The notes under the pieces are model-generated. The model saw only the letters and a list, made by a program, of their open reading frames with translations, searched no databases and was not told the origin of the DNA. A DNA stretch of 64,000 nucleotides from UHGV virus genome UHGV-1430915; one strand, 5' to 3'. This stretch comes from a virus. The translations under genes and the position numbers were made by a program. This document shows, one piece after another, positions 1 to 64,000 of this stretch. Each line of letters starts with the position of its first letter. Within the stretch, counting starts at the first letter, position 1.

Positions 1-195
1 AATCCAAAAAACGCAGTATTGAGTGTTCCCGCTGGCGGCGGCATAATACCGGATCTCAGCTACTTCGTGCAAATTATTGTCATCGTCCAGGCCCACCAGA
101 TTATAAGCCTTGTAAAATCCACGATCACGGCGGCAGTTCTTGACATCAGAAAAAGAAAAGTCCGCATTATCAAAATTAAAGGTAGTAGTTTTCAT
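1..195 (-). CDS. hypothetical protein (N-terminal part; gene runs past window start)
   Basis: Minus-strand frame open from ATG at 195-193 (MKTTTFNFDNADFSFSDVKNCRRDRGFYKAYNL...) to position 1 with no stop; SD-like GAGGATAAAATC directly upstream. Missing from the ORF track because it has no stop in the window. Confidence 0.35.
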   Translation of the reverse strand, partial: MKTTTFNFDNADFSFSDVKNCRRDRGFYKAYNLVGLDDDNNLHEVAEIRYYAAASGNTQYCVFWI

Positions 196-259
196 GATTT
201 TATCCTCTTAGTGTCTTTTGTGCTTTTAGTGTATTTGGTGTCGGACTATATGTCAATAC

Positions 260-457
260 TTATTTTTTATTAAACCAGTGGTTGATCTGGCCTTTTGTCA
301 GGGCGCAACGATTAAGCTGTTGCCGGGTATAGCTCTGACCGCGACGGAATTTATAAAGGCCTTGCCCGTTGTTGATGGTTACGTCCACCTGGCAAACCAT
401 TTGATCGGTGACGGCCTGGTGAGTGTTGCGACGTACTTTAATTCCGTAGGCGTTCAT
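260..457 (-). CDS. hypothetical small protein (65 aa)
   Basis: ORF track; ATG at 457 preceded by the same GAGGATAAAAATC SD context as the gene at 195. Confidence 0.4.
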   Translation of the reverse strand: MNAYGIKVRRNTHQAVTDQMVCQVDVTINNGQGLYKFRRGQSYTRQQLNRCALTKGQINHWFNKK

Positions 458-717
458 GATTTTTATCCTCTCTGTTAATTAGTGTGGTGTTGTTCACCTT
501 GCGAGGGTAAGAATAACAGAACTATCCGAGCTGTCAACCATTAGTTAGAATTATTTTTTGGGCAGAATTCTCCAGCAGCCGCCACTGCCAGGTTAACCAT
601 CATTTTTGTACCTCCTCTTCAGTTGTTGCCTACCCTATAGCATAGCCCTGCCAGGCTGGCCCCGCCAGGTTGCAACGGTTAGCGCATCAGGTTAGAATTT
701 TTTTTTTTTGAAAAGTG

Positions 718-746
718 TTGACAGCGGCCCCGCCAGGTGGCACAAT
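718..746 (+). promoter_or_regulatory. sigma70-like promoter, rightward (TTGACA-17-CACAAT) with upstream T12 UP-element-like tract
   Basis: TTGACA at 718-723, 17-nt GC-rich spacer, CACAAT at 741-746; T-run 698-709 lies where an UP element would sit. Confidence 0.45.
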
Positions 747-781
747 ATACCTATCGAAAGGACGGCAGGCACCGGTGACGG

Positions 782-840
782 GGGAGACAATCACCGGGGA
801 TGGGCGCTGCATAAAATGAGAACGGTTATCATTATCATTT
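782..840 (+). repeat. conserved leader unit copy 1 (GGGAGACAATCACCGGGG ... GAGAACGGTTATCATT)
   Basis: 18-mer GGGAGACAATCACCGGGG at 782-799 is identical to 916-933; a TTATCATT-containing tail follows in both copies. Confidence 0.6.
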
Positions 841-861
841 AAAAATTTATGCAAAAAATCC

Positions 862-892
862 TTGCTTTCTTTGTCCTGTGTGATACTATAAT
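862..892 (+). promoter_or_regulatory. sigma70-like promoter, rightward (TTGCTT-16-TACTATAAT)
   Basis: TTGCTT at 862-867; TACTAT at 884-889 overlapping a perfect TATAAT at 887-892; A-rich upstream. Confidence 0.45.
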
Positions 893-915
893 AACAAGCC
901 GGGGCAACAGGGGCC

Positions 916-972
916 GGGAGACAATCACCGGGGGTGCCCGTTATTCTGCAAACGAGAATGATTATCATTCAA
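916..972 (+). repeat. conserved leader unit copy 2
   Basis: Second copy of GGGAGACAATCACCGGGG (916-933) followed by GAGAATGATTATCATT; sits just downstream of the 862-892 promoter, as copy 1 sits downstream of the 718-746 promoter. Confidence 0.6.
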
Positions 973-1010
973 AATTCTAAATGAGAACTTTTCGCATTTC
1001 ATAAATTTAG

Positions 1011-1022
1011 TTAGCATGCTAA
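1011..1022. promoter_or_regulatory. perfect 12-bp palindrome TTAGCATGCTAA (candidate operator)
   Basis: Exact dyad symmetry read directly in the AT-rich non-coding region. Confidence 0.3.
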
Positions 1023-1090
1023 TTACCTACCGTGACAATTCTATATAAAATAATACCTCCTTAAATATTTCCATATACGAATTTTAAAAA

Positions 1091-1267
1091 TCCATTTCCG
1101 AAAACGAAAAATCGATTTCGTCCCCAAAAATTTCAGGTCGAGCTCCGGAACGATTTCCAGAAAATCTGATTCAGAAAACGAAAAACAGATCGAGTACTAA
1201 GAAATTTATCGAGAAAAATTTTCAGAAAATTCAATCTTTGAAACGAAAAACAGATCGAGTACTGAGA
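1091..1267. repeat. three tandem ~65-bp direct repeats (iteron-like)
   Basis: Core GAAAACGAAAAACAGATCGAGTACT at 1174-1198 and GAAACGAAAAACAGATCGAGTACT at 1240-1263 are near-identical, with similar upstream CAGAAAAT segments; a degenerate copy GAAAACGAAAAATCGATTTCGTCC lies at 1100-1123. Confidence 0.6.
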
Positions 1268-1421
1268 GAGATGTATCAAAACCTACTGAGAATAATGGGC
1301 TTATTGTTATAAAAGGTCAAAGGTAAGCTGGGAAAGTTCTGGTAGAAGGGTGAGGGTATGTGCGGAAAATCTGGAATAGTAACTTAAAGTACGGTGCGAA
1401 CGATAGAATGAGCAGCACATC

Positions 1422-1529
1422 TTATCGCGCCTGTCTTGAAAAATCCATTTTAGTTTTCGATCCATTTTCTGATTTTCTAAGAATTTTAAAATATCCGACT
1501 AGGTAAAATATCAAAAGGAGGAAATCCAT
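1422..1529 (-). CDS. candidate micro-ORF, 35-aa hydrophobic peptide (MDFLLLIFYLVGYFKILRKSENGSKTKMDFSRQAR)
   Basis: ATG at 1529-1527, 8 nt after a perfect SD AAGGAGGA (complement of 1538-1545); hydrophobic N-terminal stretch; below the ORF-track size cutoff. The SD can pair with codons 3-5 (TTCCTCCTT) in a hairpin. Confidence 0.3.
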   Translation of the reverse strand: MDFLLLIFYLVGYFKILRKSENGSKTKMDFSRQAR

Positions 1530-1549
1530 TTTAGAAATCCTCCTTATAC
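1513..1549 (-). terminator. hairpin (8-bp stem AAGGAGGA/UCCUCCUU) downstream of the leftward operon ending at 1575; doubles as an SD-sequestering structure
   Basis: Inverted repeat read on the minus strand with a U-rich 3' flank. Confidence 0.3.
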
Positions 1550-1574
1550 TTGATGTGCCAGGGATTTTCAAGTA

Positions 1575-1904
1575 TCAATTGTCTTTGTTTTTAGGCTTGT
1601 GCATACGTAGAGGTATGGTCTTTATAACATTCCATCTACCCAACCCTTCCCAGTTCCAATTGTGAGCGTGATACCCGGTTATGCATGCACTGCTGGCGTG
1701 ATCATAAGCATAAGAGAACGCTATGCGAACCAGGTGGGGCCAGTCCCTCCACGGCTGTGGACCGTAAGCCTTTCTCCAACACCGACATAAACTAATTGTC
1801 TCAAGAATAGGTAGAATAACAAATCCATATACCGCCACCAAAATGGTCAGAGCAATGATTGTCAGGAATACATACCCTGCAGTTGAAATAATGATCTCTG
1901 TCAT
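1575..1904 (-). CDS. hypothetical membrane protein (109 aa)
   Basis: ORF track; N-terminal hydrophobic stretch IIISTAGYVFLTIIALTILVAVYGFVILPI; ATGA start/stop overlap with the upstream gene. Confidence 0.5.
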   Translation of the reverse strand: MTEIIISTAGYVFLTIIALTILVAVYGFVILPILETISLCRCWRKAYGPQPWRDWPHLVRIAFSYAYDHASSACITGYHAHNWNWEGLGRWNVIKTIPLRMHKPKNKDN

Positions 1905-2104
1905 TTGTCATCCCCTTTCTTACGGATATAGATGTGAGAGCCTGCTTGTACATAAATTTCCCGACCATCTTCTGCAAAGATGTGGAATATACGGTCGCCT
2001 TCGTATTCAATACGGGATATCTTCATAACGGTCTTCCCACCCGGAATGCGGATCTCATCACCAACAGCAATGTTCCATGCAGATTTAAGCTTAAACATCT
2101 GCAC
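1901..2104 (-). CDS. hypothetical protein (67 aa)
   Basis: ORF track; SD AGGAGGG upstream of ATG at 2104. Confidence 0.5.
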   Translation of the reverse strand: MQMFKLKSAWNIAVGDEIRIPGGKTVMKISRIEYEGDRIFHIFAEDGREIYVQAGSHIYIRKKGDDK

Positions 2105-2336
2105 CCTCCTTTGGGAGCTCTAACTCTGGCATAGCCATATACGCCACAACAGGGTTGTAATCAAAGTAGAAATGACCGTTAATTATCCCAGTTTTGTGGG
2201 CATAGTCACCAGATCCCGCAAGAACAATTTCGCAAACTCCGAAATCCACCTTGCCACTCTCATCTGCCATGGCTACAATATACTTTCCTAGAGGCATGTT
2301 TTTAACGCCGTCTACAAATGTCCACCCTTTGTTCAT
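2091..2336 (-). CDS. hypothetical protein (81 aa)
   Basis: ORF track; tightly packed in the leftward operon. Confidence 0.45.
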   Translation of the reverse strand: MNKGWTFVDGVKNMPLGKYIVAMADESGKVDFGVCEIVLAGSGDYAHKTGIINGHFYFDYNPVVAYMAMPELELPKEGADV

Positions 2337-2356
2337 ACTTTATCTCCTGCACTTTC

Positions 2357-2689
2357 TTAAGGTAACCAGTAAACAATTTCGCCTTTCAGTTCCATGTCGT
2401 TACCGACATAGATTTTCCAGCCATCTATTTTAGCCACTGCAGGAGTGAAGTCCGTAGAACCACTAACCTCTTTCCAAGTCCCGTAGTCAGGTTGCCAGAT
2501 ATAGAATCCACCTTCCTTGTCCCATGCTCCATATACCACATCGAGCAGGTTGCCCATTGCAACAATAGTAGGCCGTGGGAATAATACATCTACAGATGCG
2601 CCACAATTTCGGGTAGATTTTAAATTACAATCCCAAAAGATGTCTGCCAGTGTGGCGGCGATAGCTTTACGTCTTTCTAATGTTACCAT
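2357..2689 (-). CDS. hypothetical protein (110 aa)
   Basis: ORF track. Confidence 0.5.
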   Translation of the reverse strand: MVTLERRKAIAATLADIFWDCNLKSTRNCGASVDVLFPRPTIVAMGNLLDVVYGAWDKEGGFYIWQPDYGTWKEVSGSTDFTPAVAKIDGWKIYVGNDMELKGEIVYWLP

Positions 2690-2699
2690 GGTACGATAC

Positions 2700-2891
2700 T
2701 CACTTGTTGTTAAGAAGTTCTAAAACTTTCTGTTTTACTTTATCAATGTCTGTTGATTCAAAAACTGTGCGATATCCCCAACTTTGCCCATAGGAATGAC
2801 TGCAATCCCCGTAACACCATTGCTCAACTTGATAGTATTCAAGGAATGGGTGCTGTCTGACTATGATACCGTCTCGATTAAAAATTACCAT
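2700..2891 (-). CDS. hypothetical protein (63 aa)
   Basis: ORF track; consensus-like promoter immediately upstream (2923-2950). Confidence 0.45.
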   Translation of the reverse strand: MVIFNRDGIIVRQHPFLEYYQVEQWCYGDCSHSYGQSWGYRTVFESTDIDKVKQKVLELLNNK

Positions 2892-2922
2892 AATTTATCC
2901 CTCTCTGCTAGTCTATGTTTGT

Positions 2923-2950
2923 ATTATATACTGCAGTTTTCAGATGTCAA
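2923..2950 (-). promoter_or_regulatory. sigma70-like promoter, leftward (TTGACA-16-TATAAT)
   Basis: Complement of 2945-2950 is TTGACA and complement of 2923-2928 is TATAAT. Confidence 0.5.
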
Positions 2951-2954
2951 CCTT

Positions 2955-3149
2955 TTACAGGTTACTCCAGTATAATCGGCATTTGCATTTTGGGCAATGA
3001 GGTTCTTTTATGTAATAACCATCAGTCTTTGGAACACTTTTTGGTGCAGTTTTAAGATTGTACCGAGTAAAGCACCGGAAGCAGGTTACCTCTCCTACCT
3101 GTTGATCGTTTATCCACTCACCAGAGTAAAGCTCTTTCTTGTTTCTCAT
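2955..3149 (-). CDS. hypothetical zinc-ribbon protein (64 aa from MRNKKELYSGEW...)
   Basis: CxxC ... CPKCKC cysteine pairs; start moved to ATG at 3149 (SD GGGAGA upstream) so it does not overlap the gene ending at 3152. Confidence 0.45.
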   Translation of the reverse strand: MRNKKELYSGEWINDQQVGEVTCFRCFTRYNLKTAPKSVPKTDGYYIKEPHCPKCKCRLYWSNL

Positions 3150-3151
3150 AA

Positions 3152-3346
3152 TTATCTCCCTAGTCCTCTGCAATCTTCTACCAGAATCTCCAGCCAGAAA
3201 GCACACGGGAACACTTTGAGGATTGAATCTTTACTCGGCTCGGAAGTTCTTTTTCCATAGGGCAGGTAGAAATACCCTCCTGCAGATTCAAACATGGCTC
3301 CTTCTGTTGTATCTATCACAGCTAGAATTAGGATTTTAGTCTCCAT
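3152..3346 (-). CDS. hypothetical protein (64 aa)
   Basis: ORF track. Confidence 0.4.
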   Translation of the reverse strand: METKILILAVIDTTEGAMFESAGGYFYLPYGKRTSEPSKDSILKVFPCAFWLEILVEDCRGLGR

Positions 3347-3400
3347 AGTGCTCCCCTGTATTAATCGTTGTGGTGACTATACCACCTTAAAATATAGCTG

Positions 3401-3871
3401 TCAACACCCTTTGTACTCCACCACGATAATATCTATATCAAAAGTGGCAAGGTTAATAATGTCCTCTACATGTTCCCACTTCAAACCGCCTATGCCGCAC
3501 CCGATCTTAGGGATGTAGAATGGTAAAATCGACCCCTCAAATACTTCATTGACTCGCTCAAATCCTTTCAGTATTGAGAAATATTCAGCATTAGGTCCTG
3601 GATAGAACTGAGTATACAGATTTATTCCGTAGACAATACCTCTCGGAGATAAGTGCTCCCAACGGGAGAACGCGCCCAGTTTACTTAGGCAACCGTGCAT
3701 AGTCATTTTATCAGCTTCCAATGCTTGAGGGAATTCACGAGCAATCTGCTTTGCTACACCCTTCCCCATTGTGTGGAAGCAGTTACAACCGTGGATCAGG
3801 TGACCAGCACCGCTCTTAAAAAGGGAGATTAAATCTCCCTCTACAGTATCAATAATCACGATATTCCAGCT
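3401..3871 (-). CDS. macro-domain protein, Poa1p-like (ADP-ribose-processing)
   Basis: Motif LIHGCNCFHTMGKGVAKQIAREFP matches the Poa1p-type macro signature (IHxCNCxxxxGxGIAxQ...P) and is preceded by an IIDTVEGDLIS strand. Start likely the in-frame GTG near 3871 rather than the track ATG at 3940, which would overlap the upstream gene. Confidence 0.5.
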   Translation of the reverse strand, partial: SWNIVIIDTVEGDLISLFKSGAGHLIHGCNCFHTMGKGVAKQIAREFPQALEADKMTMHGCLSKLGAFSRWEHLSPRGIVYGINLYTQFYPGPNAEYFSILKGFERVNEVFEGSILPFYIPKIGCGIGGLKWEHVEDIINLATFDIDIIVVEYKGC

Positions 3872-4274
3872 CCTCTTCCACAATTTCAAAAAACTCAGTC
3901 CAGCACTGTGGCATATTGGAGTTACCGAAGTGGCTTTCATAGTAAAGGTTTTTACCGCTCGGAAGATAGAAATCTGTTACCTCATAAAATCCACAATCGT
4001 CGCACTCTCCCTCTTCAAACTTGGCCTTAATCTTAATACCAAGGAAGGTGAAAAGTTTATGGATATCTTCGGTCTCGAACTCCCAACTAATGTTGTTTTC
4101 CGCATCGGTGTAAAACTGGATCAGTAGGCCATCATCCATTTTTCCAAAATATTCTGTGAAGTAGCTCCCTTCCCAGAAGTCTTTGTGACAAATAATATCC
4201 ATGCGCTTGCCCATAATAAAGGTGTGGGCGTTTCGTGCATCGTCACGAATCAGTTTTGGCATTTCATAAATCAT
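3849..4274 (-). CDS. hypothetical protein (141 aa)
   Basis: ORF track. Confidence 0.5.
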   Translation of the reverse strand: MIYEMPKLIRDDARNAHTFIMGKRMDIICHKDFWEGSYFTEYFGKMDDGLLIQFYTDAENNISWEFETEDIHKLFTFLGIKIKAKFEEGECDDCGFYEVTDFYLPSGKNLYYESHFGNSNMPQCWTEFFEIVEEELEYRDY

Positions 4275-4339
4275 CGTAGTTCTCCAGGATCAATAGGTGG
4301 TGCTACAGGAAGATCATAAAACATGGCGATCACATTCTC

Positions 4340-4537
4340 TTACGCAGGAATTGCTTCAAACAGGCCGTTATCGATACCATCTTTCAAGTAAAGATTATAC
4401 TCTATGTCGGTATCTGTGTAAAGGGCAGCATCCAGCATTCTATCTGTGAGTCCATCCATTGGGTGGAGAAACCACCACCCACGCCAGTCAAAGTAACAAC
4501 CTGGTGCATCTTCTCTCACACGGATTCGATAAATCAT
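4340..4537 (-). CDS. hypothetical protein (65 aa)
   Basis: ORF track. Confidence 0.4.
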   Translation of the reverse strand: MIYRIRVREDAPGCYFDWRGWWFLHPMDGLTDRMLDAALYTDTDIEYNLYLKDGIDNGLFEAIPA

Positions 4538-4633
4538 GGGCAGTGGCCTCCTGTTAGTTACACATCCCAGTTTTCTTCGTTCATCACATCCTCCAGCTCT
4601 ACAAGGTTATAATTGCACACCTTACAACCTGTG

Positions 4634-5050
4634 TCAACAGAAAACTTCAACAAATTCTTCCACAGTTTTAATGTCGTGGGAAAAAGGTTTACGGCTATAA
4701 CGAGCAATAGCACTGTCAACCACCGCCCGGTACTCCAAATCTTCAGAATATTTCATGAAGCATTGCAATGTCTCTGGACAGATAGCCAGATAGCTCCACC
4801 ACCCCTCTTCAGATTGGTAGTCAAATCCCATACTCTCTAGCCACGAAGCGTATACACCTGCACCTTCCAGCCAGTGAGTATTTTCATCAAGGAACTTGTT
4901 CACAGTCATGTGAGCTTCTAAGCATTTATCCAACTCTTTTCCGTTAACCAGCCACGCACTGACAGTGGCGCATCCAAGGTCCACAGATTGGGTTGATAGA
5001 TTGTATTGGTCATAGTTCTCAGGTTTAACAATGATATCTTCTAATGTCAT
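4634..5050 (-). CDS. hypothetical protein (138 aa)
   Basis: ORF track. Confidence 0.5.
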   Translation of the reverse strand: MTLEDIIVKPENYDQYNLSTQSVDLGCATVSAWLVNGKELDKCLEAHMTVNKFLDENTHWLEGAGVYASWLESMGFDYQSEEGWWSYLAICPETLQCFMKYSEDLEYRAVVDSAIARYSRKPFSHDIKTVEEFVEVFC

Positions 5051-5068
5051 TTTTCAGTCCTCTCTATA

Positions 5069-5097
5069 CAAAAATGCCCCACCCTTTCGGGTAGGGC
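5069..5097 (-). terminator. rho-independent terminator (minus strand), GAAA-loop family
   Basis: On the minus strand GCCCUACCC-GAAA-GGGUGGGGC then a U-tract; the stem has a G.U wobble only on the minus transcript (C.A mismatch on plus). Confidence 0.6.
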
Positions 5098-5112
5098 TAT
5101 GTTAACTAGATG

Positions 5113-6339
5113 TTAAAAAGGTATGTCATCATCAAAGGCGTACTGTGCCGGATTCTGATCCATCGGGTCGTCTTCCGCATCATCTACAGGAGGAGCGTCT
5201 ACAGTGTTTTGCTGTGGGGCGGCTTCCTGTTTGGCAGCTTGAGGCTCTTGATGGTCAGTGGCTCCAGCACCGTTCTTGATCCAATCATACAACGGTTCAG
5301 CAAGATTAGTCAAGACATCTTTTGCCTCTGCAGTAATTGCTACTGCAAAATCATCAACTTTCGTTTTCTTGTCAATACGGCGACAAGCGTTCAATACCGC
5401 ATTACCAACACTGGCACCTACTTCATCTTCAGTTCGGTTAGTGGCTTGAGCGTACTCTTTCTTAAGCTCGATGGTGACCACGTGCAGTGTTTTAGCCACA
5501 TCTAAAGGGCTGTCAATCTTAAACCCGCGATCCAGGATGATCTGCAATGCATTGATACTGTGCCCTGTCTCTACACCGATGGGGTCGTAAGAGGATTTAC
5601 GCTTACCACCAGAACCTTGTGTACCGTTCTCTGCTTTAGGCGGGTAGGCCTTGAAGCCGCTGATAATATTCCCGGTATCTTTGTCAACAATAGCCGCAAC
5701 ACGACCGCCAACCACCAGGTCTTTAAGCTGCTCATCGGAGACAACCATAGCACCTTCGCCAATCTTGTGGTCATTGACAGTAACCACGTTACCAACAATC
5801 TGAGTCACATCACCATAGATGCGTAAAACGTCCTGATTGGCATTCTGCTGAGGTTTCTGCTTCTGGCCTTGTGATTGTGTGCCTTGTTGCTGTTTTTGTT
5901 GCTGTGGAGCTGCTGGAGCCTCTCCTGCCCCCAGCTTAACCATTTTAGCCAATGAGCCTTTGTAATAGGTCTTACCGTTATGCTCATTTGCCTTTAAAGG
6001 GATATTTACGATCCATCCTGGCGTTACTGTTTCCCACTTGTCATCAATTTTAACAGAGACGGAATCTTGATGACCTGGTTTGAGCAATTTATCACCCATG
6101 CTGATCCAAACTTCTTCACCACCTTGGAGTAGGTTATCAGAAGAATCCAGCTCAGAAATCAGTAAAGAGATGGTGTGGCTGGACTCAATTTTCTTACCTT
6201 GCCACACAGTGGTTTTAATACCTGTTGTGGGATCAGCACCTTTGATTGGCTTGATGCTGACACGTTTAATCATACCGTGAGCCAGTAAAACAGTTTCACG
6301 AGGATTCATCGGGTTGGCAAATTGTTGAATAACGCTCAT
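5113..6339 (-). CDS. replication/recombination-associated protein with an E. coli SSB-like C-terminal tip (DDDIPF); candidate ssDNA-binding protein
   Basis: C-terminus ...PAQYAFDDDIPF; Q/P-rich low-complexity linker in the middle; start set to ATG at 6339 (SD AAGGAGA, TAATG overlap with the upstream stop) rather than the track start at 6486. Confidence 0.5.
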   Translation of the reverse strand: MSVIQQFANPMNPRETVLLAHGMIKRVSIKPIKGADPTTGIKTTVWQGKKIESSHTISLLISELDSSDNLLQGGEEVWISMGDKLLKPGHQDSVSVKIDDKWETVTPGWIVNIPLKANEHNGKTYYKGSLAKMVKLGAGEAPAAPQQQKQQQGTQSQGQKQKPQQNANQDVLRIYGDVTQIVGNVVTVNDHKIGEGAMVVSDEQLKDLVVGGRVAAIVDKDTGNIISGFKAYPPKAENGTQGSGGKRKSSYDPIGVETGHSINALQIILDRGFKIDSPLDVAKTLHVVTIELKKEYAQATNRTEDEVGASVGNAVLNACRRIDKKTKVDDFAVAITAEAKDVLTNLAEPLYDWIKNGAGATDHQEPQAAKQEAAPQQNTVDAPPVDDAEDDPMDQNPAQYAFDDDIPF

Positions 6340-6749
6340 TATTTGTCTCCTTGTTCTTCGTTGGTGTTTGCTGTGTGTGCAAACCCTGCTTGAATTAATT
6401 TGTCCTGCACTTGAGCCAACAGGCCCATTGCAAAACTTGTCGTCCCAGAAAGGGCCATTAGCATATCTCGTTGCTGAGCTACCCAACCTAAGGCATAATC
6501 CAAACGACGATATTTTTCTTCTTCGCGCAGAGCCTGGAATAACTGTTCAGCCTCTGGTTGTTGTGTGAGCTCCTGAAGTCTCCCCATGAAAGAAGAAAGT
6601 ACCAGCAGAAGAGACACTTGATCTTTGCTTAACCCTAAGAAAAATTCTTGAGGTTGTTCTTGCTCGTTCATCGCAACCGACGTTTGATCGTTCATTTGTT
6701 CCATTGTGGAATCTCCGATTTTATTTGAACAACATAAAGGAGACACCAT
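6339..6749 (-). CDS. hypothetical protein (136 aa)
   Basis: ORF track; translationally coupled to the downstream gene. Confidence 0.5.
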   Translation of the reverse strand: MVSPLCCSNKIGDSTMEQMNDQTSVAMNEQEQPQEFFLGLSKDQVSLLLVLSSFMGRLQELTQQPEAEQLFQALREEEKYRRLDYALGWVAQQRDMLMALSGTTSFAMGLLAQVQDKLIQAGFAHTANTNEEQGDK

Positions 6750-6786
6750 TTTAGCATCTCCTTCTGTAAATTACAACAGGTATTTG

Positions 6787-7032
6787 TTAGCCAATTACTT
6801 CGAAAGTACCCCAACTCCCGTTCAGCAGGCAGGTGATCGGATCACCATCATCGTCAATTATTTCAAAGTTTTCAACATCCAGAATATGGTCATCGAACAC
6901 AATACTTTCGTCACCACCACCAGAAACAACAGTGTATTCCTTACCTTGAGTCAAGTTTTGACACCCTTTGCCACCAAAACCTACTTCAACACAACGTACT
7001 TTCTGTCCTGCGCGAGCAACTACTTCAGCCAT
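6787..7032 (-). CDS. hypothetical protein (81 aa)
   Basis: ORF track. Confidence 0.45.
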   Translation of the reverse strand: MAEVVARAGQKVRCVEVGFGGKGCQNLTQGKEYTVVSGGGDESIVFDDHILDVENFEIIDDDGDPITCLLNGSWGTFEVIG

Positions 7033-7049
7033 CTTAAGGTCTCCTGATA

Positions 7050-7370
7050 TTAATCGTCAAGTTCAAAATAGATTTTAACAGCTTCATCAAAGATTGGAAT
7101 CCCGATGTTGTTGATAAGCTGCCAAACTACCATATCTTTTCCTGGATCTGGGAGAATGTCAACCTTTCTCCATGCGCTGTATATCCAGTTCGGACCGCCT
7201 TCTGCACTAACTGGTAGATTTTCACCAGCTTCCTGTAGATACTTATACAGCAAAAGATATTCTGGGTACTCTAGAACACTATCTTCTGTAGTATACAGCA
7301 GTTCACGGTATACTTTCAAGAATCCTGTTGGGTTGATGTTTTCAGTCTTCATTTGCTGCTTCTCCTGCAT
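7050..7370 (-). CDS. hypothetical protein (106 aa)
   Basis: ORF track. Confidence 0.5.
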   Translation of the reverse strand: MQEKQQMKTENINPTGFLKVYRELLYTTEDSVLEYPEYLLLYKYLQEAGENLPVSAEGGPNWIYSAWRKVDILPDPGKDMVVWQLINNIGIPIFDEAVKIYFELDD

Positions 7371-7746
7371 TCATCAGATCTGCCATAGCGTCACCAACGA
7401 AGAGGACAACCACGTCGTTGACAGCGTCAGCATCATCTTTATTGATGTTGCTGAATTTGGGGCACACTGCAATGACCATATAGACCCCGTTGCCCAACTG
7501 AACAGTGCGTGTAGTGCACATCAGTGTGGTGCTTGTGCCTTCTTTAAAGGCAAATCCTTGCAGACGTTCTTCCAGAGAGTCACCTGTTGATTTCAACAAG
7601 GCAAGATCTCCCAGTGCGTAGGTAGTGTCCTCATAGGTCAGTCCAGAGGTCAATGTTGTCTTTCCATCAGAGACTATAATAACTCCATCGGCACCGTCAA
7701 GCTCAGAGGCTTCAAAGATATTAATATCCCAAATGTTTTTCATCAC
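7342..7746 (-). CDS. hypothetical protein (134 aa)
   Basis: ORF track. Confidence 0.5.
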   Translation of the reverse strand: MMKNIWDINIFEASELDGADGVIIVSDGKTTLTSGLTYEDTTYALGDLALLKSTGDSLEERLQGFAFKEGTSTTLMCTTRTVQLGNGVYMVIAVCPKFSNINKDDADAVNDVVVLFVGDAMADLMNAGEAANED

Positions 7747-8015
7747 GCTTCCTCGTCATCTAAGTAATCATCAAGAGAGGTGAAGATTTCACCGAAGTAT
7801 TCTAATACCTCCAGCTCTCTGGTGGTGCAACAAACATAATCTTCCTGGTCATCCTTGATAGTAGCCTCCTTACCTAGCACATCCACTTCAAATTCATCGT
7901 TTAGCAGGACGGCCCCTGTGTAAATTTTGTCTGCTGTGCAGTCCCGAAAAGCAGAGTCCTTCTCCAGATAGTCTGGCTTAACCTTGGCTTTAATTCGTTG
8001 ATATTGTTTGGTCAT
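7743..8015 (-). CDS. small acidic protein, paralog A of a tandem pair (90 aa from MTKQYQ...)
   Basis: Shares ...KPxx...AF(R/K)DCT...IY... and KDD(Q/E)xDxV(C/W)CT blocks with 8079..8333; start moved to ATG at 8015 (SD AAGGAGA) so it falls downstream of the promoter at 8047-8075. Confidence 0.5.
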   Translation of the reverse strand: MTKQYQRIKAKVKPDYLEKDSAFRDCTADKIYTGAVLLNDEFEVDVLGKEATIKDDQEDYVCCTTRELEVLEYFGEIFTSLDDYLDDEEA

Positions 8016-8046
8016 TGCTGTGGTCTCCTTTCGTTTTGATAGGGCC

Positions 8047-8075
8047 ATTATATTAGACCCCATCTCTATTGTCAA
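8047..8075 (-). promoter_or_regulatory. perfect-consensus sigma70 promoter, leftward (TTGACA-17-TATAAT)
   Basis: Complement of 8070-8075 is TTGACA, 17-nt spacer, complement of 8047-8052 is TATAAT. Confidence 0.65.
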
Positions 8076-8078
8076 GTA

Positions 8079-8333
8079 TTAATGCTCAGGTTTTACAAAA
8101 ACTACTTCGTTAACAGTGCACCAGACAGAATCCCCTTCATCATCTTTAAAGGTAAGACACTGGGCCGAGTTTTCCAACTCATCAAGTTCTTCTTGTGATA
8201 AATAGGTCCCTTCTTCCAGAAGGGCTTTTACCAGAGGGTTCTCACAAAACTCTGCTTCATAAATTGCACCGAGTGTGCAATCTTTAAAAGCTCGGTCATT
8301 TGCAACGCATTCTGGCTTCAAAGTGATTTGCAT
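8079..8333 (-). CDS. small acidic protein, paralog B of a tandem pair (84 aa)
   Basis: ORF track; motif sharing with 7743..8015. Confidence 0.5.
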   Translation of the reverse strand: MQITLKPECVANDRAFKDCTLGAIYEAEFCENPLVKALLEEGTYLSQEELDELENSAQCLTFKDDEGDSVWCTVNEVVFVKPEH

Positions 8334-8384
8334 CTTAGCAGTCTCCTCAATTATTTAAAAATCAAATCTCTGTTTGTGTGAAGT

Positions 8385-8413
8385 ATCTTATATCCAATCT
8401 TACTTCTTGTCAA
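8385..8413 (-). promoter_or_regulatory. sigma70-like promoter, leftward (TTGACA-17-TAAGAT)
   Basis: Complement of 8408-8413 is TTGACA and complement of 8385-8390 is TAAGAT; same -10 variant as the plus-strand promoter at 27527-27555. Confidence 0.5.
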
Positions 8414-8781
8414 TGGCTATTTTCAATCATCCACACAGGGTCGAGGTAAATTTGTTGGCGTTTTGCCCAATGACAAACTTCATTGTACATCTGAATCTCT
8501 TTGTCTGTCAATTCACGAATAGGCTCATCTATACCCTCATTTTTGTGGTAATCCCAGTCGGCATCGATTTCCCACAACCATGACTTACGATCTTCACGCT
8601 TACGCACACAGAAGTCCCCAGGACGGCCTGCCAGTGCATTTAAGAACTCGTTCTCCGCTCGCTCCTGAAGAATACTAAGGAGCAAAACGTTGGAGCATGA
8701 CCGTAAAATATGCTTCAGCTCACAATCATCGATCTCAACTTCAATACGTTGCTTGACTGTGTGGGTACCTTTTACTAACAT
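8410..8781 (-). CDS. hypothetical protein (123 aa from MLVKGTHTV...)
   Basis: ORF track frame; start moved to ATG at 8781 with strong SD GAGGAGG, removing overlap with the gene ending at 8792. Confidence 0.5.
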   Translation of the reverse strand: MLVKGTHTVKQRIEVEIDDCELKHILRSCSNVLLLSILQERAENEFLNALAGRPGDFCVRKREDRKSWLWEIDADWDYHKNEGIDEPIRELTDKEIQMYNEVCHWAKRQQIYLDPVWMIENSH

Positions 8782-8791
8782 TCTACCTCCT

Positions 8792-8986
8792 CTATACAAA
8801 CTCTGCAAGGGTTGTGTTGTTCACCGCACCGCAGTAGATGGAATATCCCAACCCATTAGGGTGCAGAAACCACGGCACACCTTGGTCATCCTTCACGTAT
8901 ACATCTCCATTTTCCGTGAAGGGCCAATACTCTTCCCCAAGGGTAAAATACCTACTCATACCTTCAGCCAGATACTTTACTTTCAT
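8792..8986 (-). CDS. small protein, member 1 of a tandem three-gene paralog family
   Basis: Shares the F..G..Y.V ... KDD(Q/R)G..W(F/Y)L ... G ... pattern with the two genes upstream. Confidence 0.45.
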   Translation of the reverse strand: MKVKYLAEGMSRYFTLGEEYWPFTENGDVYVKDDQGVPWFLHPNGLGYSIYCGAVNNTTLAEFV

Positions 8987-9210
8987 AGATCCTCTTCAAC
9001 AACTACAAACTTGGCAAGTAGGGTGGTCCCATAGATATGATACTCACCATTTGACAGATGGGAGATATACCAGGAGATACCGTCCTCGTCTTCGATCATA
9101 TTGTTCCTGCGATCCTTATCGTAATAAACCTTGTAGACCTTACCTTCTTCAAAGAATGACAGGTCTGTCATCTTTTCTTCTACAAACGTAGCTTTAACCA
9201 AAGTTGTCAT
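8983..9210 (-). CDS. small protein, member 2 of the tandem paralog family
   Basis: EEGKVYKVYYDKDRRNN...DGISWYISHL matches the family pattern; stop/start overlaps with neighbours. Confidence 0.45.
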   Translation of the reverse strand: MTTLVKATFVEEKMTDLSFFEEGKVYKVYYDKDRRNNMIEDEDGISWYISHLSNGEYHIYGTTLLAKFVVVEEDL

Positions 9211-9491
9211 TGATCTGTCTCCTTCTTGTTGAGCCGGAACACTGCAATAATAGCATTTCCAAGATGCAGTGTCAAATCATTCCCCAGATACCATAACATT
9301 CCACGGTCATCTTTAATGAAAGGGTAACAATCCGGTGCCTTCCAGACATTATACACTTTGCCGACCTGAAAGAAATCAGGCCCTGTTGGAATTTTAGTAC
9401 CGGGCCACACTTGGGACACCTGAACGCACTCTACCTGCATAATGACAGGGATAGTCATGGAGGTAAATGTTTTTGTTGGTTCTACTACCAT
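9207..9491 (-). CDS. small protein, member 3 of the tandem paralog family
   Basis: QVGKVYNVW...FIKDDRGMLWYLGNDL matches the family pattern. Confidence 0.45.
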   Translation of the reverse strand: MVVEPTKTFTSMTIPVIMQVECVQVSQVWPGTKIPTGPDFFQVGKVYNVWKAPDCYPFIKDDRGMLWYLGNDLTLHLGNAIIAVFRLNKKETDQ

Positions 9492-9542
9492 AAAAGTCTC
9501 CTCTCTTTGTCTAACAACACTTCCGTGTGTTGATAGTTTACA

Positions 9543-12320
9543 TTAGTGACAATCGCCCCAGTTACGACCGCACAAGTATTCACCTGTGATCTGGAACGGA
9601 ACGCCCATCATTTTAGAAGCCTGCCAGAAGCAATGCACCACCATTTCGCCCACAGGGCTCCAGATAAGTTCAAGCTTTCCGTCATCGTTCAAGATAGGAT
9701 CGTATACCGTATTTCCGTCCTTGTCAACCACTTCGTTTCCGTCCTCATCTTTGTGTGCCTTTTTGTACTTATGACCGTCGAACACATGAAGTTTAGCCTC
9801 TTGTTGGGCTTTAAATGTTTCCAGCTCTTCAATTGTGTCGAAGGTGTATACAGTTTTATACTTAGGGGTGTCAGGCACTTGAAGCTGATATTCGTCATGG
9901 TAATAAATAATACGACGAACACCTTCATCATACCATCCACGCTTCACCATTTGGTGGTGCATGAGGATTCCGACCAAGTCGCACAACGATGCACCGCCAT
10001 TTTGCTGATATGCATTAAGCAAAGAGTGTTTAGAGCGGGTCCAAATGGCATGCCCGTCAAAAGAGTAGATAAATTTCTTACCTGTTGCTTCCCAGAATTT
10101 CTCCAGATCCTCTTTGCGCCCCTTAAGACCTGGGTTGGCATCCCAGAGAGCATCAATTACTCTCTGCCCCAGTTCTGGAGAGATATCCAGCATATCTGCA
10201 ACTTTATCTTTTTGTGCCCCATACATAACCCCATACGTGATAGGTTTACCATCGTTACGAGACACCTCTCTACCTGCTACTTTTGTATATGCCTCAGCAT
10301 TGTTTTGGTGCGCGTCCCCGTTACTTACAACATCATAATACAGGCCGTTGTCAAACTCAAATGCACCCCAGGCCCCGATGAGCTGCTCTAAGTTGGACCC
10401 GTCAATACCGATCTCAAAGTATCCAGGAGGAACACCCCACAGACTACGCATCTCTTTACCCATAACCACTTTAGGAGATGGTTTAGGCATGTTTGCACAA
10501 ATACTATGTTTCTGTCTGGAAGTGTTTGTTAATCCAGAACTTTTAGCAGGAAGCTTGTGGTCAATCTTCAAACGTGGATGATTAAGAAGACCAGTATCAA
10601 CCTTATCTTCCTTGATTGGATCAAGGACCGATCTGCGGTTTCGCAATGATAACCACAAAACGATATCTTTAGCCATCTCTCCGTTCAATTTTTCAAGATT
10701 CGGGCACAGGTGTCCAAACGTATCTTTCAGTTGCGGAGAAGTAATAAGCGCTCTGGCTTTTCTACGTATCTTCCCAAACACTTCCTTTTTAATCCTTTCT
10801 GAGTTAGGGAAGCTTCGGAACTTATGCACAGTTGTCTGGAACTTGGCATCAGTTTTGTTCCAGAAGTTGATAATTAGATCACAATACTCTGACTCCAAAA
10901 GCTCGTCCATATATGCATATACTCGTGCATCAACATCTGCATCAGGTAAAGCTTTCTTCTTGCTGTCTTTAGTTACATCTTTAGTTCTCCACATTGTTGG
11001 GAGCCAACCAGCACTGATCAGGTATCGCTTGATGTCGTCCTGATTGCTGATTTTCATAGGTATCTTGCAGTCAGGCATTCGCTTCTGCTGTAGGTCACTT
11101 ATCGCCTGATCCATCAGCTCTTTAGGTAAAGGGTGTGGTGTAGAAGTTCCTTTGATATACCCCCTCAAGAAATCAGCCATCTTATCGGGGTCTTTACAGC
11201 CCATCTCTTCACACCATTTTATCCCCATCTTACTTACATCCCCTGTGGAGGTAAATGCTCGCTTAGGAGGAGCTTTGAACTCTAAAGCACTCATGTCCAC
11301 AGGGTAGCCAAGCTTGTCTTTTAACCATTTCCAACCATTATTGGAGATTGTCCCATCCTGGTTAAACGGCTTTTCAGGGAACTTAGGCCGCTGAGACATT
11401 GATAACTCTTTTAAAGGAAGTTGTGGTTCAACACGATCAGCGATCTCTTTCATCCACGCATCGCAACGGTCACGTAAAGCAATAGCCCCATCTATGTCGA
11501 AATACACCCCCTGTCGAGCCTGCAGCTCCATCAGGAAGTGCTGTAACATGCCTCGGCGTAATGCGTTCTTCCAGGTGATCTTCTTGAAGCCTTTCGGCTT
11601 CTCTTTGGCAGGATCGTACATAAAGTTCTGCATGTCAGATTTGCCGTAGAATACACCTTTTGATTCCGCTACCAACTCCTTCCAGAGCAACTCCTGAATG
11701 ATAACGTCCTCGAACACACGATCCACATACTTCCACAGCGGAAGCTCACGCCAGTCATCGATTTGAACTTTCTGGTTACCAAGGGCATAGCCCCATGCCA
11801 TAAGACCATGAGGTCCAACAGGCTGCATTTTCTTAGTAACTGGATTGAATACTGCGTCCGGACAACCTTTTGGCAAAGGGCGGTCAGGCCACAAGATTCG
11901 ACTCATCGCTAACGTATCAAACAGATTAACCTGGTGGTCGTTGATAGTTCCCATGCATTTAGGATCACGGAACATATCAAAATGAATACCGGATAATCTC
12001 TCCATCAGCATAAAGTCGTAGCTGTAGCAGTTATGACAGTTCAAAGCTGTAGGTGACCAGTCTGAGTTACCTGTAAGCCAACCCTCCAACTCTGAAAAAT
12101 CTGCTATGCGAACATCAAAATCTGTATAAAGGGTCTTCTTTGCCAGAATGAAGTTCTTAGCTTTCTCCACATCCTCTTCAGAGTAGTGTGTGTGGTCATT
12201 TAGAGGAAGGAACAGCATAAAACGGTTCTTATTCAACTCTTTAAACAAACCGCAGTGATAATAAAGATCTGGATCTTCCAGCAGGCCAGAGGCCTCAAAA
12301 TCGAAAGACCACATACTCAT
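9543..12320 (-). CDS. DNA polymerase, family A (T7 gp5-like, with 3'-5' exonuclease)
   Basis: Exo I motif FDFEASGL at residues 6-13 (the position it has in T7 gp5); motif A-like DGSNLEQL, motif B K..YG..YG, motif C YYHDE. Confidence 0.85.
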   Translation of the reverse strand: MSMWSFDFEASGLLEDPDLYYHCGLFKELNKNRFMLFLPLNDHTHYSEEDVEKAKNFILAKKTLYTDFDVRIADFSELEGWLTGNSDWSPTALNCHNCYSYDFMLMERLSGIHFDMFRDPKCMGTINDHQVNLFDTLAMSRILWPDRPLPKGCPDAVFNPVTKKMQPVGPHGLMAWGYALGNQKVQIDDWRELPLWKYVDRVFEDVIIQELLWKELVAESKGVFYGKSDMQNFMYDPAKEKPKGFKKITWKNALRRGMLQHFLMELQARQGVYFDIDGAIALRDRCDAWMKEIADRVEPQLPLKELSMSQRPKFPEKPFNQDGTISNNGWKWLKDKLGYPVDMSALEFKAPPKRAFTSTGDVSKMGIKWCEEMGCKDPDKMADFLRGYIKGTSTPHPLPKELMDQAISDLQQKRMPDCKIPMKISNQDDIKRYLISAGWLPTMWRTKDVTKDSKKKALPDADVDARVYAYMDELLESEYCDLIINFWNKTDAKFQTTVHKFRSFPNSERIKKEVFGKIRRKARALITSPQLKDTFGHLCPNLEKLNGEMAKDIVLWLSLRNRRSVLDPIKEDKVDTGLLNHPRLKIDHKLPAKSSGLTNTSRQKHSICANMPKPSPKVVMGKEMRSLWGVPPGYFEIGIDGSNLEQLIGAWGAFEFDNGLYYDVVSNGDAHQNNAEAYTKVAGREVSRNDGKPITYGVMYGAQKDKVADMLDISPELGQRVIDALWDANPGLKGRKEDLEKFWEATGKKFIYSFDGHAIWTRSKHSLLNAYQQNGGASLCDLVGILMHHQMVKRGWYDEGVRRIIYYHDEYQLQVPDTPKYKTVYTFDTIEELETFKAQQEAKLHVFDGHKYKKAHKDEDGNEVVDKDGNTVYDPILNDDGKLELIWSPVGEMVVHCFWQASKMMGVPFQITGEYLCGRNWGDCH

Positions 12321-12378
12321 ATACAGTTCTCCTTAAAGGGGAGGCGGTTGTACTACCCCTCCCACTCTTGGTTAAACA

Positions 12379-14457
12379 TTAAAAAGGTGTTTCGTCGTCT
12401 TCAAAACCCGGAACGTGGTTAGAGGACGGATCATCATACTGAAGATCTTCCTGTGTGTCAACAGGGTTAACAGCAGGAGTTATAACTTTATCAGCCACAA
12501 CCTTGCCCACAGGTGTTTCTACAACTGCATGCTCCTGATCCTCAAACATAGCTTGAGGTCTCCAAACAACCTCCCCACCTTCCCCGTCTGTAAACATCTG
12601 CATTTCTTTATCCCAATACCAATTGCTGGCATCGTGGAACTTGCCTGTGTGGGGATCCATAACTAGAGTGTCCGCAATACCTAAGGTTTTTGCTGGGCGG
12701 TTTTTAAGACCTACCAGCCGGACACGTCCACGGGAACGATCCACCATCTCCTCTGCCTCTACCCCGACAACCACCCAGCTAAGTTGCTCCAATCCGGCAC
12801 TACCGCGAAGGTTCTCTTTTCGTACAGGGTACCAGAAAGGTAACGGATTTCCATCCTTATCCTTCGGAGGTACAATCTCTGTGCGCTTCAGGTGAGCAAT
12901 CACCAAGATAAACACATTAAACTGCTTACAGAACGCGGCTAGTTGAGTCATAGCCATGTCAAGCTCTTTACGCTCATCCTTAACATTAAGCCCTGAAATC
13001 ACCATAGACAGGTGATCCAGCACAATGTAACGGCAGTGATACAGGCACACCATTTGTTTAAGCTTAGTGATCAGCTCATCTACAGGAATGGAGCCGAAAT
13101 GCTTGAACACTTTGATTTTTCCGGCCTTGGCCCAAGATTGATGAATCTCAGCGTGCTCCTGATCGGTCAGGAACTGACTGGGGTCTTCAACAAACTCTTT
13201 AACATCAAACCCCAGCTGGTTAGCGTACAGAGAGTTGATTGCTTCCTCAGGATCCTCTTCAAGGTGAATCAGGCACAGGCGATCATCCTCTTCATAATCA
13301 TCAGCTTTAGGGCATGTTGGATCCATCAAGTATCTTGCAATGCAATGTTCCAGCTTCTTGGCTACAGTTGTTTTACCACCGCCAGACGGGCCTGTCAGCA
13401 TCATCAAGGTGCCTTTGTGGAGTCCTTTCAGCATCTTCTGCAGTTTAGGGAACTCTGCACTGATATCTACGCCATTGGAAGTCTTCTTACGAAGAGATTC
13501 AATGGAGAAGTCTTCTAAATCAGATACAGCATCAGGCACATATTTGACTGGGTGACGGAACATGTTGACAATATCTTCCAGCTTTTTAGCCTTCAGCATG
13601 TCACGGATATCTTTTACACCATCAGGATCGTTTACCTCGCCAGGATATTCCACGTGGTAAACGTTGTCAGCCATCAAAAATGCTGCGATATTATGCGTAG
13701 CTTCAACACCTTTGATAACGTGTTTTTGCTTCTCTACCTCGTTAGCTGCATCGTTGTCCATTGCAAGGACTACTGTTCCGTAGCTACGGATAAATTTCTC
13801 ATTGTTCGCAAAAGTGTCTACTGCGTTTGCACACCCGCAGTTAATTCCAACAAAAGGCAGGCATGGTTTTCCTGCAAGATCGCCGCCGTTGATAACTGCA
13901 TCGATCCCATCCTGGACTTCTTTAGCCCACTGCTTCACCTTCGCTGGGGCTTTAGCATTGGTGAGAATTCCTTTTACTTGTACCTGATATGCAGCCTGCC
14001 ACGCTGCAATAACATCCCCTTCCCCCTCACAAACGTTAATCTGCTTGCGGTTGTTGGAGGATGCACACAGCTTTTGACCAAACATCTGGGAGTTGGCCTT
14101 TACTATGCCGACAACCGAGAAATGGCCCCTTTGCTCTTTAGGGATTGTCCAGTCACGCTTTTTAAAGCCAGATAGATTACCGTAGCGGTCGTAATACGGA
14201 AAGTAGGTGGCAGTAACAGTTACACCATCCTCTTGGGATAGCGATGATCGTACACCAAAATATTGTGCAGCCATCAGTCCAATATTTTGTTGTGGAACAG
14301 GGACAATTTTAGTATTTTCTAAAACAGTTTCTACAGTTTCAACTTCTTTTTCATCACGATAGTCTCGTTTCACACTTCCCCCACTTTTATACTTAGTTGC
14401 TTTCGGGTTTGGCTCACCGAAACGGTTGTATGCAGATGCCATGAATTTACTGCCCAT
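12379..14457 (-). CDS. bifunctional DNA primase/helicase (TOPRIM + DnaB-like; T7 gp4-like)
   Basis: TOPRIM acidic motifs CEGEGD and MDNDAANE; Walker A GPSGGGKTT; C-terminal acidic tail ending FEDDETPF. Confidence 0.8.
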   Translation of the reverse strand: MGSKFMASAYNRFGEPNPKATKYKSGGSVKRDYRDEKEVETVETVLENTKIVPVPQQNIGLMAAQYFGVRSSLSQEDGVTVTATYFPYYDRYGNLSGFKKRDWTIPKEQRGHFSVVGIVKANSQMFGQKLCASSNNRKQINVCEGEGDVIAAWQAAYQVQVKGILTNAKAPAKVKQWAKEVQDGIDAVINGGDLAGKPCLPFVGINCGCANAVDTFANNEKFIRSYGTVVLAMDNDAANEVEKQKHVIKGVEATHNIAAFLMADNVYHVEYPGEVNDPDGVKDIRDMLKAKKLEDIVNMFRHPVKYVPDAVSDLEDFSIESLRKKTSNGVDISAEFPKLQKMLKGLHKGTLMMLTGPSGGGKTTVAKKLEHCIARYLMDPTCPKADDYEEDDRLCLIHLEEDPEEAINSLYANQLGFDVKEFVEDPSQFLTDQEHAEIHQSWAKAGKIKVFKHFGSIPVDELITKLKQMVCLYHCRYIVLDHLSMVISGLNVKDERKELDMAMTQLAAFCKQFNVFILVIAHLKRTEIVPPKDKDGNPLPFWYPVRKENLRGSAGLEQLSWVVVGVEAEEMVDRSRGRVRLVGLKNRPAKTLGIADTLVMDPHTGKFHDASNWYWDKEMQMFTDGEGGEVVWRPQAMFEDQEHAVVETPVGKVVADKVITPAVNPVDTQEDLQYDDPSSNHVPGFEDDETPF

Positions 14458-15211
14458 TAATTCTTCTCCTTACTGCAGGCTCGTTTGCTAAGAATACAGC
14501 TCTTGCCCAGCCACGTGGTGTAAGGCTTCGAATCATCTTCGTCCTTGCACTCTTTCCACCTAGCTTAGCGTGTTGCATGGAATAACCACTAACCACATCA
14601 ACTATTTGCGGGACAGGTTTTGTGGCGGGGATTATAAATCCATTGCCTATCCAACCGCAAGTTATTTTTGGGTAGGCATCCCGTGGAGCTATAAATTCAG
14701 GAAACCAGGGGTTTACATCATCCTCCGGTAAATACCCGCCATAATCTGAAGGATGAAAACGGTAATCAGGTTTTCGCCACAGTGTGGACATAACTCCCAC
14801 AGGATTCTCTACATGCCACGGGCAATCGTAAATCTCTCCCAACTCTTCTGCAACCCGAGCATCTTTTACAGCATTAATTTGAATCAGAGGGTCCTTAGCC
14901 AGCTTTTTCTTAAAATGTGCAGCGCCTGATACTGCTAAATGCGTGCACGGAGGAAATGCAAGAATAAAGTCTGGAGCTGGGTACATGCAAAAAGTTTCTT
15001 GAGGGAACCACGGGTCAATCCAATAATCCACGTAGTGAATGTTGGGATGATCGGTTATCACCTCTGCATAACTGCCATGGTCAGCACCTTCTGCGTTAAA
15101 GCACAGGCACAGATATCCAGCTTTTGCCCAGTCAATAACTGCACCACCAGACCCGTCAAATAGACTCCACACAACACCTTTGTGGTAGTGTTCTTTGTAG
15201 ATAAATTTCAA
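14447..15211 (-). CDS. DNA (cytosine-5)-methyltransferase-like protein
   Basis: Motif I LFDGSGG, motif IV FPPCTHLAVSGA (PC catalytic dipeptide), motif VI VENPVG. Start is uncertain: the track GTG at 15241 lies inside the terminator hairpin, so TTG at 15211 with SD AGGAGA is preferred. Confidence 0.55.
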   Translation of the reverse strand: MKFIYKEHYHKGVVWSLFDGSGGAVIDWAKAGYLCLCFNAEGADHGSYAEVITDHPNIHYVDYWIDPWFPQETFCMYPAPDFILAFPPCTHLAVSGAAHFKKKLAKDPLIQINAVKDARVAEELGEIYDCPWHVENPVGVMSTLWRKPDYRFHPSDYGGYLPEDDVNPWFPEFIAPRDAYPKITCGWIGNGFIIPATKPVPQIVDVVSGYSMQHAKLGGKSARTKMIRSLTPRGWARAVFLANEPAVRRRINGQ

Positions 15212-15227
15212 TTTGCTGTCTCCTAAT

Positions 15228-15256
15228 GCAAAAAGCCCCACCCTTTCGGGCAGGGC
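15228..15256 (-). terminator. rho-independent terminator (minus strand), GAAA-loop family
   Basis: Minus RNA GCCCUGCCC-GAAA-GGGUGGGGC then U-tract; two G.U wobbles exist only on the minus transcript; near-duplicate of the 5069-5097 terminator. Confidence 0.55.
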
Positions 15257-15262
15257 CTAGTG

Positions 15263-15745
15263 TTAAACCCGGATACCTATTGTATACTCGGTGGATACCA
15301 ATGTCAAATCTAAATTTAAAATTTCTTGCATCTCATAGTATGCATCCAGAGTGAGATACATTTCCCCATCCTCTTCTACATACTTGTCGAGATGTTTGAG
15401 GCACTTTGGATAACTATCAAGGGCAGCTTTTAAGCACTCAAACTCCGTGCTGTTGATGAATCCTTCCATCTTGGCTACCCGTTCTGGAGTAACAATAGCA
15501 CTGTAGTGAGATTTAGCTTCCTGAATGCAATGGGTCCAAGCATCAACTTTCTCTTCAAAAAGCCCGAAGAATTTCTTTTTGGTGAGTTTCAGATTTTTTA
15601 AGTGCTTAAGCACTCGGTTGCCGATTACAGCCACATCACGAAACTTAAAGATAACTTTGTCGATATCCTCGCGGCCTATTTTCACAAAGCAGGCCTTGCA
15701 CATCTCGGGAGCAGCGTAGCCTACCTTCCACATAAAATCTGACAT
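15263..15745 (-). CDS. hypothetical protein (160 aa)
   Basis: ORF track. Confidence 0.5.
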   Translation of the reverse strand: MSDFMWKVGYAAPEMCKACFVKIGREDIDKVIFKFRDVAVIGNRVLKHLKNLKLTKKKFFGLFEEKVDAWTHCIQEAKSHYSAIVTPERVAKMEGFINSTEFECLKAALDSYPKCLKHLDKYVEEDGEMYLTLDAYYEMQEILNLDLTLVSTEYTIGIRV

Positions 15746-15757
15746 AACACTCTCTCC

Positions 15758-16153
15758 TTATTCCTGAAAAGCAACAATATCATATGCACTTGCAGATGAT
15801 CCTGGTGAAGAGTGACTCCAGTCTAGGTCATCAGAGTAGTCAGCATACTGTGCACCGCTACGTAGTTTGTATTTTACCCACTTACCTGGTGCAGGGTTTT
15901 CACCACCTTCCCATGTTTCCCAGCCTTCTGGTAGGCCATCCTGAGAGTAGTCGTCCACCTCACTAATAATCTTAGGGTTTGGCACCAAGATTCCTGCTGG
16001 TTCTTCCTTCTTAGCAAGTGTCCACACAATGTATGTGTCTGAACAGGAGCATGTCAGTAAAGTATACCCACTGTTCAGAACTTCTGAAAGCTCTTTTTCA
16101 GCATCTTCTAATTTGGTTAGGTGGTATTGGATAATCTTCACATCTGTAATCAT
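15758..16153 (-). CDS. hypothetical protein (131 aa)
   Basis: ORF track. Confidence 0.5.
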   Translation of the reverse strand: MITDVKIIQYHLTKLEDAEKELSEVLNSGYTLLTCSCSDTYIVWTLAKKEEPAGILVPNPKIISEVDDYSQDGLPEGWETWEGGENPAPGKWVKYKLRSGAQYADYSDDLDWSHSSPGSSASAYDIVAFQE

Positions 16154-16458
16154 CAGAAACCTCCTGTCTCTTCAGCAAATGCAGCCGCTGTTGTTGCTGC
16201 ATCCAGATAGGACTCTAGTTCACGTGCTGCCCGTTTGTAAATCGAGTGGCGCATATCGTTCGGCAGTTGGTGAAAATCCACCTCTTCTCCGTTGTGGTAA
16301 ACATGCACATCAGTAATCTGTCTAAATCCATAATAATCAACATCAGAATCACGGCACTCTGGATCTGGCAACTGGACAACTGCCTGAGCCTCTACAGTGA
16401 GCATATTGTCAAGTTCGAAATCGATTTCAAAAGTATATGGTTTATAACGCTTCATCAT
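16153..16458 (-). CDS. hypothetical protein (101 aa)
   Basis: ORF track; ATGA overlap with the downstream gene. Confidence 0.5.
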   Translation of the reverse strand: MMKRYKPYTFEIDFELDNMLTVEAQAVVQLPDPECRDSDVDYYGFRQITDVHVYHNGEEVDFHQLPNDMRHSIYKRAARELESYLDAATTAAAFAEETGGF

Positions 16459-16514
16459 TCGGTGTTCTCCTTATCTTGTGTTAAGAGTAGACCTCTCCTT
16501 CGATATTTTAAATA

Positions 16515-17858
16515 TTACTCTAAATCTTCTTCTGAGTCAAGCTTATCTTTCACAACTAAGTTCTGGGCAAGTTTGTAATAACGAAAGCCCCCACCACCTT
16601 GCCAGTTTACAGATTTAGAAATACCACTTTGATCTTCACCATCGATCACTTTTTGCAAGCGTGGAATAATATGGGTATGACAATGATCTCCTAGCTCAAC
16701 CGAGATCCAACGTCTTTTCATCTTGTGAGCTACAGCAGCAGTAGTCCCCGAACCGCCGAATGAATCCAATACTAAATCTCCTTCTCGCGTACACATTTCT
16801 AAAATCCGCTTCAAAAGCGCTTCAGGTTTTTTTCCATTTTTGAAACTAACGCCCCCTTCATTTGCTATTCCATTCCAACTAATGTCAGTCCAAACATCAG
16901 TTATTAGTTCAGCAGGCTGCATCTCACCGTCAATTTCCAAAAGCCTATTAGAATAAAAGACCATTTGCCTACCATTTGCGATATAAAAGCCTTCGACATC
17001 CTCATTTGGATGTACATAAACCTTATCCCTATCTTTCTTTGACTTCTCGATAGTTTCTTTTCTCTTTATTTTGGCACCACCGCCAATTGCAACGGATTGA
17101 AATACACGTTCTGCATTATCAATTGCAAATTGTGCTAATTCATCATCAAATGTATCAGGCAGTTTTTTCTTGGCTTCTTTTGTATCTTTATAGCCATTGG
17201 CCTTTGCAAACGCATCGGCAATACCGCACCACGTCCAACTTTTATAATGGTCATCTGGGTTTAATAGATATTTGTTATATCCCGTATCATACTCTTTAGG
17301 TATATAGATTTTGTTAAGTGGTTTCTTGGTACGATCTTTTGCATATACAAGCAAAAAGTTTGCTGTGGAGAAAACTGTAGTTCCTGTTGCCTTAAAGCCT
17401 GAAGGGCAATTTGTAGTCATCGATATGGTATTTAACTGATTTGCACGACCAAAAATCTCGTCCATCAAGACTTTTAAATAAGCCATTTCGCAGTCATCTA
17501 AGTGAACGAATATCACTCCATCATCGCTTAGCAGATTACGAATTATTTCTAATCTGTCCCGCATTAAGCCCAGCCAAATGGAGTGCTCCAGGCTATCATC
17601 GTAGTGCTCAAAATCCCTTCCGGTATTAAATGGCGGGTCTATGTAAACACACTTCACTTTGCCTGCATACTCTTGCTCTAGTGCCTTCAATGCCAGTAAG
17701 TTATCTCCAAAAATCAGTTTATTATCAAAAATATCGTTTTCGGTCACCTTTTTACTGGCGTGATAAGACTTGCTCGAATCTTCTAACAAAATGTGAGGCT
17801 CTAGCTTTTTGCGCTCGTTCTTACCTATCCAGGTAAGTTCTAATTTGGTTTTACTCAT
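16515..17858 (-). CDS. DNA amino-methyltransferase (N6-adenine or N4-cytosine; DPPF motif)
   Basis: Catalytic motif IV YIDPPFNTG; length and layout fit beta-class amino-MTases; target base cannot be told from sequence. Confidence 0.7.
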   Translation of the reverse strand: MSKTKLELTWIGKNERKKLEPHILLEDSSKSYHASKKVTENDIFDNKLIFGDNLLALKALEQEYAGKVKCVYIDPPFNTGRDFEHYDDSLEHSIWLGLMRDRLEIIRNLLSDDGVIFVHLDDCEMAYLKVLMDEIFGRANQLNTISMTTNCPSGFKATGTTVFSTANFLLVYAKDRTKKPLNKIYIPKEYDTGYNKYLLNPDDHYKSWTWCGIADAFAKANGYKDTKEAKKKLPDTFDDELAQFAIDNAERVFQSVAIGGGAKIKRKETIEKSKKDRDKVYVHPNEDVEGFYIANGRQMVFYSNRLLEIDGEMQPAELITDVWTDISWNGIANEGGVSFKNGKKPEALLKRILEMCTREGDLVLDSFGGSGTTAAVAHKMKRRWISVELGDHCHTHIIPRLQKVIDGEDQSGISKSVNWQGGGGFRYYKLAQNLVVKDKLDSEEDLE

Positions 17859-17919
17859 CGTTTGGTGCTCTCCTTAGTTTTTGTGGGGAGGAGTGCCTCC
17901 CCTTTATACTCACATCTTA

Positions 17920-18261
17920 CTACTCAAGGTCTTCAGAGTCAAGCTCAAAAAGAATCAAACTGTGCATGCCTGCAGAGAGATCAACACACCCTGCAACAAT
18001 AAGGGTTTGATAGTAAGGTTCAGCACCCTCAATATCTTCGTTAAAATCCACAACAAGGTAGTCACCTTTGTTAAAGGTGTATTTGTCCGATGTAAACGCA
18101 AAACCTGCCCAGTCCCCTACTGCAGGATCTTTATCAGTCACCTTTGTTAGCAGTAGATCTTTTTCACGAGATCTTTTAGTAAAATCGTGAATCACAACAT
18201 CCTTCTCTTCAGGAGTCGGATTGCCACACACGTAGTTAACGATATTTCTCCACAAACTCAT
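17920..18261 (-). CDS. hypothetical protein (113 aa)
   Basis: ORF track; 4-nt overlap with the helicase gene. Confidence 0.5.
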   Translation of the reverse strand: MSLWRNIVNYVCGNPTPEEKDVVIHDFTKRSREKDLLLTKVTDKDPAVGDWAGFAFTSDKYTFNKGDYLVVDFNEDIEGAEPYYQTLIVAGCVDLSAGMHSLILFELDSEDLE

Positions 18262-19628
18262 ACGTCCCCCTTTTCTGCTCTAGTTTCAAAATCTTTCCTG
18301 ACTTTCTCGTCTAAGCCAGGGAAAGTTGTATTATAAAACTCTACGACTCTCGGGTCAACAATAATATCCACCTCTCTTAATGGACGCAACAAGTTTATTC
18401 CTTGTATCGTCTTAACCCGACTCAAGGCAACATACGTCATTCCGGGAGAGAAAGCTCCGTTCTTTCCGAGGTCTAGGTTGTAACAATCTAACGTAAGTCC
18501 TTGACTTTTATGCGATGTTACTGCGTACCCAGATTTCAAAGGAAGTTGCTCATAAGACCCGATCACAACCCTCTCTATGAACTTCTCCATCTTCCTTTCG
18601 GCAATATTGTACCTCTGGGAAGGTTTGTACTCGTTATTCTCCCACAATCTTGGCTCAATTTCAACCTGTGTTCCGTCTTCTAGCTCAACTACTACGGATT
18701 TGGTCTTGAATTTTACCACTGTGGCACGTGTCCCGTTAACATAATACGGAACTTTGTGAGTAGGGTCAACATCGTTTGAGGTTATCATAACCTTCATCCC
18801 TATCTTCAGCCTCATTTCCTGCTCCACAGGTAGTGTGGAAGGGAACTTACCTTTCATTTTACCAATGTAGGTCTTCTCTGGGGCCTTGATGGCATCATAG
18901 AAACGTCTGTTCACCTCCTCTGCTTGCTTATTGGTGGCACAGATGGTCAAGGCATCTGTTGGGACACCACCATGATAGCAACGAGTGTTAAGCTCTGCTA
19001 CAACCTCTTTTATGCGACGACCTTCACGAACACAGTTCAACATTGTGGCGAAGCGAACAGATTCCTGACGGAACTGGTCTACTAAGGCTATGTTGTGAAG
19101 ATTAAGATCCTCCCAAGATTCTGTATAGCAACACAGGTCTGTGTGGTAGAAGTTGAAGTAGGCTTCTTTCTCCATAGAAGAGACAACTGGAGGTGCTTGG
19201 TAGAAATCTCCAAACAATAACACCTGAATGCCTCCGAAAGGTTTGTCATTTTTCCGAAGAAAGCGGAGTTTTCTATCCATCTCTATGAACTTGTCAGCAC
19301 GGATCATAGAGATTTCATCGATAATCAGGATGGTAAATGCCTTGCTTTTCAGAGGCTTTGCTGTTTTTGCCCTTATTGCTGTCCAGTCTGACTCCATGCT
19401 CACACCTGCGGCAAGATCGAAAGTTCGGTGCGCTGTTGCTCCATTAACGTTTAAAGCGGCTACCCCTGTCGGGGCAACCGTTATGCAAGAGTCTCCATAC
19501 ATGGACTGGATCATGTTGATAAGATATGTCTTCCCGGTTCCACCAGGTCCACTTACGAAGACATTCTCACCGCTCATGATTGCAACAAGGGCAGCATCTG
19601 TGCCTACATCGTACTGCCCTTTTTCCAT
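18258..19628 (-). CDS. SF1 DNA helicase, Dda/RecD/PIF1-like
   Basis: Walker A GPGGTGKT, Walker B IIDEISMI, C-terminal VTSHKSQG motif. Confidence 0.75.
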   Translation of the reverse strand: MEKGQYDVGTDAALVAIMSGENVFVSGPGGTGKTYLINMIQSMYGDSCITVAPTGVAALNVNGATAHRTFDLAAGVSMESDWTAIRAKTAKPLKSKAFTILIIDEISMIRADKFIEMDRKLRFLRKNDKPFGGIQVLLFGDFYQAPPVVSSMEKEAYFNFYHTDLCCYTESWEDLNLHNIALVDQFRQESVRFATMLNCVREGRRIKEVVAELNTRCYHGGVPTDALTICATNKQAEEVNRRFYDAIKAPEKTYIGKMKGKFPSTLPVEQEMRLKIGMKVMITSNDVDPTHKVPYYVNGTRATVVKFKTKSVVVELEDGTQVEIEPRLWENNEYKPSQRYNIAERKMEKFIERVVIGSYEQLPLKSGYAVTSHKSQGLTLDCYNLDLGKNGAFSPGMTYVALSRVKTIQGINLLRPLREVDIIVDPRVVEFYNTTFPGLDEKVRKDFETRAEKGDV

Positions 19629-20833
19629 TACGCCTCCTCGTAGATAATGTCGATAGTATTACCGTCGCGGTCAACCACGTACTCAATTGGGTCGCCATCT
19701 TTGCGCGATTCTGGAGCTACTACGATTTCGTAGCGGCATGCACGGCACTTGGCGCTGTTGTGTTGGTAAGGTACACTAACTACATCGGCAGGGTCAACCA
19801 TAACCGTCATCACAGTTCCGTAGCTCTTTGCATACTCTTTGCTGGCACAGTGCAGGCCATAAGAGCATGCAGCTTCCGGATCATCCTCTACAAAGTTACG
19901 AGGCATGGATACAAAAGCCCCCTGGTATTGTGGGACTTTACCACTGTGCCAATCCACCCACTTGTCGCCGTTAAACTGAACCCCTTTGTAGCAAATGATT
20001 CGACCATCTTCTGCAATCTGAATGTCGTTTGCCTGCATAAAATCGTAGAGCATGTTTACAGATTTTGCAGAAGGATTGCGTAGCAGGCGAACGAGGAATT
20101 TCACATAGCGGTCATCCAGTGTTCCGTCTGCATAATCTTTCTCAATTTTCTTTGCAATGGTGGATCGCATCTCTACACCGTAGTAGTAGAGCTTACCATC
20201 TTTCATGATCAGGTTGTCTGCAAGTGTGGTGAACTCATTCTTGCGTTCCAGCCAGACAAGGATTTCACCAATTGCCTCGTCATATTCCTGAACAGAGATA
20301 TGGTCGAAGACTTTCTGGTAAACTTCCTCACTTTCACTGCGGCGAATTTCAAAAATACCTTCGTTGCAGGTGATCTGGAGGAGTTCCCCGCAAATAACCA
20401 CCAAAGGCTCGATGCTTCGGGTCTGTTGCTGAGACACACTGCTCACCACCTCCAGCACCGGGTCTTTTACTTCTACTAAAGGTTCTTCTGACTTGATTGC
20501 TACCCCAGTGAACCCTACACCGTGAACAACACACAGTGGATATACCACACCCCAACGTTTAACGGAACCTTCTCCTAAATCTAAGATCATGGCGTACTTA
20601 CCGTTATCTTCCAGCCCATATCGAAATAAACGGGCCTCTTCACGGGTTTCAAAATCCTCACGGGTGTAGCAGACGCTGTCACGGTCAGGATCGAACAACT
20701 CTGGGGCACCTACTGCCAGTGTCCAGGTTGTGTTACCTTTCTCAATAGCGCATGTGAAACCCTTCTTCTCAAGCTCTGCACGGCGGTCACGTGCTTCTTT
20801 ACGAGTTTTGAAATGTTCGTAGATGAAAATCAT
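19628..20833 (-). CDS. hypothetical protein; possible rIIB-like partner of the upstream GHKL ATPase
   Basis: Sits immediately downstream of the rIIA-like gene; start moved to ATG at 20833 (SD AAGGAGA); no diagnostic motif seen. Confidence 0.4.
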   Translation of the reverse strand: MIFIYEHFKTRKEARDRRAELEKKGFTCAIEKGNTTWTLAVGAPELFDPDRDSVCYTREDFETREEARLFRYGLEDNGKYAMILDLGEGSVKRWGVVYPLCVVHGVGFTGVAIKSEEPLVEVKDPVLEVVSSVSQQQTRSIEPLVVICGELLQITCNEGIFEIRRSESEEVYQKVFDHISVQEYDEAIGEILVWLERKNEFTTLADNLIMKDGKLYYYGVEMRSTIAKKIEKDYADGTLDDRYVKFLVRLLRNPSAKSVNMLYDFMQANDIQIAEDGRIICYKGVQFNGDKWVDWHSGKVPQYQGAFVSMPRNFVEDDPEAACSYGLHCASKEYAKSYGTVMTVMVDPADVVSVPYQHNSAKCRACRYEIVVAPESRKDGDPIEYVVDRDGNTIDIIYEEA

Positions 20834-20843
20834 CTTGGTCTCC

Positions 20844-22826
20844 TTATTTGATGTTATTCTTTGTATCAATCAGTTCACGGTATTCAATCATAGCAGGAGT
20901 GTCCCAATATTTCAAGCCTACATGCTTCAAAAGTGGATATTTCTTTTCCAATCTTGCAATATAGGCCTTCCCGCACTTAACCCGGTTGGCGATTAAGATT
21001 TTGGCACGATGATTTAGCTCACCGTACTTCCACGTGGTGCTACCTTCCCACTTGTGGAAATGTGGCCGATAACTTCCAAAATCCTGCATGGGGATAATTT
21101 TACCTAACTGTCTGTACAGGCTGTCATATGAAGTTTCATTTGCTGCGCGAGTTAGTAAGAATTTCCAAGCATCCTCTTTCAACAAATGTTCCACATTCTT
21201 CTCTGTAACATATTGGCAATCAGGATCAGTCCAAAGCAGACGAGATTCCGACACCAGGTACAGATCTTCCCCTTCAGGAATCTGGAGTGCCGCACGCACA
21301 CGGTCATAATCTTGCTGGTAGATGTTGCTCATCTGCCCTAGCCAACAACTTCCGCGTTGGATATCCCCCTCATACGGTATGCAGTGCTTAATCTTCCTGA
21401 ACTCTGCCTTAGTAATACGCTCACGCCGGAAGTAACCATCCTTCTCAAGTTTTTTAACCCAATAGCCTGGTTCGTAACGGGTTTTGGTTTCACCTTTCTT
21501 CGTAGGTCGGCGTGGAAGCTCCGATAACAATTTGACCGTATCTGCAAAAAACGGATGGTGTGCCGCCTCTTTAAACTCTTTCACCAGATCCGTGTTACGG
21601 CAATAGAAAACGTTGCGTCCGGTAATCTCGCTTAAGTAGTTACACTTATTCCGGTTATATTTGCCGTCTCCGTCGTTAAATACTAAATAAACTCCCCGTA
21701 AGAATTCTACCTTTCCGTAGCAGGCGTAACCTATGCGGCCTTTATTTAAGCCGCCAGCGAAGATCTCGCAGTCCCCCAAATTTCCTAGCCCTGTTTCTTC
21801 CCAGCGGTCATACATAAAATTCTTACCGAAGATGTGCCCGAACACTCCACTGTTCTTCATCATCTCGCGTGCTTCTGAGGATGTTTTTGCTGTCTCCAGT
21901 TCTGCAACAACTTCTGCTCCACGAAGGCGAATGCCTTCTTTGACAAAAGCTTCCAAACGCTCTTGGAATCCACCATCGTCGTGACCTTCTATGGTCCATT
22001 CACGCCCTGGGTTAATATTGCAATCTCCGATAGGGATCTCTACACAAATTGCAGGATAATCTATTAGTGTCTCCAGGAACTTAGAACGGTAAGGTTGGTG
22101 ACCCATTACCACACGACTCTCGTCAGAGCTGGTATAACCCTTCAGGATGGTCATCTTCCAACCATCTTTTTCATAATAATACTGCGCCTCTACTTTGTCT
22201 CCCTCCAGCATCTTGCTCGTCATCGGGTCGGTGACAGTGAACGGAAATTTTGCATAGCGCAGGCATGATGCAATAGCGGTGCGATATTTCAGAACATGCT
22301 CTTTCTTAACATGAAACTGAACTTTTACCCCGTTGTGCTCTTCAGTCTTCCGCTCACGGATCTTGGTGACATTTGGGATACCCTGGTCCAAGAACAATAG
22401 GTATGTGCTTTCCACACCGTTGTGCACACTGATTACATCGAAAGTGTCCACCATGCTGAACGGGGCCTTTGAACCAACACCTTTATTGCCTACCAGAGCG
22501 TTGCTGTTGCGCTTGGTCGACTCACCGAGGTTCATGAAAGTGTTACGGACCATCTCTTCTGACATGCCTAATCCAACGTCCTGCACAAAGAAGTATGGTT
22601 CAAGGTCTGTAGGAGAGTGAATGATGATCGGTACATCACCTCGTCCAGACTCAACATGTGAGTCCACAGCATTGAAGATCGGTTCACGGCAGCTTGCCAG
22701 TACCTTATCTTCATAAATCCCTTTGATGATTAGCCCAAAAGTCTCTTTGTTCAGAGAAATTGATCCCCTGGTTACCTCCATATTCCCAGTTAGCACCGCT
22801 TTAGTTTCATTGCTGTTTACAATCAT
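20844..22826 (-). CDS. rIIA-like protein with N-terminal GHKL (histidine-kinase-like) ATPase domain
   Basis: N-box REPIFNAVDS, G1 box VQDVGLGM, G2 box GNKGVGSKAPF in the first ~130 aa; size and a downstream partner gene fit the rIIA/rIIB arrangement. Confidence 0.5.
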   Translation of the reverse strand: MIVNSNETKAVLTGNMEVTRGSISLNKETFGLIIKGIYEDKVLASCREPIFNAVDSHVESGRGDVPIIIHSPTDLEPYFFVQDVGLGMSEEMVRNTFMNLGESTKRNSNALVGNKGVGSKAPFSMVDTFDVISVHNGVESTYLLFLDQGIPNVTKIRERKTEEHNGVKVQFHVKKEHVLKYRTAIASCLRYAKFPFTVTDPMTSKMLEGDKVEAQYYYEKDGWKMTILKGYTSSDESRVVMGHQPYRSKFLETLIDYPAICVEIPIGDCNINPGREWTIEGHDDGGFQERLEAFVKEGIRLRGAEVVAELETAKTSSEAREMMKNSGVFGHIFGKNFMYDRWEETGLGNLGDCEIFAGGLNKGRIGYACYGKVEFLRGVYLVFNDGDGKYNRNKCNYLSEITGRNVFYCRNTDLVKEFKEAAHHPFFADTVKLLSELPRRPTKKGETKTRYEPGYWVKKLEKDGYFRRERITKAEFRKIKHCIPYEGDIQRGSCWLGQMSNIYQQDYDRVRAALQIPEGEDLYLVSESRLLWTDPDCQYVTEKNVEHLLKEDAWKFLLTRAANETSYDSLYRQLGKIIPMQDFGSYRPHFHKWEGSTTWKYGELNHRAKILIANRVKCGKAYIARLEKKYPLLKHVGLKYWDTPAMIEYRELIDTKNNIK

Positions 22827-23323
22827 TTATTGCGCTCCTTGTAGTAGATATGGCTCCCGAATTGAGCTGTCCTCTGCATCTTTTTTGCCCATTTCGGTCG
22901 TACTTTTGTTGTATGGTAGTGTGTTGCTCCGCCTGTTATATCCATAGCCATGTATGCAACATGGTTGTTATTATAGACCTTTAGAAGCATCTTTGCAAGA
23001 CTTTTAGCGTGATCCCATGAATCTTTTTCTGTCACCTTAAAAGTTTTGCCGTGGTTTGTCCACGAAAACTGGTTAGGTTGGTAGACAATCTTTCTTATAG
23101 TATCTGGGTATTTGGGGTGGGATTTCCTGTTTAGTGTGGCAAATCCGGATGCCAGCATACCCATCGTGCCATCCCCTCTAGCCTCCCTGTAGATATTGCA
23201 TGCTAGAATGTTTTCCTTAGTATCCGACGGCTTGCAAGTGTGATATACTTTTTGTTTTGGTGCTGCAACAACAGGCAGCGATAAAAATGCGCTCAAAATA
23301 ATAGCAAAGATTTTAATTTTCAC
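22823..23323 (-). CDS. secreted cell-wall hydrolase, SleB/CwlJ (Hydrolase_2) family; endolysin candidate
   Basis: Signal peptide MKIKIFAIILSAFLSLPVVAAP; catalytic-region motif NIYREARGDG...ATLNRK (EARG[DE] ... LNR). Confidence 0.65.
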   Translation of the reverse strand: MKIKIFAIILSAFLSLPVVAAPKQKVYHTCKPSDTKENILACNIYREARGDGTMGMLASGFATLNRKSHPKYPDTIRKIVYQPNQFSWTNHGKTFKVTEKDSWDHAKSLAKMLLKVYNNNHVAYMAMDITGGATHYHTTKVRPKWAKKMQRTAQFGSHIYYKERNK

Positions 23324-23334
23324 AATAGCTCCAA

Positions 23335-23360
23335 ATAGAAAATCCCCGCCGAAGCGGGGT
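23335..23360 (-). terminator. rho-independent terminator (minus strand), UUCG-loop family
   Basis: CCCCGC-UUCG-GCGGGG hairpin on the minus transcript followed by AUUUUCUAUUU. Confidence 0.55.
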
Positions 23361-23372
23361 GTGTCTTAGAAA

Positions 23373-23753
23373 TTAATCGTAGTGTGCCAAAATCTCTCCA
23401 TCGTTGCAAGTCCCCTCTACGAAGTTGTGAAGATTCATGCATTCATCTTGATAGAAGAATTTACCGCTTTTCAGCCGTAGACCAAACAACTCCGCATCTC
23501 CACGATGGCAAGCCTCTACAAGTTCATAGATTTCATACGGTAATTCCCCATCGTCATGGAAGAACCCCGCTTTATCGTTGACATAGATGAAGAAATAGTC
23601 ACTGCTGTCGCAAGCGTCCAGTATTTTAAACCAGATTTCATCCACATCTTTTTCTCGGATATCGATCACACAAGCGGAGCTGCATTCGTACTCCTTCTCC
23701 GGCTCCTCGGTCAATACCACCAAGTAGTTTCCCCGCTTACCTACTTTAGCCAT
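23373..23753 (-). CDS. hypothetical protein (126 aa)
   Basis: ORF track. Confidence 0.5.
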   Translation of the reverse strand: MAKVGKRGNYLVVLTEEPEKEYECSSACVIDIREKDVDEIWFKILDACDSSDYFFIYVNDKAGFFHDDGELPYEIYELVEACHRGDAELFGLRLKSGKFFYQDECMNLHNFVEGTCNDGEILAHYD

Positions 23754-23762
23754 ACAACCTCC

Positions 23763-24947
23763 TCAAGCTTTAGCTAAAATGGCGCTAAACTCTTCACCAA
23801 ACTCTTTTACAATCTTCATCAGGTTTGGGTATGCTTTGATCAGCTGAGCAACGATCTTGTCCCTGCCTTTACCAATAAGTAAGGCATTTCCTAAGGCGTT
23901 AGGTTTCATCATCGCCATAAAGACTGAGAATACAAAGTCTCGGTTCTCATCCTTGAAATTTTCCCAAAGGAAATCAAGGAAGTTTGCCACACAGCTGACG
24001 AGATCTTCGTCGGAGATACTTGCATTTTCCATCATATTACGAATAGCGATACAACCTTCAGACCCCAGAATCCACAAGATGTCTGGCTGCTTAGGACCTA
24101 CATATTCTTTGCAGCCTCCTGCCATAATCCGACCGATTTCTGGCAAGTTTCGTTTCTTGGTGTGGTAGGTCCAAATTTCTACCGCTGCAGTGTGACCAAT
24201 TGCACCTTGTAGAAGGACACGGGCCATAGCGTCAGAAATAATACCGCTGTCAAAATCGTGCAGGATGTCAGATGCAGCAACCCAAGATCGCGGTGTAGCA
24301 AAAGATGGACAATTAATCTCAGCCATGGCCTCATAATTATCGATGGCTGATGGGACTCTTTTCAGATATCCAATTACCGAGGAGTGCACCCCATTAAGGA
24401 ATGCATAGTCCTCAATAAACACCTCTGCACTGCTTGTAACTTCTACAATGATAAAGCGGTTAGCTAGAGGAGCTTCGAGCGCCGAAAGAACAGCACCGTC
24501 TGTAGCACGGTTACCTGCAGCTACAAAAACAGAGCCCTTAGGAAATGCATAGGTGCCGCACTTGTGGTCGAGCATAATTTGCATTGCAACCTTCTGCAGG
24601 TAGTTATCTGCATGAGTAAGCTCATCTAGAAAGATAATTCCGCTCCAGTCCGGATCTGCAGGCCAAAATTCTGGAATTGCAAACACTGTGCGTGTAGTCC
24701 CATCCGACTCTACAGGGATAGGTAGCCCAGATAAGTCAGCAGGATCTTTATCTGACAACCGCACGTCAACCAGGTTGTCATCTCGCTCACCGAACATATT
24801 ATCAGCAATCTGCTTCATCACCTGGCTCTTCCCCACGCCCATCGGTCCTAAAATCAGGACAGATCGGTTATGACGCTGGGCAAATTGAATAATAGCTGGC
24901 AACTCGCGGACAGTGATTTGACCACTTTCGAATACGTTTCTTGACAT
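23763..24947 (-). CDS. MoxR/CobS-type AAA+ ATPase (AAA_5)
   Basis: Walker A ILGPMGVGKS, Walker B IIFLDELTHAD, sensor region AAGNRATDG; 394 aa. Confidence 0.7.
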   Translation of the reverse strand: MSRNVFESGQITVRELPAIIQFAQRHNRSVLILGPMGVGKSQVMKQIADNMFGERDDNLVDVRLSDKDPADLSGLPIPVESDGTTRTVFAIPEFWPADPDWSGIIFLDELTHADNYLQKVAMQIMLDHKCGTYAFPKGSVFVAAGNRATDGAVLSALEAPLANRFIIVEVTSSAEVFIEDYAFLNGVHSSVIGYLKRVPSAIDNYEAMAEINCPSFATPRSWVAASDILHDFDSGIISDAMARVLLQGAIGHTAAVEIWTYHTKKRNLPEIGRIMAGGCKEYVGPKQPDILWILGSEGCIAIRNMMENASISDEDLVSCVANFLDFLWENFKDENRDFVFSVFMAMMKPNALGNALLIGKGRDKIVAQLIKAYPNLMKIVKEFGEEFSAILAKA

Positions 24948-25216
24948 TAGTAAAAGTCCTCTACTTGTGTGTAAGTGTTTTCAAAGTTTTCCAAAACAGA
25001 CATCACATCGGATCTGTCAATATCATACGCAACTCTCCAGCCATATGCAACCCTTTCTGCTGTTGCCTCTTCTGGCGCTAGTCGTCTGCTGGCATAAAAG
25101 AGTGTTGGAGTACACTTTCTTGCTTGCCCTCTAACTTTCCCATAATAATATCTGTGAATATCTTTGTCAAAATTTAATTCTTTTTCTGCACGAAGTTCGT
25201 ACTGCTGGTATAACAT
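24947..25216 (-). CDS. hypothetical protein (89 aa)
   Basis: ORF track. Confidence 0.45.
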   Translation of the reverse strand: MLYQQYELRAEKELNFDKDIHRYYYGKVRGQARKCTPTLFYASRRLAPEEATAERVAYGWRVAYDIDRSDVMSVLENFENTYTQVEDFY

Positions 25217-25260
25217 CTCTACTGCTCCTTAAGCAGCATCCTTGCCGCCATCCCTACCCA

Positions 25261-25641
25261 CTAAAATGCAGTCCGAATCCAGACAAGGTTCTTATCTGCC
25301 CAATCATAGAGGCAAGTCATTGCACTATTGAATTGCTCACACGGAGGGTAATCTTCTTCCATCTTGCGCATAGCAGAGCCTTGTGGGTAAAGCTCCCGTG
25401 CTGCAAACCACGCGTCGTAGTCATCAACGGTATCGAAGTAGTATACAACATCCTCCAACTCAGGATCGAACTTTGAACTATCAGGATCCAGCTGTTCAGG
25501 GAACTTGGAGCGTAACTTGCCAGCCACAATACTTGCCAACTCGCTAACATGTTTGTTGTCCCACTCTACCAGTTTCCCGTCTTCAGTTATGCGTCCTAAC
25601 CACTGATCATGAAGGTCAACTGTTGTCTTCCACTGGGCCAT
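25261..25641 (-). CDS. hypothetical protein (126 aa)
   Basis: ORF track. Confidence 0.5.
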   Translation of the reverse strand: MAQWKTTVDLHDQWLGRITEDGKLVEWDNKHVSELASIVAGKLRSKFPEQLDPDSSKFDPELEDVVYYFDTVDDYDAWFAARELYPQGSAMRKMEEDYPPCEQFNSAMTCLYDWADKNLVWIRTAF

Positions 25642-25643
25642 TA

Positions 25644-25901
25644 TCAGTCTACCTCTTCTTCTCGTTGCAGTTCAAGATACCCATAGGTCTGGATATCTTC
25701 AAAGGTGTGGAACTCTCCATCTGCCGCTAAGGCACGGACAACCTGGCATAGAGTTTTATAAGGTACTTTCTCCAAACCCATATTCAGCGCAGGAAAAACC
25801 TTATCTAAGTCAACAAAATATACAAACTGTAGCTCACCAGTTTCAAAAGGCGTATCTTCGATAAACATCTTCTCGGCATTAGTTAAGATTTGCACTTTCA
25901 T
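25644..25901 (-). CDS. hypothetical protein (85 aa)
   Basis: ORF track. Confidence 0.45.
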   Translation of the reverse strand: MKVQILTNAEKMFIEDTPFETGELQFVYFVDLDKVFPALNMGLEKVPYKTLCQVVRALAADGEFHTFEDIQTYGYLELQREEEVD

Positions 25902-26257
25902 TATTCTGCCTCCTCTTCTTTTTCTTCAGCATTAGTTTCAGTACCACCCCACTCTGGAGTTTCCACCTCGACAGTAAACTCACGCACTACACGGTAATTG
26001 CCCATGAAGCGCTCCACTTCTTCAAGGCTTATGGAGAGGCCATTGGCAACCAAGTCTGCAGCACCCTTCTCTACCAGGTAGTCCAGATTAGCTTCCAAGG
26101 CTTCAGGCTCAAACCCTGTCAATGCAATCATATAACCTTCCCCTTCATCAGGGAGGGCAATACAGCCCAACTGATTTTCTTTAAAAAAGCAGTGACCATC
26201 ACTATTGATTGGTTGCTCATTGCAGTAAATAGCTGCACGATAAGTAACTTTAGACAT
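25901..26257 (-). CDS. hypothetical acidic protein (118 aa)
   Basis: ORF track. Confidence 0.5.
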   Translation of the reverse strand: MSKVTYRAAIYCNEQPINSDGHCFFKENQLGCIALPDEGEGYMIALTGFEPEALEANLDYLVEKGAADLVANGLSISLEEVERFMGNYRVVREFTVEVETPEWGGTETNAEEKEEEAE

Positions 26258-26269
26258 TGATAGGCCTCC

Positions 26270-26548
26270 TTAGGCAACTGTCATTTTACATTCTTGAAAT
26301 TTTAGCACAAGACGGTGATTGTGTCTAGTGTCTAAAAAGATTTTTTCAACCATCAGGCACACGGTATAACCGTCTGTCTTGTTGACAACAAAATCCCCAG
26401 GGTGAGGGAGAATGTCCCCAGGATTGGGGAAACATAACCCGCTCAAGAAGGCATCATCGGTGGTGGACTTAATGGATTTCCACACACTATCTGCCTGAAC
26501 ATTCTCACCAACATAATATACACTACCACATGACTTCATCATAGTCAA
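26270..26548 (-). CDS. hypothetical protein (92 aa)
   Basis: ORF track. Confidence 0.45.
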   Translation of the reverse strand: MTMMKSCGSVYYVGENVQADSVWKSIKSTTDDAFLSGLCFPNPGDILPHPGDFVVNKTDGYTVCLMVEKIFLDTRHNHRLVLKFQECKMTVA

Positions 26549-27444
26549 ATCTCCGCGTAAATTAAACTGGAATCAGTATACTTCTTTAGTGGGTAAATAT
26601 CCTGTCCATAGATGCCGTCATTAAACACCTCATCTACCCAAAGGCTACACTTATATCCCATCATCTCTAAAACACCCATCTCTTCTTCGGTAAACTTATC
26701 ACCGCTCTTGCAAGATGTCAACACCTCATTCTGTACTCTTGCTACCTCGAAGCGATTATTGGCAATATCGCTATTGGCGATCAAATACTCACCTAAAGGG
26801 TGTGCGGCATTAAAGATGCACAGTGGGCGGTTGACGTAATAGTCTCCCGGTGTATAAAAATTGTTGAGATCCTTCACCAGAACATTCTTATCAGTCACTT
26901 CATTTATAACATCATGCATATCACACATCTTTATATGTTTGAGGATTCCATCCCCCATCACAAAATAAAAACTTGCTGAGACACTCTCGGCATAGATCTT
27001 ACTAGATCCGTTGTAGTTGTATTTTACGCGAATGCTTACAGGGGTTTTGCCTGTCGCGTTAGCCATCATCCAAAGGAACGGAAGTTCAAACTTCTCCTCT
27101 GAGGAAACAAAAGGTGAAGTTGCCAGAGATCGGAAACCACCAGAGAAGTTGAAAGTTACAGAGCCGCTCCGGCGATATGATACCGCATATTCTACTTTTA
27201 TATCGACATAGCCGTTGGAGTAAGTGTGGCCTCCATTATCCAGATATGTCCATTTATCAGATCCGGATACCAGCCTACGCTCAATAACCTTCATTACTAT
27301 AGGAATTAGCGGGTTGGTACAAACCGATTTTGAAGTAGCTTTATCATCCAAAGCCTCGTAAATTGCAGAAAGGATATCGCCTGCTGAGAGATTGGTTGTG
27401 ATATCTTGTTTCCACCTGGTGCTAAAACTGTTAAGATTTGCCAT
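26545..27444 (-). CDS. hypothetical protein (299 aa from MANLNSF...)
   Basis: ORF track frame; start moved to ATG at 27444 with SD AGGAG; first gene of the leftward block at the strand-switch point. Confidence 0.5.
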   Translation of the reverse strand: MANLNSFSTRWKQDITTNLSAGDILSAIYEALDDKATSKSVCTNPLIPIVMKVIERRLVSGSDKWTYLDNGGHTYSNGYVDIKVEYAVSYRRSGSVTFNFSGGFRSLATSPFVSSEEKFELPFLWMMANATGKTPVSIRVKYNYNGSSKIYAESVSASFYFVMGDGILKHIKMCDMHDVINEVTDKNVLVKDLNNFYTPGDYYVNRPLCIFNAAHPLGEYLIANSDIANNRFEVARVQNEVLTSCKSGDKFTEEEMGVLEMMGYKCSLWVDEVFNDGIYGQDIYPLKKYTDSSLIYAEI

Positions 27445-27526
27445 GATTAGGTGCTCCTGTGTTCGTTTTCTTTCGAATGGGTGCACTATATCGTGGATTT
27501 AGAGTAAAGTCAACACGTTTTTGAGG

Positions 27527-27555
27527 TTGACATCTTCCCAAGCACTTGATAAGAT
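27527..27555 (+). promoter_or_regulatory. sigma70-like promoter, rightward (TTGACA-17-TAAGAT) at the divergent strand switch
   Basis: TTGACA at 27527-27532, 17-nt spacer, TAAGAT at 27550-27555. Confidence 0.55.
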
Positions 27556-27586
27556 TTCTCCACCTACAGAGCACAAGAGACAACTC

Positions 27587-28576
27587 ATGAATCTTGAAAA
27601 ATATTATACACCAGAAGAGTTAGAGCGCCTGCTCAAAAAATATAGACGCAAACAGAATAATGCACGGAAACGAGATATAGAGTTCAACCTGTCATGGGAA
27701 GAATACCTCCTATTTGGTAAAAAACTTTTAGGAGATGGGGTATGCGACTATACCCTTATACCTTTCGACATGCACACAGATGAAAACGGACTGGGAAATC
27801 CTTTCTACCCATCTCTAGAGCGGATAGATGATGAAGGTCCTTATGCGGTTGATAACTGCTGTGTGGTGGGATTGAGATGCAACTCTCTAAAGGACTGTCT
27901 GGTAGATAAAAAGACCGCAGTCTTGATTAAAGACAAAACTGATCGAAAAATTGTCCAGCAGATGATGCTCCACCTGAGCGAAGAGCGCATGGAGAAATTG
28001 AAAGGTGATTACACTTTTGAAGATTTCATCTTGCAATATGGGACGGAAGAGGATAAACTGGCACTCTTTGACGAAGAATGGGAGGAAGATATGTCACCAA
28101 TGCAGGATTTTAAAAACTTCATGGCTAATCGTGGAGCCAACAAGCACATTTCTGACATCGTAAATGAGCCTATAACAGAAGAGATTGAAGAAATGATGCA
28201 ACAGGATCACGAAGAGGAAAAAGAGCCTCAAGGGGGCGAAGAAGAGCTTACAGAAGAGGTTCCTGCACTGCCTGACGATGTTGAGATTGCCAAAGCTTAC
28301 ACTTTCTATTGCCAGACGTTCTACGATGCGGGTATGAAAGTTGATTTGTCATTCAGCCAGTTTAAGAGCACATACATCCGAAAATGTTGTGCTTTAACTG
28401 GTGAGCGTCTCGGGGTCGGACTTAAACCACTATTAGTGACCGACTGGAATAAAGGTTTCACCAAGGGTAACTTTATGGTAGTATCTCCAATTATGGAGAA
28501 GGCTATGACAGACCTTATGAAGACAACTCGCATGACAATGACCGAGTTGGCTGGTATTTTCAAGCACGTTAAATAA
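27587..28576 (+). CDS. hypothetical protein with a degenerate His-Me/HNH-like cysteine-rich segment
   Basis: Start set at ATG 27587 (MNLEKYY...); segment GDGVCDYT...SLERIDDEGPYAVDNCCVVGLRCNSLKDC resembles an HNH/EndoVII zinc-finger spacing but lacks the catalytic His. Confidence 0.4.
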   Translation: MNLEKYYTPEELERLLKKYRRKQNNARKRDIEFNLSWEEYLLFGKKLLGDGVCDYTLIPFDMHTDENGLGNPFYPSLERIDDEGPYAVDNCCVVGLRCNSLKDCLVDKKTAVLIKDKTDRKIVQQMMLHLSEERMEKLKGDYTFEDFILQYGTEEDKLALFDEEWEEDMSPMQDFKNFMANRGANKHISDIVNEPITEEIEEMMQQDHEEEKEPQGGEEELTEEVPALPDDVEIAKAYTFYCQTFYDAGMKVDLSFSQFKSTYIRKCCALTGERLGVGLKPLLVTDWNKGFTKGNFMVVSPIMEKAMTDLMKTTRMTMTELAGIFKHVK

Positions 28577-28588
28577 TGACAGGGGCCA

Positions 28589-30070
28589 ATGGCCCCTTCT
28601 GGAGTTTTAATGGATAGCAGAAGTTCAGAAATCATTGCCGCACAAAAAGATGACGCCTTGCGAATGCTGCAGGCAGCACGCATGTATCTTCTTGAAAAGC
28701 TGCCGTTTTATGGCACACTGTTGTCAGGGTTGCAGTTCGTAGAAAACCACACATGGTGCTCCACTATGGCAACAGACCATAAACGCATCTACTACAGCCC
28801 TGAGTTCATTATGGGGTTGGCAGATGAGCGTAAAACCATTCTTAAAGCATCTCTGACTGACAAGCAGTTTGAGATGGCTGAGGTTTTCTATTCCCCAAAA
28901 TCTGTGAAAGAGGTGGCCTTTCTTCTGTCACATGAGGTGGGGCATATTATCTGTGATCATCTGGTCCGTGGTAAAAGCTTTGAGCCGGAACTGTTCAATA
29001 TTGCTTGTGATCACGTTATCAACACAGGTCTTGTGGTTGACTTTAGCAAGCCTCCTTGTGTTTTCTTCCCGAAGGGGAAAAGTACTGAGTTCGTAAAAGG
29101 TAAGCCTTTTGGCTTCTTAGCTAGTTGCTACTGTGACATGAGGTTCCATGGATGGATTGCTGAGAACGTTTATGCAGTTCTTGATAAGCAAAGAGATCAG
29201 AATAGCGGTAAAAGTAAGAACGGTAAAGGAGAGAACTCTCAAGGAGATAAACGACAAACCGATGATCACATGAGTGGGAACGGTGGAACTAGTGATGATC
29301 TTGGAAAGGCTATGGGGTATGATCAGCCACAGCCAGTGATCAGTCAATCTGATAAAGATCAAGCCATGCAGGACTCTGGTGACATGTTGGAAGCAGCAAT
29401 GCAAGCTTCCGGAGGTCGTTGCCCAGAGGCGGTGCGTGAGTTTGTCAAGAACAGAGGTAAGCCTGTAATCAATTATATAGACATCATTAAGCAACGTATG
29501 TTGTCCAAACGAAAGGCTGAACTAACCTACAGAAAACCTGGTCGCCGATCTGGGTCTTTGACCAGCACAATGCGAAAAGTTGGGGCTATAAAAAAGAATC
29601 AGCACGTTGTTGTTCCTGGTCGTAATCCGGAAAACACTATAGATATTGTGGTGGCTTTAGACGTTTCTGGGTCGATCTCACAAAGAACTTTAAAGAAAAT
29701 GTTCAATGAGATCACTGGGTTGTGCAATCTATATAAAGAGTTCAAGGTTACGATGTTCTGCTGGTCAACCGAGGTTGGAGAGGTTAAAGTATACACTCGT
29801 GGGAACATCGACGAGATGATCAACTATGAGGTCCACTCAACATGGGGCACAACAGCCGCTTGCGTGTTCAAGTATCTGGACGCTAACATACCAAATGCAA
29901 AAGATGTCATCGTCCTGACCGACCTATACTTTGAGCATAACTTTGAACAAAAGGCTGTTGACAACAAGTGGAAAAAGTACGATACTTTATGGGTTCTCAC
30001 CGAAGGGTATAATAAAAATTATATCCCAAGCTTTGGGAAAACTGTAGAATTGATCGAGTACGCTAAATAA
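28589..30070 (+). CDS. VWA-domain protein with N-terminal putative metallopeptidase (HExxH) domain; DUF2201/CobT-like, typical MoxR partner
   Basis: HEVGH zinc-binding motif; MIDAS motif VVALDVSGSIS. Confidence 0.65.
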   Translation: MAPSGVLMDSRSSEIIAAQKDDALRMLQAARMYLLEKLPFYGTLLSGLQFVENHTWCSTMATDHKRIYYSPEFIMGLADERKTILKASLTDKQFEMAEVFYSPKSVKEVAFLLSHEVGHIICDHLVRGKSFEPELFNIACDHVINTGLVVDFSKPPCVFFPKGKSTEFVKGKPFGFLASCYCDMRFHGWIAENVYAVLDKQRDQNSGKSKNGKGENSQGDKRQTDDHMSGNGGTSDDLGKAMGYDQPQPVISQSDKDQAMQDSGDMLEAAMQASGGRCPEAVREFVKNRGKPVINYIDIIKQRMLSKRKAELTYRKPGRRSGSLTSTMRKVGAIKKNQHVVVPGRNPENTIDIVVALDVSGSISQRTLKKMFNEITGLCNLYKEFKVTMFCWSTEVGEVKVYTRGNIDEMINYEVHSTWGTTAACVFKYLDANIPNAKDVIVLTDLYFEHNFEQKAVDNKWKKYDTLWVLTEGYNKNYIPSFGKTVELIEYAK

Positions 30071-30085
30071 GAGAGGATGTTATTT

Positions 30086-30346
30086 ATGGCAACAGAAGTA
30101 GTAATTAAAGCTGAACGCCCAGTTAAAAAAGCTATCAACACGTTTCCTGTAGGGACCATTGTGAGCATGATTACAGAGTCAGGTCGTGTATCTACACTGC
30201 TGATCGTGAAATCTGCATGCTCATCTTGTGTGTGGGCATATGATCTTGACGAGAAAGAACTGAAAGATTTTGTTGGAGAGCTGAAAGCAACAGAGCTTGA
30301 CGCTCGTATCGAAGTGTTTGGTGAAACTATGGAGGAAGAACAATGA
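30086..30346 (+). CDS. small protein, member 1 of a plus-strand tandem paralog trio
   Basis: Start at second ATG (30086, 9 nt after SD GAGAGGA); shares AE(R)P...F.(V/C)G(T/E)(I/V)V ... pattern with the next two genes. Confidence 0.45.
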   Translation: MATEVVIKAERPVKKAINTFPVGTIVSMITESGRVSTLLIVKSACSSCVWAYDLDEKELKDFVGELKATELDARIEVFGETMEEEQ

Positions 30347-30606
30347 CCACAAAAATAACCATTGCAGAACCGAAAGCTAACACGCAGCCTATCGAAAAGT
30401 TTAAATGCGGTGAGGTGGTAACATTCACACCTGACAATGAAGATGCTAAGATTTTCGCCATGGTCACAGCCGAGTGGATGTGTGACAACACCACACAGGT
30501 TCTGCGTTTTGACACCTATCTTACAGATGAAATCAGGAACGATAAGATCGTGACTGGTGTGGATACTGAGATTATTTTCTACAAGAGCTTTTTAGAAGGT
30601 TTCTGA
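30343..30606 (+). CDS. small protein, member 2 of the plus-strand paralog trio
   Basis: ORF track; ATGA overlap with the upstream gene. Confidence 0.45.
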   Translation: MTTKITIAEPKANTQPIEKFKCGEVVTFTPDNEDAKIFAMVTAEWMCDNTTQVLRFDTYLTDEIRNDKIVTGVDTEIIFYKSFLEGF

Positions 30607-30607
30607 T

Positions 30608-30841
30608 ATGGCGAAAATTCGTAAATTATCCAGCAATCAGGTTGTGAAAGACTTTGAATCTGGAGAGATTCTGTATGTTCGTGATGCAGATGACGAAGGT
30701 GAAGATCTTGTTATGCTAGTAGGACACGCTGAAGACGGATGCATCCAAGCCGTTTTTCTTGAAACAGCCATGGTGCACTGGATAGAGCTGGACCTGAAAG
30801 CACGAAAACCTAAAGCAGAAATCCTGATTTACGAAGATTAA
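30608..30841 (+). CDS. small protein, member 3 of the plus-strand paralog trio
   Basis: ORF track; FESGEILYVRDADDEGEDLVMLVG matches the family pattern. Confidence 0.45.
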   Translation: MAKIRKLSSNQVVKDFESGEILYVRDADDEGEDLVMLVGHAEDGCIQAVFLETAMVHWIELDLKARKPKAEILIYED

Positions 30842-30857
30842 CAAAAAGGAGAGAGCC

Positions 30858-31307
30858 GTGTTGAGCAAACGTGAATGCGACAGCATTAGCCTGAATTCTT
30901 ATAAGAAACAATGGTTTGGGGTGGAAGTTTGCCGACTGCGGCTAGGCTCCTACCTGAACTTCGTTTATTATGAGAGTGATAGTCGTATTGTTTCTTATGA
31001 AGTGTTCTACACCAAGAACACCTTCGAACTGCGCCGTAAAGTGGATGGTGGGAGAACTACCCCCCAGAATAATTGGGAAACTATCCTACCTACGGATGTT
31101 ATAGGAAGTCCCCTGAATGTATCTGAAGATGAAAATCTTATGGTTCATGCTATGATGGGACTTGACAGCTTAGAGCTGGCGATCTATGATATGTCCATCG
31201 AAGCAGTTAAGCTGGACTACATCGAAAACACTTTAGAGGAAGGTATCAAGAAGTTCCTCAGTGAGAAATTAAAAGACCACTTTCATAAGGAGCTATACCT
31301 GTTATGA
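30858..31307 (+). CDS. hypothetical protein (149 aa)
   Basis: ORF track. Confidence 0.5.
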   Translation: MLSKRECDSISLNSYKKQWFGVEVCRLRLGSYLNFVYYESDSRIVSYEVFYTKNTFELRRKVDGGRTTPQNNWETILPTDVIGSPLNVSEDENLMVHAMMGLDSLELAIYDMSIEAVKLDYIENTLEEGIKKFLSEKLKDHFHKELYLL

Positions 31308-31549
31308 AGACCCGTAAAGAACGTAACAAAATTTTACCTGGAGCTCTCGAACACCTGATGAAGTGCAGATCTATTTGGCACTCTGCCAAGGAAGGGCAGA
31401 AGGTGGTTGTGGTTAGTGACAATACCAACCCGTTTGGAGATTATACCACTATGATGGCTCCATATGTCCGTGATGGCGTTGTGGAAGTTGTCCCTTACAA
31501 TGGTCTGCATGAACGGCACTTTGAAAGCACTTTACTGGTGGAGCTATAG
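31304..31549 (+). CDS. hypothetical protein (81 aa)
   Basis: ORF track; ATGA overlap. Confidence 0.45.
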   Translation: MKTRKERNKILPGALEHLMKCRSIWHSAKEGQKVVVVSDNTNPFGDYTTMMAPYVRDGVVEVVPYNGLHERHFESTLLVEL

Positions 31550-31551
31550 TC

Positions 31552-32118
31552 ATGGCGGTCAATGTGGCTTACAACACAGGAAAGCTTGACAGAGACATTG
31601 GGTGTCTTGTCCTTTCAGATACAGAAGAGTATTGGGGTTATGGGTTGCTGTCAGACCCACACCCGAGCAACCTTGTATCAACAGTGCTATACCGCTACGA
31701 CCCTGTGCCAACGGTACACGACAAAGACATTCACGACCTTCGGATCAAGTGCCTAGAAGATCTGCTGGACAATGGTTGCAACGATCTGCGGGTAGCCAGG
31801 GAGAAGCTTACAAATATTCACAAAGAGGAAGTGATGAGCACTCTCAATAAGAGATCAGTGCACAAAAAGATGATGCTGAATTTTGCAATGGGTATCTACA
31901 TGGATGGGTATAAGGGAGGTGATCCGATTCTCAAGCTTCGCTGCCCAACACTGTGGGAAAGGGTGGTTGACAGCAAGGACGGTGCTGCCCTGCTTGAGCT
32001 ACACACTGCAGGTTGGATATGGCGGTATGTTGATGGATACCCTTTATGGGCATGTGGGCCTGGGGAATTTGTTGACAGGCCTAGTGCGGTGGTGGACTTG
32101 CTATTGCAGTTTGAATAA
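31552..32118 (+). CDS. hypothetical protein (188 aa)
   Basis: ORF track. Confidence 0.5.
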   Translation: MAVNVAYNTGKLDRDIGCLVLSDTEEYWGYGLLSDPHPSNLVSTVLYRYDPVPTVHDKDIHDLRIKCLEDLLDNGCNDLRVAREKLTNIHKEEVMSTLNKRSVHKKMMLNFAMGIYMDGYKGGDPILKLRCPTLWERVVDSKDGAALLELHTAGWIWRYVDGYPLWACGPGEFVDRPSAVVDLLLQFE

Positions 32119-32173
32119 AAGTGGGATATAAGGTGTTCATGCACCTACCAACAATACAACAAGAGAGACTGAA

Positions 32174-32449
32174 ATGACGAAAGAAGAAGCTGACGTATTA
32201 GATTTTGCACTGGAGGCTACGCAAGAGGCTCTGGTGTTAGCTTGGAAAATGAACCAGCGTGCTGCAGAATGCAACCGCCGAATCAATGAGATTCTAGGCA
32301 TGTCTATGTATGATTTCACTATGCATGCTGGAGAGATTCCTGAATTAACTGCAGAGATGAATGATCTTGACAATAAGATTAATATCATTCTGAAGACAGC
32401 AGAAACAACTCACCAAACCGCCCGTAAATTTATCAACGAGAAGGTGTGA
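32174..32449 (+). CDS. hypothetical protein (91 aa)
   Basis: ORF track. Confidence 0.45.
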   Translation: MTKEEADVLDFALEATQEALVLAWKMNQRAAECNRRINEILGMSMYDFTMHAGEIPELTAEMNDLDNKINIILKTAETTHQTARKFINEKV

Positions 32450-32916
32450 ATATGGACTACAGCTACTGCGGGGAAGAAGTTCCTTTTAATTACGGCAATC
32501 TTACCACGAGCAATCCATATGAGACTCGCCACGGCACGCACATCATTGCCATCGACTTTGATGGAACGTTTAATGCGAGCCCTTTCATCTTCTCCCGCCT
32601 GATCAGGGATCTGAAGAAGGAGGGGTGGACAGTCTACCTTGTGACTTTCCGATTCATTACTCAAGACAATGTAGACATTGAGTATTGGCGCAAGGAGCTC
32701 GATGTTGGTGTGTTCTACACAGGCGGTGTGCAGAAGGCAGCCTACTTGGCGCAGTTTGATATCTACCCAGATATCTGGATTGATGATTCTCCGGCATGTA
32801 TTCCGGCTAAGAATCAGTTAGAGTTTGCAATGAAGGAGATCGAGTATAAGTCTGCGGCTAAGCGGAACGGATGGCCCTTTATTATTGAAGATTACCCAGA
32901 TCCTGAACCGGAGTAA
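32446..32916 (+). CDS. HAD-superfamily phosphatase-like protein (possible 5'-nucleotidase/polynucleotide phosphatase)
   Basis: Motif I IAIDFDGTF (DxDGT), motif II LVTFR, Lys in GGVQKAAY, motif IV IWIDDSP. Confidence 0.45.
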   Translation: MNMDYSYCGEEVPFNYGNLTTSNPYETRHGTHIIAIDFDGTFNASPFIFSRLIRDLKKEGWTVYLVTFRFITQDNVDIEYWRKELDVGVFYTGGVQKAAYLAQFDIYPDIWIDDSPACIPAKNQLEFAMKEIEYKSAAKRNGWPFIIEDYPDPEPE

Positions 32917-32920
32917 GAGC

Positions 32921-33091
32921 CATGAGGCGAAGATATCATTACCTGATGTGGAAGTTATATCAAAATGCTGCCAAAGCCTATCATATCATGTTTGGCAATG
33001 ACGATCACTACATCATGTTACATCTCACCGCTATTGAGCATCACAATGAGTGGATTCATGCAATCGTGGCAGGTGATAAAGACTTTAAGTA
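32921..33091 (+). CDS. candidate small ORF (56 aa, MRRRYHYLMWKLYQNAAKAYHIMF...)
   Basis: Fills the gap between neighbouring plus-strand genes, GGAG upstream; below the ORF-track cutoff. Confidence 0.25.
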
Positions 33092-33142
33092 AAATATACC
33101 TCAAAAACGTATAGTGCGGCTTTCTAGATGGAGACTGATTAA

Positions 33143-33523
33143 ATGTGCAAGTGTAAATCCTACAATTGGAAAGTGAAAGGTGCCAAGCACCAAAATGTTA
33201 TCGTTGATGTGCCTAAAAAGCTCCGTGACGGCAAAAAACGTGTGTGCCTTGATAAGTGCATGGCTAAGCCTGTCATGAGTCTATGGGCGGCGGGATTGAA
33301 AACTCTAAACTGCTGCTGTGGTCATAACAAAGATGTTCCAAGTATCATTATCCCAGAAGATGCAGACCCTAAAGCTTATGCCAAAATACTGACCCGCTAC
33401 CCCAGCACCTTCCTGATCGGAAAATGGTGTCACGATGAACTTCAATGGTGGGTAGCATACGGTAGTATAGGTACTGCTTTTGGCTTCCCAGCTTTGTCAG
33501 AGCGCTATGTCAAAGTGTCATAA
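33143..33523 (+). CDS. hypothetical cysteine-rich protein (126 aa)
   Basis: ORF track; clusters CKCK, CLDKC, CCCGH suggest metal binding. Confidence 0.45.
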   Translation: MCKCKSYNWKVKGAKHQNVIVDVPKKLRDGKKRVCLDKCMAKPVMSLWAAGLKTLNCCCGHNKDVPSIIIPEDADPKAYAKILTRYPSTFLIGKWCHDELQWWVAYGSIGTAFGFPALSERYVKVS

Positions 33524-33627
33524 TAGAATTTAAGGCCTCAAACGAGGCCTGTGCCTTCATAAATTTCCCCACCCTGTGCGATTGCCTTCCTGAATAAAAT
33601 ACCCTCTCAGATCTCTTAAAATTAAGC

Positions 33628-33656
33628 TTGACACCAACACCAGATCTATATATAAT
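33628..33656 (+). promoter_or_regulatory. perfect-consensus sigma70 promoter, rightward (TTGACA-17-TATAAT)
   Basis: TTGACA at 33628-33633, 17-nt spacer, TATAAT at 33651-33656, after a hairpin AGGCCTCAAACGAGGCCT at 33533-33550. Confidence 0.65.
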
Positions 33657-33684
33657 TCTCACCAACCAAACAGAGGAGATCGTC

Positions 33685-34092
33685 ATGGATAATCTTGCAG
33701 ATGTAAATGTCGAAATTGTTAAACTAAAGTTCTTGGGCTTTCGAGACCCTTATTCTTTAACAGCCATACTAATGGATACTCACTTCACACCAGGTAAAGA
33801 GTACACTGCCTTCCGTTATATTTGCGGAGATCACGAATCGGCTTATAGTGTGAATACAAACCTCGGCGAGGGATATTTCATCAGAGATATCACAGATCAC
33901 TTGTGGGGTATGTGGGAGTTGGTGGGGGAAGAGAATAAATCCCTTCCTAAAGAGATTTGGGTGCACACCTTCCACACAGGCAAGTTTGGAGGTACGGAAC
34001 ATAAGTCTATCCACTATGATGAAGAAAGTGCCATCAAGCAACAAGCTGTGCTTGGTGGATCTGTAGAAAAATTTGTTAAATGCGAGGACTGA
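33685..34092 (+). CDS. hypothetical protein (135 aa from MDNLADVNVE...)
   Basis: Start moved to ATG at 33685 (SD GAGGAG) downstream of the 33628-33656 promoter; the track ORF start at 33628 would overlap the promoter. Confidence 0.5.
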   Translation: MDNLADVNVEIVKLKFLGFRDPYSLTAILMDTHFTPGKEYTAFRYICGDHESAYSVNTNLGEGYFIRDITDHLWGMWELVGEENKSLPKEIWVHTFHTGKFGGTEHKSIHYDEESAIKQQAVLGGSVEKFVKCED

Positions 34093-34095
34093 GAA

Positions 34096-34296
34096 ATGGC
34101 TGATTTTTGTAAAGATTGCTCTGAAGAGTTGTTTGGCTTTGACTGCAAAGATTTGGAAGGTCTGATCACTGAGGATCAGTGGAAGGAAGGCTATGCAGCA
34201 CCTGTTATTTGTGAAAGTTGTGGCTATACCTATGTTGACCATAAAGGTAAGCGCGTCAAGCCGTCTGAAGATGGGGCATGTTGGGAGTATTACTAA
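34096..34296 (+). CDS. hypothetical zinc-ribbon protein (66 aa)
   Basis: CKDC ... CESCGY cysteine pairs. Confidence 0.45.
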   Translation: MADFCKDCSEELFGFDCKDLEGLITEDQWKEGYAAPVICESCGYTYVDHKGKRVKPSEDGACWEYY

Positions 34297-34300
34297 CTAT

Positions 34301-34334
34301 AAAAAGAAAGGGGCCAAACGGCCCCCTTTTTTTA
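34301..34334. terminator. bidirectional rho-independent terminator between convergent gene blocks
   Basis: GGGGCC-AAAC-GGCCCC hairpin with an A-tract on one side and T7 on the other; closes the plus island and the leftward structural operon. Confidence 0.65.
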
Positions 34335-34346
34335 TTTACCCCCTTG

Positions 34347-37300
34347 TTAACGAGAAAAGGTTGCGTAGGCTTCTAGACGATACTGCTGGTCACCAGGGAA
34401 CATAACACCTATAGAGGCTGTCCCTAGAATCCTGCCTTCCTTTCCAGACTCCATTCTAAACCCTACCCATCCTGAACTCCTTGCAGCCTCGATGTTGTCG
34501 CTATACCCGAAAGTGGCAAGATCGTCAACACCAGCCCCAAACAGCAACTGAAGCTGACTTCTCGGAAGCCCTATAATTTCAGGAATATACGCACCAAAGT
34601 ACACCATCTGCCCTACCTTAGGACCGCTGCCGTACTCCATCGGTTTGCTTGTAGAGAAAGTCTTCATACCAGAAGTACCTGCCGGATTAGGGTATGCCCC
34701 GTTTGTTGCTGTACCTATCCACATTCTCCACTGAGGTGCCATCTGTCTGACAGTAAACGATGTTGAAGACGTTTTGCGGCCTGCATCATCTGTAACTACA
34801 AACTTTATGGTGACATTCCCAGTAGCTTTAAATGTTACCAGTCCTGTGGTGGCATCTACTGTTGCAATGTTGGTATTACTACTTTCCCAAGTCTTTCTAA
34901 TCCCGGCTACGTTGGAAGGGGTAATAGAAGGTTCCTGCATCTGCAGTTTACCACCAACAATCCCTATGCCGTTGCCCGGATTATACAGCGCACCAACCTC
35001 GTCTATAATGTTCCCTGCTTTGAGACTATACTTCCTTGAGAAGTTGTAGGTTCCGTTATAAGCGTGTGTCCCTGAGAAGGTGACATCTGCCTTCCCGTAA
35101 GAGATGCAAACCAAAGCATACTTCCTGTCAGGCAACGTTTCTCCAGTTTCTGGGTGAGTTTTACCTACCTGGAACACACTCGGGTCAGTGGAGTCGTGGC
35201 TATCACTGACGGAGCTTGGACCACCCATCAGCTGTGACAAGCAATTCCTTACCCATGTCCAGTTATTATCACTGGAGAAGTCCACAGTCAAATCAAACAC
35301 AACCCACTCATTCGGCTTCCACACAGGTGTTGCAATGGACTTGCCTACACCACCTCCTTGGAGGGTTGCCGACTGTTCGGTGATCAGGGCCGCATAGGCC
35401 AGAGTTCCTAAACTCAGAGTCTGGCTTGCTGTCCTCACTACCTTAGAATCAGCATCTGTGAAGTTGTTGATGATCTGGAATGTGCCATAAGTGTTTTTAC
35501 AGGTAATTCTGGCGTTCAGTGTGTCAATCTTCCTCACATCTGCCATAGCAGTGTTAGACACAGAGAAGTCAGAAGCTTTAGCTGAGTTTGCCGCAACAGC
35601 AGGATCAACGTTAAGAGTTGCGTTGAACTGGCAGGCAGGGGTAACCAGCAGCTTGTTATCACCTATTTGCTTCCATGAAACACTTTGAACAGGGAGATTC
35701 CATTTAATACCTGAGAAAACCTTAGCAACCCTTGGACCCAAAGCTCCAGTCCTGTTGTCTTTACAGCACATAGACATGGTGATCGTTGACGGAGTGGCCT
35801 GACCAAATAATTGCTGTGCTTTTGCAGAGGACATAGTGTAGAAATTGTCCTTGACAAACTCATCAGCGGCTAAAGATCCATCAGCCCTCCACCACTGAAC
35901 CTGATACCCTGTTTTGTCCCAACCACCGACCTGCTTCAAGTCCTCCCAGGAGATTTCTAGATCCCCAGTGGTAGGGTTGATTGCAGCAGTTCCCGGTGTT
36001 CCGGGTGACCACAATGGAATATCAAACCACGCTGGTTTAGCCGACTGCACTGCGTTAGGTCCTATTGCAGCAGCAAGTTGTCGACCCATCAATACGCGGG
36101 TATCTTTCACAAAACCCCACTCGATCATAGACCCAGAGTAACCTTCTTTCTTGTAGGCAGGAGATCCGTTCAAATGGATAAGTCGGCTTGTGCCAAAGTT
36201 ATATGCCCCGCCACCGTTATCATCTGCAAAATTGTATATGATTCTATCCCTAATATCTTTCCATGCCCTACCGCCAATCTCGTAGTCATGGTCATAGCAT
36301 CTTTGCAGCGTTGTCCAGCAAATGATTGCCATCCTTCTACCATTGCTGAAGCCGAAAGCCTGATCGTTAAGCTCTCTCCACAAATAGCAGTTTGTGGTCC
36401 ACATAGCTCTGTGGATGTTGAACCAGTTTATAGACCTGGCCGCGTTGTTATAGTCAGTGCCTTCTAGAGTAGGCCACACTGCATTAACCAGCATGTCCTC
36501 TGTCCCTGCATCTATCAAGAATCCTCTAACTTTCTTACCCATTCCTACTCTGTCCTTGGCAATCCATGTGCCAAATAGTTTCAGTTTAGGACCGATTACT
36601 GCATCCTCTGGATGCTCAAGAGAGACATACTTCAAGTATATTGTAGGATCACCGTAGGTGCCATCACAAACAGCTTTGTGCATGTTCTCACCAAGGTCCA
36701 GACGGATACCTGTAAGAGTTTTGGTAGTATCCGTGAGCTTATCTGTCAAATCAAACTCGTACCACCACCATCCGGCCCCAAGTAAAACTTTCTTGCAGCG
36801 CTTAGAGTCTGTGTCAGAGATTCTTTTATCTCCAGCATAGGGTGAGTCTGCAAACTTGTAGTGCAGAGCAACTTCAAAAGGATGTGTAGATGTTCCGTCT
36901 TCTGCAAGGACTGGCTTCCCGATCAGATCGCACTTAATAATCATCACGACACGTCTGTACCCATTAGCAACTGGAACGTCGAACGGATATCTCTCACCAT
37001 TCATATTCGCATGCACGGCTGCGAAATTTATATATGGGTCAACAGCGTTACCTAGAGTCTCAGGTCCCGGGATTATCTTGTACTTCTTGACCTGCCCCAT
37101 AATATAGTCGCTACCGTAGGTTGCAGCCTCGAAGCAAGAACCTGTATCAGGTAGTTCAGCAGGCCCCCAGAAATATGCGCCATAACAGTTATAAAACCAC
37201 TTGTTAGGGTCGTAGTTGTTCTTAAAGGTCTGAACCTCATTAGCCTGTTTCAACAAGAAAACCTGCGTATCTGTAAAGATTGCAGGATTCACCCTTGCCT

Positions 37301-39983
37301 GTCGATCAGCATATCCAGGTTGGTTAAACCACTGATTGCAAGAATAGTCCCTCATATAGTCATAATCAGAGTATTTGTTGTTTGCATCCTCGTTCCAACA
37401 CAAGTTCAGGTTGGTGCCGCCCATGCACACAATATATTCTTCAACATATTTATCACTTCTGGTAGGAACACCTATGAACCATCTGTTAACAGGCTCATCC
37501 CAAGCGGTGCGCTCATCTTTAACGCAGATCGCAATCCAGTCATGTGTCCCTGTTTTCTTGCACACATCTCGCTTCATACCGTAGTAGAATTCTTTAGTAT
37601 TTGGCTCAGGTGCGCTTATTAGGTAGCTCCACGCCTGGTCCGCATAGGTTCCATTGGTACGAGGGTCATGATCAAAAGCATACATGATGATCCTTTCCCC
37701 GCCAAGATGTTCACCAAGAGTAACTTTGATGTTCACATCCCCGTAACCGTTGCGAACAACATCCATATTATCAATAGAAATACCTCTAGGAGTGTAGGCA
37801 ATTTTCAGTGAGTTATCCTCACTGGTGCCACCAAGGGTAATCCCTATATTGTTTGTTGTCCCGTCGGCATATCTTACCGTTGCTTCCCAGCGTATTCCGA
37901 AATATCCTACGTCATGGCTGACAATTTTTAGTGTACGAGCACCTGGGTGAGGTTTTCCAGGATCAGGCCACGGGTCTGAGTGTTCGTGAACAGTCAACGA
38001 TGTCCCATTTTGTTCGTTGATCTGCAGCATTTTACCACCTCTGCCGTTGGGGTTGAACTCCCATAAGGCCTGCGTCTGCACCAAGTTATTGTAGGTATTT
38101 CGTCGCTGATCATAAATCTCTTGGGTAACATCATAAGTTACTGATCCAGCATCCATTCTATGGAGTCTGACCATATACGATGTATCCCCTTCTACTGCAG
38201 GTTGAGCCCCATTCAGACCAAAGTACACAGTGTCATTAACATGGAACTGTTTGTTTCTACCGACAGTATGCCACTTACCGTCAGAAGGATACGCAGGAAC
38301 TATGGTGTTCCAGTTCAAAGTCCTTGTCGTGTGAGTTCTGCCTGTGCCATGCTTGTCATGATAGGTTATTTTTACAGAGTACAGGCCACGTCTGTTAACA
38401 TTCCTGTTATACTGAGTAACAACAACTTCGTTGGCCCCGCCGTGGTTCCAGTTGGTGGAGAATTGGTAATTTGCATCTGTAACAACCGTACCTGCAGCAT
38501 TTACCAGTTCAATCTTGTCAATAATGAACGTAGCTCCCTCTGGCTGAGGCTTCAATTTCATCTTGACTGTGTCACCAATGTAAATATTGCTAACGCTGCT
38601 AACACCGTTAACGTCAAAAATATCATCAACACCCCAACTATCTACTGGGACATTTTTATACCAATTCTCAGGTACCTCCGTGAACCCTTGGCTATTAAGC
38701 CTGCCGCCAAACAGGTTATTAGAGCCTGCAAAACTTCCCCTTGGGATACCTGACCACCAAAGTTTACCATTAACAACAGTAAAGGTTCCTAAAAAACCTT
38801 CTCTGTGAATGCCTTGGAAATAAACACTCTCTGTCCAGCTAACTGGCAAACGTTGCTCAACATATTTAGCCGTAGCAACGGCCTGGTAATGAATAAAATC
38901 GGCACGGGGGTTATTGTTTGCAGATTGTGCGCCAATATCGTTGCACAGGTTTCGAGAGAAGCCACGATACTGCTTGGTGCCGTTGTTGAAGAAAATACCA
39001 CTGGTGCCATAGCCACGAGCCATTATTACTTCATGGGTGTAGGTGATATTTAATGGACGCCAGGTATCATCTCCCCAAACGTTTTGCCCGTAGAATACGT
39101 TAACAAGTTGTTGGTCATCAGGTCTGTGCATTCTTTGTGTTGCAACCACTGCCCCGTTCGGACCGCACATGAACCCTTTCCACTCCTCATCTGCAGGAAT
39201 TCCTCTCAAATCGTCACGGGTAATCTGAGCAGGAGGCCAAACAAGGTCGTTTCTGCTGTTGTTCCTCAGAAAGTCGTATCCCGCAATCCAGAAACCTCTA
39301 GGACCACCGAAAATAACAGAGTTATCATGCACCTCACAGTTGATGCTTGGGTTTTTCCAAGGACCTGTTTCAGGATTTTCCGATGTTTCACCAATCTTTA
39401 CAGGGGTTGCATGCTGGTTTTTATCCACATGCAAAGATCCGTAGGTGTTGTTACCAGATCCGTACAGGTTCAGTATGCCAGTGCCTTCTGCCTCTGCAAT
39501 AACCCAGACAGTGTTGTTAATACCACCCATCACCTCAACAAGGCGCTCTGGGTGTGTGTCGAGGTGCAACCCTTTAACAATCTGCTCAGGAAGAGGTGTC
39601 CACTCGTTTACGCAAACATCATTACCACCTGCCGCAGTGGATCCGATAAGACCTGCAGTGCAGCCGATGTAGAAAAACTGGTTATCAAAAGTCCGGATCA
39701 CAAACGCACGGTCTGCTCTCCACACATGATCAACATTCCAAGCTGTCTCGCTCGGGTAGTTTATAGGGCTACGATCCCCAGTGCGACACTCCCCGAACTT
39801 GTTATAACCCGTAATATTAAGCTGACCATTGTCAAAAAGTATAGCTAAGCTATTTACATAAGCTACTGTAGTGCTTGTACCGTCACTGTTGTCTATTGGG
39901 TATGACAGAACAGCAAGTTCCTTAACTCCACCCCTCTTATCGAGGAAATGACGACCAAGTTTTAGCAAAGGGATTGGAAGCAT
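34347..39983 (-). CDS. very large tail fibre/structural protein (1878 aa) with C-terminal Ig-like (Big_2-type) region
   Basis: Size and position at the end of the fibre cluster; segment NIATVDATTGLVTFKATGNVTIKFVVTDDAGRKTSSTSFTV resembles bacterial Ig-like domains. Confidence 0.55.
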   Translation of the reverse strand: MLPIPLLKLGRHFLDKRGGVKELAVLSYPIDNSDGTSTTVAYVNSLAILFDNGQLNITGYNKFGECRTGDRSPINYPSETAWNVDHVWRADRAFVIRTFDNQFFYIGCTAGLIGSTAAGGNDVCVNEWTPLPEQIVKGLHLDTHPERLVEVMGGINNTVWVIAEAEGTGILNLYGSGNNTYGSLHVDKNQHATPVKIGETSENPETGPWKNPSINCEVHDNSVIFGGPRGFWIAGYDFLRNNSRNDLVWPPAQITRDDLRGIPADEEWKGFMCGPNGAVVATQRMHRPDDQQLVNVFYGQNVWGDDTWRPLNITYTHEVIMARGYGTSGIFFNNGTKQYRGFSRNLCNDIGAQSANNNPRADFIHYQAVATAKYVEQRLPVSWTESVYFQGIHREGFLGTFTVVNGKLWWSGIPRGSFAGSNNLFGGRLNSQGFTEVPENWYKNVPVDSWGVDDIFDVNGVSSVSNIYIGDTVKMKLKPQPEGATFIIDKIELVNAAGTVVTDANYQFSTNWNHGGANEVVVTQYNRNVNRRGLYSVKITYHDKHGTGRTHTTRTLNWNTIVPAYPSDGKWHTVGRNKQFHVNDTVYFGLNGAQPAVEGDTSYMVRLHRMDAGSVTYDVTQEIYDQRRNTYNNLVQTQALWEFNPNGRGGKMLQINEQNGTSLTVHEHSDPWPDPGKPHPGARTLKIVSHDVGYFGIRWEATVRYADGTTNNIGITLGGTSEDNSLKIAYTPRGISIDNMDVVRNGYGDVNIKVTLGEHLGGERIIMYAFDHDPRTNGTYADQAWSYLISAPEPNTKEFYYGMKRDVCKKTGTHDWIAICVKDERTAWDEPVNRWFIGVPTRSDKYVEEYIVCMGGTNLNLCWNEDANNKYSDYDYMRDYSCNQWFNQPGYADRQARVNPAIFTDTQVFLLKQANEVQTFKNNYDPNKWFYNCYGAYFWGPAELPDTGSCFEAATYGSDYIMGQVKKYKIIPGPETLGNAVDPYINFAAVHANMNGERYPFDVPVANGYRRVVMIIKCDLIGKPVLAEDGTSTHPFEVALHYKFADSPYAGDKRISDTDSKRCKKVLLGAGWWWYEFDLTDKLTDTTKTLTGIRLDLGENMHKAVCDGTYGDPTIYLKYVSLEHPEDAVIGPKLKLFGTWIAKDRVGMGKKVRGFLIDAGTEDMLVNAVWPTLEGTDYNNAARSINWFNIHRAMWTTNCYLWRELNDQAFGFSNGRRMAIICWTTLQRCYDHDYEIGGRAWKDIRDRIIYNFADDNGGGAYNFGTSRLIHLNGSPAYKKEGYSGSMIEWGFVKDTRVLMGRQLAAAIGPNAVQSAKPAWFDIPLWSPGTPGTAAINPTTGDLEISWEDLKQVGGWDKTGYQVQWWRADGSLAADEFVKDNFYTMSSAKAQQLFGQATPSTITMSMCCKDNRTGALGPRVAKVFSGIKWNLPVQSVSWKQIGDNKLLVTPACQFNATLNVDPAVAANSAKASDFSVSNTAMADVRKIDTLNARITCKNTYGTFQIINNFTDADSKVVRTASQTLSLGTLAYAALITEQSATLQGGGVGKSIATPVWKPNEWVVFDLTVDFSSDNNWTWVRNCLSQLMGGPSSVSDSHDSTDPSVFQVGKTHPETGETLPDRKYALVCISYGKADVTFSGTHAYNGTYNFSRKYSLKAGNIIDEVGALYNPGNGIGIVGGKLQMQEPSITPSNVAGIRKTWESSNTNIATVDATTGLVTFKATGNVTIKFVVTDDAGRKTSSTSFTVRQMAPQWRMWIGTATNGAYPNPAGTSGMKTFSTSKPMEYGSGPKVGQMVYFGAYIPEIIGLPRSQLQLLFGAGVDDLATFGYSDNIEAARSSGWVGFRMESGKEGRILGTASIGVMFPGDQQYRLEAYATFSR

Positions 39984-40031
39984 TGTGTTCTCCAGATAAG
40001 AAAACCGCCCCGTCAGGAGCGGTCAGATATA

Positions 40032-41777
40032 TTAACGTTGTGCAATAACCACATCCACAATATCACCAACACCACAATATGTCAATTGTAGCAAGGTGAC
40101 ACTGTTGGCTTTGTTGTTAATAACAGGAGTAGCCGACAGTATGGCATATTTATCGTGTAAAGTCACGTTGTGGCCTACAGCATCCTGAATGACATAGATG
40201 ATTGCAGTGAACGGGTAAGGTTTATCTTCAGCCGATGTTCCAGGCCATTGCCCTATTGTAAAATCCCCTTTCGCGTGGACAACATACATATTGGCCTGCC
40301 CGTTAGGTGTCCATGTCCCACTAGCTGCGTCAGCCTCCTCTAAGTCAAACTCCACCTTCCCTGCATGGAAAGCAGGGGCAGTAATAGTTTTACCAGCTTC
40401 AATTTCTTGAGAGGTGGTTATCTTGCCACTGGAGTTAATGCCATTACAGACAAAGTTGACATTAGAGAAGTCTGGCAGCCACCCAGTCACTGTACCTGAT
40501 ATTTCAAGGTTGTGAAGGTAGGTGGTGCCAGTCCCTGCTGCGTTTAAACTAACATCTCCATTTACCTGCAAGTTTCTGGTAACGTTGCAGTTTTCAGAGT
40601 TTGCAGTTGTTGCAGTTAAAGTGGTGGTTGTCAGCTCGGTAATTACACCTTTGTTGGCTGTAAGTCCTTCTCCTTCAAAAGTGGCACGCTCATTCACCCT
40701 CAGAGTATTTAAAGATATGTTCTGGACAGATGCTGTGCCACGAATGACTATAGATCCGCCAACCTCTAAATCTCCATTGATCAGTGCATCTCCCGTGCTT
40801 TCAATATAGCTAGGGTAGATCATGGTGCCATCTACAGAGTAGGTTATCCCTGTAACGGTGCCTGTCACCTCAAGGTTCTTAACCCTGGTGGTCCCATCAA
40901 CCTGCAATGTCGGTTCGGTGGCTGCCTTCATGGCATTACCGCGAATGTACACGTAGTCAAAAAAGTTATTACCTAGACCATCAAAATGCACATCGTTGTT
41001 ATTAGCCACTGGTTTCCCAGAAGTTATAGTGTCAGCTATAACTCTGTGAGTTGATACTTCATGAGGTTGCAGCTCTGTGCTTCTCCAGTCTGCATGCTTA
41101 GGATCGCTCCACGCAAAAGTCAGTGTAGAAGTATTTGCCGTAAGGATTAGGTTCCTGAAGCGTGCAGTAGAATCTGCTCCATTAACAGGTCCGTGTAAGG
41201 TAAGGGTACCCCCAACTATAGTGTTAGCAAGTTCTGTAAGACCTTTTACCACCAAAGATCCTACAGTAACTTTCATCCCCTCCATGGCTTTAAATATGCT
41301 ATCCACATAGTCAACAACAAACTCTGTGTTTGCTATAGACTCGGACTTATCATCCATTGGAGGTGTAGGTACTCTCGGGTCACCTTCGAACCTTGGGCTG
41401 TTAAGTTTTGCGTAGTATTTTGCCATTACTGCAGAATCGGTGTATAATCTCCAGTTCGGAGATTGTGAAGGATCTGCTGGCATTCTAACTGGGTTAGATT
41501 TTGATGCTGCGGGAGCGTACCACCACTGAGGGCCTGTGTCTCCTTTAAACTCATAAAGTTGGTTAAAGACTGTTGTGGATGCACCATACGCCCAAGGGAT
41601 CGGTGGCGTTTTAAAATAAAGGTTGTCAAGCATGGCTTTTCGTACCGTAGGGATAGTGGTCCCATCCTCTACGACAACTTCATCCACAGCGTTACCGTTG
41701 ACAACCAAGTGCAAACGTTCAGAATCAACAATTACTTGATCTACCGCCTGCTCAAAGCTTGTCATGTCTTGCGCCAT
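40032..41777 (-). CDS. tail fibre/tail spike protein (581 aa)
   Basis: Fibre-like N-terminal anchor region, Thr/Gly/Asn-rich beta-type sequence, position in fibre cluster. Confidence 0.5.
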   Translation of the reverse strand: MAQDMTSFEQAVDQVIVDSERLHLVVNGNAVDEVVVEDGTTIPTVRKAMLDNLYFKTPPIPWAYGASTTVFNQLYEFKGDTGPQWWYAPAASKSNPVRMPADPSQSPNWRLYTDSAVMAKYYAKLNSPRFEGDPRVPTPPMDDKSESIANTEFVVDYVDSIFKAMEGMKVTVGSLVVKGLTELANTIVGGTLTLHGPVNGADSTARFRNLILTANTSTLTFAWSDPKHADWRSTELQPHEVSTHRVIADTITSGKPVANNNDVHFDGLGNNFFDYVYIRGNAMKAATEPTLQVDGTTRVKNLEVTGTVTGITYSVDGTMIYPSYIESTGDALINGDLEVGGSIVIRGTASVQNISLNTLRVNERATFEGEGLTANKGVITELTTTTLTATTANSENCNVTRNLQVNGDVSLNAAGTGTTYLHNLEISGTVTGWLPDFSNVNFVCNGINSSGKITTSQEIEAGKTITAPAFHAGKVEFDLEEADAASGTWTPNGQANMYVVHAKGDFTIGQWPGTSAEDKPYPFTAIIYVIQDAVGHNVTLHDKYAILSATPVINNKANSVTLLQLTYCGVGDIVDVVIAQR

Positions 41778-41786
41778 GATTTCTCC

Positions 41787-42053
41787 TTAAGCTTTTTGCT
41801 CTTCGTTTTTAACGTGGTCAGGGTGCTGGCAACCCCACCGGAGCGAGATGAATTTGCTAATAAGCTGGGGGCAAGCTACCGAAGGTGCGTATATCCACGC
41901 ATACCATTCAGGAAGCGTATCATTATACCCCATATGAATAAACACCCCAGTCATCACTGCCATGCCTATGTTTGACCATAGCTTAGATTGGGACACTTTC
42001 GTAGGGTCATCAGATGCCGCAACCAACCCCCATAAAAACTGAGTTAATTTCAT
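41787..42053 (-). CDS. small hydrophobic protein (88 aa)
   Basis: Hydrophobic segments (FLWGLVAA, IGMAVMTGVFI); sits between fibre genes. Confidence 0.4.
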   Translation of the reverse strand: MKLTQFLWGLVAASDDPTKVSQSKLWSNIGMAVMTGVFIHMGYNDTLPEWYAWIYAPSVACPQLISKFISLRWGCQHPDHVKNEEQKA

Positions 42054-42062
42054 TTACCCTCT

Positions 42063-43109
42063 TTAAGCATAAGATATCGTGATCCATTGACCGTTTACAA
42101 ATTTTTGAATAGCACCAGTCCAATAGTCACCTTGATACGGGTGTTTATAGGCGTAATTGCCGGAGCACATTACATGCCCAGGGTATACTCTTGATTCTCT
42201 GTAGGTGGTTCTGAAACGGTTTGCTATCCTTACATCTTCAACACCCATACTAGGCATAGGGATAGTAAGGTTACCACTGCTATCTGCGCTACTACCATTT
42301 ACCCTGCGGACCACGTTTCTCCCACCAACTGTTGCATATTGACCTCTGGCGGTTTTATCGTTACAATCTACTCTTCCACCTATTTGAGCGCTGCCGCAGG
42401 ATTGTTGTCCATTAACAGTGGCTCTTGGTATCGTTACCGCATTGGCATTTGCAGAGGAGCTTTTTGCATCATTGCATTCAAGATTTCCTTGGATAGCCAG
42501 TCTTGCACGGTTGGCAGTTATAGCATTGAGCTTCATAGCCGAAAACACAGGCTGCCCACCAGAAGGTTGAAATCTCCAACGGAAACCGTCTATTTGGTGA
42601 GAAGGATCATCAAGGTCTGTGCCGTCAGCGCCACCGATGTTGTCCATAATCCAGAAATCCATCATCGTCTTGTCTGGAGTTATGGTGGTATATATCGCCG
42701 CATTGTCTGTTGACGCAGATGCAAACTCAATTCTTTGAAGACCTAAAGTTTGAGTCTGGATCATTGTGTCTCCAGTCTTGTCAACATAAAGGTCATCCAT
42801 TTCTTCAGGCGAGTATACATTGAGAACTTTACGTGCAGCAGCTTTGTCTGGAACGTCTGCCAGATTATTAGTGACCCTTAAGAATCTATTATCCCATCCA
42901 GGGACAACATCTTCTGTTAAATGCTTTAGCCACGCAGAGAGCATATGGAGTTCAAAGTTAACAACTTCACATGCTATCCTTTGTGTCATATCCCAACCTT
43001 TCAATCTCTCTTCTTTGTTCGGTTGAGATTTGTTCAACTCTCCTGTATTTTCAAGCACAACATCCTGATTGGCCCAAATATCAAGAGGGATAACTGGTTT
43101 AGTCATCAC
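42063..43109 (-). CDS. tail fibre protein, paralog 1 (GDTM motif)
   Basis: KTGDTMIQTQTLGLQRIEF fibre motif; N-terminus PLDIWA and C-terminus VNGQWITISYA shared with 44122..45162. Confidence 0.55.
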   Translation of the reverse strand: MMTKPVIPLDIWANQDVVLENTGELNKSQPNKEERLKGWDMTQRIACEVVNFELHMLSAWLKHLTEDVVPGWDNRFLRVTNNLADVPDKAAARKVLNVYSPEEMDDLYVDKTGDTMIQTQTLGLQRIEFASASTDNAAIYTTITPDKTMMDFWIMDNIGGADGTDLDDPSHQIDGFRWRFQPSGGQPVFSAMKLNAITANRARLAIQGNLECNDAKSSSANANAVTIPRATVNGQQSCGSAQIGGRVDCNDKTARGQYATVGGRNVVRRVNGSSADSSGNLTIPMPSMGVEDVRIANRFRTTYRESRVYPGHVMCSGNYAYKHPYQGDYWTGAIQKFVNGQWITISYA

Positions 43110-43196
43110 GTTCTCCTGAGAAAATTCCTTAAGGACTATTTTAACACTTTAGAGAACAAAATGCAAGAACGGCATCCTTGCCGTTCTGACCTTTGT

Positions 43197-43511
43197 TTAC
43201 CTTTTACTATGCTCTACAAGCATGTGTAAAATCTTTTGCACATCAGCTCTGATACCGGAGACATCTGTCCTGACATCTTGCTTAAGGTCGTTAATATCGG
43301 CCTCTAGCTTACTTAACCGGGTCTCGATAATGGAATCAAGTCTATCTTTTGTAACCATGCTATTTTTCACTAAAATGAGGTCTTTCTCCAGCTCATCTAA
43401 CCTCTTGGAAATGCCTTTCCATTTGGTGTGCCACTGGTTGAAAGCCCATACACAGATCGGGACAACGGTACCCATGCAGATACCGTACAATGCCGCCAAA
43501 TCCAACTCCAC
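43197..43511 (-). CDS. small membrane-anchored coiled-coil protein (104 aa)
   Basis: N-terminal TM-like segment LYGICMGTVVPICVWAF followed by heptad-like LDELEKDL...LSKLEADINDLKQDV. Confidence 0.4.
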   Translation of the reverse strand: MELDLAALYGICMGTVVPICVWAFNQWHTKWKGISKRLDELEKDLILVKNSMVTKDRLDSIIETRLSKLEADINDLKQDVRTDVSGIRADVQKILHMLVEHSKR

Positions 43512-43522
43512 AACACCTCCTC

Positions 43523-44107
43523 TTAGAGGGTAGGTCGTTCCGGGAAGAAAATGTCAGGGGCTTTAGATGTATCTATTTCAAGAAGTTTTACCCTGTACAT
43601 TTTCAAATCTCTGATGTTGCGTTTCTGGTCATCAGTAAGATCATATTCAAGGTCAATCATGTCTTGATAGGCACCAATTCTAGCAGTAGCCCAAGCAAGT
43701 TCTGTCTCTATGACACCCTCTGCCTGTTGAACAAAGAACTCATTGTCTGCGACAAATTCATCACCAACTAAACGCAAAGCGTCGTGGTGGAGCATAATGT
43801 TTTCTGGTACCTCTTCTTTTTTGGCGATAACCACACGAAGACCTGGAGCAGGCCACAAGGCATCAGGCTCTTCTGTAGATGTCTTAAGAATACCCTTCTC
43901 GTCAACAAGTAGGAAGATACAGCCAGGATTTTCTTGTCGCAATGTTCGTGATTGGACATACCAATCGCCATCATCGTTACGTAAAAAATATCCAGTGTAT
44001 GCCGTGTAATCCTCCACCTCTTGAGGGGTAAGCTCCTTGGTCTCGTTGTTAGTGAAGTATTCGCCAGATCCCGGCTGGTAAAGTTTAAACTCTTGAAGTA
44101 TTTTCAT
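43523..44107 (-). CDS. hypothetical protein (194 aa)
   Basis: ORF track. Confidence 0.5.
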   Translation of the reverse strand: MKILQEFKLYQPGSGEYFTNNETKELTPQEVEDYTAYTGYFLRNDDGDWYVQSRTLRQENPGCIFLLVDEKGILKTSTEEPDALWPAPGLRVVIAKKEEVPENIMLHHDALRLVGDEFVADNEFFVQQAEGVIETELAWATARIGAYQDMIDLEYDLTDDQKRNIRDLKMYRVKLLEIDTSKAPDIFFPERPTL

Positions 44108-44121
44108 GCTAGTCCTCCGAT

Positions 44122-45162
44122 CTACGCATAATTAACAGTGATCCATTGACCATTTACAAGTTTTTGTAAAGGTCCTGCCCAGTAGGTTGAACCACGCATC
44201 TCTTTTTTATCACCAAAATGCCAACCTGTGACAACGTAGCCGTTGCGAACTGGAGATTCAGAAACACCATCAACAAGTCTTGCACCGATTCTGATATCCT
44301 GTACCCCTGTCTGCGGGATGGTGATCGTTACATCGCCGTTACCGTTAGCTGTCACTCCATTCACAGAGCGCACCACATTTCTGTTACCGACAACACAATG
44401 CTGGCTTCTTACAACCATACTGTCACAACTTGCGCCGCCATTAACATAAACGGACCCAGCTGTCAACTGACTAGCCACATTACAGTTGGTGAATGTTGCT
44501 GTGCTGCTAATGGTAAGGTTGTTACACCGCATGTTATCGACAACTTCAACATTACCTACCACTTTCAACAGCGCACGGTTAGCCGTGATCGCGTTCAGGT
44601 ACATCAAAGTGAACTCTGGATTAATGTCTGGCTGAGTTGGCTGGAATCTCCAACGAAACGCATCTACTGTAGATGTGCCACCATCATCAAACGCCCCAGT
44701 GTTATCACTTAACCCAAAGTCGAGAGTTGTCTTATCTGGACCAATAGTTGTCTCTATCCAAGCCTTATCTGTCTCGGCAGCTTTAAAGTTGATACGCTGC
44801 AAACCTAAGGGGCCTGTCATTGTATCGCCTGTAACTTTTACATACCTGGCGTCTGCCTCTTCCTTAGTAATAATCCCAAGGTTTCTACGGGCAACAGGAA
44901 TGTTCAAAAGATCACTTAGGTTATTATCACGTACCAGATAACGGCCTTCTTGGGCTGGGATCTGCTCGTCAGCAATATATTTTGCCCAAGTCCCGAGCAT
45001 ATTGAAAATATAGTTAAGTTCTTCACATGACGGCTTTTGACCAAGATCCCAACCTTTTCTCCACAAATCATCAATCGGGCGTAGCCTGTTCTGTCTGTGG
45101 GTGTTAGGCAGAACCTGATCCTCCTCTGCCCAAATCTCTAATGGAAAACTAGGTTTTGACAT
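44122..45162 (-). CDS. tail fibre protein, paralog 2 (GDTMTGPL motif)
   Basis: VKVTGDTMTGPLGLQRINF; conserved N- and C-termini with 42063..43109, divergent middle. Confidence 0.55.
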   Translation of the reverse strand: MSKPSFPLEIWAEEDQVLPNTHRQNRLRPIDDLWRKGWDLGQKPSCEELNYIFNMLGTWAKYIADEQIPAQEGRYLVRDNNLSDLLNIPVARRNLGIITKEEADARYVKVTGDTMTGPLGLQRINFKAAETDKAWIETTIGPDKTTLDFGLSDNTGAFDDGGTSTVDAFRWRFQPTQPDINPEFTLMYLNAITANRALLKVVGNVEVVDNMRCNNLTISSTATFTNCNVASQLTAGSVYVNGGASCDSMVVRSQHCVVGNRNVVRSVNGVTANGNGDVTITIPQTGVQDIRIGARLVDGVSESPVRNGYVVTGWHFGDKKEMRGSTYWAGPLQKLVNGQWITVNYA

Positions 45163-45174
45163 TTTATCTCCTGA

Positions 45175-47247
45175 TTATGAGAAGTCTGGCGGAACAACAT
45201 CTTCTACATACCCTTTTAGAGCAACCTGCCCCATGTGCAGAACGGTAGAATCTCTGGCGGTAACAGTGATGCTGTCAGACATTACTTGCGGGTATGCCCA
45301 CACATACTGTTTTACCTCAGGGTATCTGTACTCTATAGTTGCCATGTTTCCGCAAATACATCTCCATAAAAATTCTTGGTAATTCCTGGTTGGGTCGTAG
45401 CCATATACCGGAGCAAGCTCTTTGCTAGGAACGAACCCTGCAAGGTATTGTATTTCAGACGGCTTCCAACCTAACTTAACGATAGGTATGTTTACAGACT
45501 CTTTTGCCTTTTCAATACCTCCCTGCATCACCCAATCGTAGCACTCAGTGCAGAAGAAATCAAGAGCACCTGCTTCCTTTTTATATTGGTCAGCAAGGTT
45601 CAGTTTTTGCGTAAGCTCGGTTTCCATAATGGTGGGGAAAAACAGTAAAGCTGTCATCTGAGCCGATGCAGCGTGTGCTTTTATTGCCTTTGAAATAGCT
45701 GCAATACGAGCGCCAAGCTTACCACGACAAAATGCTACATACTTGTCATAAACACCGCCAGTTTTAGGATCGTCAATAGTCCCAATGTCTAGTGCATATT
45801 CACCAGTCTCATCATAAAACGCCTGCTTTGTAGGGTAGTCATAAATACAAGGCTTACGAGTATCGGTATTGAACCACCACCACGGTTCACCAATCTGCAT
45901 AATCACTGGCAGGTTGTTTCTCATAGCGGCTGATGCAAAATTCTTAAATACTGCAGTAAGGAAATTCATACCCTCTTCAATGGTTGGAGACAGGAGGTAA
46001 CTACAAGGTGTATAGCCTGTTTTAGCATAGTTATCGTTCCAGTCTCTCTGGGTCCATTCCAACGGACAGGCATCGCTATAAAGCTCAAAGCTTACAGACT
46101 GCATAACGTCGAAGTCATGTCGTTTGGCATTGTACATAAAATCATCATGCCATTTATAAGCTGCAGCGTTTAGAGCCCCTGTTTTGTTTATAGACCATTG
46201 GGTTCCTGACCATGTGTAGTCATAATAATGGCTCATACCAACATAATGATTTATGGTTCCGGTATAGCCCAGACGCTTGATATTGCTCAACACCCTTAAA
46301 GGGGATACGTTCCACATATCGTCATATGCTGTGCAGATCCCGACGTCGTGCTCTTTCACCTGGATATTGTTAAGTTGCATCATTTTCCAGCCTGTGTCCG
46401 GCTGAAGCAGATCTAGACGCAGCTCACACTCTACATTTTCCGTTCTTGGGTCTGTGCTATTACTTACCCAATCTTTAGGCATAAGCGGTATTAAAATCCT
46501 TCTCACCTGCCGAGGATCAACACCCATCATGTTGTTGTTCTGGTCCATCCCGACGCAGTCCTCGAAATCAATATGAATTTCTGCAACATTCTTATCCTCT
46601 GAGATGCTGACAGCATATTGAGCTAAAGGAACATAGATGATTGTACCATCAACAAGGTCTACAGTCATAATCATCTTTTCAGGGGTGGAGAAGTTGCTGG
46701 CATTGGTTATTGACATTCTGAACCAAAGCTTGGTGTTTCTCATCTCGTAGTGATCATCAAATCCAATGCCGAAATGGTCATACTTGTCAACTGTTTCCCA
46801 AATGCACCCAGCCATGCCTCCATATGTTCTTGACACTAAACGGTTAATACAGCAGTTATTATCCGCAACAATACAGGTGCTTTCAGTCTGCTGTGTGGTT
46901 GTAACCCAGTATCTTGGGTGAAACATTCTCTCCTCAACTGTATCCCAAGATATTCTGTCAAGATTCTCATCTGAAACTATTGTACATTTCGCTCTTTGTG
47001 TTCCAATCATAACCCCTTGGGAGTTTGATGAAAACTCCATAAAGAAGCTCCTTGGCAACCTGTTTGGCAATTTGTCAACAATTTCTACAGGGATCTCGAT
47101 ACTGGTTGCCCCAACCGGGATAGTTACATCGCCCTCAACATGATCATAATCCCTACCCGGAACTGCAGTATCCTGAACTGTGCGGTAATGAAACCGTGCA
47201 GCCATTGTAGAGTAATCACGGTAAGGTTTAAAAACAGCTGTTGCCAT
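45175..47247 (-). CDS. tail fibre/baseplate-associated structural protein (690 aa)
   Basis: Position downstream of the Baseplate_J-like and gpI-like genes; ATGA overlap with the upstream gene. Confidence 0.45.
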   Translation of the reverse strand: MATAVFKPYRDYSTMAARFHYRTVQDTAVPGRDYDHVEGDVTIPVGATSIEIPVEIVDKLPNRLPRSFFMEFSSNSQGVMIGTQRAKCTIVSDENLDRISWDTVEERMFHPRYWVTTTQQTESTCIVADNNCCINRLVSRTYGGMAGCIWETVDKYDHFGIGFDDHYEMRNTKLWFRMSITNASNFSTPEKMIMTVDLVDGTIIYVPLAQYAVSISEDKNVAEIHIDFEDCVGMDQNNNMMGVDPRQVRRILIPLMPKDWVSNSTDPRTENVECELRLDLLQPDTGWKMMQLNNIQVKEHDVGICTAYDDMWNVSPLRVLSNIKRLGYTGTINHYVGMSHYYDYTWSGTQWSINKTGALNAAAYKWHDDFMYNAKRHDFDVMQSVSFELYSDACPLEWTQRDWNDNYAKTGYTPCSYLLSPTIEEGMNFLTAVFKNFASAAMRNNLPVIMQIGEPWWWFNTDTRKPCIYDYPTKQAFYDETGEYALDIGTIDDPKTGGVYDKYVAFCRGKLGARIAAISKAIKAHAASAQMTALLFFPTIMETELTQKLNLADQYKKEAGALDFFCTECYDWVMQGGIEKAKESVNIPIVKLGWKPSEIQYLAGFVPSKELAPVYGYDPTRNYQEFLWRCICGNMATIEYRYPEVKQYVWAYPQVMSDSITVTARDSTVLHMGQVALKGYVEDVVPPDFS

Positions 47248-47933
47248 TAACCCTCCTGTCTAGTTGCGTTTACTGTAATACTTTCACAATAAATGGTTGT
47301 AGTGTCCCAATCAGGTCTTACGTCAGGAACATATAACAAAGTAGCCAGCCCACCAACCCCGAACTGATTTTCTTCCCACACTGATCCAAAGCCGAGAGCT
47401 GTAGAGTCCCCTTCAAAACCAAAAGCTTGCCCTTGCGACTCCGTAAGACGCAAATGACAAGGCAATGGCAGCATATCTAAGATTTGGTCGATAGACTGCA
47501 ATATGTCAAAGCAAGTTTTTCTAATGTTTATGTCAAACCTGAAATTGTCACCTTTCCACGTATCGAAATTATCTCTTCCGAACAACTGTCGTAAGGTGGA
47601 GATGACATCTTCGCGAGTACCACCTCTTGATGATGCTGCCTGCTGAATAATCAGCGTAGCACGAAAATCCGCGTCTGAAAGACCATTCCTAAGAATACCA
47701 AGTTGATTACCAACTTCGTCAAGGTATCTCCCGCTGGCATTGTTAAGCAATCTTCCTTCAGCCAAGCCTACCAGCATTTTATCAACATTCTCCAACCTTT
47801 TAAGGTATACGGTTAAGAATGTGACTAAATTAACCTTCTCAGCCAGAAAATCCCCAGGGAGGTAATCAAGACCTCCCTGAACAAAATCTGGCAGAGTGTG
47901 GATGTGGTTGACATCCGACTTAATCTCTGCCAT
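47247..47933 (-). CDS. baseplate-associated protein (228 aa; possible gpI-like)
   Basis: Position immediately downstream of the Baseplate_J-like gene; translational coupling. Confidence 0.35.
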   Translation of the reverse strand: MAEIKSDVNHIHTLPDFVQGGLDYLPGDFLAEKVNLVTFLTVYLKRLENVDKMLVGLAEGRLLNNASGRYLDEVGNQLGILRNGLSDADFRATLIIQQAASSRGGTREDVISTLRQLFGRDNFDTWKGDNFRFDINIRKTCFDILQSIDQILDMLPLPCHLRLTESQGQAFGFEGDSTALGFGSVWEENQFGVGGLATLLYVPDVRPDWDTTTIYCESITVNATRQEG

Positions 47934-47944
47934 ATCTCACCGCC

Positions 47945-49435
47945 TTAAATAGTTTGTTGGAAAGTTATATTACTTTCGTCTAGATCAAACACCTCAGTCA
48001 TGTTTGCAACAATATCGTTTGTGGTGTAAGCTTCATCAGAGGCCCCCACAGGTTTGACTTGAATTACAAGTCTGTTAAATCTGCCTATTGACACAGCAGC
48101 CGATGCAGCACCAACCAATTGGATATTGTACAACGTATCTGCAACATCCAGTCCGTTAACAACCTGCAAAAGAGCCTCTACAATGGCATCTTTTTCGGTT
48201 GTGGAAAGCGCAGCACCTGAGTAGGTAATTCTTACATCTAGGCGGTAGGTATTTGCCTTGGAGTAATAAATCCTTTCAGTCTGACCGTCTGATGTGGTAA
48301 TATCGTAGAAGATATTCCCATAAGTTCTGTTTGTGCAAGCTATGGTTTGATACAGCGCCTGACAGATATCCTCTGTTGCACCGCCAAACACCACCACTTG
48401 AAACTTATAAGGTGGTATACCTTTCGCATCCGTTTTATCGGTGTTGTTAGAGAACACTCTTACTTTCTCAACACCTTTCACCTCGCTTACAGCGCTAAGG
48501 ATTGCAGGACGAGTAGCTTTAGATGTCAGCTGTTTAGTGCTGGAAGCTCTTAAGCGATACTCCGAGTCCTTCTCAACATCCCTGCCCTCATTGAATCTTT
48601 CTCGGTTGGTAAGCTTGATAAATCCGCTGGGAGTAGGCGACATTGTTGTCACGGTTTCTGCCTCTCTCGACAGCTCACCAGCCTCGTTAGCGATAACATC
48701 CAGGGTGATAGTTCTTTCACCTACAATCGGAGATACTCTGAAATCTACTCTGCTATTAAGCCCAACTTGATCAAGATTCGAATTGTACCCTATCCACAAC
48801 GTTCCTGTCAACATATCGATCTGAATTAAGTCATCGTTCAACAGGGTTGTATTATCGACAATGAATTGCTTAATCTCACCGTAAAAGCTTGGCAAATCAG
48901 AAGAGTCCAGAGCCTTATCGGTTAAAACCAGACTTTTTGTTTTGATACTTCCGTCTGTCTGGTTGGTAATTTGAAAGTTGTATTTCCCAATTCTTAGGTC
49001 TGGAGCGTTTATTCTGTGAGCAATAAGATTTCCCGCCACCTGCACATCGTTGCTAAGAACAAAGTTGCCACTGTCCAGCGTATAAGTTTTGGAATCATAA
49101 ATCATATTGTACGGCACAGTTGTGTTAATTGTCAACTGGCAGGTACCTGACGATTTAGAACGACCTCTTCGGTAAATACCTTGCCTTCCAAGAAGTTCAT
49201 CAAGGTAAATACCTTCTGCCCCATACAGCGTCTGCGATGCGTACACAGATGCTGCCATAAGAATAAGTTGATACTCTCGCTCGTTGAAGATAGTGGTCAG
49301 CTTATCTGCAACGGAGTTACTCTGTACGTTGAAGTTTTCGCCAAAAGCACGGATCAGGCTTTGCTTAGTTTCAACGATTAGGTCATTTAGGGTTGGTATA
49401 ACGAAACCAGCCTCTGTCAATCCATACTTAGCCAC
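47945..49435 (-). CDS. baseplate J-like protein (gp6/gpJ family)
   Basis: N-terminal pattern YGLTEAGFVIPTLNDLIVETKQSLIRAFGENFN...AEGIYLDELLGRQGIYRRG is typical of the Baseplate_J family. Confidence 0.5.
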   Translation of the reverse strand: MAKYGLTEAGFVIPTLNDLIVETKQSLIRAFGENFNVQSNSVADKLTTIFNEREYQLILMAASVYASQTLYGAEGIYLDELLGRQGIYRRGRSKSSGTCQLTINTTVPYNMIYDSKTYTLDSGNFVLSNDVQVAGNLIAHRINAPDLRIGKYNFQITNQTDGSIKTKSLVLTDKALDSSDLPSFYGEIKQFIVDNTTLLNDDLIQIDMLTGTLWIGYNSNLDQVGLNSRVDFRVSPIVGERTITLDVIANEAGELSREAETVTTMSPTPSGFIKLTNRERFNEGRDVEKDSEYRLRASSTKQLTSKATRPAILSAVSEVKGVEKVRVFSNNTDKTDAKGIPPYKFQVVVFGGATEDICQALYQTIACTNRTYGNIFYDITTSDGQTERIYYSKANTYRLDVRITYSGAALSTTEKDAIVEALLQVVNGLDVADTLYNIQLVGAASAAVSIGRFNRLVIQVKPVGASDEAYTTNDIVANMTEVFDLDESNITFQQTI

Positions 49436-49506
49436 GTCACTCCTCCGGTATGAAAATCTCTACAAGGTATTTTACCAAATTTTGTAACAATAGTCAATCT
49501 GAGCAT

Positions 49507-49531
49507 AAAAATAAACCCCGCCGAAGCGGGG
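49507..49531 (-). terminator. rho-independent terminator (minus strand), UUCG-loop family
   Basis: CCCCGC-UUCG-GCGGGG followed by a U-rich tract on the minus transcript, just downstream of the gene ending at 49541. Confidence 0.6.
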
Positions 49532-49540
49532 CTTTAAAGG

Positions 49541-52500
49541 TTAGTCGTGAGACTCGTTCCAAGGTCCTTGGAAACTAGAGTTTGAACGACTTACTACAAC
49601 GGTAGGACAGGATATTGTGATGCCTGTCACGTTCCCTGTTGACCATGGCGTGTAAATTTCAACGATAATGTCTATGGTTTGTTCTCCAAGGCCTGTTATT
49701 CCGATAGCGCACATACCATCATTGTCGTTTCCGTACTTCTTACCAGCAAGGAGCTGATGACCAGCTATCCACGCATTCAGTTGAGAGTTGGCACGCGTAC
49801 CGTTCAGTTTAAAGAAGAATGTTACGTTCTTACCTTGGCCTTGCACGTTGTCCACATATCTCCACCTCCAACGGCAAACCCTTTGCTGGGAGTTATATAC
49901 TGGAGCACAATCTCCGTAAGTCCTGTGTGCAACAATCGCACCTTCGAACTGGTTAGCACGGATAACGGAAGCTTCTACACGTCCACGGAATGTACCTCCT
50001 GTTGCATCTATGGTGCCTCTAAAGCTACCATTATTGGCATAAACATCCCCACGGAAAGTGCCACTGGTAGCGTTAACTGCCCCTGTGAAGTTACCTGCAC
50101 TAGCGTTGATGTTACCTTTCACCCACACATCCATAAACTGGGCGTGTCCGTTCTTGTTAATATACCAACCGTATTTATGGTACCCGTTGCCATCGTAGTT
50201 GTTAGACGAAATTTCTTGTGCAATCTTGGCAGAAGAGATCGTCCCGTTCTCTATAAAAGCATCTTTCAAGAACGCTTGGTTGTTCTTGATTGCGAAAGCA
50301 AGGGTTGCTGTTCCATTTCCGGGGTTGTATACCGCAAAGTTGTTTGCACTAACCATGAAGTATGATTGAACTTGGCCTCCAGAGCCTTCCATGCCCAATT
50401 GGATACCTGCCACATACTTATTCCCTGCAGAGTCTACCTGTATTTTTGTGCCCCATTGAGCATTTACTTTGCCCTCTAAGTCTGTCACAGCCTTAGATGT
50501 TGTAGCTACTGCAGCTCTAAGCTCTGACACATCACCGACATCATCAATGATCTCCTGCTTAGCAACAGCAAGTTCTTGACGAATAGCTGACGCTGTGCCG
50601 TTAATAAGATCCACGGTTGCTTTGTTGGTATCGGAGATTGTAGCGTCCAGTGCTGTTTTTGTGGAGGTCAGCTTACCATCCAAATCCTTAATCGCCTGTT
50701 TGTTGGTAGAAATTTCTCCACGTGCAGAAGTTATCTGCTCCGACAGTGCAGAGGTTTTCTGATTCAACAAATCTGTGGTGGCCTTGTTGGTATTGGCAAT
50801 CAAGGTATTGAGATCAGTTTTTGCGGTAGTTATCTTACCATCAAGGGTGGTATAGTTCTTAGATACCGTAGCGTTTGTCTGACTGATCTTTTGATCCAGA
50901 GTTTCAGATGTCCTGTTGAGAAGATCCACTGTCGCCTGGTTGGTGCTTAAGATGCTTGCATCAAGTTCCGTTCTCTGGGTATTGATCTTGCCATCTAGAG
51001 TTTTATCTCCGGCAAGGTATCCGCTCTCCACACCACTTATTTGTTCTACCAACTCCCCTTTGGCTGCAACCAATTTCTCGTCTAAAGCCTCTGTCTTTTT
51101 GTTCAGAAGATCAGTGGTTGCTTTATTGGTTGTCTCGATCAGGGATGCCAGTCTTCCACTTTCAGTGTTCAGATCGTTGGTGAACTTGTTCTGTGCAGCA
51201 ACAAGTTTCCTATCCAGAGCTGTGATATTACCATTGACATCCTCAAACTTCTGAGTTGTCTCTGTAACTACCGCACCTATCCTATCTCCAAGTTGTTGGA
51301 ATGCCTCATCTACCCTTCCGTCCATGTACTTGTTAAGCTCTGTGACACGATTTTCAACCTCCTCGATAGAGGAATCTAAAGTGCTCATCAACTCTTTATA
51401 AGTTTCTGTCTTTTTAAATTCAGCATCTATCTGAGGCATCAAATCTTCAATAGAGGTGTAGCAGCGTGCAGCGCATTCTACAAACTGAGAACTACCAAAA
51501 GCGTTTGTGGTTCGAATATACCAATAATAAATCTTATCGTTCTGCAGACCTTCAGATGTCCAAGTTGAACCAACACCCATACGGGTAGCTTTTGAAGTAA
51601 CGGTTGCATCACTTGTGTCCGGCAACCTTGTCATACCAGATGTCCAAAAATCATACTGGGTGCTTACACTTGCTAAGTCCCTGCTGTGCGGAATCAAGGT
51701 GATAGCAAAGTATCCCTGCTTAACTTCTACAGAAACAGGAGCTTCAGGTGCTTGAATGTTGAACTCGCAGTAGGCTTCTGGAGATACACCACCCTTATAA
51801 GATGTTGCAGCCACGGTTGCTGTGTATGACCCTTTGGTCAATCCTTCTACGCGGACAAACTGCTCGACTGTTTGTGCTGTCCAAATAATCTCTCCGTTCT
51901 TTCTTACCTGCACAATATTTTGAGCATAAGTTCCAACGTTGTCCCAAGCCAAAACACCATGAGTTACTTCCCCAGCTTGAAGAACAGAGTATCTGAAGTT
52001 TTGCGGTTGAGCTACACCGGACGGGGATATCGGAATATCCACATCTCCAGAATCCGGAAGTTGCCCTGTGGCATCATTCCACTCTTTAGCATCTTGACGG
52101 AGTTTTACCTTGACACCGCCCTTTTTGGTGAACTCCCATTCAAGAACCCTCATTTCTTGGCCCACTATACCAATACTTGGAAGGTCCATCGTAACGTAAC
52201 GCCCAGGCTTAAATTTAAAACCCCGCATATTGCAGGTTACTTCAATAATCCTGCCAGCTCTGGCACGTCTTAAGAATATTGCGGAAACACGCTGAGCCTG
52301 ATAAGGACTGGTAACAAAACGATAATCTATATCAATTATCTTTCTTTCTCCGTCCTTCTCTACCCATTCAGGTACGAACACCGACGGGAAGTCTGTTTCA
52401 GAATACCCTTTGGTTGGACTGGTGAATCTTCCGGTTATTGTGTTTGATCTTTTGTCGAAGGAGGCTTCAGGATAGATCTTAACCTCACCGCAAACACAGT

Positions 52501-53392
52501 CCTCACTCAGTGTCATTGTTGCCGGGCCATAGTATGCACCTACCAGCAGACCATATTTGCCAGCCACATAGCTAAGGTCTGCACCACAAGCCTTCAGCAT
52601 CTCTGCCATAATACTTGCTGGTGCTTCGTCCATGTCGAACTCGCCATTAATGGTGTAACGGCGCTCACTGGTTCCGTCCGCGTTTTTTACAGCCTCGTCG
52701 CATATGTTGGCAGCTTCCTTGAAGGACTCCCAGTTGATGGTTTCGTCAGGACATTTAAGGTACGTTCTTAGATAGTCCAGAATCACCAAGGCAGCGTTAT
52801 TGGTATACACCTCTTTACTGATACGAGGATCATAACATTTTTTACCAACCTTGACGAGTGTAACGTTTGGCAACCCAAAAGGAAACTTGTTAGGGTCAAA
52901 CTTAAAGCTGGCACGTAGCCAACTGATCCCTCTACCTATCATGTCTGGTGACCACGAAGGGCAGTGTGTGCCCATGAAAGGATCAGAGGTTTTTCTGTCG
53001 TTATGTAGCTCCCAAGATACCAAATCCCCATATGAGGAAATAGGATTACCGTCGATAAGTATATCTTCTACACCTTCCAGAGGATGATTGGCAAGAACAA
53101 TAGCACAATGAAGGGTTCTGTCCCTGTCCTGCTCCAAAAACGCAAGCAATCCAGATGTGCGTGTCTTCCCATACACTACAGAGCAAGGTGCAGCAGAAGA
53201 TCTGAGAAGCTTTTGTCTATCTTGCTGACTTCTGTAAGATTTGTTACCTTCGAAAATCTTATCCAGGGTTCTGGTGGTAACAGTGTTCAGGCTGTCAGCC
53301 AGAGCTGCCTTGGATGCGTTCCAGTCATAGCTCGAAGATCTTGCAGAAGCAACGATGTTATCAATCATTGCAATTGGCATTAATACCTCCAA
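49541..53392 (-). CDS. central tail fibre/host-specificity protein (lambda gpJ-like), 1283 aa
   Basis: Long central coiled-coil heptad repeat region (ATTDLLN.KT.ALD.KL...) and a C-terminal segment (SYFMVSANNFAVYNP...AFLKDAFIENGTISSAKI) resembling the conserved J-protein tail. Confidence 0.55.
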   Translation of the reverse strand: MEVLMPIAMIDNIVASARSSSYDWNASKAALADSLNTVTTRTLDKIFEGNKSYRSQQDRQKLLRSSAAPCSVVYGKTRTSGLLAFLEQDRDRTLHCAIVLANHPLEGVEDILIDGNPISSYGDLVSWELHNDRKTSDPFMGTHCPSWSPDMIGRGISWLRASFKFDPNKFPFGLPNVTLVKVGKKCYDPRISKEVYTNNAALVILDYLRTYLKCPDETINWESFKEAANICDEAVKNADGTSERRYTINGEFDMDEAPASIMAEMLKACGADLSYVAGKYGLLVGAYYGPATMTLSEDCVCGEVKIYPEASFDKRSNTITGRFTSPTKGYSETDFPSVFVPEWVEKDGERKIIDIDYRFVTSPYQAQRVSAIFLRRARAGRIIEVTCNMRGFKFKPGRYVTMDLPSIGIVGQEMRVLEWEFTKKGGVKVKLRQDAKEWNDATGQLPDSGDVDIPISPSGVAQPQNFRYSVLQAGEVTHGVLAWDNVGTYAQNIVQVRKNGEIIWTAQTVEQFVRVEGLTKGSYTATVAATSYKGGVSPEAYCEFNIQAPEAPVSVEVKQGYFAITLIPHSRDLASVSTQYDFWTSGMTRLPDTSDATVTSKATRMGVGSTWTSEGLQNDKIYYWYIRTTNAFGSSQFVECAARCYTSIEDLMPQIDAEFKKTETYKELMSTLDSSIEEVENRVTELNKYMDGRVDEAFQQLGDRIGAVVTETTQKFEDVNGNITALDRKLVAAQNKFTNDLNTESGRLASLIETTNKATTDLLNKKTEALDEKLVAAKGELVEQISGVESGYLAGDKTLDGKINTQRTELDASILSTNQATVDLLNRTSETLDQKISQTNATVSKNYTTLDGKITTAKTDLNTLIANTNKATTDLLNQKTSALSEQITSARGEISTNKQAIKDLDGKLTSTKTALDATISDTNKATVDLINGTASAIRQELAVAKQEIIDDVGDVSELRAAVATTSKAVTDLEGKVNAQWGTKIQVDSAGNKYVAGIQLGMEGSGGQVQSYFMVSANNFAVYNPGNGTATLAFAIKNNQAFLKDAFIENGTISSAKIAQEISSNNYDGNGYHKYGWYINKNGHAQFMDVWVKGNINASAGNFTGAVNATSGTFRGDVYANNGSFRGTIDATGGTFRGRVEASVIRANQFEGAIVAHRTYGDCAPVYNSQQRVCRWRWRYVDNVQGQGKNVTFFFKLNGTRANSQLNAWIAGHQLLAGKKYGNDNDGMCAIGITGLGEQTIDIIVEIYTPWSTGNVTGITISCPTVVVSRSNSSFQGPWNESHD

Positions 53393-53817
53393 ACATCAAC
53401 AACGATAGAGTCTTTCATGTCGAACATAAAGATCCCCTTATCACCTTTCGCCCAAATCTGGTTGTTCCAGAACACACCCGCGGTGAGCCCGTTCAGACCT
53501 TCGAAAATAACAATATCGCCACGCTGAACCTGTTTAGGAGTATCCAGTCGAGTCAAAAAGAGATCAAAAATAGTAGGCAGGTGGGTGGTTTTGAAACGGA
53601 GCATGCACCATCTCTTGCTTTCCAACTCTGTTTTATACGTTCCTTCAAAGTTAGAAAGAAAATCTGTTCCATATTGGGCATCAACACATTTAGCCGCAAA
53701 AGTGCAACAATCGTGGAATCCCCATTCAAACTGGACGGTAGCTTCTTCGTCAAACACTTTCCACAATCTTTCTTGCCAGTCTACTAAACGAGGGTGTGTG
53801 CTCATTAAACCTCCCAA
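53380..53817 (-). CDS. tail-tip protein, possible NlpC/P60-like (gpK-like) fold
   Basis: FEWGFHDCCTFAAKCV and RGDIVIFEG segments resemble the NlpC/P60 Cys region; position upstream of the J-like gene. Confidence 0.3.
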   Translation of the reverse strand: MGGLMSTHPRLVDWQERLWKVFDEEATVQFEWGFHDCCTFAAKCVDAQYGTDFLSNFEGTYKTELESKRWCMLRFKTTHLPTIFDLFLTRLDTPKQVQRGDIVIFEGLNGLTAGVFWNNQIWAKGDKGIFMFDMKDSIVVDVWRY

Positions 53818-54371
53818 ATGATCGGGCGGCTTGCCACCTGATCCACATATTTAAAAAATCTGTCATTATCGTTTCTTGAGCTATGGCTCTCCTCTGTGTA
53901 TCGATAAGGAAAACCTCTTAACCAGCTGTTGAAGATGGAAGATATGGATATGGACAAAGCACTATTCTCCCCTGTCTGAATAGCCATGTCTGTTATAAGG
54001 CCGTCAAACAAGCCATTGGTTGTAACAGGTAAACCATTCTCCATAGCTGTGATATACAACGTGGCACGACAACCCGAATACTCTGTCTTCAGCAGATCAC
54101 CTACATACTTGGGATCAAATCCGTTCAATGTTGCTACCACAGATCCGAAGTTGGTGGCATCTTTCTCAGAAACAGCAGTCAATGTTGCTGATCCACCTAT
54201 CCCTATAAAATGTTGCCCCTCAATCACCACAACACCAGTTCCTGAGCACACCCTGACAGTCCCTGTTGGTAGCTCTAGCTTTGCAGCAATTAAGATCTCA
54301 ACACTATCAAGCTCCAGCTTTTCAAGAAATAAATTATCTAATGGCGCTCTAATCATCTTAGAAATCCTCAA
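53805..54371 (-). CDS. minor tail protein (188 aa)
   Basis: Position in the tail-tip operon; overlapping stop/start with neighbours. Confidence 0.4.
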   Translation of the reverse strand: MRISKMIRAPLDNLFLEKLELDSVEILIAAKLELPTGTVRVCSGTGVVVIEGQHFIGIGGSATLTAVSEKDATNFGSVVATLNGFDPKYVGDLLKTEYSGCRATLYITAMENGLPVTTNGLFDGLITDMAIQTGENSALSISISSIFNSWLRGFPYRYTEESHSSRNDNDRFFKYVDQVASRPIIWEV

Positions 54372-54948
54372 AGAAGTTGATAACTATATTATCACCTTTT
54401 TGCATAGCATCGACTTTTTGCTTAATTTTATAAATATCTCTGATATGAAACCTACCCTTTGGGGATTGAGTTATTATCTTCATAGTGTCCCCTGCGGCAA
54501 TAGGTTTTCTAAGTCTTGGAGATATGCTTATAACAGCAGACCCAACACCATCGCTGCGCACTGGAGCTGTTACCACTTTCAATTCATCGTTAACAGATAT
54601 TTTATCCCCAGCTCTGGCTATGTCTCTGTTTGGCTCCCATCCGACCGTCTTCAAAAAATCGTCGTTACCAGTAGGCCCAAGGGCGATTGGCTCATTATCT
54701 GTTACTGAGTGACCGTACGTTTTAATAAGAAAAATGTTCCCGTCTTTATACACCTGATCAACAAAGCTCTTAAGCTCTAGCAACTGTGACTCGCTGATAT
54801 TGGAAACCGTCAAAGTGCCTTTCCAGTTAGGTGTGGCATAGGTCACTTTTTGCGTTTTACCTGTAAACGGACTTTTAAACGTAACAATATCTGCCAGCAG
54901 CTCCAATCTAATATCTGGAAGGTATCTAGGCCTTTCCCATAAAAACAT
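54358..54948 (-). CDS. minor tail/distal tail protein (196 aa)
   Basis: Position in the tail-tip operon, first gene after the terminator at 55012-55040. Confidence 0.4.
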   Translation of the reverse strand: MFLWERPRYLPDIRLELLADIVTFKSPFTGKTQKVTYATPNWKGTLTVSNISESQLLELKSFVDQVYKDGNIFLIKTYGHSVTDNEPIALGPTGNDDFLKTVGWEPNRDIARAGDKISVNDELKVVTAPVRSDGVGSAVISISPRLRKPIAAGDTMKIITQSPKGRFHIRDIYKIKQKVDAMQKGDNIVINFFEDF

Positions 54949-55011
54949 TGTGCCTCCAGGTTAAACAATCATGATAGTTATTTTACCAGATTTTGAGTTA
55001 ATACGCAATAC

Positions 55012-55040
55012 AAACAAAAAGCCCCCGCCGAAGCGAGGGC
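55012..55040 (-). terminator. rho-independent terminator (minus strand), UUCG-loop family
   Basis: GCCCUCGC-UUCG-GCGGGGGC then CUUUUUGUUUG on the minus transcript; the stem is fully paired only on the minus strand. Confidence 0.6.
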
Positions 55041-55047
55041 AAAACAG

Positions 55048-58000
55048 TTACTTCAGTTTCTCTTGCAACCCAGTAACAACATCTGTCAATTTTTTAACCT
55101 GCTCCTCAAGGGCGGTTATTTTATCGTCTTGTTCCCTGCAAACCTGGACAAGCAAGCCTGTTACAGCTGCGTAGTCAACGTTATAGAACCTTTCTTCTGT
55201 TATCAAAGGAGTTCCATCTTGATCAGGGTTTGGGATTTCCTTCCTTTTCACGAAAGACCCTACTGCCTCTGGCAATGCTTCCATGACCTCTTGAGCAATT
55301 ACCCCCGCGTGAGGCATACCATTCTCTTTTAAAGTGTAGGTATAGCCCTTCATCTTACGGATAGCTTCCAGCGCGTTAGGAATAACCTCTATATTGTCCT
55401 TCAGGTCTCTATCAGAGCTCTGGCTCACAGTGGTGCACTCTACTACACCGTTGACAGCAAAATATCTTGACTTAGCCTCGTCTGACCTAGTGCCACAGTG
55501 GAATACCCAGCTAGAAGATGCAGCGTTGTCGTTTACCTGAAACTCAAGCACGTTCTTCCTGTCTGCGTTACCCCAATAGAACATTCTGCCTGTATTGGTA
55601 GGTAAGTTATCGGCGTTGCTAGAAAGACTATTAGCACCGACATGAATTTCCAGTTGATTACTGGTTTCACCAAAAGTGTAATTAGGTCTTAACTGAATGC
55701 CTTTACCAGCATCGTGTCTCCATTCTTCCCAAGTAAAGACATCGCCAACGTAGTTACCAGCACGAGTATATCTGTCACCAAAATAGGTGATATATTCCTG
55801 CACACAACCTTGAGGTCTGTTAGCTGTGTTTTTGTAAACAAGCAGTGTACCAGCGTACGGAGCAGGGTAGTGGCGATCTATTACAAGTGCGTCAGCGTTT
55901 GAACCTTGGTGATAGAAACCTTCACGGCTACCATCGTAGGCATTAAGGTCTTCTGTCCCCAGACCTTGACCACGGTGCTGAATAACTTTGTTCCACGCCC
56001 TGTGGTTACCACCCTCAATAGATCTGGTGTATAACTGATCAAGGCGACCAGCCATTTGGAAGGCATAGTTTCCAGAAAACGCCACAGACAACCCACCAAC
56101 AACCATCGAACCTTCTGGTCCGTTGACGTTGCCAGCCATTATTTTTGACGGGTTATTAGGTCCGAACTGGTTGTTCCAGTCTCTACCAGTATGACATACA
56201 AAACCACCTGGGGCTGAGAAAGTACCATCTTTGTTGAAGTTGTAGAATCTATGAGCTGTTCCCACAACATCTCGAACAATAACTTGACCAGCTTCTGGAG
56301 TAGACCTGAACTCTGCTTGGCCTTTAAGGCCAGCACCATTACCACATTTAGAGGTAAACGTGCCGTTAGTTAGATCCTCTGTTCCGTCAGATGCACACTG
56401 GAATCCCGCGTTAGAGAATAATGCCTTTCTAGGACCGCCGTAGCACAAATAGTCAAGACCGTCTGCCCACAGCTCGACTTTAGGCATGTTCGTTTTGCTC
56501 ATCACTGCATAGCGTTCAGGAGTCCCCAGGTAGTGCCACATAGTTCCACCACCAGTGTAGAAACCTGATGTTCCTTTGAACTCAACCAGAGGTCTGGTGT
56601 TTGTTACATCATCACCTTTGATTGCAAGACTCAAATCTGCAGATTCCAGAGGAGCACAGAACTTGACACCATCTTGGTTACCTGTCACGTTGCCTACTTG
56701 CCAATCAACCTCCCTGGTTGACACTTCTATTACAGTAGCGCCAGCATATACTGTAACAGGGAATGCACGTGCCTCTACATAGAATGCAACATACTCCTGC
56801 TTACCTCTGGTTGGAGACACACATCCGAGGATTGCTCTCTCGTTTTGGTAGAAATTAATAACCCCTTGGAAAGAATCACCTCTGTCTGTCCAGCCACCAG
56901 TTCTGTAGTGACACTGTAGTGTAGCACAGTTCATTGGGTCGCCGCCAGAAGAAGATCTGGTGACAATGGTTAAATCTGTCCCGATAGTTGCTGCAAAGTT
57001 GGGGTCAGTTCTGACGATAATAGGATAATACTTACCGTCCTGCATAGCTGCAGTTCTAGGCAGGTTTACATATGGTCTAGCGCCTGCTGCCAGAGGGATT
57101 CTGAATTGTGCTTGAGCATCCCCTACAGTCCTGGCACTGGTACCACCACAAGCTATCGGTAGTGGTTCCCATTTGGCTTTCCGGTTGTTATAAACACCCC
57201 ACTCAAGCGTCCCTTCACCTTGCTCGTCCATACCGCCATCCCAGATGACCATCTTGGCGGCTTTCTTAGATCCCCAGAAACCTCTTTCTGCTCCTGAACT
57301 GCGGATCCATTCTCCAAGTCCCCAGTTTGCCAGCTGACCGTTCAGATCACCAACCTGCATATATTTAGGACAATCTAAGACCCCATCCTCACGGAAGCCT
57401 AAATATCTATGAGTTTCAGATCCTTTTGCACCTTTGTGCAGGTGGATTGTTAACCACGCCTTATTGTCGTTTCTTACCTCGGAATAGATCCTATACCCAT
57501 GCTCAAGGACACCGTCAGCACTGTATTTGTCCCCGTTAACAATGCCAGATGCCGACTTGACATCAGCAGAGCTTTGAGATAGGTAAAGGTGTCCGAAGGT
57601 AGGAGAATTCCTAGACCCAAGACCGATGTGCGATCTAAAGGTCTCATCGTTACGAGGTCTGACCATCGGCTGCCATGCAGTCCACTGGTTTGTGTTGGCC
57701 TGATAGGTTCTCAAATACCAAACATCTACGTTAGAGAATGGGTAGTATTCCTGACGACAGCCTGTGCCGCCGTTAGCATTGTTCTGCCAAACAATTAGGT
57801 GACCCGCACCAGAACCCGCAGGGTAACCATTTGCCTCAGTTGCATTAGCAGTCATCGGCTGGTAGTATACACCATCCTGATTACCAGTCAGGTTATTGAT
57901 ATTGAAATTTGCCTCAAGGGCTGCACGTTGCTTATAGAAAGCTCCTAAGTTAATGCGTGCACCTGCGGCATCTTTGGCCCCTGTACCACCCTGCTCTATA

Positions 58001-58854
58001 GCAAGAGGCTGCCACGAGGCTGTTTGTTGGTTCCACATACCCCAACGGCCTGTTGCATCAAGCTGCAAGTACCCTGCTGTGTTTACATCATCCCCAGCAC
58101 GGATAACTGTTCTTGTTGGATTATTTGCCTCCAGGCGTTTAAATTCGTCACGAAGTGCTATTCTTTTTGTTGTTACCACACCGTTGGTTACTGCAATGGT
58201 ATACATGGCTCCGGAAGTAGCGCCACGGAAAATACCATCAACAGTTGTAGTATCACGACGAGATACCACACCGTTCAGAAATTTTTCACCAGCTGCTACG
58301 GAAGGATAGTTAGTGGTTCTTCCCTCTTCAATAACTGCAGGGCCAACAAAGTTGACAAGGTGAACAACATCACCTACAGTATGCACTGTGCCAAAATCTA
58401 CCCGCTGCGCAAGTGCTTTAGCATCATTGGCTGTCTTAACCGTAACATCCATTACATCCTGGACAGACTGCCCTTCGGCTGTCATAATCATAGACGCACC
58501 AATGGTAGACTCCAGCTCCTCCCTTAAGGACGGGTCTGTATACACCATCCAGGCAGCGTCAGTAATCCCACCGTCAGAGTATGGTGAAGACAGTGCAGGA
58601 ACAGTGTGTGGAAATTCGCCTTTCCAACGCAGGTAGAGGTCTTCCTCTTCGAAGTAGGCAAAATCCATTGGGCCGTTTAACTTACCACCTTCCTTAAAGG
58701 AGATTACATGAGAAACAGTCCCATCCACATGGACAACATCGCCAATTTTCACACGACGGGTCAGGTCTGGTTGTTGAACAACCAGGTAATCATCCTCTGT
58801 CACTGCGGTAGTGGCAGGAAGAGATTCAATTCTGACAACTTTAATATCAGCCAT
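55048..58854 (-). CDS. L-shaped-type tail fibre with C-terminal intramolecular chaperone (peptidase S74-like) domain
   Basis: C-terminal ~120 aa begins SDRDLKDNIEVIPNALEAIRKMKGYTY...AGVIAQEV and ends in a coiled-coil, matching the self-cleaving chaperone domain of T5 pb1/endosialidase-type fibres; N-terminus homologous to 61489..62157. Confidence 0.7.
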   Translation of the reverse strand: MADIKVVRIESLPATTAVTEDDYLVVQQPDLTRRVKIGDVVHVDGTVSHVISFKEGGKLNGPMDFAYFEEEDLYLRWKGEFPHTVPALSSPYSDGGITDAAWMVYTDPSLREELESTIGASMIMTAEGQSVQDVMDVTVKTANDAKALAQRVDFGTVHTVGDVVHLVNFVGPAVIEEGRTTNYPSVAAGEKFLNGVVSRRDTTTVDGIFRGATSGAMYTIAVTNGVVTTKRIALRDEFKRLEANNPTRTVIRAGDDVNTAGYLQLDATGRWGMWNQQTASWQPLAIEQGGTGAKDAAGARINLGAFYKQRAALEANFNINNLTGNQDGVYYQPMTANATEANGYPAGSGAGHLIVWQNNANGGTGCRQEYYPFSNVDVWYLRTYQANTNQWTAWQPMVRPRNDETFRSHIGLGSRNSPTFGHLYLSQSSADVKSASGIVNGDKYSADGVLEHGYRIYSEVRNDNKAWLTIHLHKGAKGSETHRYLGFREDGVLDCPKYMQVGDLNGQLANWGLGEWIRSSGAERGFWGSKKAAKMVIWDGGMDEQGEGTLEWGVYNNRKAKWEPLPIACGGTSARTVGDAQAQFRIPLAAGARPYVNLPRTAAMQDGKYYPIIVRTDPNFAATIGTDLTIVTRSSSGGDPMNCATLQCHYRTGGWTDRGDSFQGVINFYQNERAILGCVSPTRGKQEYVAFYVEARAFPVTVYAGATVIEVSTREVDWQVGNVTGNQDGVKFCAPLESADLSLAIKGDDVTNTRPLVEFKGTSGFYTGGGTMWHYLGTPERYAVMSKTNMPKVELWADGLDYLCYGGPRKALFSNAGFQCASDGTEDLTNGTFTSKCGNGAGLKGQAEFRSTPEAGQVIVRDVVGTAHRFYNFNKDGTFSAPGGFVCHTGRDWNNQFGPNNPSKIMAGNVNGPEGSMVVGGLSVAFSGNYAFQMAGRLDQLYTRSIEGGNHRAWNKVIQHRGQGLGTEDLNAYDGSREGFYHQGSNADALVIDRHYPAPYAGTLLVYKNTANRPQGCVQEYITYFGDRYTRAGNYVGDVFTWEEWRHDAGKGIQLRPNYTFGETSNQLEIHVGANSLSSNADNLPTNTGRMFYWGNADRKNVLEFQVNDNAASSSWVFHCGTRSDEAKSRYFAVNGVVECTTVSQSSDRDLKDNIEVIPNALEAIRKMKGYTYTLKENGMPHAGVIAQEVMEALPEAVGSFVKRKEIPNPDQDGTPLITEERFYNVDYAAVTGLLVQVCREQDDKITALEEQVKKLTDVVTGLQEKLK

Positions 58855-58889
58855 TCTTTCTCCTGAAAGGGGGCAAACAGCCCCCTATG

Positions 58890-61487
58890 TTAAAGGTACA
58901 ATCCACGGTATTGAGCATAAAGGCCCAGACCGCGAAGGATTTCGCCAGAGTGATAGCCTACCGGATCAGAAACTGCCCAGCAGCCATTTAAAACATTATC
59001 CCCATTAATAAAGTGGTGCTTTTGCAGTAGCTTCATACAGGCTTCTACAACAATATCTATTTGGGGTATTGTTTCTGAATACCCGCACAGACCTAGCCAG
59101 CAGCAACCTGCAAGCCATTCACCTACCACCCACATCCTATCTCCTCTATCTTGATAAGAGTATCCACCAGAGGTGTTAAAGTCTGTAGGCAAATTTCCTG
59201 AATGGGATGACTGGAATCTGTTGAGGAACCATGCCCATTTCTGGCAGAACAGGAATAGTCTTTCATCAACAGGCTCTTTATGTTTCTTGAGCTCATATAT
59301 TGTGCGGCACGCAGCAACAAAAGATCTTGACTGGAGTTTAGAGTTATCTACCATCTCCCACCAACCAGTCAACCCTTCATTACCTCTCTGCCATACATAA
59401 CGTGAGGCAACTGGACCCTCTGTCTTAAATGTATTGTTATACCAGACTTGAGAGTCATACAGAAAGCCTATTGTATTTGACAATCTATGGCGGTCTATGT
59501 TTTCTGCACCCATGCAGTAGACTGCTGGGTATTGCATACCAGGATAGGGCCAACTTGGCCTTTCCTCTAAGAGATAATTTTCCTTATCTATCACCTTTCC
59601 GGCAGGGAACACACCGGGAGTGTGCCTGTATGCACCTTGCTTGTAGTTTCTGACATAACAATCGCCAACCTTAGCGGTTGATTCTGTCTTGCTTGCCATC
59701 CATACACTAAACCAGATCAGGTAAGCATCCCTATCAGCAATATAAAATTGCGGCAGTGTGTTGACGCAATACAGATCAAACAAGCCATTTCCTATCTGCC
59801 TGTCGCTCAGACTGAAATCTACAGAGGTGATCCCTTTGGTGTTAGCAAAGAAAGGTTTAATCTCCTCTTCGGTGTGATGAGGTTGTGTAGGGTCTAGTTT
59901 AAAATCTCCCAGAGTAAGAGTTTCTGTTATCCATTGTCCATTAGTGGCATATAGATCAGCATACCATAACCAACGGTCTTTGTCAAGAAATTTGACCCTT
60001 ACCATCTCATCATCTGATCGATAAGTCACTGAGTTTAAAGAAATCTCTCTTCCAAAATTGAAAGTTACTTTGCCTTTTACTATATTGCAACGGGTGAAGT
60101 TGTCAGAGTGGTTGTAAATGTCGGTATCATACTGCATACTAACACTAGCGCCACCGCTTACGGCAATGTTTTCCTCTTTTGGCAAGAGATATGGGTTACC
60201 GTCTTTACCAACCACCTCTACAAAATCAGTAACCTTGGCAACTGTTTCTGTTACCTCTGCTCCTCCAAAAGGGACACCTATTCTGTACTGTTTTTTGTTA
60301 TTGTTGCCATCATTAAGGATGAAATGTGGCTGGAACAGAACCCCTTCTCCTCCTAAATTCATAACAATTTCAGCATCTCTGCCTACTTTGTATGTAGTCC
60401 CTTTTTGGATTATTTCGCAAGGCTGACGAGCGTTCATTCTAAAATTGATATACCCGTCACTGTCCCTGCTCATGACAGGAACTGTTCCTGCGACGAGACA
60501 AGTACCATCCGTGAACGGTGCCTTAATCAACGTAGTCTTTCTGAACAGCTTGTCGTAGGCGTTTATATCGCTGAAATTAAGCAACTTATTGTAAGACTGT
60601 TTAAACGCGGTGTAATACTTTTCCTCGCCTGTTAAGGTATAGAGTTGATAACAAGCGTCACACCACATCTCTTCCCCGTCTAACTCTGGGGCTTGATTGT
60701 CTGCAACCACGTTTATAGGATTTACAATTACAGGGGATCCAGCAGGTATCACCGATCCGCCTTGCTCTTGAGGCAATCTCACACAATAGGTAACCTTGTG
60801 GTTGCCTGTAACGCCCTTATCTTGCAGTTGGATTGTGCCGAACTCTGCAGACGTATGACCACTGTCGGCTATGCTACCGTTGGCCCAATAGCGGTTACCA
60901 TCCCATGCTATATACCACTCAACCCACCAACTTAATCCGGAAGTTGTCCAATTAGGATTAACATCTGTGCCGCCGTAAACATCAGAGTCTACCGTGTTTC
61001 TTCCTAAAACACCGTTATACGCCTGAAAAGCCTTGTCCAAGTATTCTCCCCATGTCGGGGATCCTGCTGGGATTTTTCCTCTACCTTTGTTAAAAGACAC
61101 AACCACATCTTTAAACCCACCATGTGATGGAACACCATCTGTGGATAACGGGTAGTGGGATAATCTTTGCATTTTACTTTCTACTGCATATACGCCCAGA
61201 AGATGACTGTTGTAGGCTTCCCAAGCCTCTTTGGCCCTATCTAAATAAAAATCACTTTTTGATGCCCTGTATGCCTCAATGTATCCCAGAATCAACACAG
61301 CTTGGGACTCATGCATTGCCCAATCATTATTTATCTTACTTCCTGACCAACCTGACGCTATAAGTCCATCCTGGTTTACCAGTTTGTTCTGTGTAGGGAG
61401 GTTGGTAATACCTGTGTTGTTATCGAGGCACTTCCTGTGCCCCTCGATCATCTGAAATACGTTATCAATGTTGTGTTGAATACGCAT
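58890..61487 (-). CDS. large virion structural protein (865 aa), function unknown
   Basis: Position between fibre genes; aromatic-rich. Confidence 0.45.
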   Translation of the reverse strand: MRIQHNIDNVFQMIEGHRKCLDNNTGITNLPTQNKLVNQDGLIASGWSGSKINNDWAMHESQAVLILGYIEAYRASKSDFYLDRAKEAWEAYNSHLLGVYAVESKMQRLSHYPLSTDGVPSHGGFKDVVVSFNKGRGKIPAGSPTWGEYLDKAFQAYNGVLGRNTVDSDVYGGTDVNPNWTTSGLSWWVEWYIAWDGNRYWANGSIADSGHTSAEFGTIQLQDKGVTGNHKVTYCVRLPQEQGGSVIPAGSPVIVNPINVVADNQAPELDGEEMWCDACYQLYTLTGEEKYYTAFKQSYNKLLNFSDINAYDKLFRKTTLIKAPFTDGTCLVAGTVPVMSRDSDGYINFRMNARQPCEIIQKGTTYKVGRDAEIVMNLGGEGVLFQPHFILNDGNNNKKQYRIGVPFGGAEVTETVAKVTDFVEVVGKDGNPYLLPKEENIAVSGGASVSMQYDTDIYNHSDNFTRCNIVKGKVTFNFGREISLNSVTYRSDDEMVRVKFLDKDRWLWYADLYATNGQWITETLTLGDFKLDPTQPHHTEEEIKPFFANTKGITSVDFSLSDRQIGNGLFDLYCVNTLPQFYIADRDAYLIWFSVWMASKTESTAKVGDCYVRNYKQGAYRHTPGVFPAGKVIDKENYLLEERPSWPYPGMQYPAVYCMGAENIDRHRLSNTIGFLYDSQVWYNNTFKTEGPVASRYVWQRGNEGLTGWWEMVDNSKLQSRSFVAACRTIYELKKHKEPVDERLFLFCQKWAWFLNRFQSSHSGNLPTDFNTSGGYSYQDRGDRMWVVGEWLAGCCWLGLCGYSETIPQIDIVVEACMKLLQKHHFINGDNVLNGCWAVSDPVGYHSGEILRGLGLYAQYRGLYL

Positions 61488-61488
61488 C

Positions 61489-62157
61489 TTAGATAGCTCC
61501 TGCGATGATCAGTGCCCCGTACCAAGTTAGTCCATTATCATATGTTTCCAACTTGAAAATGTCTGTTGCACCAGCTGTAAATGTTAGGATAGGATCTCTT
61601 CCGTAGGCCCATTTAACATTGTCAGGCCAATAAACTTTGTTACCACCAGAGGTCTGCGTTATGCATACAGTTATAGTTCTTGCCACTCCGTCGAGCCCTT
61701 CTGTTTGATTTTCAAAAGAGATTGTGGTGTTTGAAGTGAGCCGAACTTTAAACGTGTCTGCAACGTCAAGATCCATGTCAAGTTGACCACCAATAGAGCC
61801 GTAATCAACTATCCTACCTGAAGAAGTTGCAGCAAGCTCTCCAAAAACAGACCATGCTTTTGCAGACACACCTCCGGCACCCTCTACAGTGGAATCTGGG
61901 AGGATTATTTTAGGATAATCTCCATTCCATGTGTAGTAGCGCTTAGTTTCCGGATCATAAGCAAAATCCTTCTTGCTCTTAAGATAGCCGCCCTCTGTGA
62001 AATAAACTATTTTAGTAATGCTAAGATCATTGACAACATCATCAATCTTAGCCTTTCTTGTCCCGTCAGTCTGGTTGACAACCAAGAAGTCATCACTCAA
62101 GACTGTTTCTGCATCTTCAAGATCTGGGATTGGTATTGTAGGATAAGCTACAGCCAT
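61489..62157 (-). CDS. tail fibre-related protein sharing the N-terminal anchor domain of the L-shaped fibre
   Basis: MAVAYPTIPIPDLEDAETVLSDDFLVVNQTDGTRKAKIDDVV aligns with MADIKVVRIESLPATTAVTEDDYLVVQQPDLTRRVKIGDVV of 55048..58854. Confidence 0.5.
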   Translation of the reverse strand: MAVAYPTIPIPDLEDAETVLSDDFLVVNQTDGTRKAKIDDVVNDLSITKIVYFTEGGYLKSKKDFAYDPETKRYYTWNGDYPKIILPDSTVEGAGGVSAKAWSVFGELAATSSGRIVDYGSIGGQLDMDLDVADTFKVRLTSNTTISFENQTEGLDGVARTITVCITQTSGGNKVYWPDNVKWAYGRDPILTFTAGATDIFKLETYDNGLTWYGALIIAGAI

Positions 62158-62166
62158 GATTTCTCC

Positions 62167-62883
62167 TTAGTTAACATCAATAGCACGACCAGACTGGTTG
62201 GCAATAGCCTCATCATTAGAGGTAGCAATAACACCAGAATATTCGCGCTCATCTGGAGCAAGCGTCCAGGTATTGCGGTTAATGGTTTGTTCTGCATCAG
62301 TCATCAGCAGGTCTTTATCCTGAGTCAACAGAGAACCTACAGGGATCGGGTTTTCCATCTCAGGACCAGCATACTGGTTCCACCATGTAGCATCCCCGGT
62401 TCTAGGCAATCTGAAGTTGATCAGGTAGTACAGTTTATTAGCCCACTTAATCCAACCTTCATCATCACACAGAGAGGTTGCCCCGTCATCAGGCTGTGGG
62501 TAGGTAAACTGATCAAGACCTACGAAAGCCAGTCTTACAATCTCGTTCTCCTTGGTAACAACCTCAAAGAACGCTTGGTATGTTCTCGATCTTCGATCCA
62601 TAGTAGACTGGAAGTTTATGATGTTTAGCACATCTGGCTCTTGTCTTGCCACTTCCATAATCTTGTTATCAAGAACAGTCTTCATGACCTTCTTACTGAG
62701 AAAGTCCATATAGGGGAAGCCAAACAACTCATCAAAGTACCAGCTCCCCTTCCAGGTATTAAACCTCATCCACAGGCGCTGGCGCAGACTTACCTGGTTT
62801 GAATCTATCAACTCAAGACCTTTGTCTATCGCCAAATCACCTGTCTGTGGGTCCATCAATATATCACTATAAAGCGTAGCCAT
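62167..62883 (-). CDS. hypothetical structural protein (238 aa)
   Basis: ORF track; position in the structural operon. Confidence 0.45.
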   Translation of the reverse strand: MATLYSDILMDPQTGDLAIDKGLELIDSNQVSLRQRLWMRFNTWKGSWYFDELFGFPYMDFLSKKVMKTVLDNKIMEVARQEPDVLNIINFQSTMDRRSRTYQAFFEVVTKENEIVRLAFVGLDQFTYPQPDDGATSLCDDEGWIKWANKLYYLINFRLPRTGDATWWNQYAGPEMENPIPVGSLLTQDKDLLMTDAEQTINRNTWTLAPDEREYSGVIATSNDEAIANQSGRAIDVN

Positions 62884-62895
62884 GTAAGCCCTCTA

Positions 62896-63573
62896 TTAGT
62901 GCGGTCCACTTGTCTCGCCGTCAGGGCAAGAGTGGGTATGACCTTTATATTCTGCATAGAATGAGTCCAAATCCACACCAGCAGCCGTTATAATTCTACC
63001 TGATGGGTCTATTGTGGCACCATTCATTCTGATATTTCCATCCACAGCAGCTCGTAAATTGGCAGCCCCGTTAGTGAAAGAAAACTCCCCGCTACTGTCG
63101 CACCGTAATGTCCCACCAGGTGTTTGAAGCTCAAAATCACCAGAAGGCGTTAGCTTAAAATAAACCCTATCATTCCATAACTCTACATTATCAGGATCGA
63201 TCTGCAAAGCATTCGAGTCTGAATGAACAGAGGTTATTGCCCACCCTGGAAATAGGCCGTGAGTTTGTTGATCATCGTTATTGTTTTCATTTCTCTCTGA
63301 AAACTGCAACCCTACAACATCCCCAGCCTTAATTGGTAGTGTTAACCTTGCCTTCCCACTGTTTGCAGACATCACCTGGATTGGAACATCATAGATAAGA
63401 GGATATCTCTCAACATCTCCGTCATCAAACGTGGTTTCAGCTATCGGCTGCACGGCTGCAGAAGGGATACTGTAATCTACACTGACAACTCTGGCCCTGA
63501 TACTGGTGTGATAGTCCCTCATTATTTTTTCTATAAAGGATCTTACAGCAGCATCTTTCCTATTTATTGCCAT
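62896..63573 (-). CDS. possible baseplate central spike (gpV-like) with C-terminal HxH motif
   Basis: C-terminal YKGHTHSCPDGETSGPH resembles the metal-binding HxH apex of gpV-type spikes. Confidence 0.3.
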   Translation of the reverse strand: MAINRKDAAVRSFIEKIMRDYHTSIRARVVSVDYSIPSAAVQPIAETTFDDGDVERYPLIYDVPIQVMSANSGKARLTLPIKAGDVVGLQFSERNENNNDDQQTHGLFPGWAITSVHSDSNALQIDPDNVELWNDRVYFKLTPSGDFELQTPGGTLRCDSSGEFSFTNGAANLRAAVDGNIRMNGATIDPSGRIITAAGVDLDSFYAEYKGHTHSCPDGETSGPH

Positions 63574-64000
63574 TATACCTCCTCAGTTTTGTCAACAACT
63601 CCACCTATTGTTTCCCCAAGGCCAAGCTCTGTAGTGTAATCACCACCTTCTATGGTGCCCTTATGATGGACTGTGATCACCTTATAGAAGCCTGTGTATT
63701 GCCTACTTTTAAGATAAATGGTGGACTCTGGGAGGATAGCCCCGTTAAGACATGTGGTTACAGTAAGACCAACATCCTCTCTCGGGTTTTTCTTTTTCTT
63801 ACTTGTGCCACCTTTCGCAGCAGCTTTAGCTTTTCGTTTTTTAGCAGGTTCTGGGTTTTTAGGTGTGGGTGATCCGTGCATCCCAGACTCTGCACTTATT
63901 TCAAACACAGAGTCCTTGAACCTTTTTCCAACCTTGGTCCAATATAAAGCCCCGTCCTGAACGCTAAATGTTGAGTTTGTCAGCCTTGCAAACCTGCGGA
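63573..64000 (-). CDS. hypothetical structural protein, C-terminal part (start beyond window end)
   Basis: Frame stays open from 63908 to the window edge; the track start at 63908 is a GTG; Lys/Ala-rich basic segment KKRKAKAAAKGGTSKKKK. Confidence 0.4.
   Translation of the reverse strand, partial: RRFARLTNSTFSVQDGALYWTKVGKRFKDSVFEISAESGMHGSPTPKNPEPAKKRKAKAAAKGGTSKKKKNPREDVGLTVTTCLNGAILPESTIYLKSRQYTGFYKVITVHHKGTIEGGDYTTELGLGETIGGVVDKTEEV

Follow-up and report, generated by a model that had tools for sequence, protein, structure and literature searches.

Two promoters in the genome of an rV5-like phage point rightward into DNA that appears to encode no protein, against the direction of all neighboring genes, and the question raised by this locus is what transcription from them could accomplish. 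The window (the whole 64,000-nucleotide stretch analyzed here) comes from a Vequintavirus with 98% identity to phage S127 BCL3 and 88% to rV5. Positions 698 to 972 form the front half of a roughly 1-kb non-coding island; the phage has no longer non-coding stretch. An earlier note, made from the sequence alone, had described two promoter-leader units here and offered paired small RNAs, a regulatory leader, or a transcription-activated origin as explanations. The features described below give the island the look of a control region gated by iron, so far undescribed, and perhaps of a replication origin. A literature search for a described origin or a Fur link in these phages returned nothing relevant.

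RESULTS

Boundaries and promoters of the island

Open reading frames and annotations confirm that the flanking genes run leftward, and the island between them reads as a rightward-transcribed region insulated from the leftward early genes by the promoter at 537-510 and the terminator at 1515-1545 (Table 1). The promoter at the left edge is listed as P195B in the rV5 annotation. The terminator hairpin at the right edge has a z score of -3.4 and keeps its stem in contig L144 through a compensatory change. No plausible rightward gene lies in between, as the earlier note had claimed: plus-strand ORFs downstream of the promoters reach 48 aa at most, have no ribosome-binding sites, and are in no case conserved.

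Table 1. Features of the non-coding island and its edges, in window coordinates; functional assignments are predictions
Feature	Position	Strand	Details
Leftward sigma70 promoter	510..537	-	TTGACA-16-TATTCT; 10/12 matches, TG extended -10; serves gene 260-457
GGCCCCGCCAGGT 13-mer, copy 1	658..670	+	Overlaps -35 of weak promoter-like site 670-698
Weak promoter-like site	670-698	+	TTGCAA-17-TAGAAT, then T13 run
ORF, rV5 ORF198 homologue, 93 aa	687..968	-	Judged not a gene
Promoter P1	718..746	+	TTGACA(718-723)-17-(TGg)CACAAT(741-746); 10/12 matches, TG extended -10; predicted start near A753
GGCCCCGCCAGGT 13-mer, copy 2	726-738	+	Inside P1 spacer
Leader 1 stem-loop	765..810	+	Outer helix GCAGGC/GC-CUGC, inner helix CCGGUGA/UCACCGG; holds 18-mer copy 1 (782-799)
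Fur box of unit 1	815..839		Two overlapping 19-mers offset by 6 bp (815-833, 821-839)
Promoter P2	862..892	+	TTGCTT(862-867)-16-TGaTACTAT(881-889), or TATAAT(887-892) with 19-nt spacer; predicted start near A896
Leader 2 stem-loop	902..939	+	Apical hairpin 914-931, CCGGGA[GACAA]UC(A)CCGG; carries 18-mer copy 2 (916-933)
AT-richest DNA of the 64-kb window	941..1255		24% GC at 997-1096, 29% at 941-1140, mean 44%; candidate unwinding region
Fur box 2a	951..969		AACGAGAATGATTATCATT; +56 to +74 from P2; 15/16 to 9-1-9 consensus; 28.7 bits
Fur box 2b	980..998		AATGAGAACTTTTCGCATT; 29 bp from box 2a; 13/16; 23.3 bits
Perfect palindrome TTAGCATGCTAA	1011..1022		In block kept even in divergent contigs L144 and L078
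Three iteron-like units	1087..1267		1087-1133, 1148-1202, 1213-1267; spaced 65 and 74 bp
AAATCCATTT repeats	1441..1531		1441-1450, 1522-1531; further copy 1088-1097; kept in contigs L144 and L078
Leftward intrinsic terminator hairpin	1515..1545	-	AAGGAGGA/TCCTCCTT, then UUUUGAUAUUUU on minus strand; after gene 1575-1904

The two sigma70-like promoters that drew attention to the locus hold up, with hexamers and spacers as expected and with the hexamers kept in relatives, and both are rated as good promoters with predicted starts. They are the only strong plus-strand promoters within the first 22 kb, and all 17 promoter-like sites with at least 10/12 matches between 2.5 and 22 kb lie on the minus strand. 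P1 is conserved among Vequintavirus relatives; in phiWec189 its -35 is missing through a deletion between the two copies of the 13-mer. The T-run behind the weak upstream promoter-like site differs in length among relatives. P2 was not listed by a promoter scan because the spacer between TTGCTT and TATAAT is 19 nt. The register with a 16-nt spacer and TGaTACTAT reads better and is homologous to a conserved promoter of 15 relatives from at least five genera, in which the hexamers are kept and the spacers vary. No transcriptome of the rV5-like phage group was found in a literature search.

Several other identities for the island were tried and rejected. ARAGORN detected no tRNA in the window or in the corresponding locus of Klebsiella phage K45PH128C2, and did not reproduce the tRNA-Met, tRNA-Ile, and tRNA-Lys annotated over homologous sequence in the record of that phage. 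A genome terminus or pac site could have been read from the phiWec189 record, which both starts and ends within the island, but these ends are an untrimmed 148-nt assembly overlap between the Fur boxes of units 1 and 2, and the position of the island in other phage records is arbitrary. For plasmid origin homology, PLSDB gave a single match, an rV5-like genome that had been deposited as a plasmid and has no replicon type. Mimicry of the type III antitoxin pseudo-ToxI of phiTE was discarded, the phiTE escape locus being at 106.7 kb and the island homologue at 39.6 kb.

Predicted Fur boxes downstream of each promoter

The TTATCATT segments had been described as following the 18-mer in each of the two units. 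They are real repeats (814-833, 950-969, and 979-998), they match the Fur box consensus, and we read them as canonical boxes for Fur, the iron sensor of the host: operators that would act at the DNA level, and not as part of an RNA. The motif GAGAAYNNTTNTCATT is confined to this region of the window (4 matches versus 0.28 expected), and all 4 window-wide matches to the 9-1-9 consensus AATGAnAATnATTnTCATT at 13/16 or better fall between 815 and 998 (0.58 expected). The overlapping 19-mers of unit 1 match it at 14/16 and 13/16, score 23.2 and 17.7 bits, and match the classic consensus GATAATGATAATCATTATC at 15/19; the boxes as a group reach 14 to 15 of 19 positions of the latter, the same as fhuA, fecI, fepB-entC, and fepD-entS. 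Box 2a has 16 nt identical to the fhuA promoter box of Escherichia coli K-12. The phage-box consensus also equals the published Xanthomonas Fur box AATGAgAATcATTctCATT, and Acinetobacter baumannii boxes are similar.

A matrix built from 50 phage boxes alone and run against 150 kb of E. coli K-12 ranked fepA-fes, fepB-entC (two sites), fepD-entS, fhuA, fecI, and fecA at the top, along with one match, between map and rpsB, that has no explanation. The higher scores that this matrix gives to the phage boxes are circular, because those boxes helped build it.

The boxes are placed unlike typical operators. Relative to P1 the unit 1 box occupies +63 to +87, which puts it 22 bp ahead of the P2 -35, and across both units the boxes occupy +56 to +103 with no overlap with a start or a -35/-10 element, so that the usual repressor geometry is absent. 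A downstream roadblock of elongating polymerase is a less common mode of action. The 29-bp box-to-box spacing is the same in relatives. Box number varies from 1 to about 8 (one relative has a single box, and the unit 2 of one relative has none), and therefore no fixed stoichiometry is required. Such boxes recur in many unrelated phages of different hosts, and a set of 119 unrelated viral contigs shows a 6.7-fold enrichment of exact DnaA boxes within 300 bp of Fur-like boxes.

Leader stem-loops and their conservation

The 18-mer GGGAGACAATCACCGGGG is present in exact copies in both units, as first reported, and its 17-mer core has only these 2 matches in 64 kb at up to three mismatches (0.10 expected). 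Its placement about 35 nt after each promoter holds for P1 (36 nt past the -10) but not for P2, where the distance is only 24 to 27 nt. The 18-mer is the top of a predicted G-rich leader stem-loop of about 50 nt that displays the invariant AGACAAUCAC (loop AGACAAWCAC). Folding energies are -18.8 kcal/mol for leader 1 (z -1.6) and -7.8 kcal/mol for the apical hairpin of leader 2 (z -2.05).

Comparison across relatives, proposed earlier as a check on the fold, gave a mixed answer. Folding of 19 leader variants predicts a shared two-tier stem-loop in most of them, with an invariant loop and a varying stem, and the outer helix is 95% paired, versus 24 to 64% when partner columns are slid. Changes from A-U to G-C are seen in this helix, and its G.U pairs fit only the plus strand (they would be C.A mismatches on the minus strand). 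On the other side, the shuffle control of this helix reached only 39/500, leaders folded one by one have energies no better than those of shuffles, RNAalifold found no consensus structure in an unguided leader alignment, and the countable covariation signal came from the homology-anchored outer helix only. Taken together, covariation gives moderate support to the predicted fold.

The description of these elements as promoter-leader units is backed by conservation of both promoter hexamers and leader stem-loop across genera. About 260 phage genomes carry the module of which unit 2 is one copy, covering all Vequintavirinae genera, Stephanstirmvirinae, and in part an Aeromonas phage, with Escherichia, Klebsiella, Salmonella, Pectobacterium, Cronobacter, Serratia, Proteus, Enterobacter, and Aeromonas among the hosts; the genes flanking it differ between lineages. 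Unit 1 is a Vequintavirus-specific second copy, occupying the place where other genera have a different, highly conserved and pseudoknot-like structured-RNA element driven by their first promoter. The two units are not equivalent, unit 2 being the ancestral, widely conserved one. The leader element was also found in an unrelated viral contig, following four promoter-like sites, with each copy between an upstream terminator and a U-run; no protein is shared with that contig in the DNA compared. Searches of IMG/VR with degenerate leader patterns returned mostly chance matches, and 8 real variants remained after filtering for a downstream Fur box.

Of the earlier proposals, paired small RNAs find no support, since neither unit is followed by a plus-strand terminator and Rfam has no match, either in positions 1-3000 of the window or in five related loci. 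No plus-strand terminator-like site was found anywhere in 1-2500, and the combination of promoter and terminator delimiting a 50- to 300-nt RNA, as in trans-acting small RNAs, is absent. Host mimicry by the leader was also rejected: a search of 185,579 bacterial genomes with the 18-mer gave only 7 matches, none of them in a related taxon.

Origin-like DNA beyond the second promoter

Measured over 100, 200, or 300 bp, the AT-richest DNA of the 64 kb begins in each case 45 to 100 nt past the P2 start, so the promoters are aimed at an AT-rich region in the manner of a transcription-activated origin. Behind it lie conserved direct repeats resembling iterons, imperfect units 47 to 64 nt long with 67 to 78% identity, in which GATCGAGTACT occurs at 1188-1198 and 1253-1263. 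Phage Mydo has a homologous triplet at 67/74-bp spacing, phiTE has six GATCGAGACCC copies, and GATCGAGACC is present also in the Aeromonas phage. The tandem promoters, the AT-richest tract, and these repeats fit the transcription-activated origin that the earlier note had listed, while the origin itself is a prediction from sequence.

Other hallmarks of an origin are missing or neutral. The island has no DnaA boxes and no adjoining initiator gene. Its neighbors were considered as initiator candidates and rejected; they are variable, and Pfam and PHROGs assigned them only unknown function, a NADAR domain, or an HNH endonuclease. GC skew at the island only tracks gene orientation (PMC3606486) and is uninformative here. 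No origin has been mapped in rV5, whose genome codes for a primase-helicase of the GP4d type (PMC3606486). The related phage Bas54 has another intergenic region, about 2 kb long, that tolerates no transposon insertions (preprint 10.1101/2025.11.20.689424) and may be the main origin.

DISCUSSION

Our best explanation of the island is a tentative one: tandem promoter-leader units would direct transcription into an origin-like, AT-rich iteron region under the control of holo-Fur. Host RNA polymerase would start at the tandem sigma70 promoters P1 (about 753) and P2 (about 896), and each transcript would open with the G-rich leader folded to present AGACAAUCAC. No more than 10 to 15 nt past the stem-loop, polymerase would meet a single high-affinity Fur box in unit 1 and a pair of them in unit 2. 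Fur loaded with iron and bound there would stand between the promoters and the downstream DNA and would therefore gate passage into the AT-rich tract and repeats at 941-1255 and 1087-1267. The downstream part would serve as a transcription-activated lytic replication origin, in which transcription opens or primes the AT-rich region for the T7-gp4-like primase-helicase, and replication-linked transcription would respond to the iron status of the host. The sequence itself shows the promoters, repeats, fold, Fur-box identity, AT-richness, iteron-like repeats, and conservation; Fur binding, the block or modulation of read-through, and the identity of the downstream origin are what we infer.

The most serious competitor, which we regard as rather unlikely, is a non-coding RNA locus in which the leaders themselves are the product, their 3' ends set by a Fur roadblock or by Rho, or in which they act in cis as nut/put-like elements that make polymerase Rho-resistant on its way through an untranslated region, with the AGACAAWCAC loop as the recognition site of a factor from phage or host. 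One element is found after two promoters here and after four promoter-like sites in the unrelated contig, an invariant loop sits on a variable stem whose G.U pairs point to a plus-strand RNA, the pentaloop GACAA of the window is that of P22 boxB, and the first promoter of other genera drives a different pseudoknot-like RNA in the same island. Against this stand the lack of a plus-strand intrinsic terminator after either unit, of an Rfam match, of a boxA consensus, and of downstream genes or terminators on which an antiterminator could act, as well as a search of the 64 kb that found no target complementary to the leader core at 14/17 or better. A locus of this type also leaves the Fur boxes, the AT-rich tract, and the iteron-like repeats unexplained. 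Those boxes could instead serve as a decoy, with hundreds to thousands of amplified phage sites drawing Fur off the chromosome and derepressing iron uptake for ribonucleotide reductase and other phage iron enzymes; the promoters would then be incidental or keep the sites accessible. The FURTA assay is built on the established fact that multicopy Fur boxes titrate Fur, the phage boxes match the classic 19-mer consensus as well as bona fide host sites, and arrays that range from 1 to about 8 boxes while keeping a 29-bp pitch are what dosage-type evolution would be expected to produce. Clusters of at least three such boxes are present in at least 30 of the 119 unrelated contigs. However, Fur molecules number in the thousands per cell, so three boxes per genome may be too few, one relative manages with one, and box 1 is linked to the leader (ATTCTGCAAATGAG) in a tight arrangement whose conservation suggests local cis regulation, not a free-standing sponge; we consider a decoy distinctly unlikely.

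It is more improbable still that the boxes are merely Fur-like and serve as operators or iteron-like sites for a phage-encoded initiator or early regulator. AT-rich palindromes are a common operator type, and several genera carry a small rightward gene just upstream of the island, encoding DUF7170 or an 88-aa protein that has no Pfam match and is HTH-like to the eye only. Yet this gene varies from genus to genus and Vequintavirus lacks it, while the boxes stay the same, the motif cross-recognizes the host Fur regulon with almost no false matches, its recurrence in numerous unrelated phages with different hosts speaks more for a conserved host factor, and Fur, being abundant, would sit on such sites in any case. 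An antisense RNA across leader 2, repressed by Fur and comparable to ColE1 RNA I/RNA II or RyhB, would require a leftward promoter at TTGAAT(971-966)-18-CAGAAT(948-943) with box 2a filling its spacer as in classic repressor geometry, and we give it very little credence. TTTGCAGAAT and TTGAAT are kept beside box 1 in most genera, and a second weak leftward match lies at 1002-974, but the site reaches just 8/12 matches and its spacer is 18 nt long, nothing equivalent exists in unit 1, the strand preference of the leader helix is the wrong one for such an RNA, and an extended Fur site could also explain the conserved bases. Hardly credible, finally, is a 93-aa ORF198 protein on the minus strand with the repeats as coding repeats. 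A frame of 79 to 98 aa is open in close relatives and matches phrog_14993, a match that reflects the same ORF annotated in those relatives. The ORF has no ribosome-binding site and no Pfam match, other genera and lineages place the shared DNA motifs in a different frame, S127 and PGAP leave it unannotated, and its conserved blocks coincide with promoter hexamers and Fur boxes.

If transcription into an origin-like region is indeed gated by Fur, infection by these phages would be wired to host iron status through a promoter-leader module. Phages of the rV5-like and phi92-like groups are widely used in therapy and biocontrol cocktails, and since iron differs sharply between laboratory broth and gut, urine, or serum, such a link could affect therapeutic efficacy. 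The island also provides a concrete candidate origin useful for engineering and origin-based vectors, and two uncharacterized conserved RNA elements. The finding further points to Fur boxes as a recurrent feature of phage control regions. A far-reaching extension, unlikely as it stands, is that virulent phages of several families carry host Fur operator arrays in control or origin regions as a way of sensing or manipulating iron status, either coupling origin firing and early non-coding transcription to Fe-Fur or titrating Fur to derepress uptake for ribonucleotide reductase. Combined with the Fur-like boxes near DnaA-box clusters in unrelated contigs, that extension would make Fur a previously unrecognized host factor at phage origins.

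Several known systems come close to parts of the island. Enterobacterial Fur promoters (fhuA, fecI/fecA, fepA-fes, and aerobactin iucA) use the same 19-bp/9-1-9 operator, including overlaps shifted by 6 bp, and the phage boxes score equal to or above host sites. The phage boxes differ in lying in a non-coding island of a virulent phage, at +56 to +103 and not over -35/-10 elements, in 29-bp-pitch arrays with no iron gene attached. In the primary origin of T7 an AT-rich tract comes after the tandem promoters phi1.1A/1.1B, while T4 oriF and oriG combine a promoter with an unwinding element and an R-loop primer. The island resembles both, with two tandem promoters about 140 bp apart facing the AT-richest DNA, a leader that is G-rich on the non-template strand and would favor R-loops, and an encoded primase-helicase of the T7-gp4 type; unlike T7 and T4, the promoters would use host sigma70 polymerase, and the iteron-like repeats and Fur boxes have no equivalent there. 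As in iteron origins such as lambda ori, P1 oriR, and those of plasmids, direct repeats, three to six of them in these phages, adjoin an AT-rich tract, but the phage repeats are long and imperfect and adjoin neither an initiator gene nor DnaA boxes.

The leaders invite a comparison with nutL-nutR of lambda and P22 and putL-putR of HK022, where one leader RNA element likewise recurs behind each early promoter; in the island, identical short elements follow the two early promoters by 25 to 36 nt and form a hairpin with a purine-rich loop. In contrast, the phage copies lie in tandem on one path and not in divergent operons, no N-like gene is known, boxA and downstream genes or terminators are lacking, and the loop measures 7 to 10 nt in most genera, versus the P22 boxB-like pentaloop of the window. 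The E. coli rrn P1-P2 arrangement, with its antitermination leader, shares tandem promoters, an untranslated transcript that would need protection from Rho, and a hairpin followed by a U-rich conserved segment, here UGCCCGUUAUUCUG. That segment matches boxA at only 7/9 positions, and the phage units have neither rRNA nor tRNA downstream of them.

Two rightward units in an ORF-poor island

The twin promoter-repeat units that the earlier note described at 698-972 were confirmed, and they lie in the longest ORF-poor region of the 64-kb window (about 480-1575, with one doubtful ORF set aside). The phage is a Vequintavirus: window 500-1600 matches 122 phage records in total, among them Escherichia phage S127 BCL3 at 98% identity and rV5 at 88%. 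Annotations of rV5 and S127 bear out that the neighboring genes run leftward; they are small, early, and labeled "hypothetical." We read the hairpin at the right edge of this noncoding island as a leftward terminator because a U-run follows it on the minus strand.

Features of the island, by window position
Feature	Position	Strand	Remarks
Leftward promoter, left edge	537-510	minus	Promoter scan; P195B in rV5
P1, sigma70-like promoter	718-746	plus	TTGACA(718-723)-17-CACAAT(741-746), TG extended -10; 10/12 in promoter scan
18-mer following each promoter	782-799; 916-933	plus	Exact; 2 matches versus 0.10 expected
TTATCATT-containing repeats	814-833; 950-969; 979-998		Absent elsewhere in window
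Predicted Fur box, unit 1	815-839
P2, sigma70-like promoter	862-889/892	plus	Better read as TTGCTT-16-TGaTACTAT(881-889)
Predicted Fur boxes 2a and 2b, unit 2	951-969; 980-998
Lowest-GC 100-bp window	997-1096		24% (64-kb mean, 44%)
Lowest-GC 200-bp window	941-1140		29% (64-kb mean, 44%)
Lowest-GC 300-bp window	956-1255		30% (64-kb mean, 44%)
Perfect palindrome TTAGCATGCTAA	1011-1022		Conserved block
AAATCCATTT repeats			Conserved blocks
Iteron-like units, three	1087-1133; 1148-1202; 1213-1267		Spaced 65 and 74 bp
Strong hairpin, right edge	1515-1545	minus	z -3.4

The P2 reading with a 16-nt spacer is the one whose register lines up with the promoter in related phages; the scan did not list P2 because TTGCTT (862-867) and TATAAT (887-892) are 19 nt apart. 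The promoter-to-18-mer distance of about 35 nt originally proposed holds for P1 (36 nt from the -10) but not for P2 (24 to 27 nt). As claimed, no plausible protein ORF lies downstream, where plus-strand ORFs reach at most 48 aa and lack a ribosome-binding site. The stretch from 2.5 to 22 kb has 17 promoter-like sites at 10/12 or better, every one of them on the minus strand, and thus P1 and P2 form an isolated rightward pair. Both probably fire rightward.

An exact 13-mer with an internal Dcm site, GGCCCCGCCAGGT, occurs twice in the window: the copy at 658-670 overlaps a weak promoter-like site at its -35, and the copy at 726-738 is within the P1 spacer; in phiWec189, a deletion between the two copies removes the P1 -35. 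A T13 run (698-710) directly follows the -10-like TAGAAT of a promoter-like site at 670-698, differs in length in every close relative, and may be a slippage or reiterative transcription site or simply a hypervariable tract. At 606/607, about 100 to 190 bp present in S127, rV5, and L132 are missing, taking most of the small leftward gene rV5 ORF197 and leaving 20 codons (603-541) with a strong ribosome-binding site. The second-largest ORF-free stretch (30607-31303, about 700 bp) has no Fur-like boxes and probably corresponds to the region of divergent promoters that separates genes 10 and 11 in rV5.

About 16 "Campylobacter phage" records (MG0656xx, listed host C. jejuni) are 96 to 98% identical to E. 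coli Vequintavirus over the island and are probably mislabeled or contaminant genomes. CP057073.1, a 137,565-bp circular "plasmid" (pRHB39-C03_2) of an E. coli isolate from cattle, is the genome of an rV5-like phage; it includes the island, has no replicon type, and could represent a carrier state or co-assembled phage. LC739538.1 (phiWec189) has an identical 148 nt at both ends that extends between the Fur boxes of units 1 and 2; it is an assembly overlap that arose from the repeated boxes and was left untrimmed. Readings of the island as a genome terminus, a tRNA locus, or a pseudo-ToxI were rejected.

A noncoding module conserved across phage genera

A sensitive search with window 690-1010 returned 260 phage records. 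Unit 2 (about 902-1001) is about 80% identical in Certrevirus (phiTE, CR3), Seunavirus (4MG, Salmonella phages), Mydovirus (Proteus and Klebsiella phages), and Serratia phage Kashira and about 70% identical in Stephanstirmvirinae (Phapecoctavirus, Justusliebigvirus), and a 38-nt core of it reaches 92% identity in an Aeromonas Plateaulakevirus. Related loci have one common layout: an optional small rightward gene; promoter A; a GC-rich element, about 100 nt long and very conserved; promoter B; a leader with GAGACAAWCACC; an array of one to about eight AAATGAGAATGATTCTCATTCAA-type boxes at exact 29-bp spacing; a third promoter in Seunavirus and Mydovirus; three to six iteron-like repeats, each with GATCGAGA(A/C)CC at its end; and the next leftward gene. 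Flanking genes differ between lineages, so the noncoding module is better conserved than its neighbors. In Vequintavirus the promoter A element is missing, and its place is taken by P1 and unit 1, which duplicates the leader-plus-box cassette; of two divergent Vequintavirus-like contigs, one (L078) has one unit and the other (L144) has two, with a box kept only in the first. The iteron-like triplet of the window matches that of phage Mydo (67/74 bp) and the GATCGAGACCC repeats of phiTE.

The promoter A element is an observation in its own right. It is near-invariant (GACGCCACCCCACGGCGAAAAGGCGGGGCUAAC...GGAAGGUGGAUCGCCGG; L003 1320-1425, L009 1305-1425, and homologues), is driven in every genus but Vequintavirus by the island's first promoter, and occurs in 233 phage records; no Rfam match was found. 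By eye, its hairpin covaries (ACCAGG/CCUGGU versus GCCG/CGGC), as does a loop-to-downstream pairing (CCCC/GGGG versus CCAA/UUGG in a second copy, in FKP3 and P7_Pc), and the covarying loop pairing suggests an H-type pseudoknot RNA. Three minus-strand tRNA annotations (Lys, Ile, Met) over the island of Klebsiella phage vB_Kpn_K45PH128C2 (878-1573 of that locus) were not found by ARAGORN and look like annotation artifacts.

Predicted Fur operators

Five lines of evidence mark the boxes, by sequence, as strong Fur operators. GAATGATTATCATTC is a palindrome, and the phage consensus, AATGAGAATSATTMTCATT, has the 9-1-9 form of a Fur box, is identical to the published Xanthomonas Fur consensus AATGAgAATcATTctCATT (PMC1790865), and resembles A. 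baumannii Fur boxes (PMC3055841). Window 950-965 is identical over 16 nt to the Fur box in front of fhuA, in its E. coli K-12 promoter, and all four window matches to the consensus at 13/16 or better fall in 815-998 (0.58 expected). Against the classic 19-mer, window boxes score 14 to 15, compared with 14 for fhuA and fecI, 15 for fepB-entC, and 16 for fepD-entS. A position matrix built from 50 phage boxes only and scanned over 150 kb of K-12 ranked fepA-fes, fepB-entC (two sites), fepD-entS, fhuA, fecI, and fecA as the top regions, with a single outlier, AAATTGAGAATCATTCTGAATTT (16.6 bits), between map and tff/rpsB (189,579; L154 44580). This outlier is not known to be a Fur site. Unit 1 holds two overlapping sites offset by 6 bp, like classical Fur-box construction. 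Taken together, binding of Fur to the boxes is likely.

Similar boxes occur elsewhere. Among IMG/VR loci L013-L131, the 16-mer GAGAATGATTATCATT was present in more than 120 viral contigs, its unspecified flanks enriched for AAT-; clusters of three or more Fur-like boxes are present at no fewer than 30 of 119 loci, and seven loci have exact DnaA-box clusters within 300 bp of such boxes. In one contig (L035 and L092), a (GAGAAT)n run leads into the Fur box, an arrangement that recalls the model in which Fur binds hexamer repeats.

The predicted leader RNA

The leader has an invariant core, AGACAAWCAC, then 5 variable nt, TGC, and ATTCTGCAAA leading into box 1. Most of 19 folded variants gave the same predicted two-tier stem-loop, in which the first nucleotides of the transcript pair with sequence just before UCUG and an apical helix carries the core in its loop (in the window, CCGGGA[GACAA]UC(A)CCGG, z -2.05); the outer helix of window unit 2 is short. 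The earlier note had called for a fold and covariance analysis across relatives, and this supported the outer helix: in a homology-anchored alignment of 18 non-Vequintavirus leaders, its 6 bp were 95.3% paired, versus 24 to 64% with slid partner columns. Two pairs change on both sides (A-U/G-C/G.U), and G.U at one pair in 11 of 18 sequences fits the plus strand only. However, a shuffle control gave 39/500, unguided RNAalifold returned no structure, and single-sequence z-scores ranged from -1.6 to +0.5. Support for the predicted fold is moderate.

The leader core also occurs four times, each about 10 nt after a -10-like box, in IMG/VR contig 3300027123_000194 (46.8 kb), in a cassette of upstream terminator, -10 box (GATATAAT), leader with GG(U/G)GGAGACAAWCACCGGGG, and U-run. 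No protein similarity to the window was found in the DNA compared, and therefore the leader motif is common to unrelated phages. Bacterial genomes contain the 18-mer no more often than expected by chance, and host mimicry was rejected.

Possible functions of the island

Our preferred reading, held tentatively, is that transcription from P1 and P2 would open or prime a candidate origin in 950-1270 and that holo-Fur on the predicted boxes would gate this transcription. Unrelated viral contigs lend this weak independent support: in them, 24 exact DnaA boxes lie no more than 300 bp from Fur-like boxes, a 6.7-fold enrichment over the 3.6 expected; the island itself has no DnaA boxes. Against the model, the boxes lie outside the repressor position, no initiator gene was found, and in Bas54 a different intergenic region of about 2 kb tolerates no insertions (10.1101/2025.11.20.689424) and may be the main origin. 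A search for homology to plasmid origins found none, and a plasmid-origin reading was set aside.

A noncoding RNA or cis-acting antitermination leader is a possible though lesser candidate: the GACAA pentaloop of the window is that of P22 boxB, but other defining nut-site features are absent. It is unlikely that the boxes serve as a decoy titrating Fur, and somewhat more unlikely that they are operators for a phage protein, a reading that has to accommodate the K-12 iron genes recovered by the phage-only matrix. We consider it very improbable that the relevant promoter is leftward and Fur-repressed, with a spacer that holds box 2a. That the region encodes a protein is hardly credible. The minus-strand ORF 687-968 (93 aa) corresponds to rV5 ORF198 and matches phrog_14993, but we treated it as spurious: it lacks a ribosome-binding site, matches nothing in Pfam, is left out of other annotations, and in other genera the open frame crosses the common DNA motifs in a different frame.

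In the literature searched, we found no description of the island, its RNAs, or a replication origin, and no Fur boxes in rV5-like or other virulent phages. The components (sigma70 promoters, Fur operators, iteron-like repeats) are of known kinds; for their combination and its conservation in lytic phages we found no account there. Transcriptional activation of an origin under Fur control is favored because tandem host promoters, a G-rich structured leader, Fur operators, the AT-richest DNA, and iteron-like repeats keep a fixed order in many genera, because rV5, which has no mapped origin, encodes a T7-gp4-type primase-helicase (PMC3606486), and because this order resembles the transcription-activated origins of T7, with tandem promoters and then an AT-rich tract, and of T4, with a promoter and then an unwinding element.

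Follow-up and report, generated by a model that had tools for sequence, protein, structure and literature searches.

A deeply conserved array of three direct repeats in a non-coding hub of rV5-like phages probably serves as the docking site of a DNA-binding machine

The stretch of DNA considered here (UHGV-1430915; 64 kb in all and referred to as the window) belongs to an rV5-like Escherichia phage of the genus Vequintavirus. Within a minus-strand cluster of small genes it carries an ORF-poor hub of approximately 1 kb, in which three repeat units lie head to tail, as read from the sequence and from an alignment of the units. The features of the hub are summarized in Table 1. A repeat search returned two pairs of direct repeats, 1148–1202 with 1213–1267 (55 nt, 78% identity, spacing 65) and 1087–1133 with 1161–1207 (47 nt, 72% identity, spacing 74). 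The 25-nt core GAAAACGAAAAACAGATCGAGTACT is exact in unit 2 and recurs with two mismatches in unit 3, and it had no match in 100 shuffles of the window; a degenerate copy at 1098–1123 represents unit 1. Thus, the description given in an earlier note, of three tandem units of about 65 bp, two with near-identical cores of 24–25 bp and one degenerate, is borne out by both the repeat search and the unit alignment. The array also matches itself off register in BLAST (E = 6e-9), in the window as well as in three relatives. TRF at its default scoring missed the array in the window; it detected the homologous arrays in KPP-1, EspYZU15 and BME3, with a period of 67 and scores of 165–185.

Each unit is composite, with an a-site followed by an A-rich spacer and then a b-site. 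The a-site is of the AAATCC/AATACGAT type. The b-site, (A/C)GATCGAG(T/A)AC, has a GATC inside it and lies ~20 bp, or two helical turns, downstream of the a-site; the unit cores are bipartite and ~40 bp in length. GATC as such is not enriched in the hub of the window. Unit 1, whose homologue in other genera is likewise the first of three, retains only a decayed b-site (TCGATTTCG), and positions 1134–1150 vary among relatives. In unit 2, the segment 1169–1198 (ATTCAGAAAACGAAAAACAGATCGAGTAC) is identical in all 12 aligned Vequintavirus genomes. The core of unit 3 varies slightly among relatives (GAAATGAAAAGTAGATCGAG), and the 3′ third of this unit is already inside the variable segment that follows. 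The a-site motif is reiterated in the block to the right of that segment, where ATCCATTT matches the 5′ half of the array units. A CRISPR-like array was considered and rejected, because the segments between the cores are homologous between units and conserved among phages, rather than being unique spacers.

Table 1. Features of the hub in UHGV-1430915 (positions in the window; strand given where assigned).
Feature	Position	Strand	Remarks
Promoter-like site P1	718–746	+	TTGACA-17-CACAAT with TG, T-run before; 10/12 consensus matches
GC-rich repeat GGGAGACAATCACCGGGG, copy 1	782–802	+	Downstream of P1; from repeat search
Fur-box-like palindromic operator ATGAGAACGGTTATCAT	816–832		16/19 to the 19-nt Fur consensus, the best in the window
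Candidate promoter P2	862–889	+	TTGCTT-16-TACTAT with TGn; rightward; read by eye
GC-rich repeat GGGAGACAATCACCGGGG, copy 2	916–936	+	Downstream of P2; from repeat search
Fur-box-like palindromic operator ACGAGAATGATTATCAT	952–968		15/19 to the Fur consensus
Third, weaker operator copy ATGAGAACTTTTCGCAT	981–997		From repeat search
AT-rich, easily melted stretch	996–1095		Directly upstream of the array; includes palindrome TTAGCATGCTAA
Repeat unit 1	1087–1160	+	74 bp, degenerate; begins AAAATCC; contains ATCCATTT and GAAAACGAAAAA
Repeat unit 2	1161–1225	+	65 bp; core GAAAACGAAAAACAGATCGAGTACT at 1174–1198; GATC at 1188; best-conserved unit
Repeat unit 3	1226–1290 (end approximate)	+	Core TGAAACGAAAAACAGATCGAGTACT at 1239–1263; GATC at 1253
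Fast-evolving spacer	1263–1437		Purine-rich on the plus strand; about three haplotypes among relatives
Right block of short direct repeats	1438–1545	+	ATCCATTT at 1443, 1460 and 1524; AAATATC at 1489 and 1506

The new result of this analysis is the depth to which the array is conserved. It is retained in 116 of 117 related Vequintavirus records, including those of genomes that have shrunk to 128–129 kb, and its block has a mean pairwise identity of 0.86–0.98, compared with 0.62–0.76 at 460–641, while the adjacent small ORFs come and go. It occurs once in the 137-kb genome of phage Gotham. At the syntenic place in Mydovirus, Seunavirus and Certrevirus there are again three cores, with a distance from first to third of 139–143 bp. 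Justusliebigvirus, which belongs to a second subfamily, has the same three-unit layout with an unrelated unit sequence, so that the geometry extends over five genera and into a second subfamily. The unit count is always three, with no variation in copy number in any genome inspected, and it is the middle unit that shifts: the two spacings are 74 + 65 bp in the window, 67 + 74 bp in KPP-1, 67 + 76 bp in GAP31, 67 + 75 bp in EspYZU15, 63 + 78 bp in CR9 and DU_PP_I, and 75 + 67 bp in BME3 and alia, the last two having the unrelated unit sequence.

No match to the array was found among 5,426 E. coli genomes, and the sole plasmid match proved to be a mislabelled phage genome; an origin of the array in the host or in a plasmid was accordingly rejected. 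In wider sampling, the flanking 109-aa protein was found at only two IMG/VR loci and, in the phage collection, only in Vequintavirus records; the matches to the 65-aa flanking protein were unrelated jumbo phages; and a loose scan of IMG/VR for the three-core pattern gave mostly chance matches, with extended cores at one of 120 loci. In the literature searched there was no paper that describes the array, or an origin of replication, for these phages.

Several ORFs annotated across the array in public records are probably not genes. Annotators disagree about the ORFs across the hub, and those on the minus strand differ from genome to genome; the ORF starting from the ATG at 1531, for example, encodes 32–84 aa, with frame-shifted tails among genomes. 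Most of the unit spacings (65, 67, 74 and 76 bp) cannot be divided by three, and they vary from genus to genus. A coding explanation of the repeats was rejected on these grounds. ARAGORN found no tRNA in the window or in KPP-1. It should be noted that the homologous stretch carries tRNA annotations in one Mydovirus record.

The DNA around the array has its own distinctive features. The earlier note had remarked on AT-rich flanks, and this is confirmed: 996–1095 is the lowest-stability 100 bp of the window (−1.114 versus a mean of −1.343 kcal/mol per bp) and 955–1254 is the least stable 300 bp, both abutting or overlapping the array. The 12-bp palindrome TTAGCATGCTAA that had also been singled out is present at 1011–1022, as described, but is not conserved; it is broken (to TTAGCACGCTAA) in four of the 12 aligned Vequintavirus genomes and none was seen on reading the hubs of KPP-1, GAP31, CR9 and BME3, and it is therefore outside the conserved design. 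Upstream of the melting stretch, P1 reads rightward, against the surrounding genes, and is nearly invariant in 12 genomes. P2 fell below the threshold of the promoter scan; it is conserved in the 12-genome alignment and its homologues in KPP-1, GAP31 and CR9 are plus-strand promoters of the form TTGCAA-17-TATATT. In KPP-1 and GAP31, a promoter-like site ends ~5–15 bp before unit 1. All of these promoter assignments, P1 and P2 included, are consensus matches only. The palindromic operators are interspersed with these sites. Palindromes of the 816–832 type are also present within the terminal repeats of Gotham and BME3, the operator at 952–968 has the cross-genus consensus ATGAGAATnATTCTCAT, and the copy at 981–997 has a counterpart, AAATAAGAATGCTTCTCATTC, in KPP-1 and GAP31. 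A block spanning the 3′ part of the second GC-rich repeat and the operator next to it is conserved in 353 phage records. Downstream of the array, the spacer (1263–1437) has a mean pairwise identity of 0.70–0.80, compared with 0.92–0.99 in the surrounding blocks; the purine fraction of the plus strand over 1101–1400 is 0.627, compared with 0.468 on average in the window. The right block is again well conserved (mean pairwise identity of 0.97 over 1438–1487 and 1.00 over 1513–1537 in 12 genomes) and includes a weak hairpin (1515–1522 with 1538–1545). Its counterparts are GAAAACCATTTC (period 12) and CAAATATC repeats in KPP-1, GAP31, EspYZU15, CR9 and BME3.

Since the same three-unit layout occurs in a large group of enterobacterial phages, the array is probably where a DNA-binding machine docks. 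The multi-site binding array that the earlier note had offered as one option is well supported by its retention in 116 of the 117 records, its uniqueness, its three-unit geometry, its unit lengths, few of which are divisible by three, and its lack of RNA structure (see below). That two E. coli phage lineages have differing unit sequences argues for a reader encoded by the phage and not by the host. We would go a step further, tentatively and with less than even confidence, and propose that a protein complex with sequence specificity assembles on the array at the level of DNA, and that the array most likely forms the core of a replication origin. Protein binding, transcription in vivo and any replication role are what we infer from the arrangement of the hub, and the scheme would run as follows. 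Host RNA polymerase would start at the inward-facing promoters of the hub, which are of the sigma-70 type and might be controlled by the Fur-box-like palindromic operators. Transcription would then extend across the DNA of lowest stability in the region, reaching the array and, after it, the purine-rich segment. Acting with this transcription, a phage protein that is specific to the lineage and occupies the three composite sites could open the AT-rich stretch, and a T7-like replisome (a gp4-like primase-helicase and a family-A polymerase) would be loaded there. The models for this step are the T7 primary origin, the T4 oriF and oriG origins and the transcription-activated lambda ori.

An origin was the first function suggested for the repeats in the earlier note, and part of the evidence agrees with it, namely the least stable DNA of the window, the inward promoters, the purine-rich plus strand downstream and the T7-like replisome. 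For the last of these, a DnaB_C/AAA_25 primase-helicase and a PIF1 helicase were recognized, in agreement with the record annotation; the DNA_pol_A match is weak (31.8 bits, below the cut-off of 34.3). Other results speak against an origin. There is no exact DnaA box, and matches with one mismatch are only about as frequent as in the window at large; a search for IHF sites that allowed one mismatch found none. Cumulative GC skew, both local and genome-wide, follows transcriptional direction, with no inflection at the hub; the authors of the rV5 study came to the same conclusion about skew. No initiator was recognized among the replication genes, and 27 neighbouring or left-arm proteins compared with Pfam and PHROGs gave families of unknown function or no match, so that no Rep-like neighbour was recognized, although a novel initiator may be among them. 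Nor does the unit spacing resemble that of known iterons (see below). When 300-bp segments are ranked by instability over the whole Gotham genome, the hub comes only fourth; three other AT-rich, ORF-poor regions lie at 96.7 kb and in both sub-terminal regions, the left of which has a cluster of DnaA-box-like TTTACACA repeats. Identification of the cognate protein by adjacency was abandoned: the hubs of KPP-1 and GAP31 encode DUF7170, which Vequintavirus lacks, the ORF in the BME3 hub is unrelated, and the neighbours gave no function. It should also be noted that a promoter aimed directly at the array is just as compatible with regulation or a roadblock as with an origin.

It is possible, if somewhat unlikely, that the array serves the control of transcription and has no direct part in replication. 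The composite sites would then bind a phage regulator just downstream of an inward promoter, acting as a roadblock, silencer or insulator that splits the long leftward early unit and times the hub transcripts. Evidence for this includes the position of the hub, which interrupts a gene cluster of a single direction, and the orientation of the promoter-like sites in the KPP-1 and GAP31 hubs, most of which oppose the surrounding genes, as do all of those upstream of the array; in both phages one such site ends just before unit 1. The palindromic operators just upstream are also present in the terminal repeats, which suggests one regulator for several non-coding promoters, and the uniqueness and conservation of the array would fit any cis-regulatory site. 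However, three sites over 140 bp with a fixed outer distance, and further motif families over 450 bp, are together much more complex than known phage operators. In Vequintavirus there is no downstream protein-coding gene to regulate, and no regulator gene is linked to the array, the DUF7170 gene of the KPP-1 and GAP31 hubs being missing from Vequintavirus.

Another reading, which we consider rather unlikely, is that the hub is an element of DNA entry or an early-region boundary analogous to the injection-stop region of T5. The left ~8% of the genome would enter first, and the hub would halt or organize transfer until early proteins had been made; in variants of the idea the operator copies of the terminal repeats might be involved, or the inward promoters might help to pull in the rest. 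In Gotham, 11.4 kb separate the array from the physical left end (8.3% of 137 kb); the distance is 12.0 kb in BME3 (8.2% of 147 kb), and in KPP-1 (143 kb) the coverage-mapped terminal repeat is 8.9 kb away. Between the left end and the hub lie ~30 small genes, transcribed toward the end and with predicted sigma-70 promoters. The T5 region in question, Repeat Region 3, occupies 9.2–10.4 kb; these 1.2 kb are untranslated, show stronger conservation than the ORFs and carry direct repeats of 66 bp together with palindromes and inverted repeats, and partner repeats lie nearer the end. The hub is thus like the T5 region in being a ~1-kb untranslated block some 8% from the left end that outconserves the neighbouring ORFs; in having direct repeats of about that length, palindromes, short repeat families and related motifs nearer the end; and in the small genes driven by host promoters between the block and the end. 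Vequintaviruses and T5-like phages are also both highly sensitive to daunorubicin, which blocks the T5-like phage Bas33 after first-step transfer, but this sensitivity is common to T1-like phages too.

In position and architecture the hub resembles the T5 region, and the injection signal also mentioned in the earlier note is a possibility, if a rather unlikely one; the T5 hallmarks are absent. The hub lacks the pairs of DnaA boxes that are the conserved hallmark in the T5 model, and shares no sequence similarity with the T5 block. The latter is inside a terminal repeat of ~10 kb, whereas the hub is outside any long terminal repeat, the repeats being 459 bp in Gotham, at the ends of the record, and 342 bp in BME3. 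Among 20 left-arm proteins there were only PHROGs of unknown function, and because the left 11 kb encodes no protein larger than 207 aa and none with a match to an annotated family, there is no recognizable A1/A2-like function in it. The genes on either side of the hub look alike, being small with sigma-70 promoters, and no report of two-step DNA transfer for these phages was found in the literature. A broader version, distinctly unlikely when taken as a whole, is that the hub and the operator copies of the terminal repeats form one system that delimits and controls the first ~8% of the entering genome, whether as T5-like staged delivery or as early-region control assembled from unrelated parts, with operators read by host Fur or a phage protein, and that this system is common to the Vequintavirinae and Stephanstirmvirinae.

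We regard it as very unlikely that the repeats act as RNA. On this proposal the hub promoters would make a repeat-containing non-coding RNA of ~450–650 nt, whose three A-rich units might act as a sponge for an RNA-binding protein or imitate a repeated antitoxin, ToxI for example. Promoter-like sites do read into the array, every motif family is in one orientation, and a tandem-repeat antitoxin mimic (pseudo-ToxI) is known from the relative phiTE. An alignment of 16 units, however, gave a consensus fold of −0.16 kcal/mol with no covariation, and the array folds no better than shuffles (z-scores of +0.5 and +0.4 on the two strands); the value for 750–1000 (z = −2.15) is not decisive, and the variable segment has a weak consensus structure (−14 kcal/mol over 193 columns). 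Rfam gave no match at E ≤ 1 over 1–3000, which spans the hub. An Hfq sponge was rejected, since Hfq-type (ARN)n runs of at least four are not enriched in six hubs. The phiTE locus, in a Certrevirus of the same subfamily, is like the array in being a tandem repeat in non-coding DNA, but it lies between a tRNA gene and a virion structural protein gene in the late region, and its similarity to the array amounts to chance 8–10-mers; an antitoxin mimic was rejected on grounds of place and similarity. Moreover, its repeats are structured, 36 nt in length and expand under selection, in contrast to the unstructured 63–78-bp units of the array, whose number is fixed at three, and ToxI-type antitoxins in general have tandem repeats of ~34–45 nt with a conserved pseudoknot, neither of which is seen in the array.

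A packaging signal, the remaining suggestion of the earlier note, in the form of a pac- or cos-type terminase site whose three repeats would parallel the R sites of lambda cosB, can be given almost no credence: the three R sites of cosB lie beside bendable A/T tracts and P1 pac has GATC-containing repeats, both of which the array recalls, but the virion ends of Gotham and BME3 are defined short terminal repeats 11–12 kb away, in KPP-1 a distance of 8.9 kb separates the array from the terminal repeat located by coverage, no further copy of the array lies near the genome ends, and its position 11.4 kb inside the Gotham genome means that it is not the packaging site.

The rV5-like and phi92-like phages are widely isolated and are used as therapeutic and biocontrol agents, and neither the starting point of their replication nor their mode of DNA entry was described in the literature searched. 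The array, as a non-coding element that is unique and deeply conserved, with its three sites in a fixed geometry, provides a precise experimental target. It is also relevant to phage engineering, because its deletion or splitting would probably do harm. Were staged DNA entry to prove the basis of the link to the terminal repeats, a peculiarity of T5 would extend to two further subfamilies.

Returning to the proposal that the array is the core of an origin, two kinds of known origin can be compared with it. Those of the iteron type (lambda ori, P1 oriR, P4 ori/crr and theta plasmids) similarly have repeats in one orientation by an AT-rich region, at a locus that is unique in the genome with extra partial copies nearby, and in P1 oriR there is a GATC inside the repeats, as in the array. 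Classical iterons, however, are 17–22 bp in length at a spacing of ~22 bp, whereas the array has bipartite cores of ~40 bp that are 63–78 bp apart; the only two-helical-turn spacing comparable to that of iterons is the ~20 bp from a-site to b-site. The array also differs in having neither DnaA boxes nor a recognized Rep- or O-like gene that contains or adjoins the repeats. The T7 primary origin and the T4 oriF and oriG origins, which are primed by transcription, lack anything equivalent to the three conserved composite repeats, and the hub promoters differ from theirs in being of the host sigma-70 type and apparently controlled by operators. Nevertheless, tandem promoters in these origins, as in the hub, read into an AT-rich, easily unwound stretch; like them, the hub would belong to a part of the genome that enters early, in a genome with terminal repeats; and the phages that carry the array resemble T7 and T4 in their lack of a recognized dedicated initiator gene, and have a replisome of the T7 type.

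The iteron-like tandem repeats and paired cores described in the earlier note are borne out by a three-way alignment, in which the units lie at 1087-1160, 1161-1225 and 1226 to approximately 1290 and each starts with AAAAT. A repeat search of the window pairs 1148-1202 with 1213-1267 (55 nt, 78%, spacing 65) and 1087-1133 with 1161-1207 (47 nt, 72%, spacing 74). An exact copy of the 25-nt core GAAAACGAAAAACAGATCGAGTACT lies at 1174-1198 and one with two mismatches at 1239-1263, where chance would predict none; the degenerate third copy is that of unit 1. The AT-richness noted for the flank proves extreme: duplex stability in the 64-kb window is lowest at 996-1095 among 100-bp stretches and at 955-1254 among 300-bp stretches. 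The plus-strand purine fraction of the array and the DNA 3' of it (1101-1400) is 0.627, compared with a window mean of 0.468. The 12-bp palindrome at 1011-1022 is present, but it is broken in four of 12 relatives, and it was not seen by eye in the hubs (the ORF-poor regions of approximately 1 kb that hold the array) of other genera.

A search with positions 600-1600 recovers 122 phage records (80-99% identity), almost all from Escherichia phages in Vequintavirus, a genus of rV5-like myoviruses with genomes of approximately 137 kb; the best match is S127 BCL3 (99%). At least 80% of a 241-bp array query is kept in 116 of 117 records, genomes of 128-129 kb included, and no variation in array copy number was seen in the genomes inspected; the array core occurs once in the complete Gotham genome and was not found in 5,426 E. 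coli genomes. Across 12 aligned genomes, mean pairwise identity per 25-column window is 0.86-1.00 over 668-1262 and 1438-1537, apart from two such windows at 0.76 and 0.81, and is lower (0.62-0.76) over 460-641, beside the left-flank gene. In the same alignment, 1134-1150 is a short variable patch and 1263-1437 evolves fast (0.70-0.80). Both sort into distinct haplotypes, and the groupings of genomes disagree: FV3 pairs with V18 in the former segment and with the window in the latter, which indicates recombination within the hub. At 599/600 the window is short of approximately 130 bp found in most relatives, where this stretch carries a small minus-strand ORF (FV3 ORF181); in Murica the deletion at this position is larger. 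The array is also present (97% identity) in CP057073.1, a 137,565-bp record from cattle faeces deposited as a non-mobilizable plasmid of E. coli; judged by its size, this is a Vequintavirus genome that the isolate carried or that was assembled along with it. Between 16 and 21 'Campylobacter phage' records (MG0656xx; one that was fetched is marked UNVERIFIED) match the E. coli Vequintavirus hub, those listed being 92-95% identical over the array, and their host assignment looks doubtful.

The main new result is that the array is conserved beyond Vequintavirus. In the Klebsiella phage KPP-1 the homologous hub lies 8.1-9.4 kb from the terminal repeat; TRF reports a period-67 repeat in this hub, and three units are found on reading the sequence. 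As a query this hub matches 353 records; its leftmost block (GC hairpin and palindrome) is common to Vequintavirinae and phi92-like Stephanstirmvirinae, and this palindrome-bearing block is conserved in those 353 records, whose hosts belong to several gamma-proteobacterial genera. Every phage with tabulated spacings has three units, with first and third cores 139-143 bp apart and the middle unit displaced by up to 14 bp. The cross-genus core consensus, AAAATACG(A/T)T(T/C)TnGAAAn(T/C)GAAAAnn(C)GATCGAG(A/T)(A/C)CC, can be divided into an a-site and, approximately 20 bp from it, a b-site that contains GATC. Units of the Justusliebigvirus phages bear no sequence relationship to those of other genera; different unit sequences within the same architecture, in two E. 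coli phage lineages, suggest that the putative reader of the array is phage-encoded. The BME3 array is placed 12.0 kb from the left end because an identical 342-bp sequence stands at both termini of its record.

Core start-to-start spacings (bp) in phages of five genera, and features upstream of the array in the window
Feature	Phage (genus)	Position or spacing	Strand	Remark
Core spacing	KPP-1 (Mydovirus)	67 + 74
Core spacing	GAP31 (Seunavirus)	67 + 76
Core spacing	EspYZU15 (Seunavirus)	67 + 75
Core spacing	CR9 and DU_PP_I (Certrevirus)	63 + 78
Core spacing	window (Vequintavirus)	74 + 65
Core spacing	BME3 and alia (Justusliebigvirus)	75 + 67
Promoter-like site	window	718-746	+	TTGACA-17-CACAAT with TG; consensus match
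GC-rich repeat GGGAGACAATCACCGGGG	window	782-802		3' of site 718-746
Palindrome	window	816-832		after first GC-rich repeat
Weaker promoter candidate	window	862-889	+	opposite strand to neighbouring genes
GC-rich repeat GGGAGACAATCACCGGGG	window	916-936		3' of candidate 862-889
Palindrome	window	952-968		after second GC-rich repeat
Palindrome copy	window	981-997		Fur-box-like

The Vequintavirus a-site (AAATCCATTT-type) is also the motif repeated in the right block, a set of short direct repeats at 1438-1545 (ATCCATTT three times, AAATATC twice); the copies of ATCCATTT at 1090, 1443, 1460 and 1524 are four of the seven in 64 kb, and other genera have GAAAACCATTTC repeats at this position. The block is nearly invariant (mean pairwise identity in the 12 genomes is 0.97 for 1438-1487 and 1.00 for 1513-1537) and more conserved than the adjoining coding DNA. 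It also holds a minus-strand Shine-Dalgarno sequence and an ATG at 1531, opening an ORF with variable tails (32 to 84 aa among relatives).

The hub is an ORF-poor gap (approximately 480-1575) within a long series of small minus-strand genes, and annotators are at odds over ORFs inside it. In Gotham, some 30 small genes with predicted sigma-70 promoters, all oriented toward the left end, separate that end from the hub; past it come further small genes and then polymerase, primase-helicase, methylases, PIF1 helicase and rII genes. Both Gotham arms are transcribed endward (minus strand 1.5-37.5 kb, plus strand 98.5-135.6 kb), and each has small sigma-70-driven genes at its outer end. At the inner divergence point cumulative GC skew reaches its minimum (98.4 kb) and the DNA is less stable than anywhere else in the genome (96.7 kb). 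The rV5 authors noted an ORF-free box at 104,013-106,618; the rV5 hub repeats are approximately 11 kb away (117,155-117,356), and by position the box is the sub-terminal region rather than the hub.

The two promoter-like sites of the window, sigma-70 in type and in tandem, lie upstream of the array, antiparallel to the neighbouring minus-strand genes. In KPP-1 and GAP31 the corresponding region holds a tandem series of three promoter-like sites on the plus strand, the last ending approximately 5-15 bp before unit 1, and a promoter scan flags two upstream sites in CR9. No other stretch of the window matches the 19-nt Fur consensus as well as the palindromes at 816-832 (16/19) and 952-968 (15/19), and the cross-lineage operator consensus is ATGAGAATnATTCTCAT. 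Across the Gotham genome, at up to three mismatches, this operator occurs only in the hub and in both copies of the terminal repeat (11-27, 127-160), bar two hits that are probably due to chance. The BME3 terminal repeat also carries it (54-70, 249-265), and in KPP-1 several copies (2847-3701) lie immediately inward of the terminal repeat.

We tentatively read the array as a putative replication origin, activated or primed by transcription, at which the three composite repeats would organise a phage-specific protein. The reasons are that this multi-site DNA element is unique and retained universally, adjoins the most easily melted DNA of the window and is fed by promoter-like sites, in phages with a T7-type replisome lacking a recognisable initiator. 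Confidence is held low because no initiator gene was found among the neighbouring proteins, no DnaA or IHF sites were found for the array, the hub gives no GC-skew signal, the unit spacing is unlike that of classical iterons and the genome has other AT-rich, ORF-poor regions. Among the latter, the 1.5-kb ORF-free left sub-terminal region, with its DnaA-box-like repeats, counts against the hub as origin: just inside the Gotham terminal repeat, 480-600 holds a cluster of TTTACACA and GTTTACA motifs at approximately 11-bp spacing, including one exact DnaA-box match (TTTTACACA), and is an alternative candidate host-factor or origin site.

The main rival, which we regard as doubtful, is that the array binds protein in a purely regulatory capacity, downstream of an operator-controlled promoter. 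A DNA-entry element of the T5 kind is unlikely; the array lies at 6-8% of the genome, the hub layout resembles that described for T5 Repeat Region 3, operator copies occur at the genome ends and daunorubicin sensitivity is shared with T5-like phages, but the T5 hallmarks are lacking.

An RNA-level function is poorly supported and improbable. Rfam gave no match at E <= 1 in window 1-3000, which spans the hub, and ARAGORN was negative both for that stretch and for the hub region of KPP-1. On neither strand does the array fold better than shuffled sequence, an alignment of 16 units gives virtually no consensus structure and no covariation, and 1263-1437 has weak consensus structure at most. Unit spacings vary by genus and are mostly not divisible by three, and a conserved reading frame is therefore impossible. 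With neither fold nor frame, the element most probably acts as a double-stranded DNA target that a protein recognises. Several records carry hypothetical ORFs across the homologous stretch; KPP_12311 (KPP-1 11234-11578), GAP31_043A (GAP31 1135-1416, annotated 'poor ribosome-binding site') and bas49_0102/0103 (6418-6671 of the bas49 record) are very likely annotation artefacts, and a 93-aa minus-strand ORF in several records (687-968; rV5 ORF 198), which overlaps hub promoters and GC-rich repeats, is probably not a gene. A plus-strand 63-aa DUF7170 protein lies behind the first inward promoter of KPP-1 (10690-10881) and GAP31 (553-744); it occurs in Mydovirus and Seunavirus, has no homologue in Vequintavirus, and the BME3 ORF at that position is unrelated. 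Packaging, which the earlier note had allowed, is poorly supported and scarcely credible: Gotham has 459-bp direct terminal repeats, as published and as found at both ends of its record, and its array (cores at 11,450, 11,524 and 11,589) lies 11.4 kb inside the physical left end and is therefore neither terminus nor packaging site.

The element is undescribed in the literature searched, and the alia record labels the homologous stretch merely 'repeat region'. Without fitting any defining set of features in full, this element of putative function resembles known origin and boundary elements.

Follow-up and report, generated by a model that had tools for sequence, protein, structure and literature searches.

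The window, a 64,000-nucleotide stretch of the virus genome UHGV-1430915, encodes a stand-alone macrodomain on its minus strand. We confirmed that the protein is a macrodomain and that its gene is real and intact. By sequence criteria it is a member of the T4 Tk.4/AdfM family. Judged from this homology, the protein probably acts as an orphan eraser of the Tk.4/AdfM type, which would undo the thymidine ADP-ribosylation made by DarT2 and would hence let the phage escape DarTG2, a defence system that ADP-ribosylates thymidine in phage DNA. The anti-DarTG2 role of the family (late 2025) as well as the macro and phosphatase labels in GenBank were known already, and the gene in the window is a further member of this family.

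The window belongs to a Vequintavirus, an rV5-like myovirus of E. coli. Over the 1.5 kb around the gene the identity to Escherichia phage ECP2303 is 99.8%, and this region has matches at an identity of at least 80% in 119 phage records. The gene is intact and kept in 117 of these 119 close relatives. GenBank entries of related phages label it either "macro domain protein" or "phosphatase".

The first-pass annotation had placed an open reading frame at 3401-3940 and had given no strand for it. This frame exists on the minus strand and comprises 179 residues when read from the farthest ATG in the ORF listing of the window, but its start lies 81 nt too far upstream. The real gene is most likely 3401..3859 (minus strand) with a GTG start at 3859 and a product of 152 residues and 16.9 kDa. 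The features at this end of the gene are as follows:

3401..3859, minus strand: macrodomain coding sequence, an orphan macrodomain of the Tk.4/AdfM family with 152 residues and a GTG start (annotations of ECP2303 and FFH2, Pfam Macro, PHROG 335, AlphaFold2)
3870..3875, minus strand: ribosome-binding site GAGGAG, 10 nt 5' of the GTG start and within the 3' end of the upstream gene (read from the sequence)
3849..4274, minus strand: upstream gene (ORF141) for 141 residues, assigned to PHROG 8157 (unknown function), with a stop that overlaps the start of the macro gene by 11 nt (ORF list, PHROG)

We adopted the shorter gene because annotations, ribosome-binding site, homologue starts, profile limits and the substitutions relative to phage FFH2 all agree. 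The same 459-nt coding sequence is annotated in the closely related records ECP2303 and FFH2. Homologues are 150–153 residues long and their N-termini start with MIID, and none of the Pfam and PHROG profile matches reaches upstream of residue 24 in the 179-residue frame. The first 27 codons of that frame form the overlap with the upstream gene. Compared with FFH2, this overlap contains 8 nucleotide differences, which lead to 6 amino acid changes in the extension frame and to 3 in the frame of the upstream gene; the 152-residue gene differs from FFH2 by 20 synonymous and 10 non-synonymous codons. On these grounds the 179-residue version was rejected. Stop codons cannot exclude it, since the extension frame is also open in FFH2. 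The 11-nt overlap makes it probable that ORF141 and the macro gene are translationally coupled.

The protein matches the Pfam Macro profile PF01661 with 31.3 bits (cutoff 22, E = 2.1e-7, model positions 1–118 of 118) and PHROG 335, labeled "phosphatase", with E = 3e-60. An AlphaFold2 model of the 152-residue protein, built on 45 homologues, reached a mean pLDDT of 94.5 and a pTM of 0.89, and the predicted structure has the three-layer α/β/α macro fold. A Foldseek search with this model returned solved macrodomains with a probability of 1.0, headed by T. aquaticus DarG, TARG1, Poa1p, M. tuberculosis DarG, SCO6735 and BT1257 (TM 0.70–0.76). Profile, predicted structure and fold search agree on the macro domain that had been proposed from the letters of the sequence. 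In a comparison of the family profile with solved structures, DarG (M. tuberculosis, PDB entry 5M3I; T. aquaticus, 5M31) ranked first in the PDB with 68.5 bits, as it also did by sequence, followed by TARG1 (65), SCO6735 (61), BT1257 (60) and Poa1p (56.7); all five scores fall within 12 bits. The neighbours are DarG, TARG1, SCO6735/BT1257 and Poa1p, and not macrodomains of the MacroD, viral or PARG types. On sequence and model, the protein belongs in the ALC1/TARG1-like class at a roughly equal distance from its characterised members.

The putative active-site residues lie in three conserved motifs:

3728..3796, minus strand: motif IHGCNCFHTMGKGVAKQIAREFP, residues 22–44, with the near-invariant His23, the invariant Asn26 and the first Gly-rich loop M31-G32-x-G34 (conservation in 45 homologues)
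3608..3622, minus strand: motif N80-L-Y-T-Q84, with Gln84 in place of the catalytic Lys found in TARG1 (K84) and DarG (profile and multiple alignments)
3485..3511, minus strand: phosphate-binding loop P117-K-I-G-C-G-I-G-G125, in which P117, I119, G120 and G122 are invariant

The first of these motifs is the one from which the first-pass annotation had called the protein Poa1p-like, and it is indeed present. The N-terminal segment LIHGCNCFHTMGKG matches LIHSCNCNGSWGGG of Poa1p, the yeast ADP-ribose-1''-phosphate phosphatase (PDB entries 6LFQ–6LFU), including His23 and, at position 30, a residue with a hydroxyl group. A phmmer alignment of residues 6–47 with residues 10–50 of Poa1p contains the I-H-x-C-N-C motif with His23, and the H23A and S30A mutants of Poa1p, which have been deposited, concern motif sites common to the phage protein. 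The name is apt for the H-x-C-N-C motif and for the broad ALC1/TARG1/Poa1p-like class, but Poa1p is the most distant member by profile: of all solved structures in the class that cover the domain, it scores lowest (56.7 bits vs 68.5 bits for DarG). It carries Ser, not Gln, after the conserved Thr as well as a long insertion before the P-x-I-x-x-G phosphate loop, neither of which is found in the phage protein. Poa1p is thus not the overall closest relative, and it does not have the same architecture at the phosphate loop. A Poa1p-type phosphatase that acts on ADP-ribose-1''-phosphate (or deacetylates O-acetyl-ADP-ribose) in nucleotide or RNA-repair housekeeping is, in our judgment, very unlikely. 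GenBank and PHROG do call the family "phosphatase", and T4 Tk.4/PHROG 335 was historically named "A1pp phosphatase", but this label is a transferred annotation. Moreover, Poa1p is a small-molecule phosphatase and not a glycohydrolase, a source of ADP-ribose-1''-phosphate is not evident among the neighbouring genes, and the sole phenotype known in the family is DarTG2 sensitivity.

Twelve positions are invariant in the 45 homologues (G24, N26, M31, G34, A36, N80, Q84, G88, P117, I119, G120 and G122) and H23, C27, G32, Y82, T83 and G125 are nearly so. Asn26 lines up with the macrodomain Asn that is conserved in DarG, and the phosphate loop with PRIGCGL of TARG1 and BT1257. In profile and multiple alignments Gln84 falls on Lys84 of TARG1 and on the first Lys of PTKKHW in M. 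tuberculosis DarG, so the catalytic Lys is replaced by Gln in the phage family. A Thr-Gln or Ser-Gln pair is kept at this site in 95 of 104 homologues and in 75 of 80 bacterial relatives. One natural isolate, Krischvirus ECD7, has Lys at the catalytic position, which hints that the Gln and Lys states are interconvertible through one C-to-A change.

A precedent for Gln at this position is SCO6735. All ALC1-like macrodomains tested (DarG, TARG1 and SCO6735) reverse the thymidine ADP-ribosylation made by DarT, and SCO6735, which has Gln85 at the Lys position, strips it faster than DarG or TARG1 (PMC9411070). Activity was lost or reduced in the SCO6735 variants Q85A, N27S and G128E, with Q85A being inactive, and a water-mediated mechanism was proposed in which Gln positions the distal ribose (PMC9411070). 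Residues H23, N26, Q84, G120 and G122 of the phage protein correspond to H24, N27, Q85, G126 and G128 of SCO6735, as judged from the statement in that paper and from a transitive alignment via DarG, TARG1 and BT1257; a C-terminal sub-query toward SCO6735 (PDB entry 5E3B) matched only the phosphate loop. SCO6735 and BT1257 (PDB entries 2FG1 and 2AFC), which are 54% identical to each other (PMC9411070), are ALC1-like proteins of the Gln type with an identity of only ~22–23% to the phage protein. What they share with it is a signature in which Gln takes the catalytic position, the first loop contains His and Asn, and the phosphate loop contains the two Gly residues. In the alignment with BT1257 the N-x-x-x-Q pattern is common to both proteins, whereas the phage protein has 6 residues fewer in the stretch after Gln84 and no Lys there. 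The corresponding "mobile loop" of SCO6735 is five residues longer, carries Lys89 and Lys93 and has been linked to DNA activity (PMC9411070); a long Lys-bearing loop of this kind is absent from the phage protein. SCO6735 and BT1257 further differ in being cellular and not phage proteins and in their pI (8.9 vs 5.8).

Inactive variants from this class bear on an alternative in which the phage protein blocks DarT2 without hydrolysis, by binding the toxin or its substrate or product. In vitro, inhibition of DarT persists with the catalytically dead variants SCO6735 Q85A, DarG K80A and TARG1 K84A (PMC9411070). We nevertheless regard a purely non-catalytic inhibitor as extremely unlikely. The SCO6735-type catalytic His, Asn and Gln and the two loop Gly residues are invariant or nearly invariant in the 45 homologues, which implies selection for chemistry, and the DarT-binding C-terminal domain is absent.

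DarG was also the sole match in NCBIfam (NF048014, 46.2 bits against a cutoff of 250 bits, profile positions 3–143 of 338) and in PADLOC (positions 4–141 of 329), and both matches are confined to the macro part. The phage protein has the fold class, the conserved Asn and the Gly loops in common with DarG. It lacks, however, the C-terminal DarT-binding domain, and the catalytic Lys (K80 in T. aquaticus DarG) is Gln84. DarG is encoded beside darT, whereas the gene in the window has no adjacent darT; neither darT nor another ADP-ribosyltransferase gene was found among the scanned neighbours with Pfam and PHROG. An identification as DarG was rejected, as the full-length score and the missing C-terminal domain, the catalytic Lys and the gene context all speak against it.

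BLASTP aligned the protein with T4 Tk.4 over the full length (41% identity in 153 aligned columns, E = 7e-43). The motifs HGCNCFHTMG, NLYTQ and P-x-IG-x-GIG are common to both. Tk.4 of Krischvirus ECD7, which is encoded at the syntenic vs-tk.4-tk position, is 70.5% identical to the protein in the window. The broad PHROG 335 takes in the window protein, T4 Tk.4 and PhiKZ gp104. Krischvirus tk.4 resembles the Vequintavirus gene more closely than it resembles T4 tk.4, a pattern suggestive of lateral exchange. With 155 and 152 residues, respectively, T4 Tk.4 and the window protein are both stand-alone macrodomains encoded amid small accessory genes. The former sits between vs and tk, whereas the latter adjoins ORF141 downstream of the DNA polymerase gene.

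On a DarTG2 host, tk.4 was the single T4 gene depleted, and a clean tk.4 knockout rendered T4 sensitive to DarTG2; the gene was named adfM, for anti-DarT factor Macrodomain (Humolli et al., bioRxiv 10.1101/2025.11.20.689424, preprint). This HIDEN-SEQ result on DarTG2 was reported for T4 and not for the library of the Vequintavirinae phage Bas54, and the evidence for T4 tk.4 is genetic and comes from the preprint only (bioRxiv 10.1101/2025.11.20.689424). T4 belongs to another phage subfamily, and the anti-DarTG2 phenotype was observed for the T4 protein only. The more distant macrodomain PhiKZ gp104, independently named AdfM, takes DarT2 marks off in vitro, and its Asn-to-Ala mutant (construct N23A) lost activity or was reduced in it (Morgan et al., Cell Rep 2026, PMC13309987). 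Like T4 Tk.4, gp104 is an orphan phage macrodomain that counters DarTG2, in this case with demonstrated biochemical activity (PMC13309987). It differs in being imported into the phage nucleus (PMC13309987), in keeping the DarG-type Lys (FPTKDNW) and in scoring only 50 bits against the family profile. The reversal of DarT-type DNA ADP-ribosylation, which the first-pass annotation had offered as one possible role, thus draws support from the homology to T4 Tk.4 (41%) and to the Krischvirus protein (~70%), from the sensitisation of T4 by tk.4 deletion and from the SCO6735 precedent for the Gln substitution.

We propose the following mechanism. Host-type promoters would drive expression of the macro gene, which is one of the small accessory genes that lie downstream of the gene for the DNA polymerase. 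The stand-alone 17-kDa macrodomain would bind the ADP-ribose that DarT2 has put on thymidine in single-stranded phage DNA. In the next step the N-glycosidic bond between ribose and base would be hydrolysed, yielding free ADP-ribose and DNA that can be replicated again, and the phage would thereby escape the abortive DarTG2 defence. Catalysis would proceed without Lys: Gln84, held by Asn26, would keep the distal ribose in position and leave the chemistry to water, as described for SCO6735. Because the C-terminal DarT-binding domain of DarG is absent, the protein would act as an orphan eraser and not as a cognate antitoxin.

Several properties speak against the DarT2 reading. The protein is no more than 41% identical to T4 Tk.4, it has neither the catalytic Lys seen in DarG and TARG1 nor the Lys-bearing mobile loop, and it is acidic (pI 5.8), compared with values of 8.6–8.9 for the macrodomains of DarG, BT1257 and TARG1. 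Both anti-DarTG2 phage proteins are acidic too (T4 Tk.4, pI 5.9; PhiKZ gp104, pI 5.05). Since macrodomains often have multiple substrates, DarT2 reversal may be neither the sole nor the main role.

An acidic pI is untypical for a DNA-binding enzyme and would fit an eraser of ADP-ribose on protein or RNA, directed at host toxin or defence transferases or tuning transferases of the phage, with DNA repair as a secondary activity. Glu-linked ADP-ribose on proteins is a further substrate of TARG1 and SCO6735 (PMC9411070), and macrodomains are the most widespread ADP-ribose-processing domain of phages, with many predicted substrates (PMC9503650). SCO6735, however, cleared DNA marks thoroughly and protein marks partly (PMC9411070), the single DarTG2 hit in the T4 screen, tk.4, ties the family to a DNA-modifying toxin, and the scanned neighbours gave no ADP-ribosyltransferase gene. 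We consider this alternative unlikely. Slightly better, though still doubtful, are the prospects of a broader idea, in which Tk.4-type macrodomains would form a third mechanistic subclass of ALC1-like hydrolases. Such a subclass would be marked by Gln instead of Lys, by a mobile loop of reduced length and by a surface that is acidic. Its substrate range might be unlike that of DarG and SCO6735 and include, e.g., ADP-ribose that several host toxins attach to RNA or to other bases.

The other role offered in the first-pass annotation, the degradation of ADP-ribose-derived immune signals, found no support. Macrodomains do bind ADP-ribose derivatives, and Aravind and colleagues predicted that some of them act on cADPR (PMC9503650). 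The literature examined, on the other hand, offers no phage macrodomain with such an activity, its closest relatives in structure and sequence all act as glycohydrolases on macromolecular ADP-ribose, and the phenotype of the family is specific to DarTG2. The probability that the protein destroys or sequesters signals such as the cyclic ADP-ribose isomers of Thoeris appears close to negligible to us.

The gene for a family A DNA polymerase (9543..12320) lies on the same strand as the macro gene, which is located ~5.7 kb downstream of it. Small genes lie between the two and after the macro gene, each of them in a PHROG without known function; the sole Pfam match among the flanking genes is a phage zinc-binding domain. 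Krischvirus homologues of ORF141 are found ~9 kb away from tk.4, so the pairing of ORF141 with the macro gene is lineage-specific and confined to Vequintavirus. A NADAR protein (AdfN-like, anti-DarT1) was not found in the window by a motif regular expression, which is a weak test; among the BASEL Vequintavirinae, the literature places NADARs only in Bas60-62. A consensus scan yielded the following candidate signals near the gene:

4394..4422, minus strand: sigma-70-like promoter TTTACA-17-TATAAT, 11/12 matches, the nearest strong candidate for the pair of ORF141 and the macro gene (consensus scan only)
3376..3404, minus strand: sigma-70-like promoter TTGACA-17-TATAGT with TG, 11/12 matches, overlapping the stop of the macro gene and facing the gene 3152..3346 (consensus scan only)
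5076..5097, minus strand: terminator-like hairpin with a 9 bp stem, 7 GC pairs and a T-run, the closest upstream on the coding strand (consensus scan only)

In total, 38 sigma-70-type promoter matches were seen compared with 18.4 +/- 4.6 expected, and the best ones are on the coding strand. Going by this excess in the scan, early transcription by the host polymerase is plausible, and so is the "early region" in which the gene had been placed beforehand. Related contigs include natural deletion and frameshift alleles of the macro gene. We counted these alleles, together with the promoter excess, in favour of an accessory character of the gene.

Homologues were found by tblastn in 2739 of 50,697 phage records (~5%), including the T-even tk.4 beside vs. 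With relatives in about 5% of the deposited phage genomes, the family would be a widespread orphan "eraser" and could help to predict which phages escape DarTG2. If the proposed role is correct, rV5-like phages, which are candidates for therapy and for biocontrol of E. coli O157, carry a ready-made countermeasure against DarTG2. The family also provides a natural set of Gln-type active sites, from which one might learn how ALC1-like macrodomains hydrolyse base-linked ADP-ribose without the catalytic Lys. For the window itself the gain is one of annotation and not a new principle.

Outside phages, a scan that covered each prokaryotic species with a single genome revealed 99 cellular relatives with the HG[CA]NC motif (33–50% identity), mainly from Rhodobacterales, Hyphomicrobiaceae, Planctomycetota, Nitrospirales and Kingella. 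When the ORFs located up to 3.5 kb from 80 bacterial relatives were clustered, no conserved gene partner emerged. As no neighbour is conserved across the bacterial loci, these relatives are orphan chromosomal genes and not parts of toxin-antitoxin pairs. The N-x-Y-T-Q motif is kept in 75 of the 80, and their genomic contexts include rpoC-rpsL in Ruegeria.

The Vequintavirus macrodomain (152 residues, window 3401..3859, minus strand) is about 70% identical to Tk.4, the related macrodomain of Krischvirus, but only 41% identical to Tk.4 of T4. This difference in sequence identity suggests lateral transfer of the gene between the Vequintavirus and Krischvirus lineages. Both have E. coli as a common host.

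The residue at the catalytic position (Gln84 of the window macrodomain, aligned with the catalytic lysine of DarG and TARG1) was compared among Krischvirus Tk.4 proteins. A glutamine (codon CAA) is found in RB49, JSE, Makalu002, JK32 and LF73P4, whereas Tk.4 of Krischvirus ECD7 (locus L084, 2501-2956) carries a lysine (AAA). A single C-to-A change thus yields the DarG/TARG1-type residue. Either a true polymorphism or an error in sequencing could explain the lysine of ECD7.

Outside phages, orphan chromosomal relatives (loci L004-L083) contain the HGCNC and N-x-Y-T-Q active-site motifs as in the phage protein. The loop following the glutamine is longer by three residues in the bacterial proteins. 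Their hosts are Ruegeria/Roseovarius, Hyphomicrobiaceae, Planctomycetota, Nitrospirales and Kingella. In some of the Ruegeria/Roseovarius relatives the gene is located between rpoC and rpsL.

The following features were assigned in the small-gene region around the macrodomain gene and upstream of it; the promoters and the hairpin are predictions of a consensus scan.

Genes and predicted signals in the small-gene region and upstream of it (window coordinates)
2923..2950, minus strand: sigma-70 promoter with a perfect 12/12 consensus, in an intergenic gap of the small-gene cluster
2955..3206 (2955..3149 in the annotation of relatives), minus strand: small protein, Pfam Phage_zn_bind_2 (E=1.5e-22)
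3849..4274, minus strand: ORF141, PHROG 8157, overlapping the start of the macrodomain gene by 11 nt
5076..5097, minus strand: strong terminator-like hairpin between genes 5113..6339 and 4634..5050
8047..8075, minus strand: sigma-70 promoter with a perfect 12/12 consensus, in an intergenic gap of the small-gene cluster
9543..12320, minus strand: 925-residue protein with strong PHROG DNA polymerase matches and a weak Pfam DNA_pol_A match below the cutoff

The Phage_zn_bind_2 gene is the second gene downstream of the macrodomain. Judged by its profile matches, the 925-residue protein, encoded upstream of the accessory gene cluster, is likely the replicative polymerase. The profile search assigned no Pfam domain to ORF141; weak homologues (~36% identity) are present in Krischvirus, unlinked to tk.4.

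Four homologues of the macrodomain gene, from contigs of ~12.9-135.5 kb (three of the four ~135 kb), are natural loss-of-function alleles. In P0017 a deletion across 'QFY', which is common to both genes, has fused the N-terminus of ORF141 (ending in LLIQFY) with the macrodomain's C-terminal half (starting with PGPNAEY). An in-frame deletion in P0019 is bounded by two 'WEH' motifs, and P0033 and P0051 are frameshifted past residues ~54-65. These alleles suggest that the macrodomain gene is accessory and dispensable, and that selection on it fluctuates.

Positions 2900..4400 of the window are ~91% identical to 16 records labeled 'Campylobacter phage' (host C. jejuni; GenBank MG065644-MG065682). 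The host labels of these records may be wrong or the phage stocks may have been contaminated.
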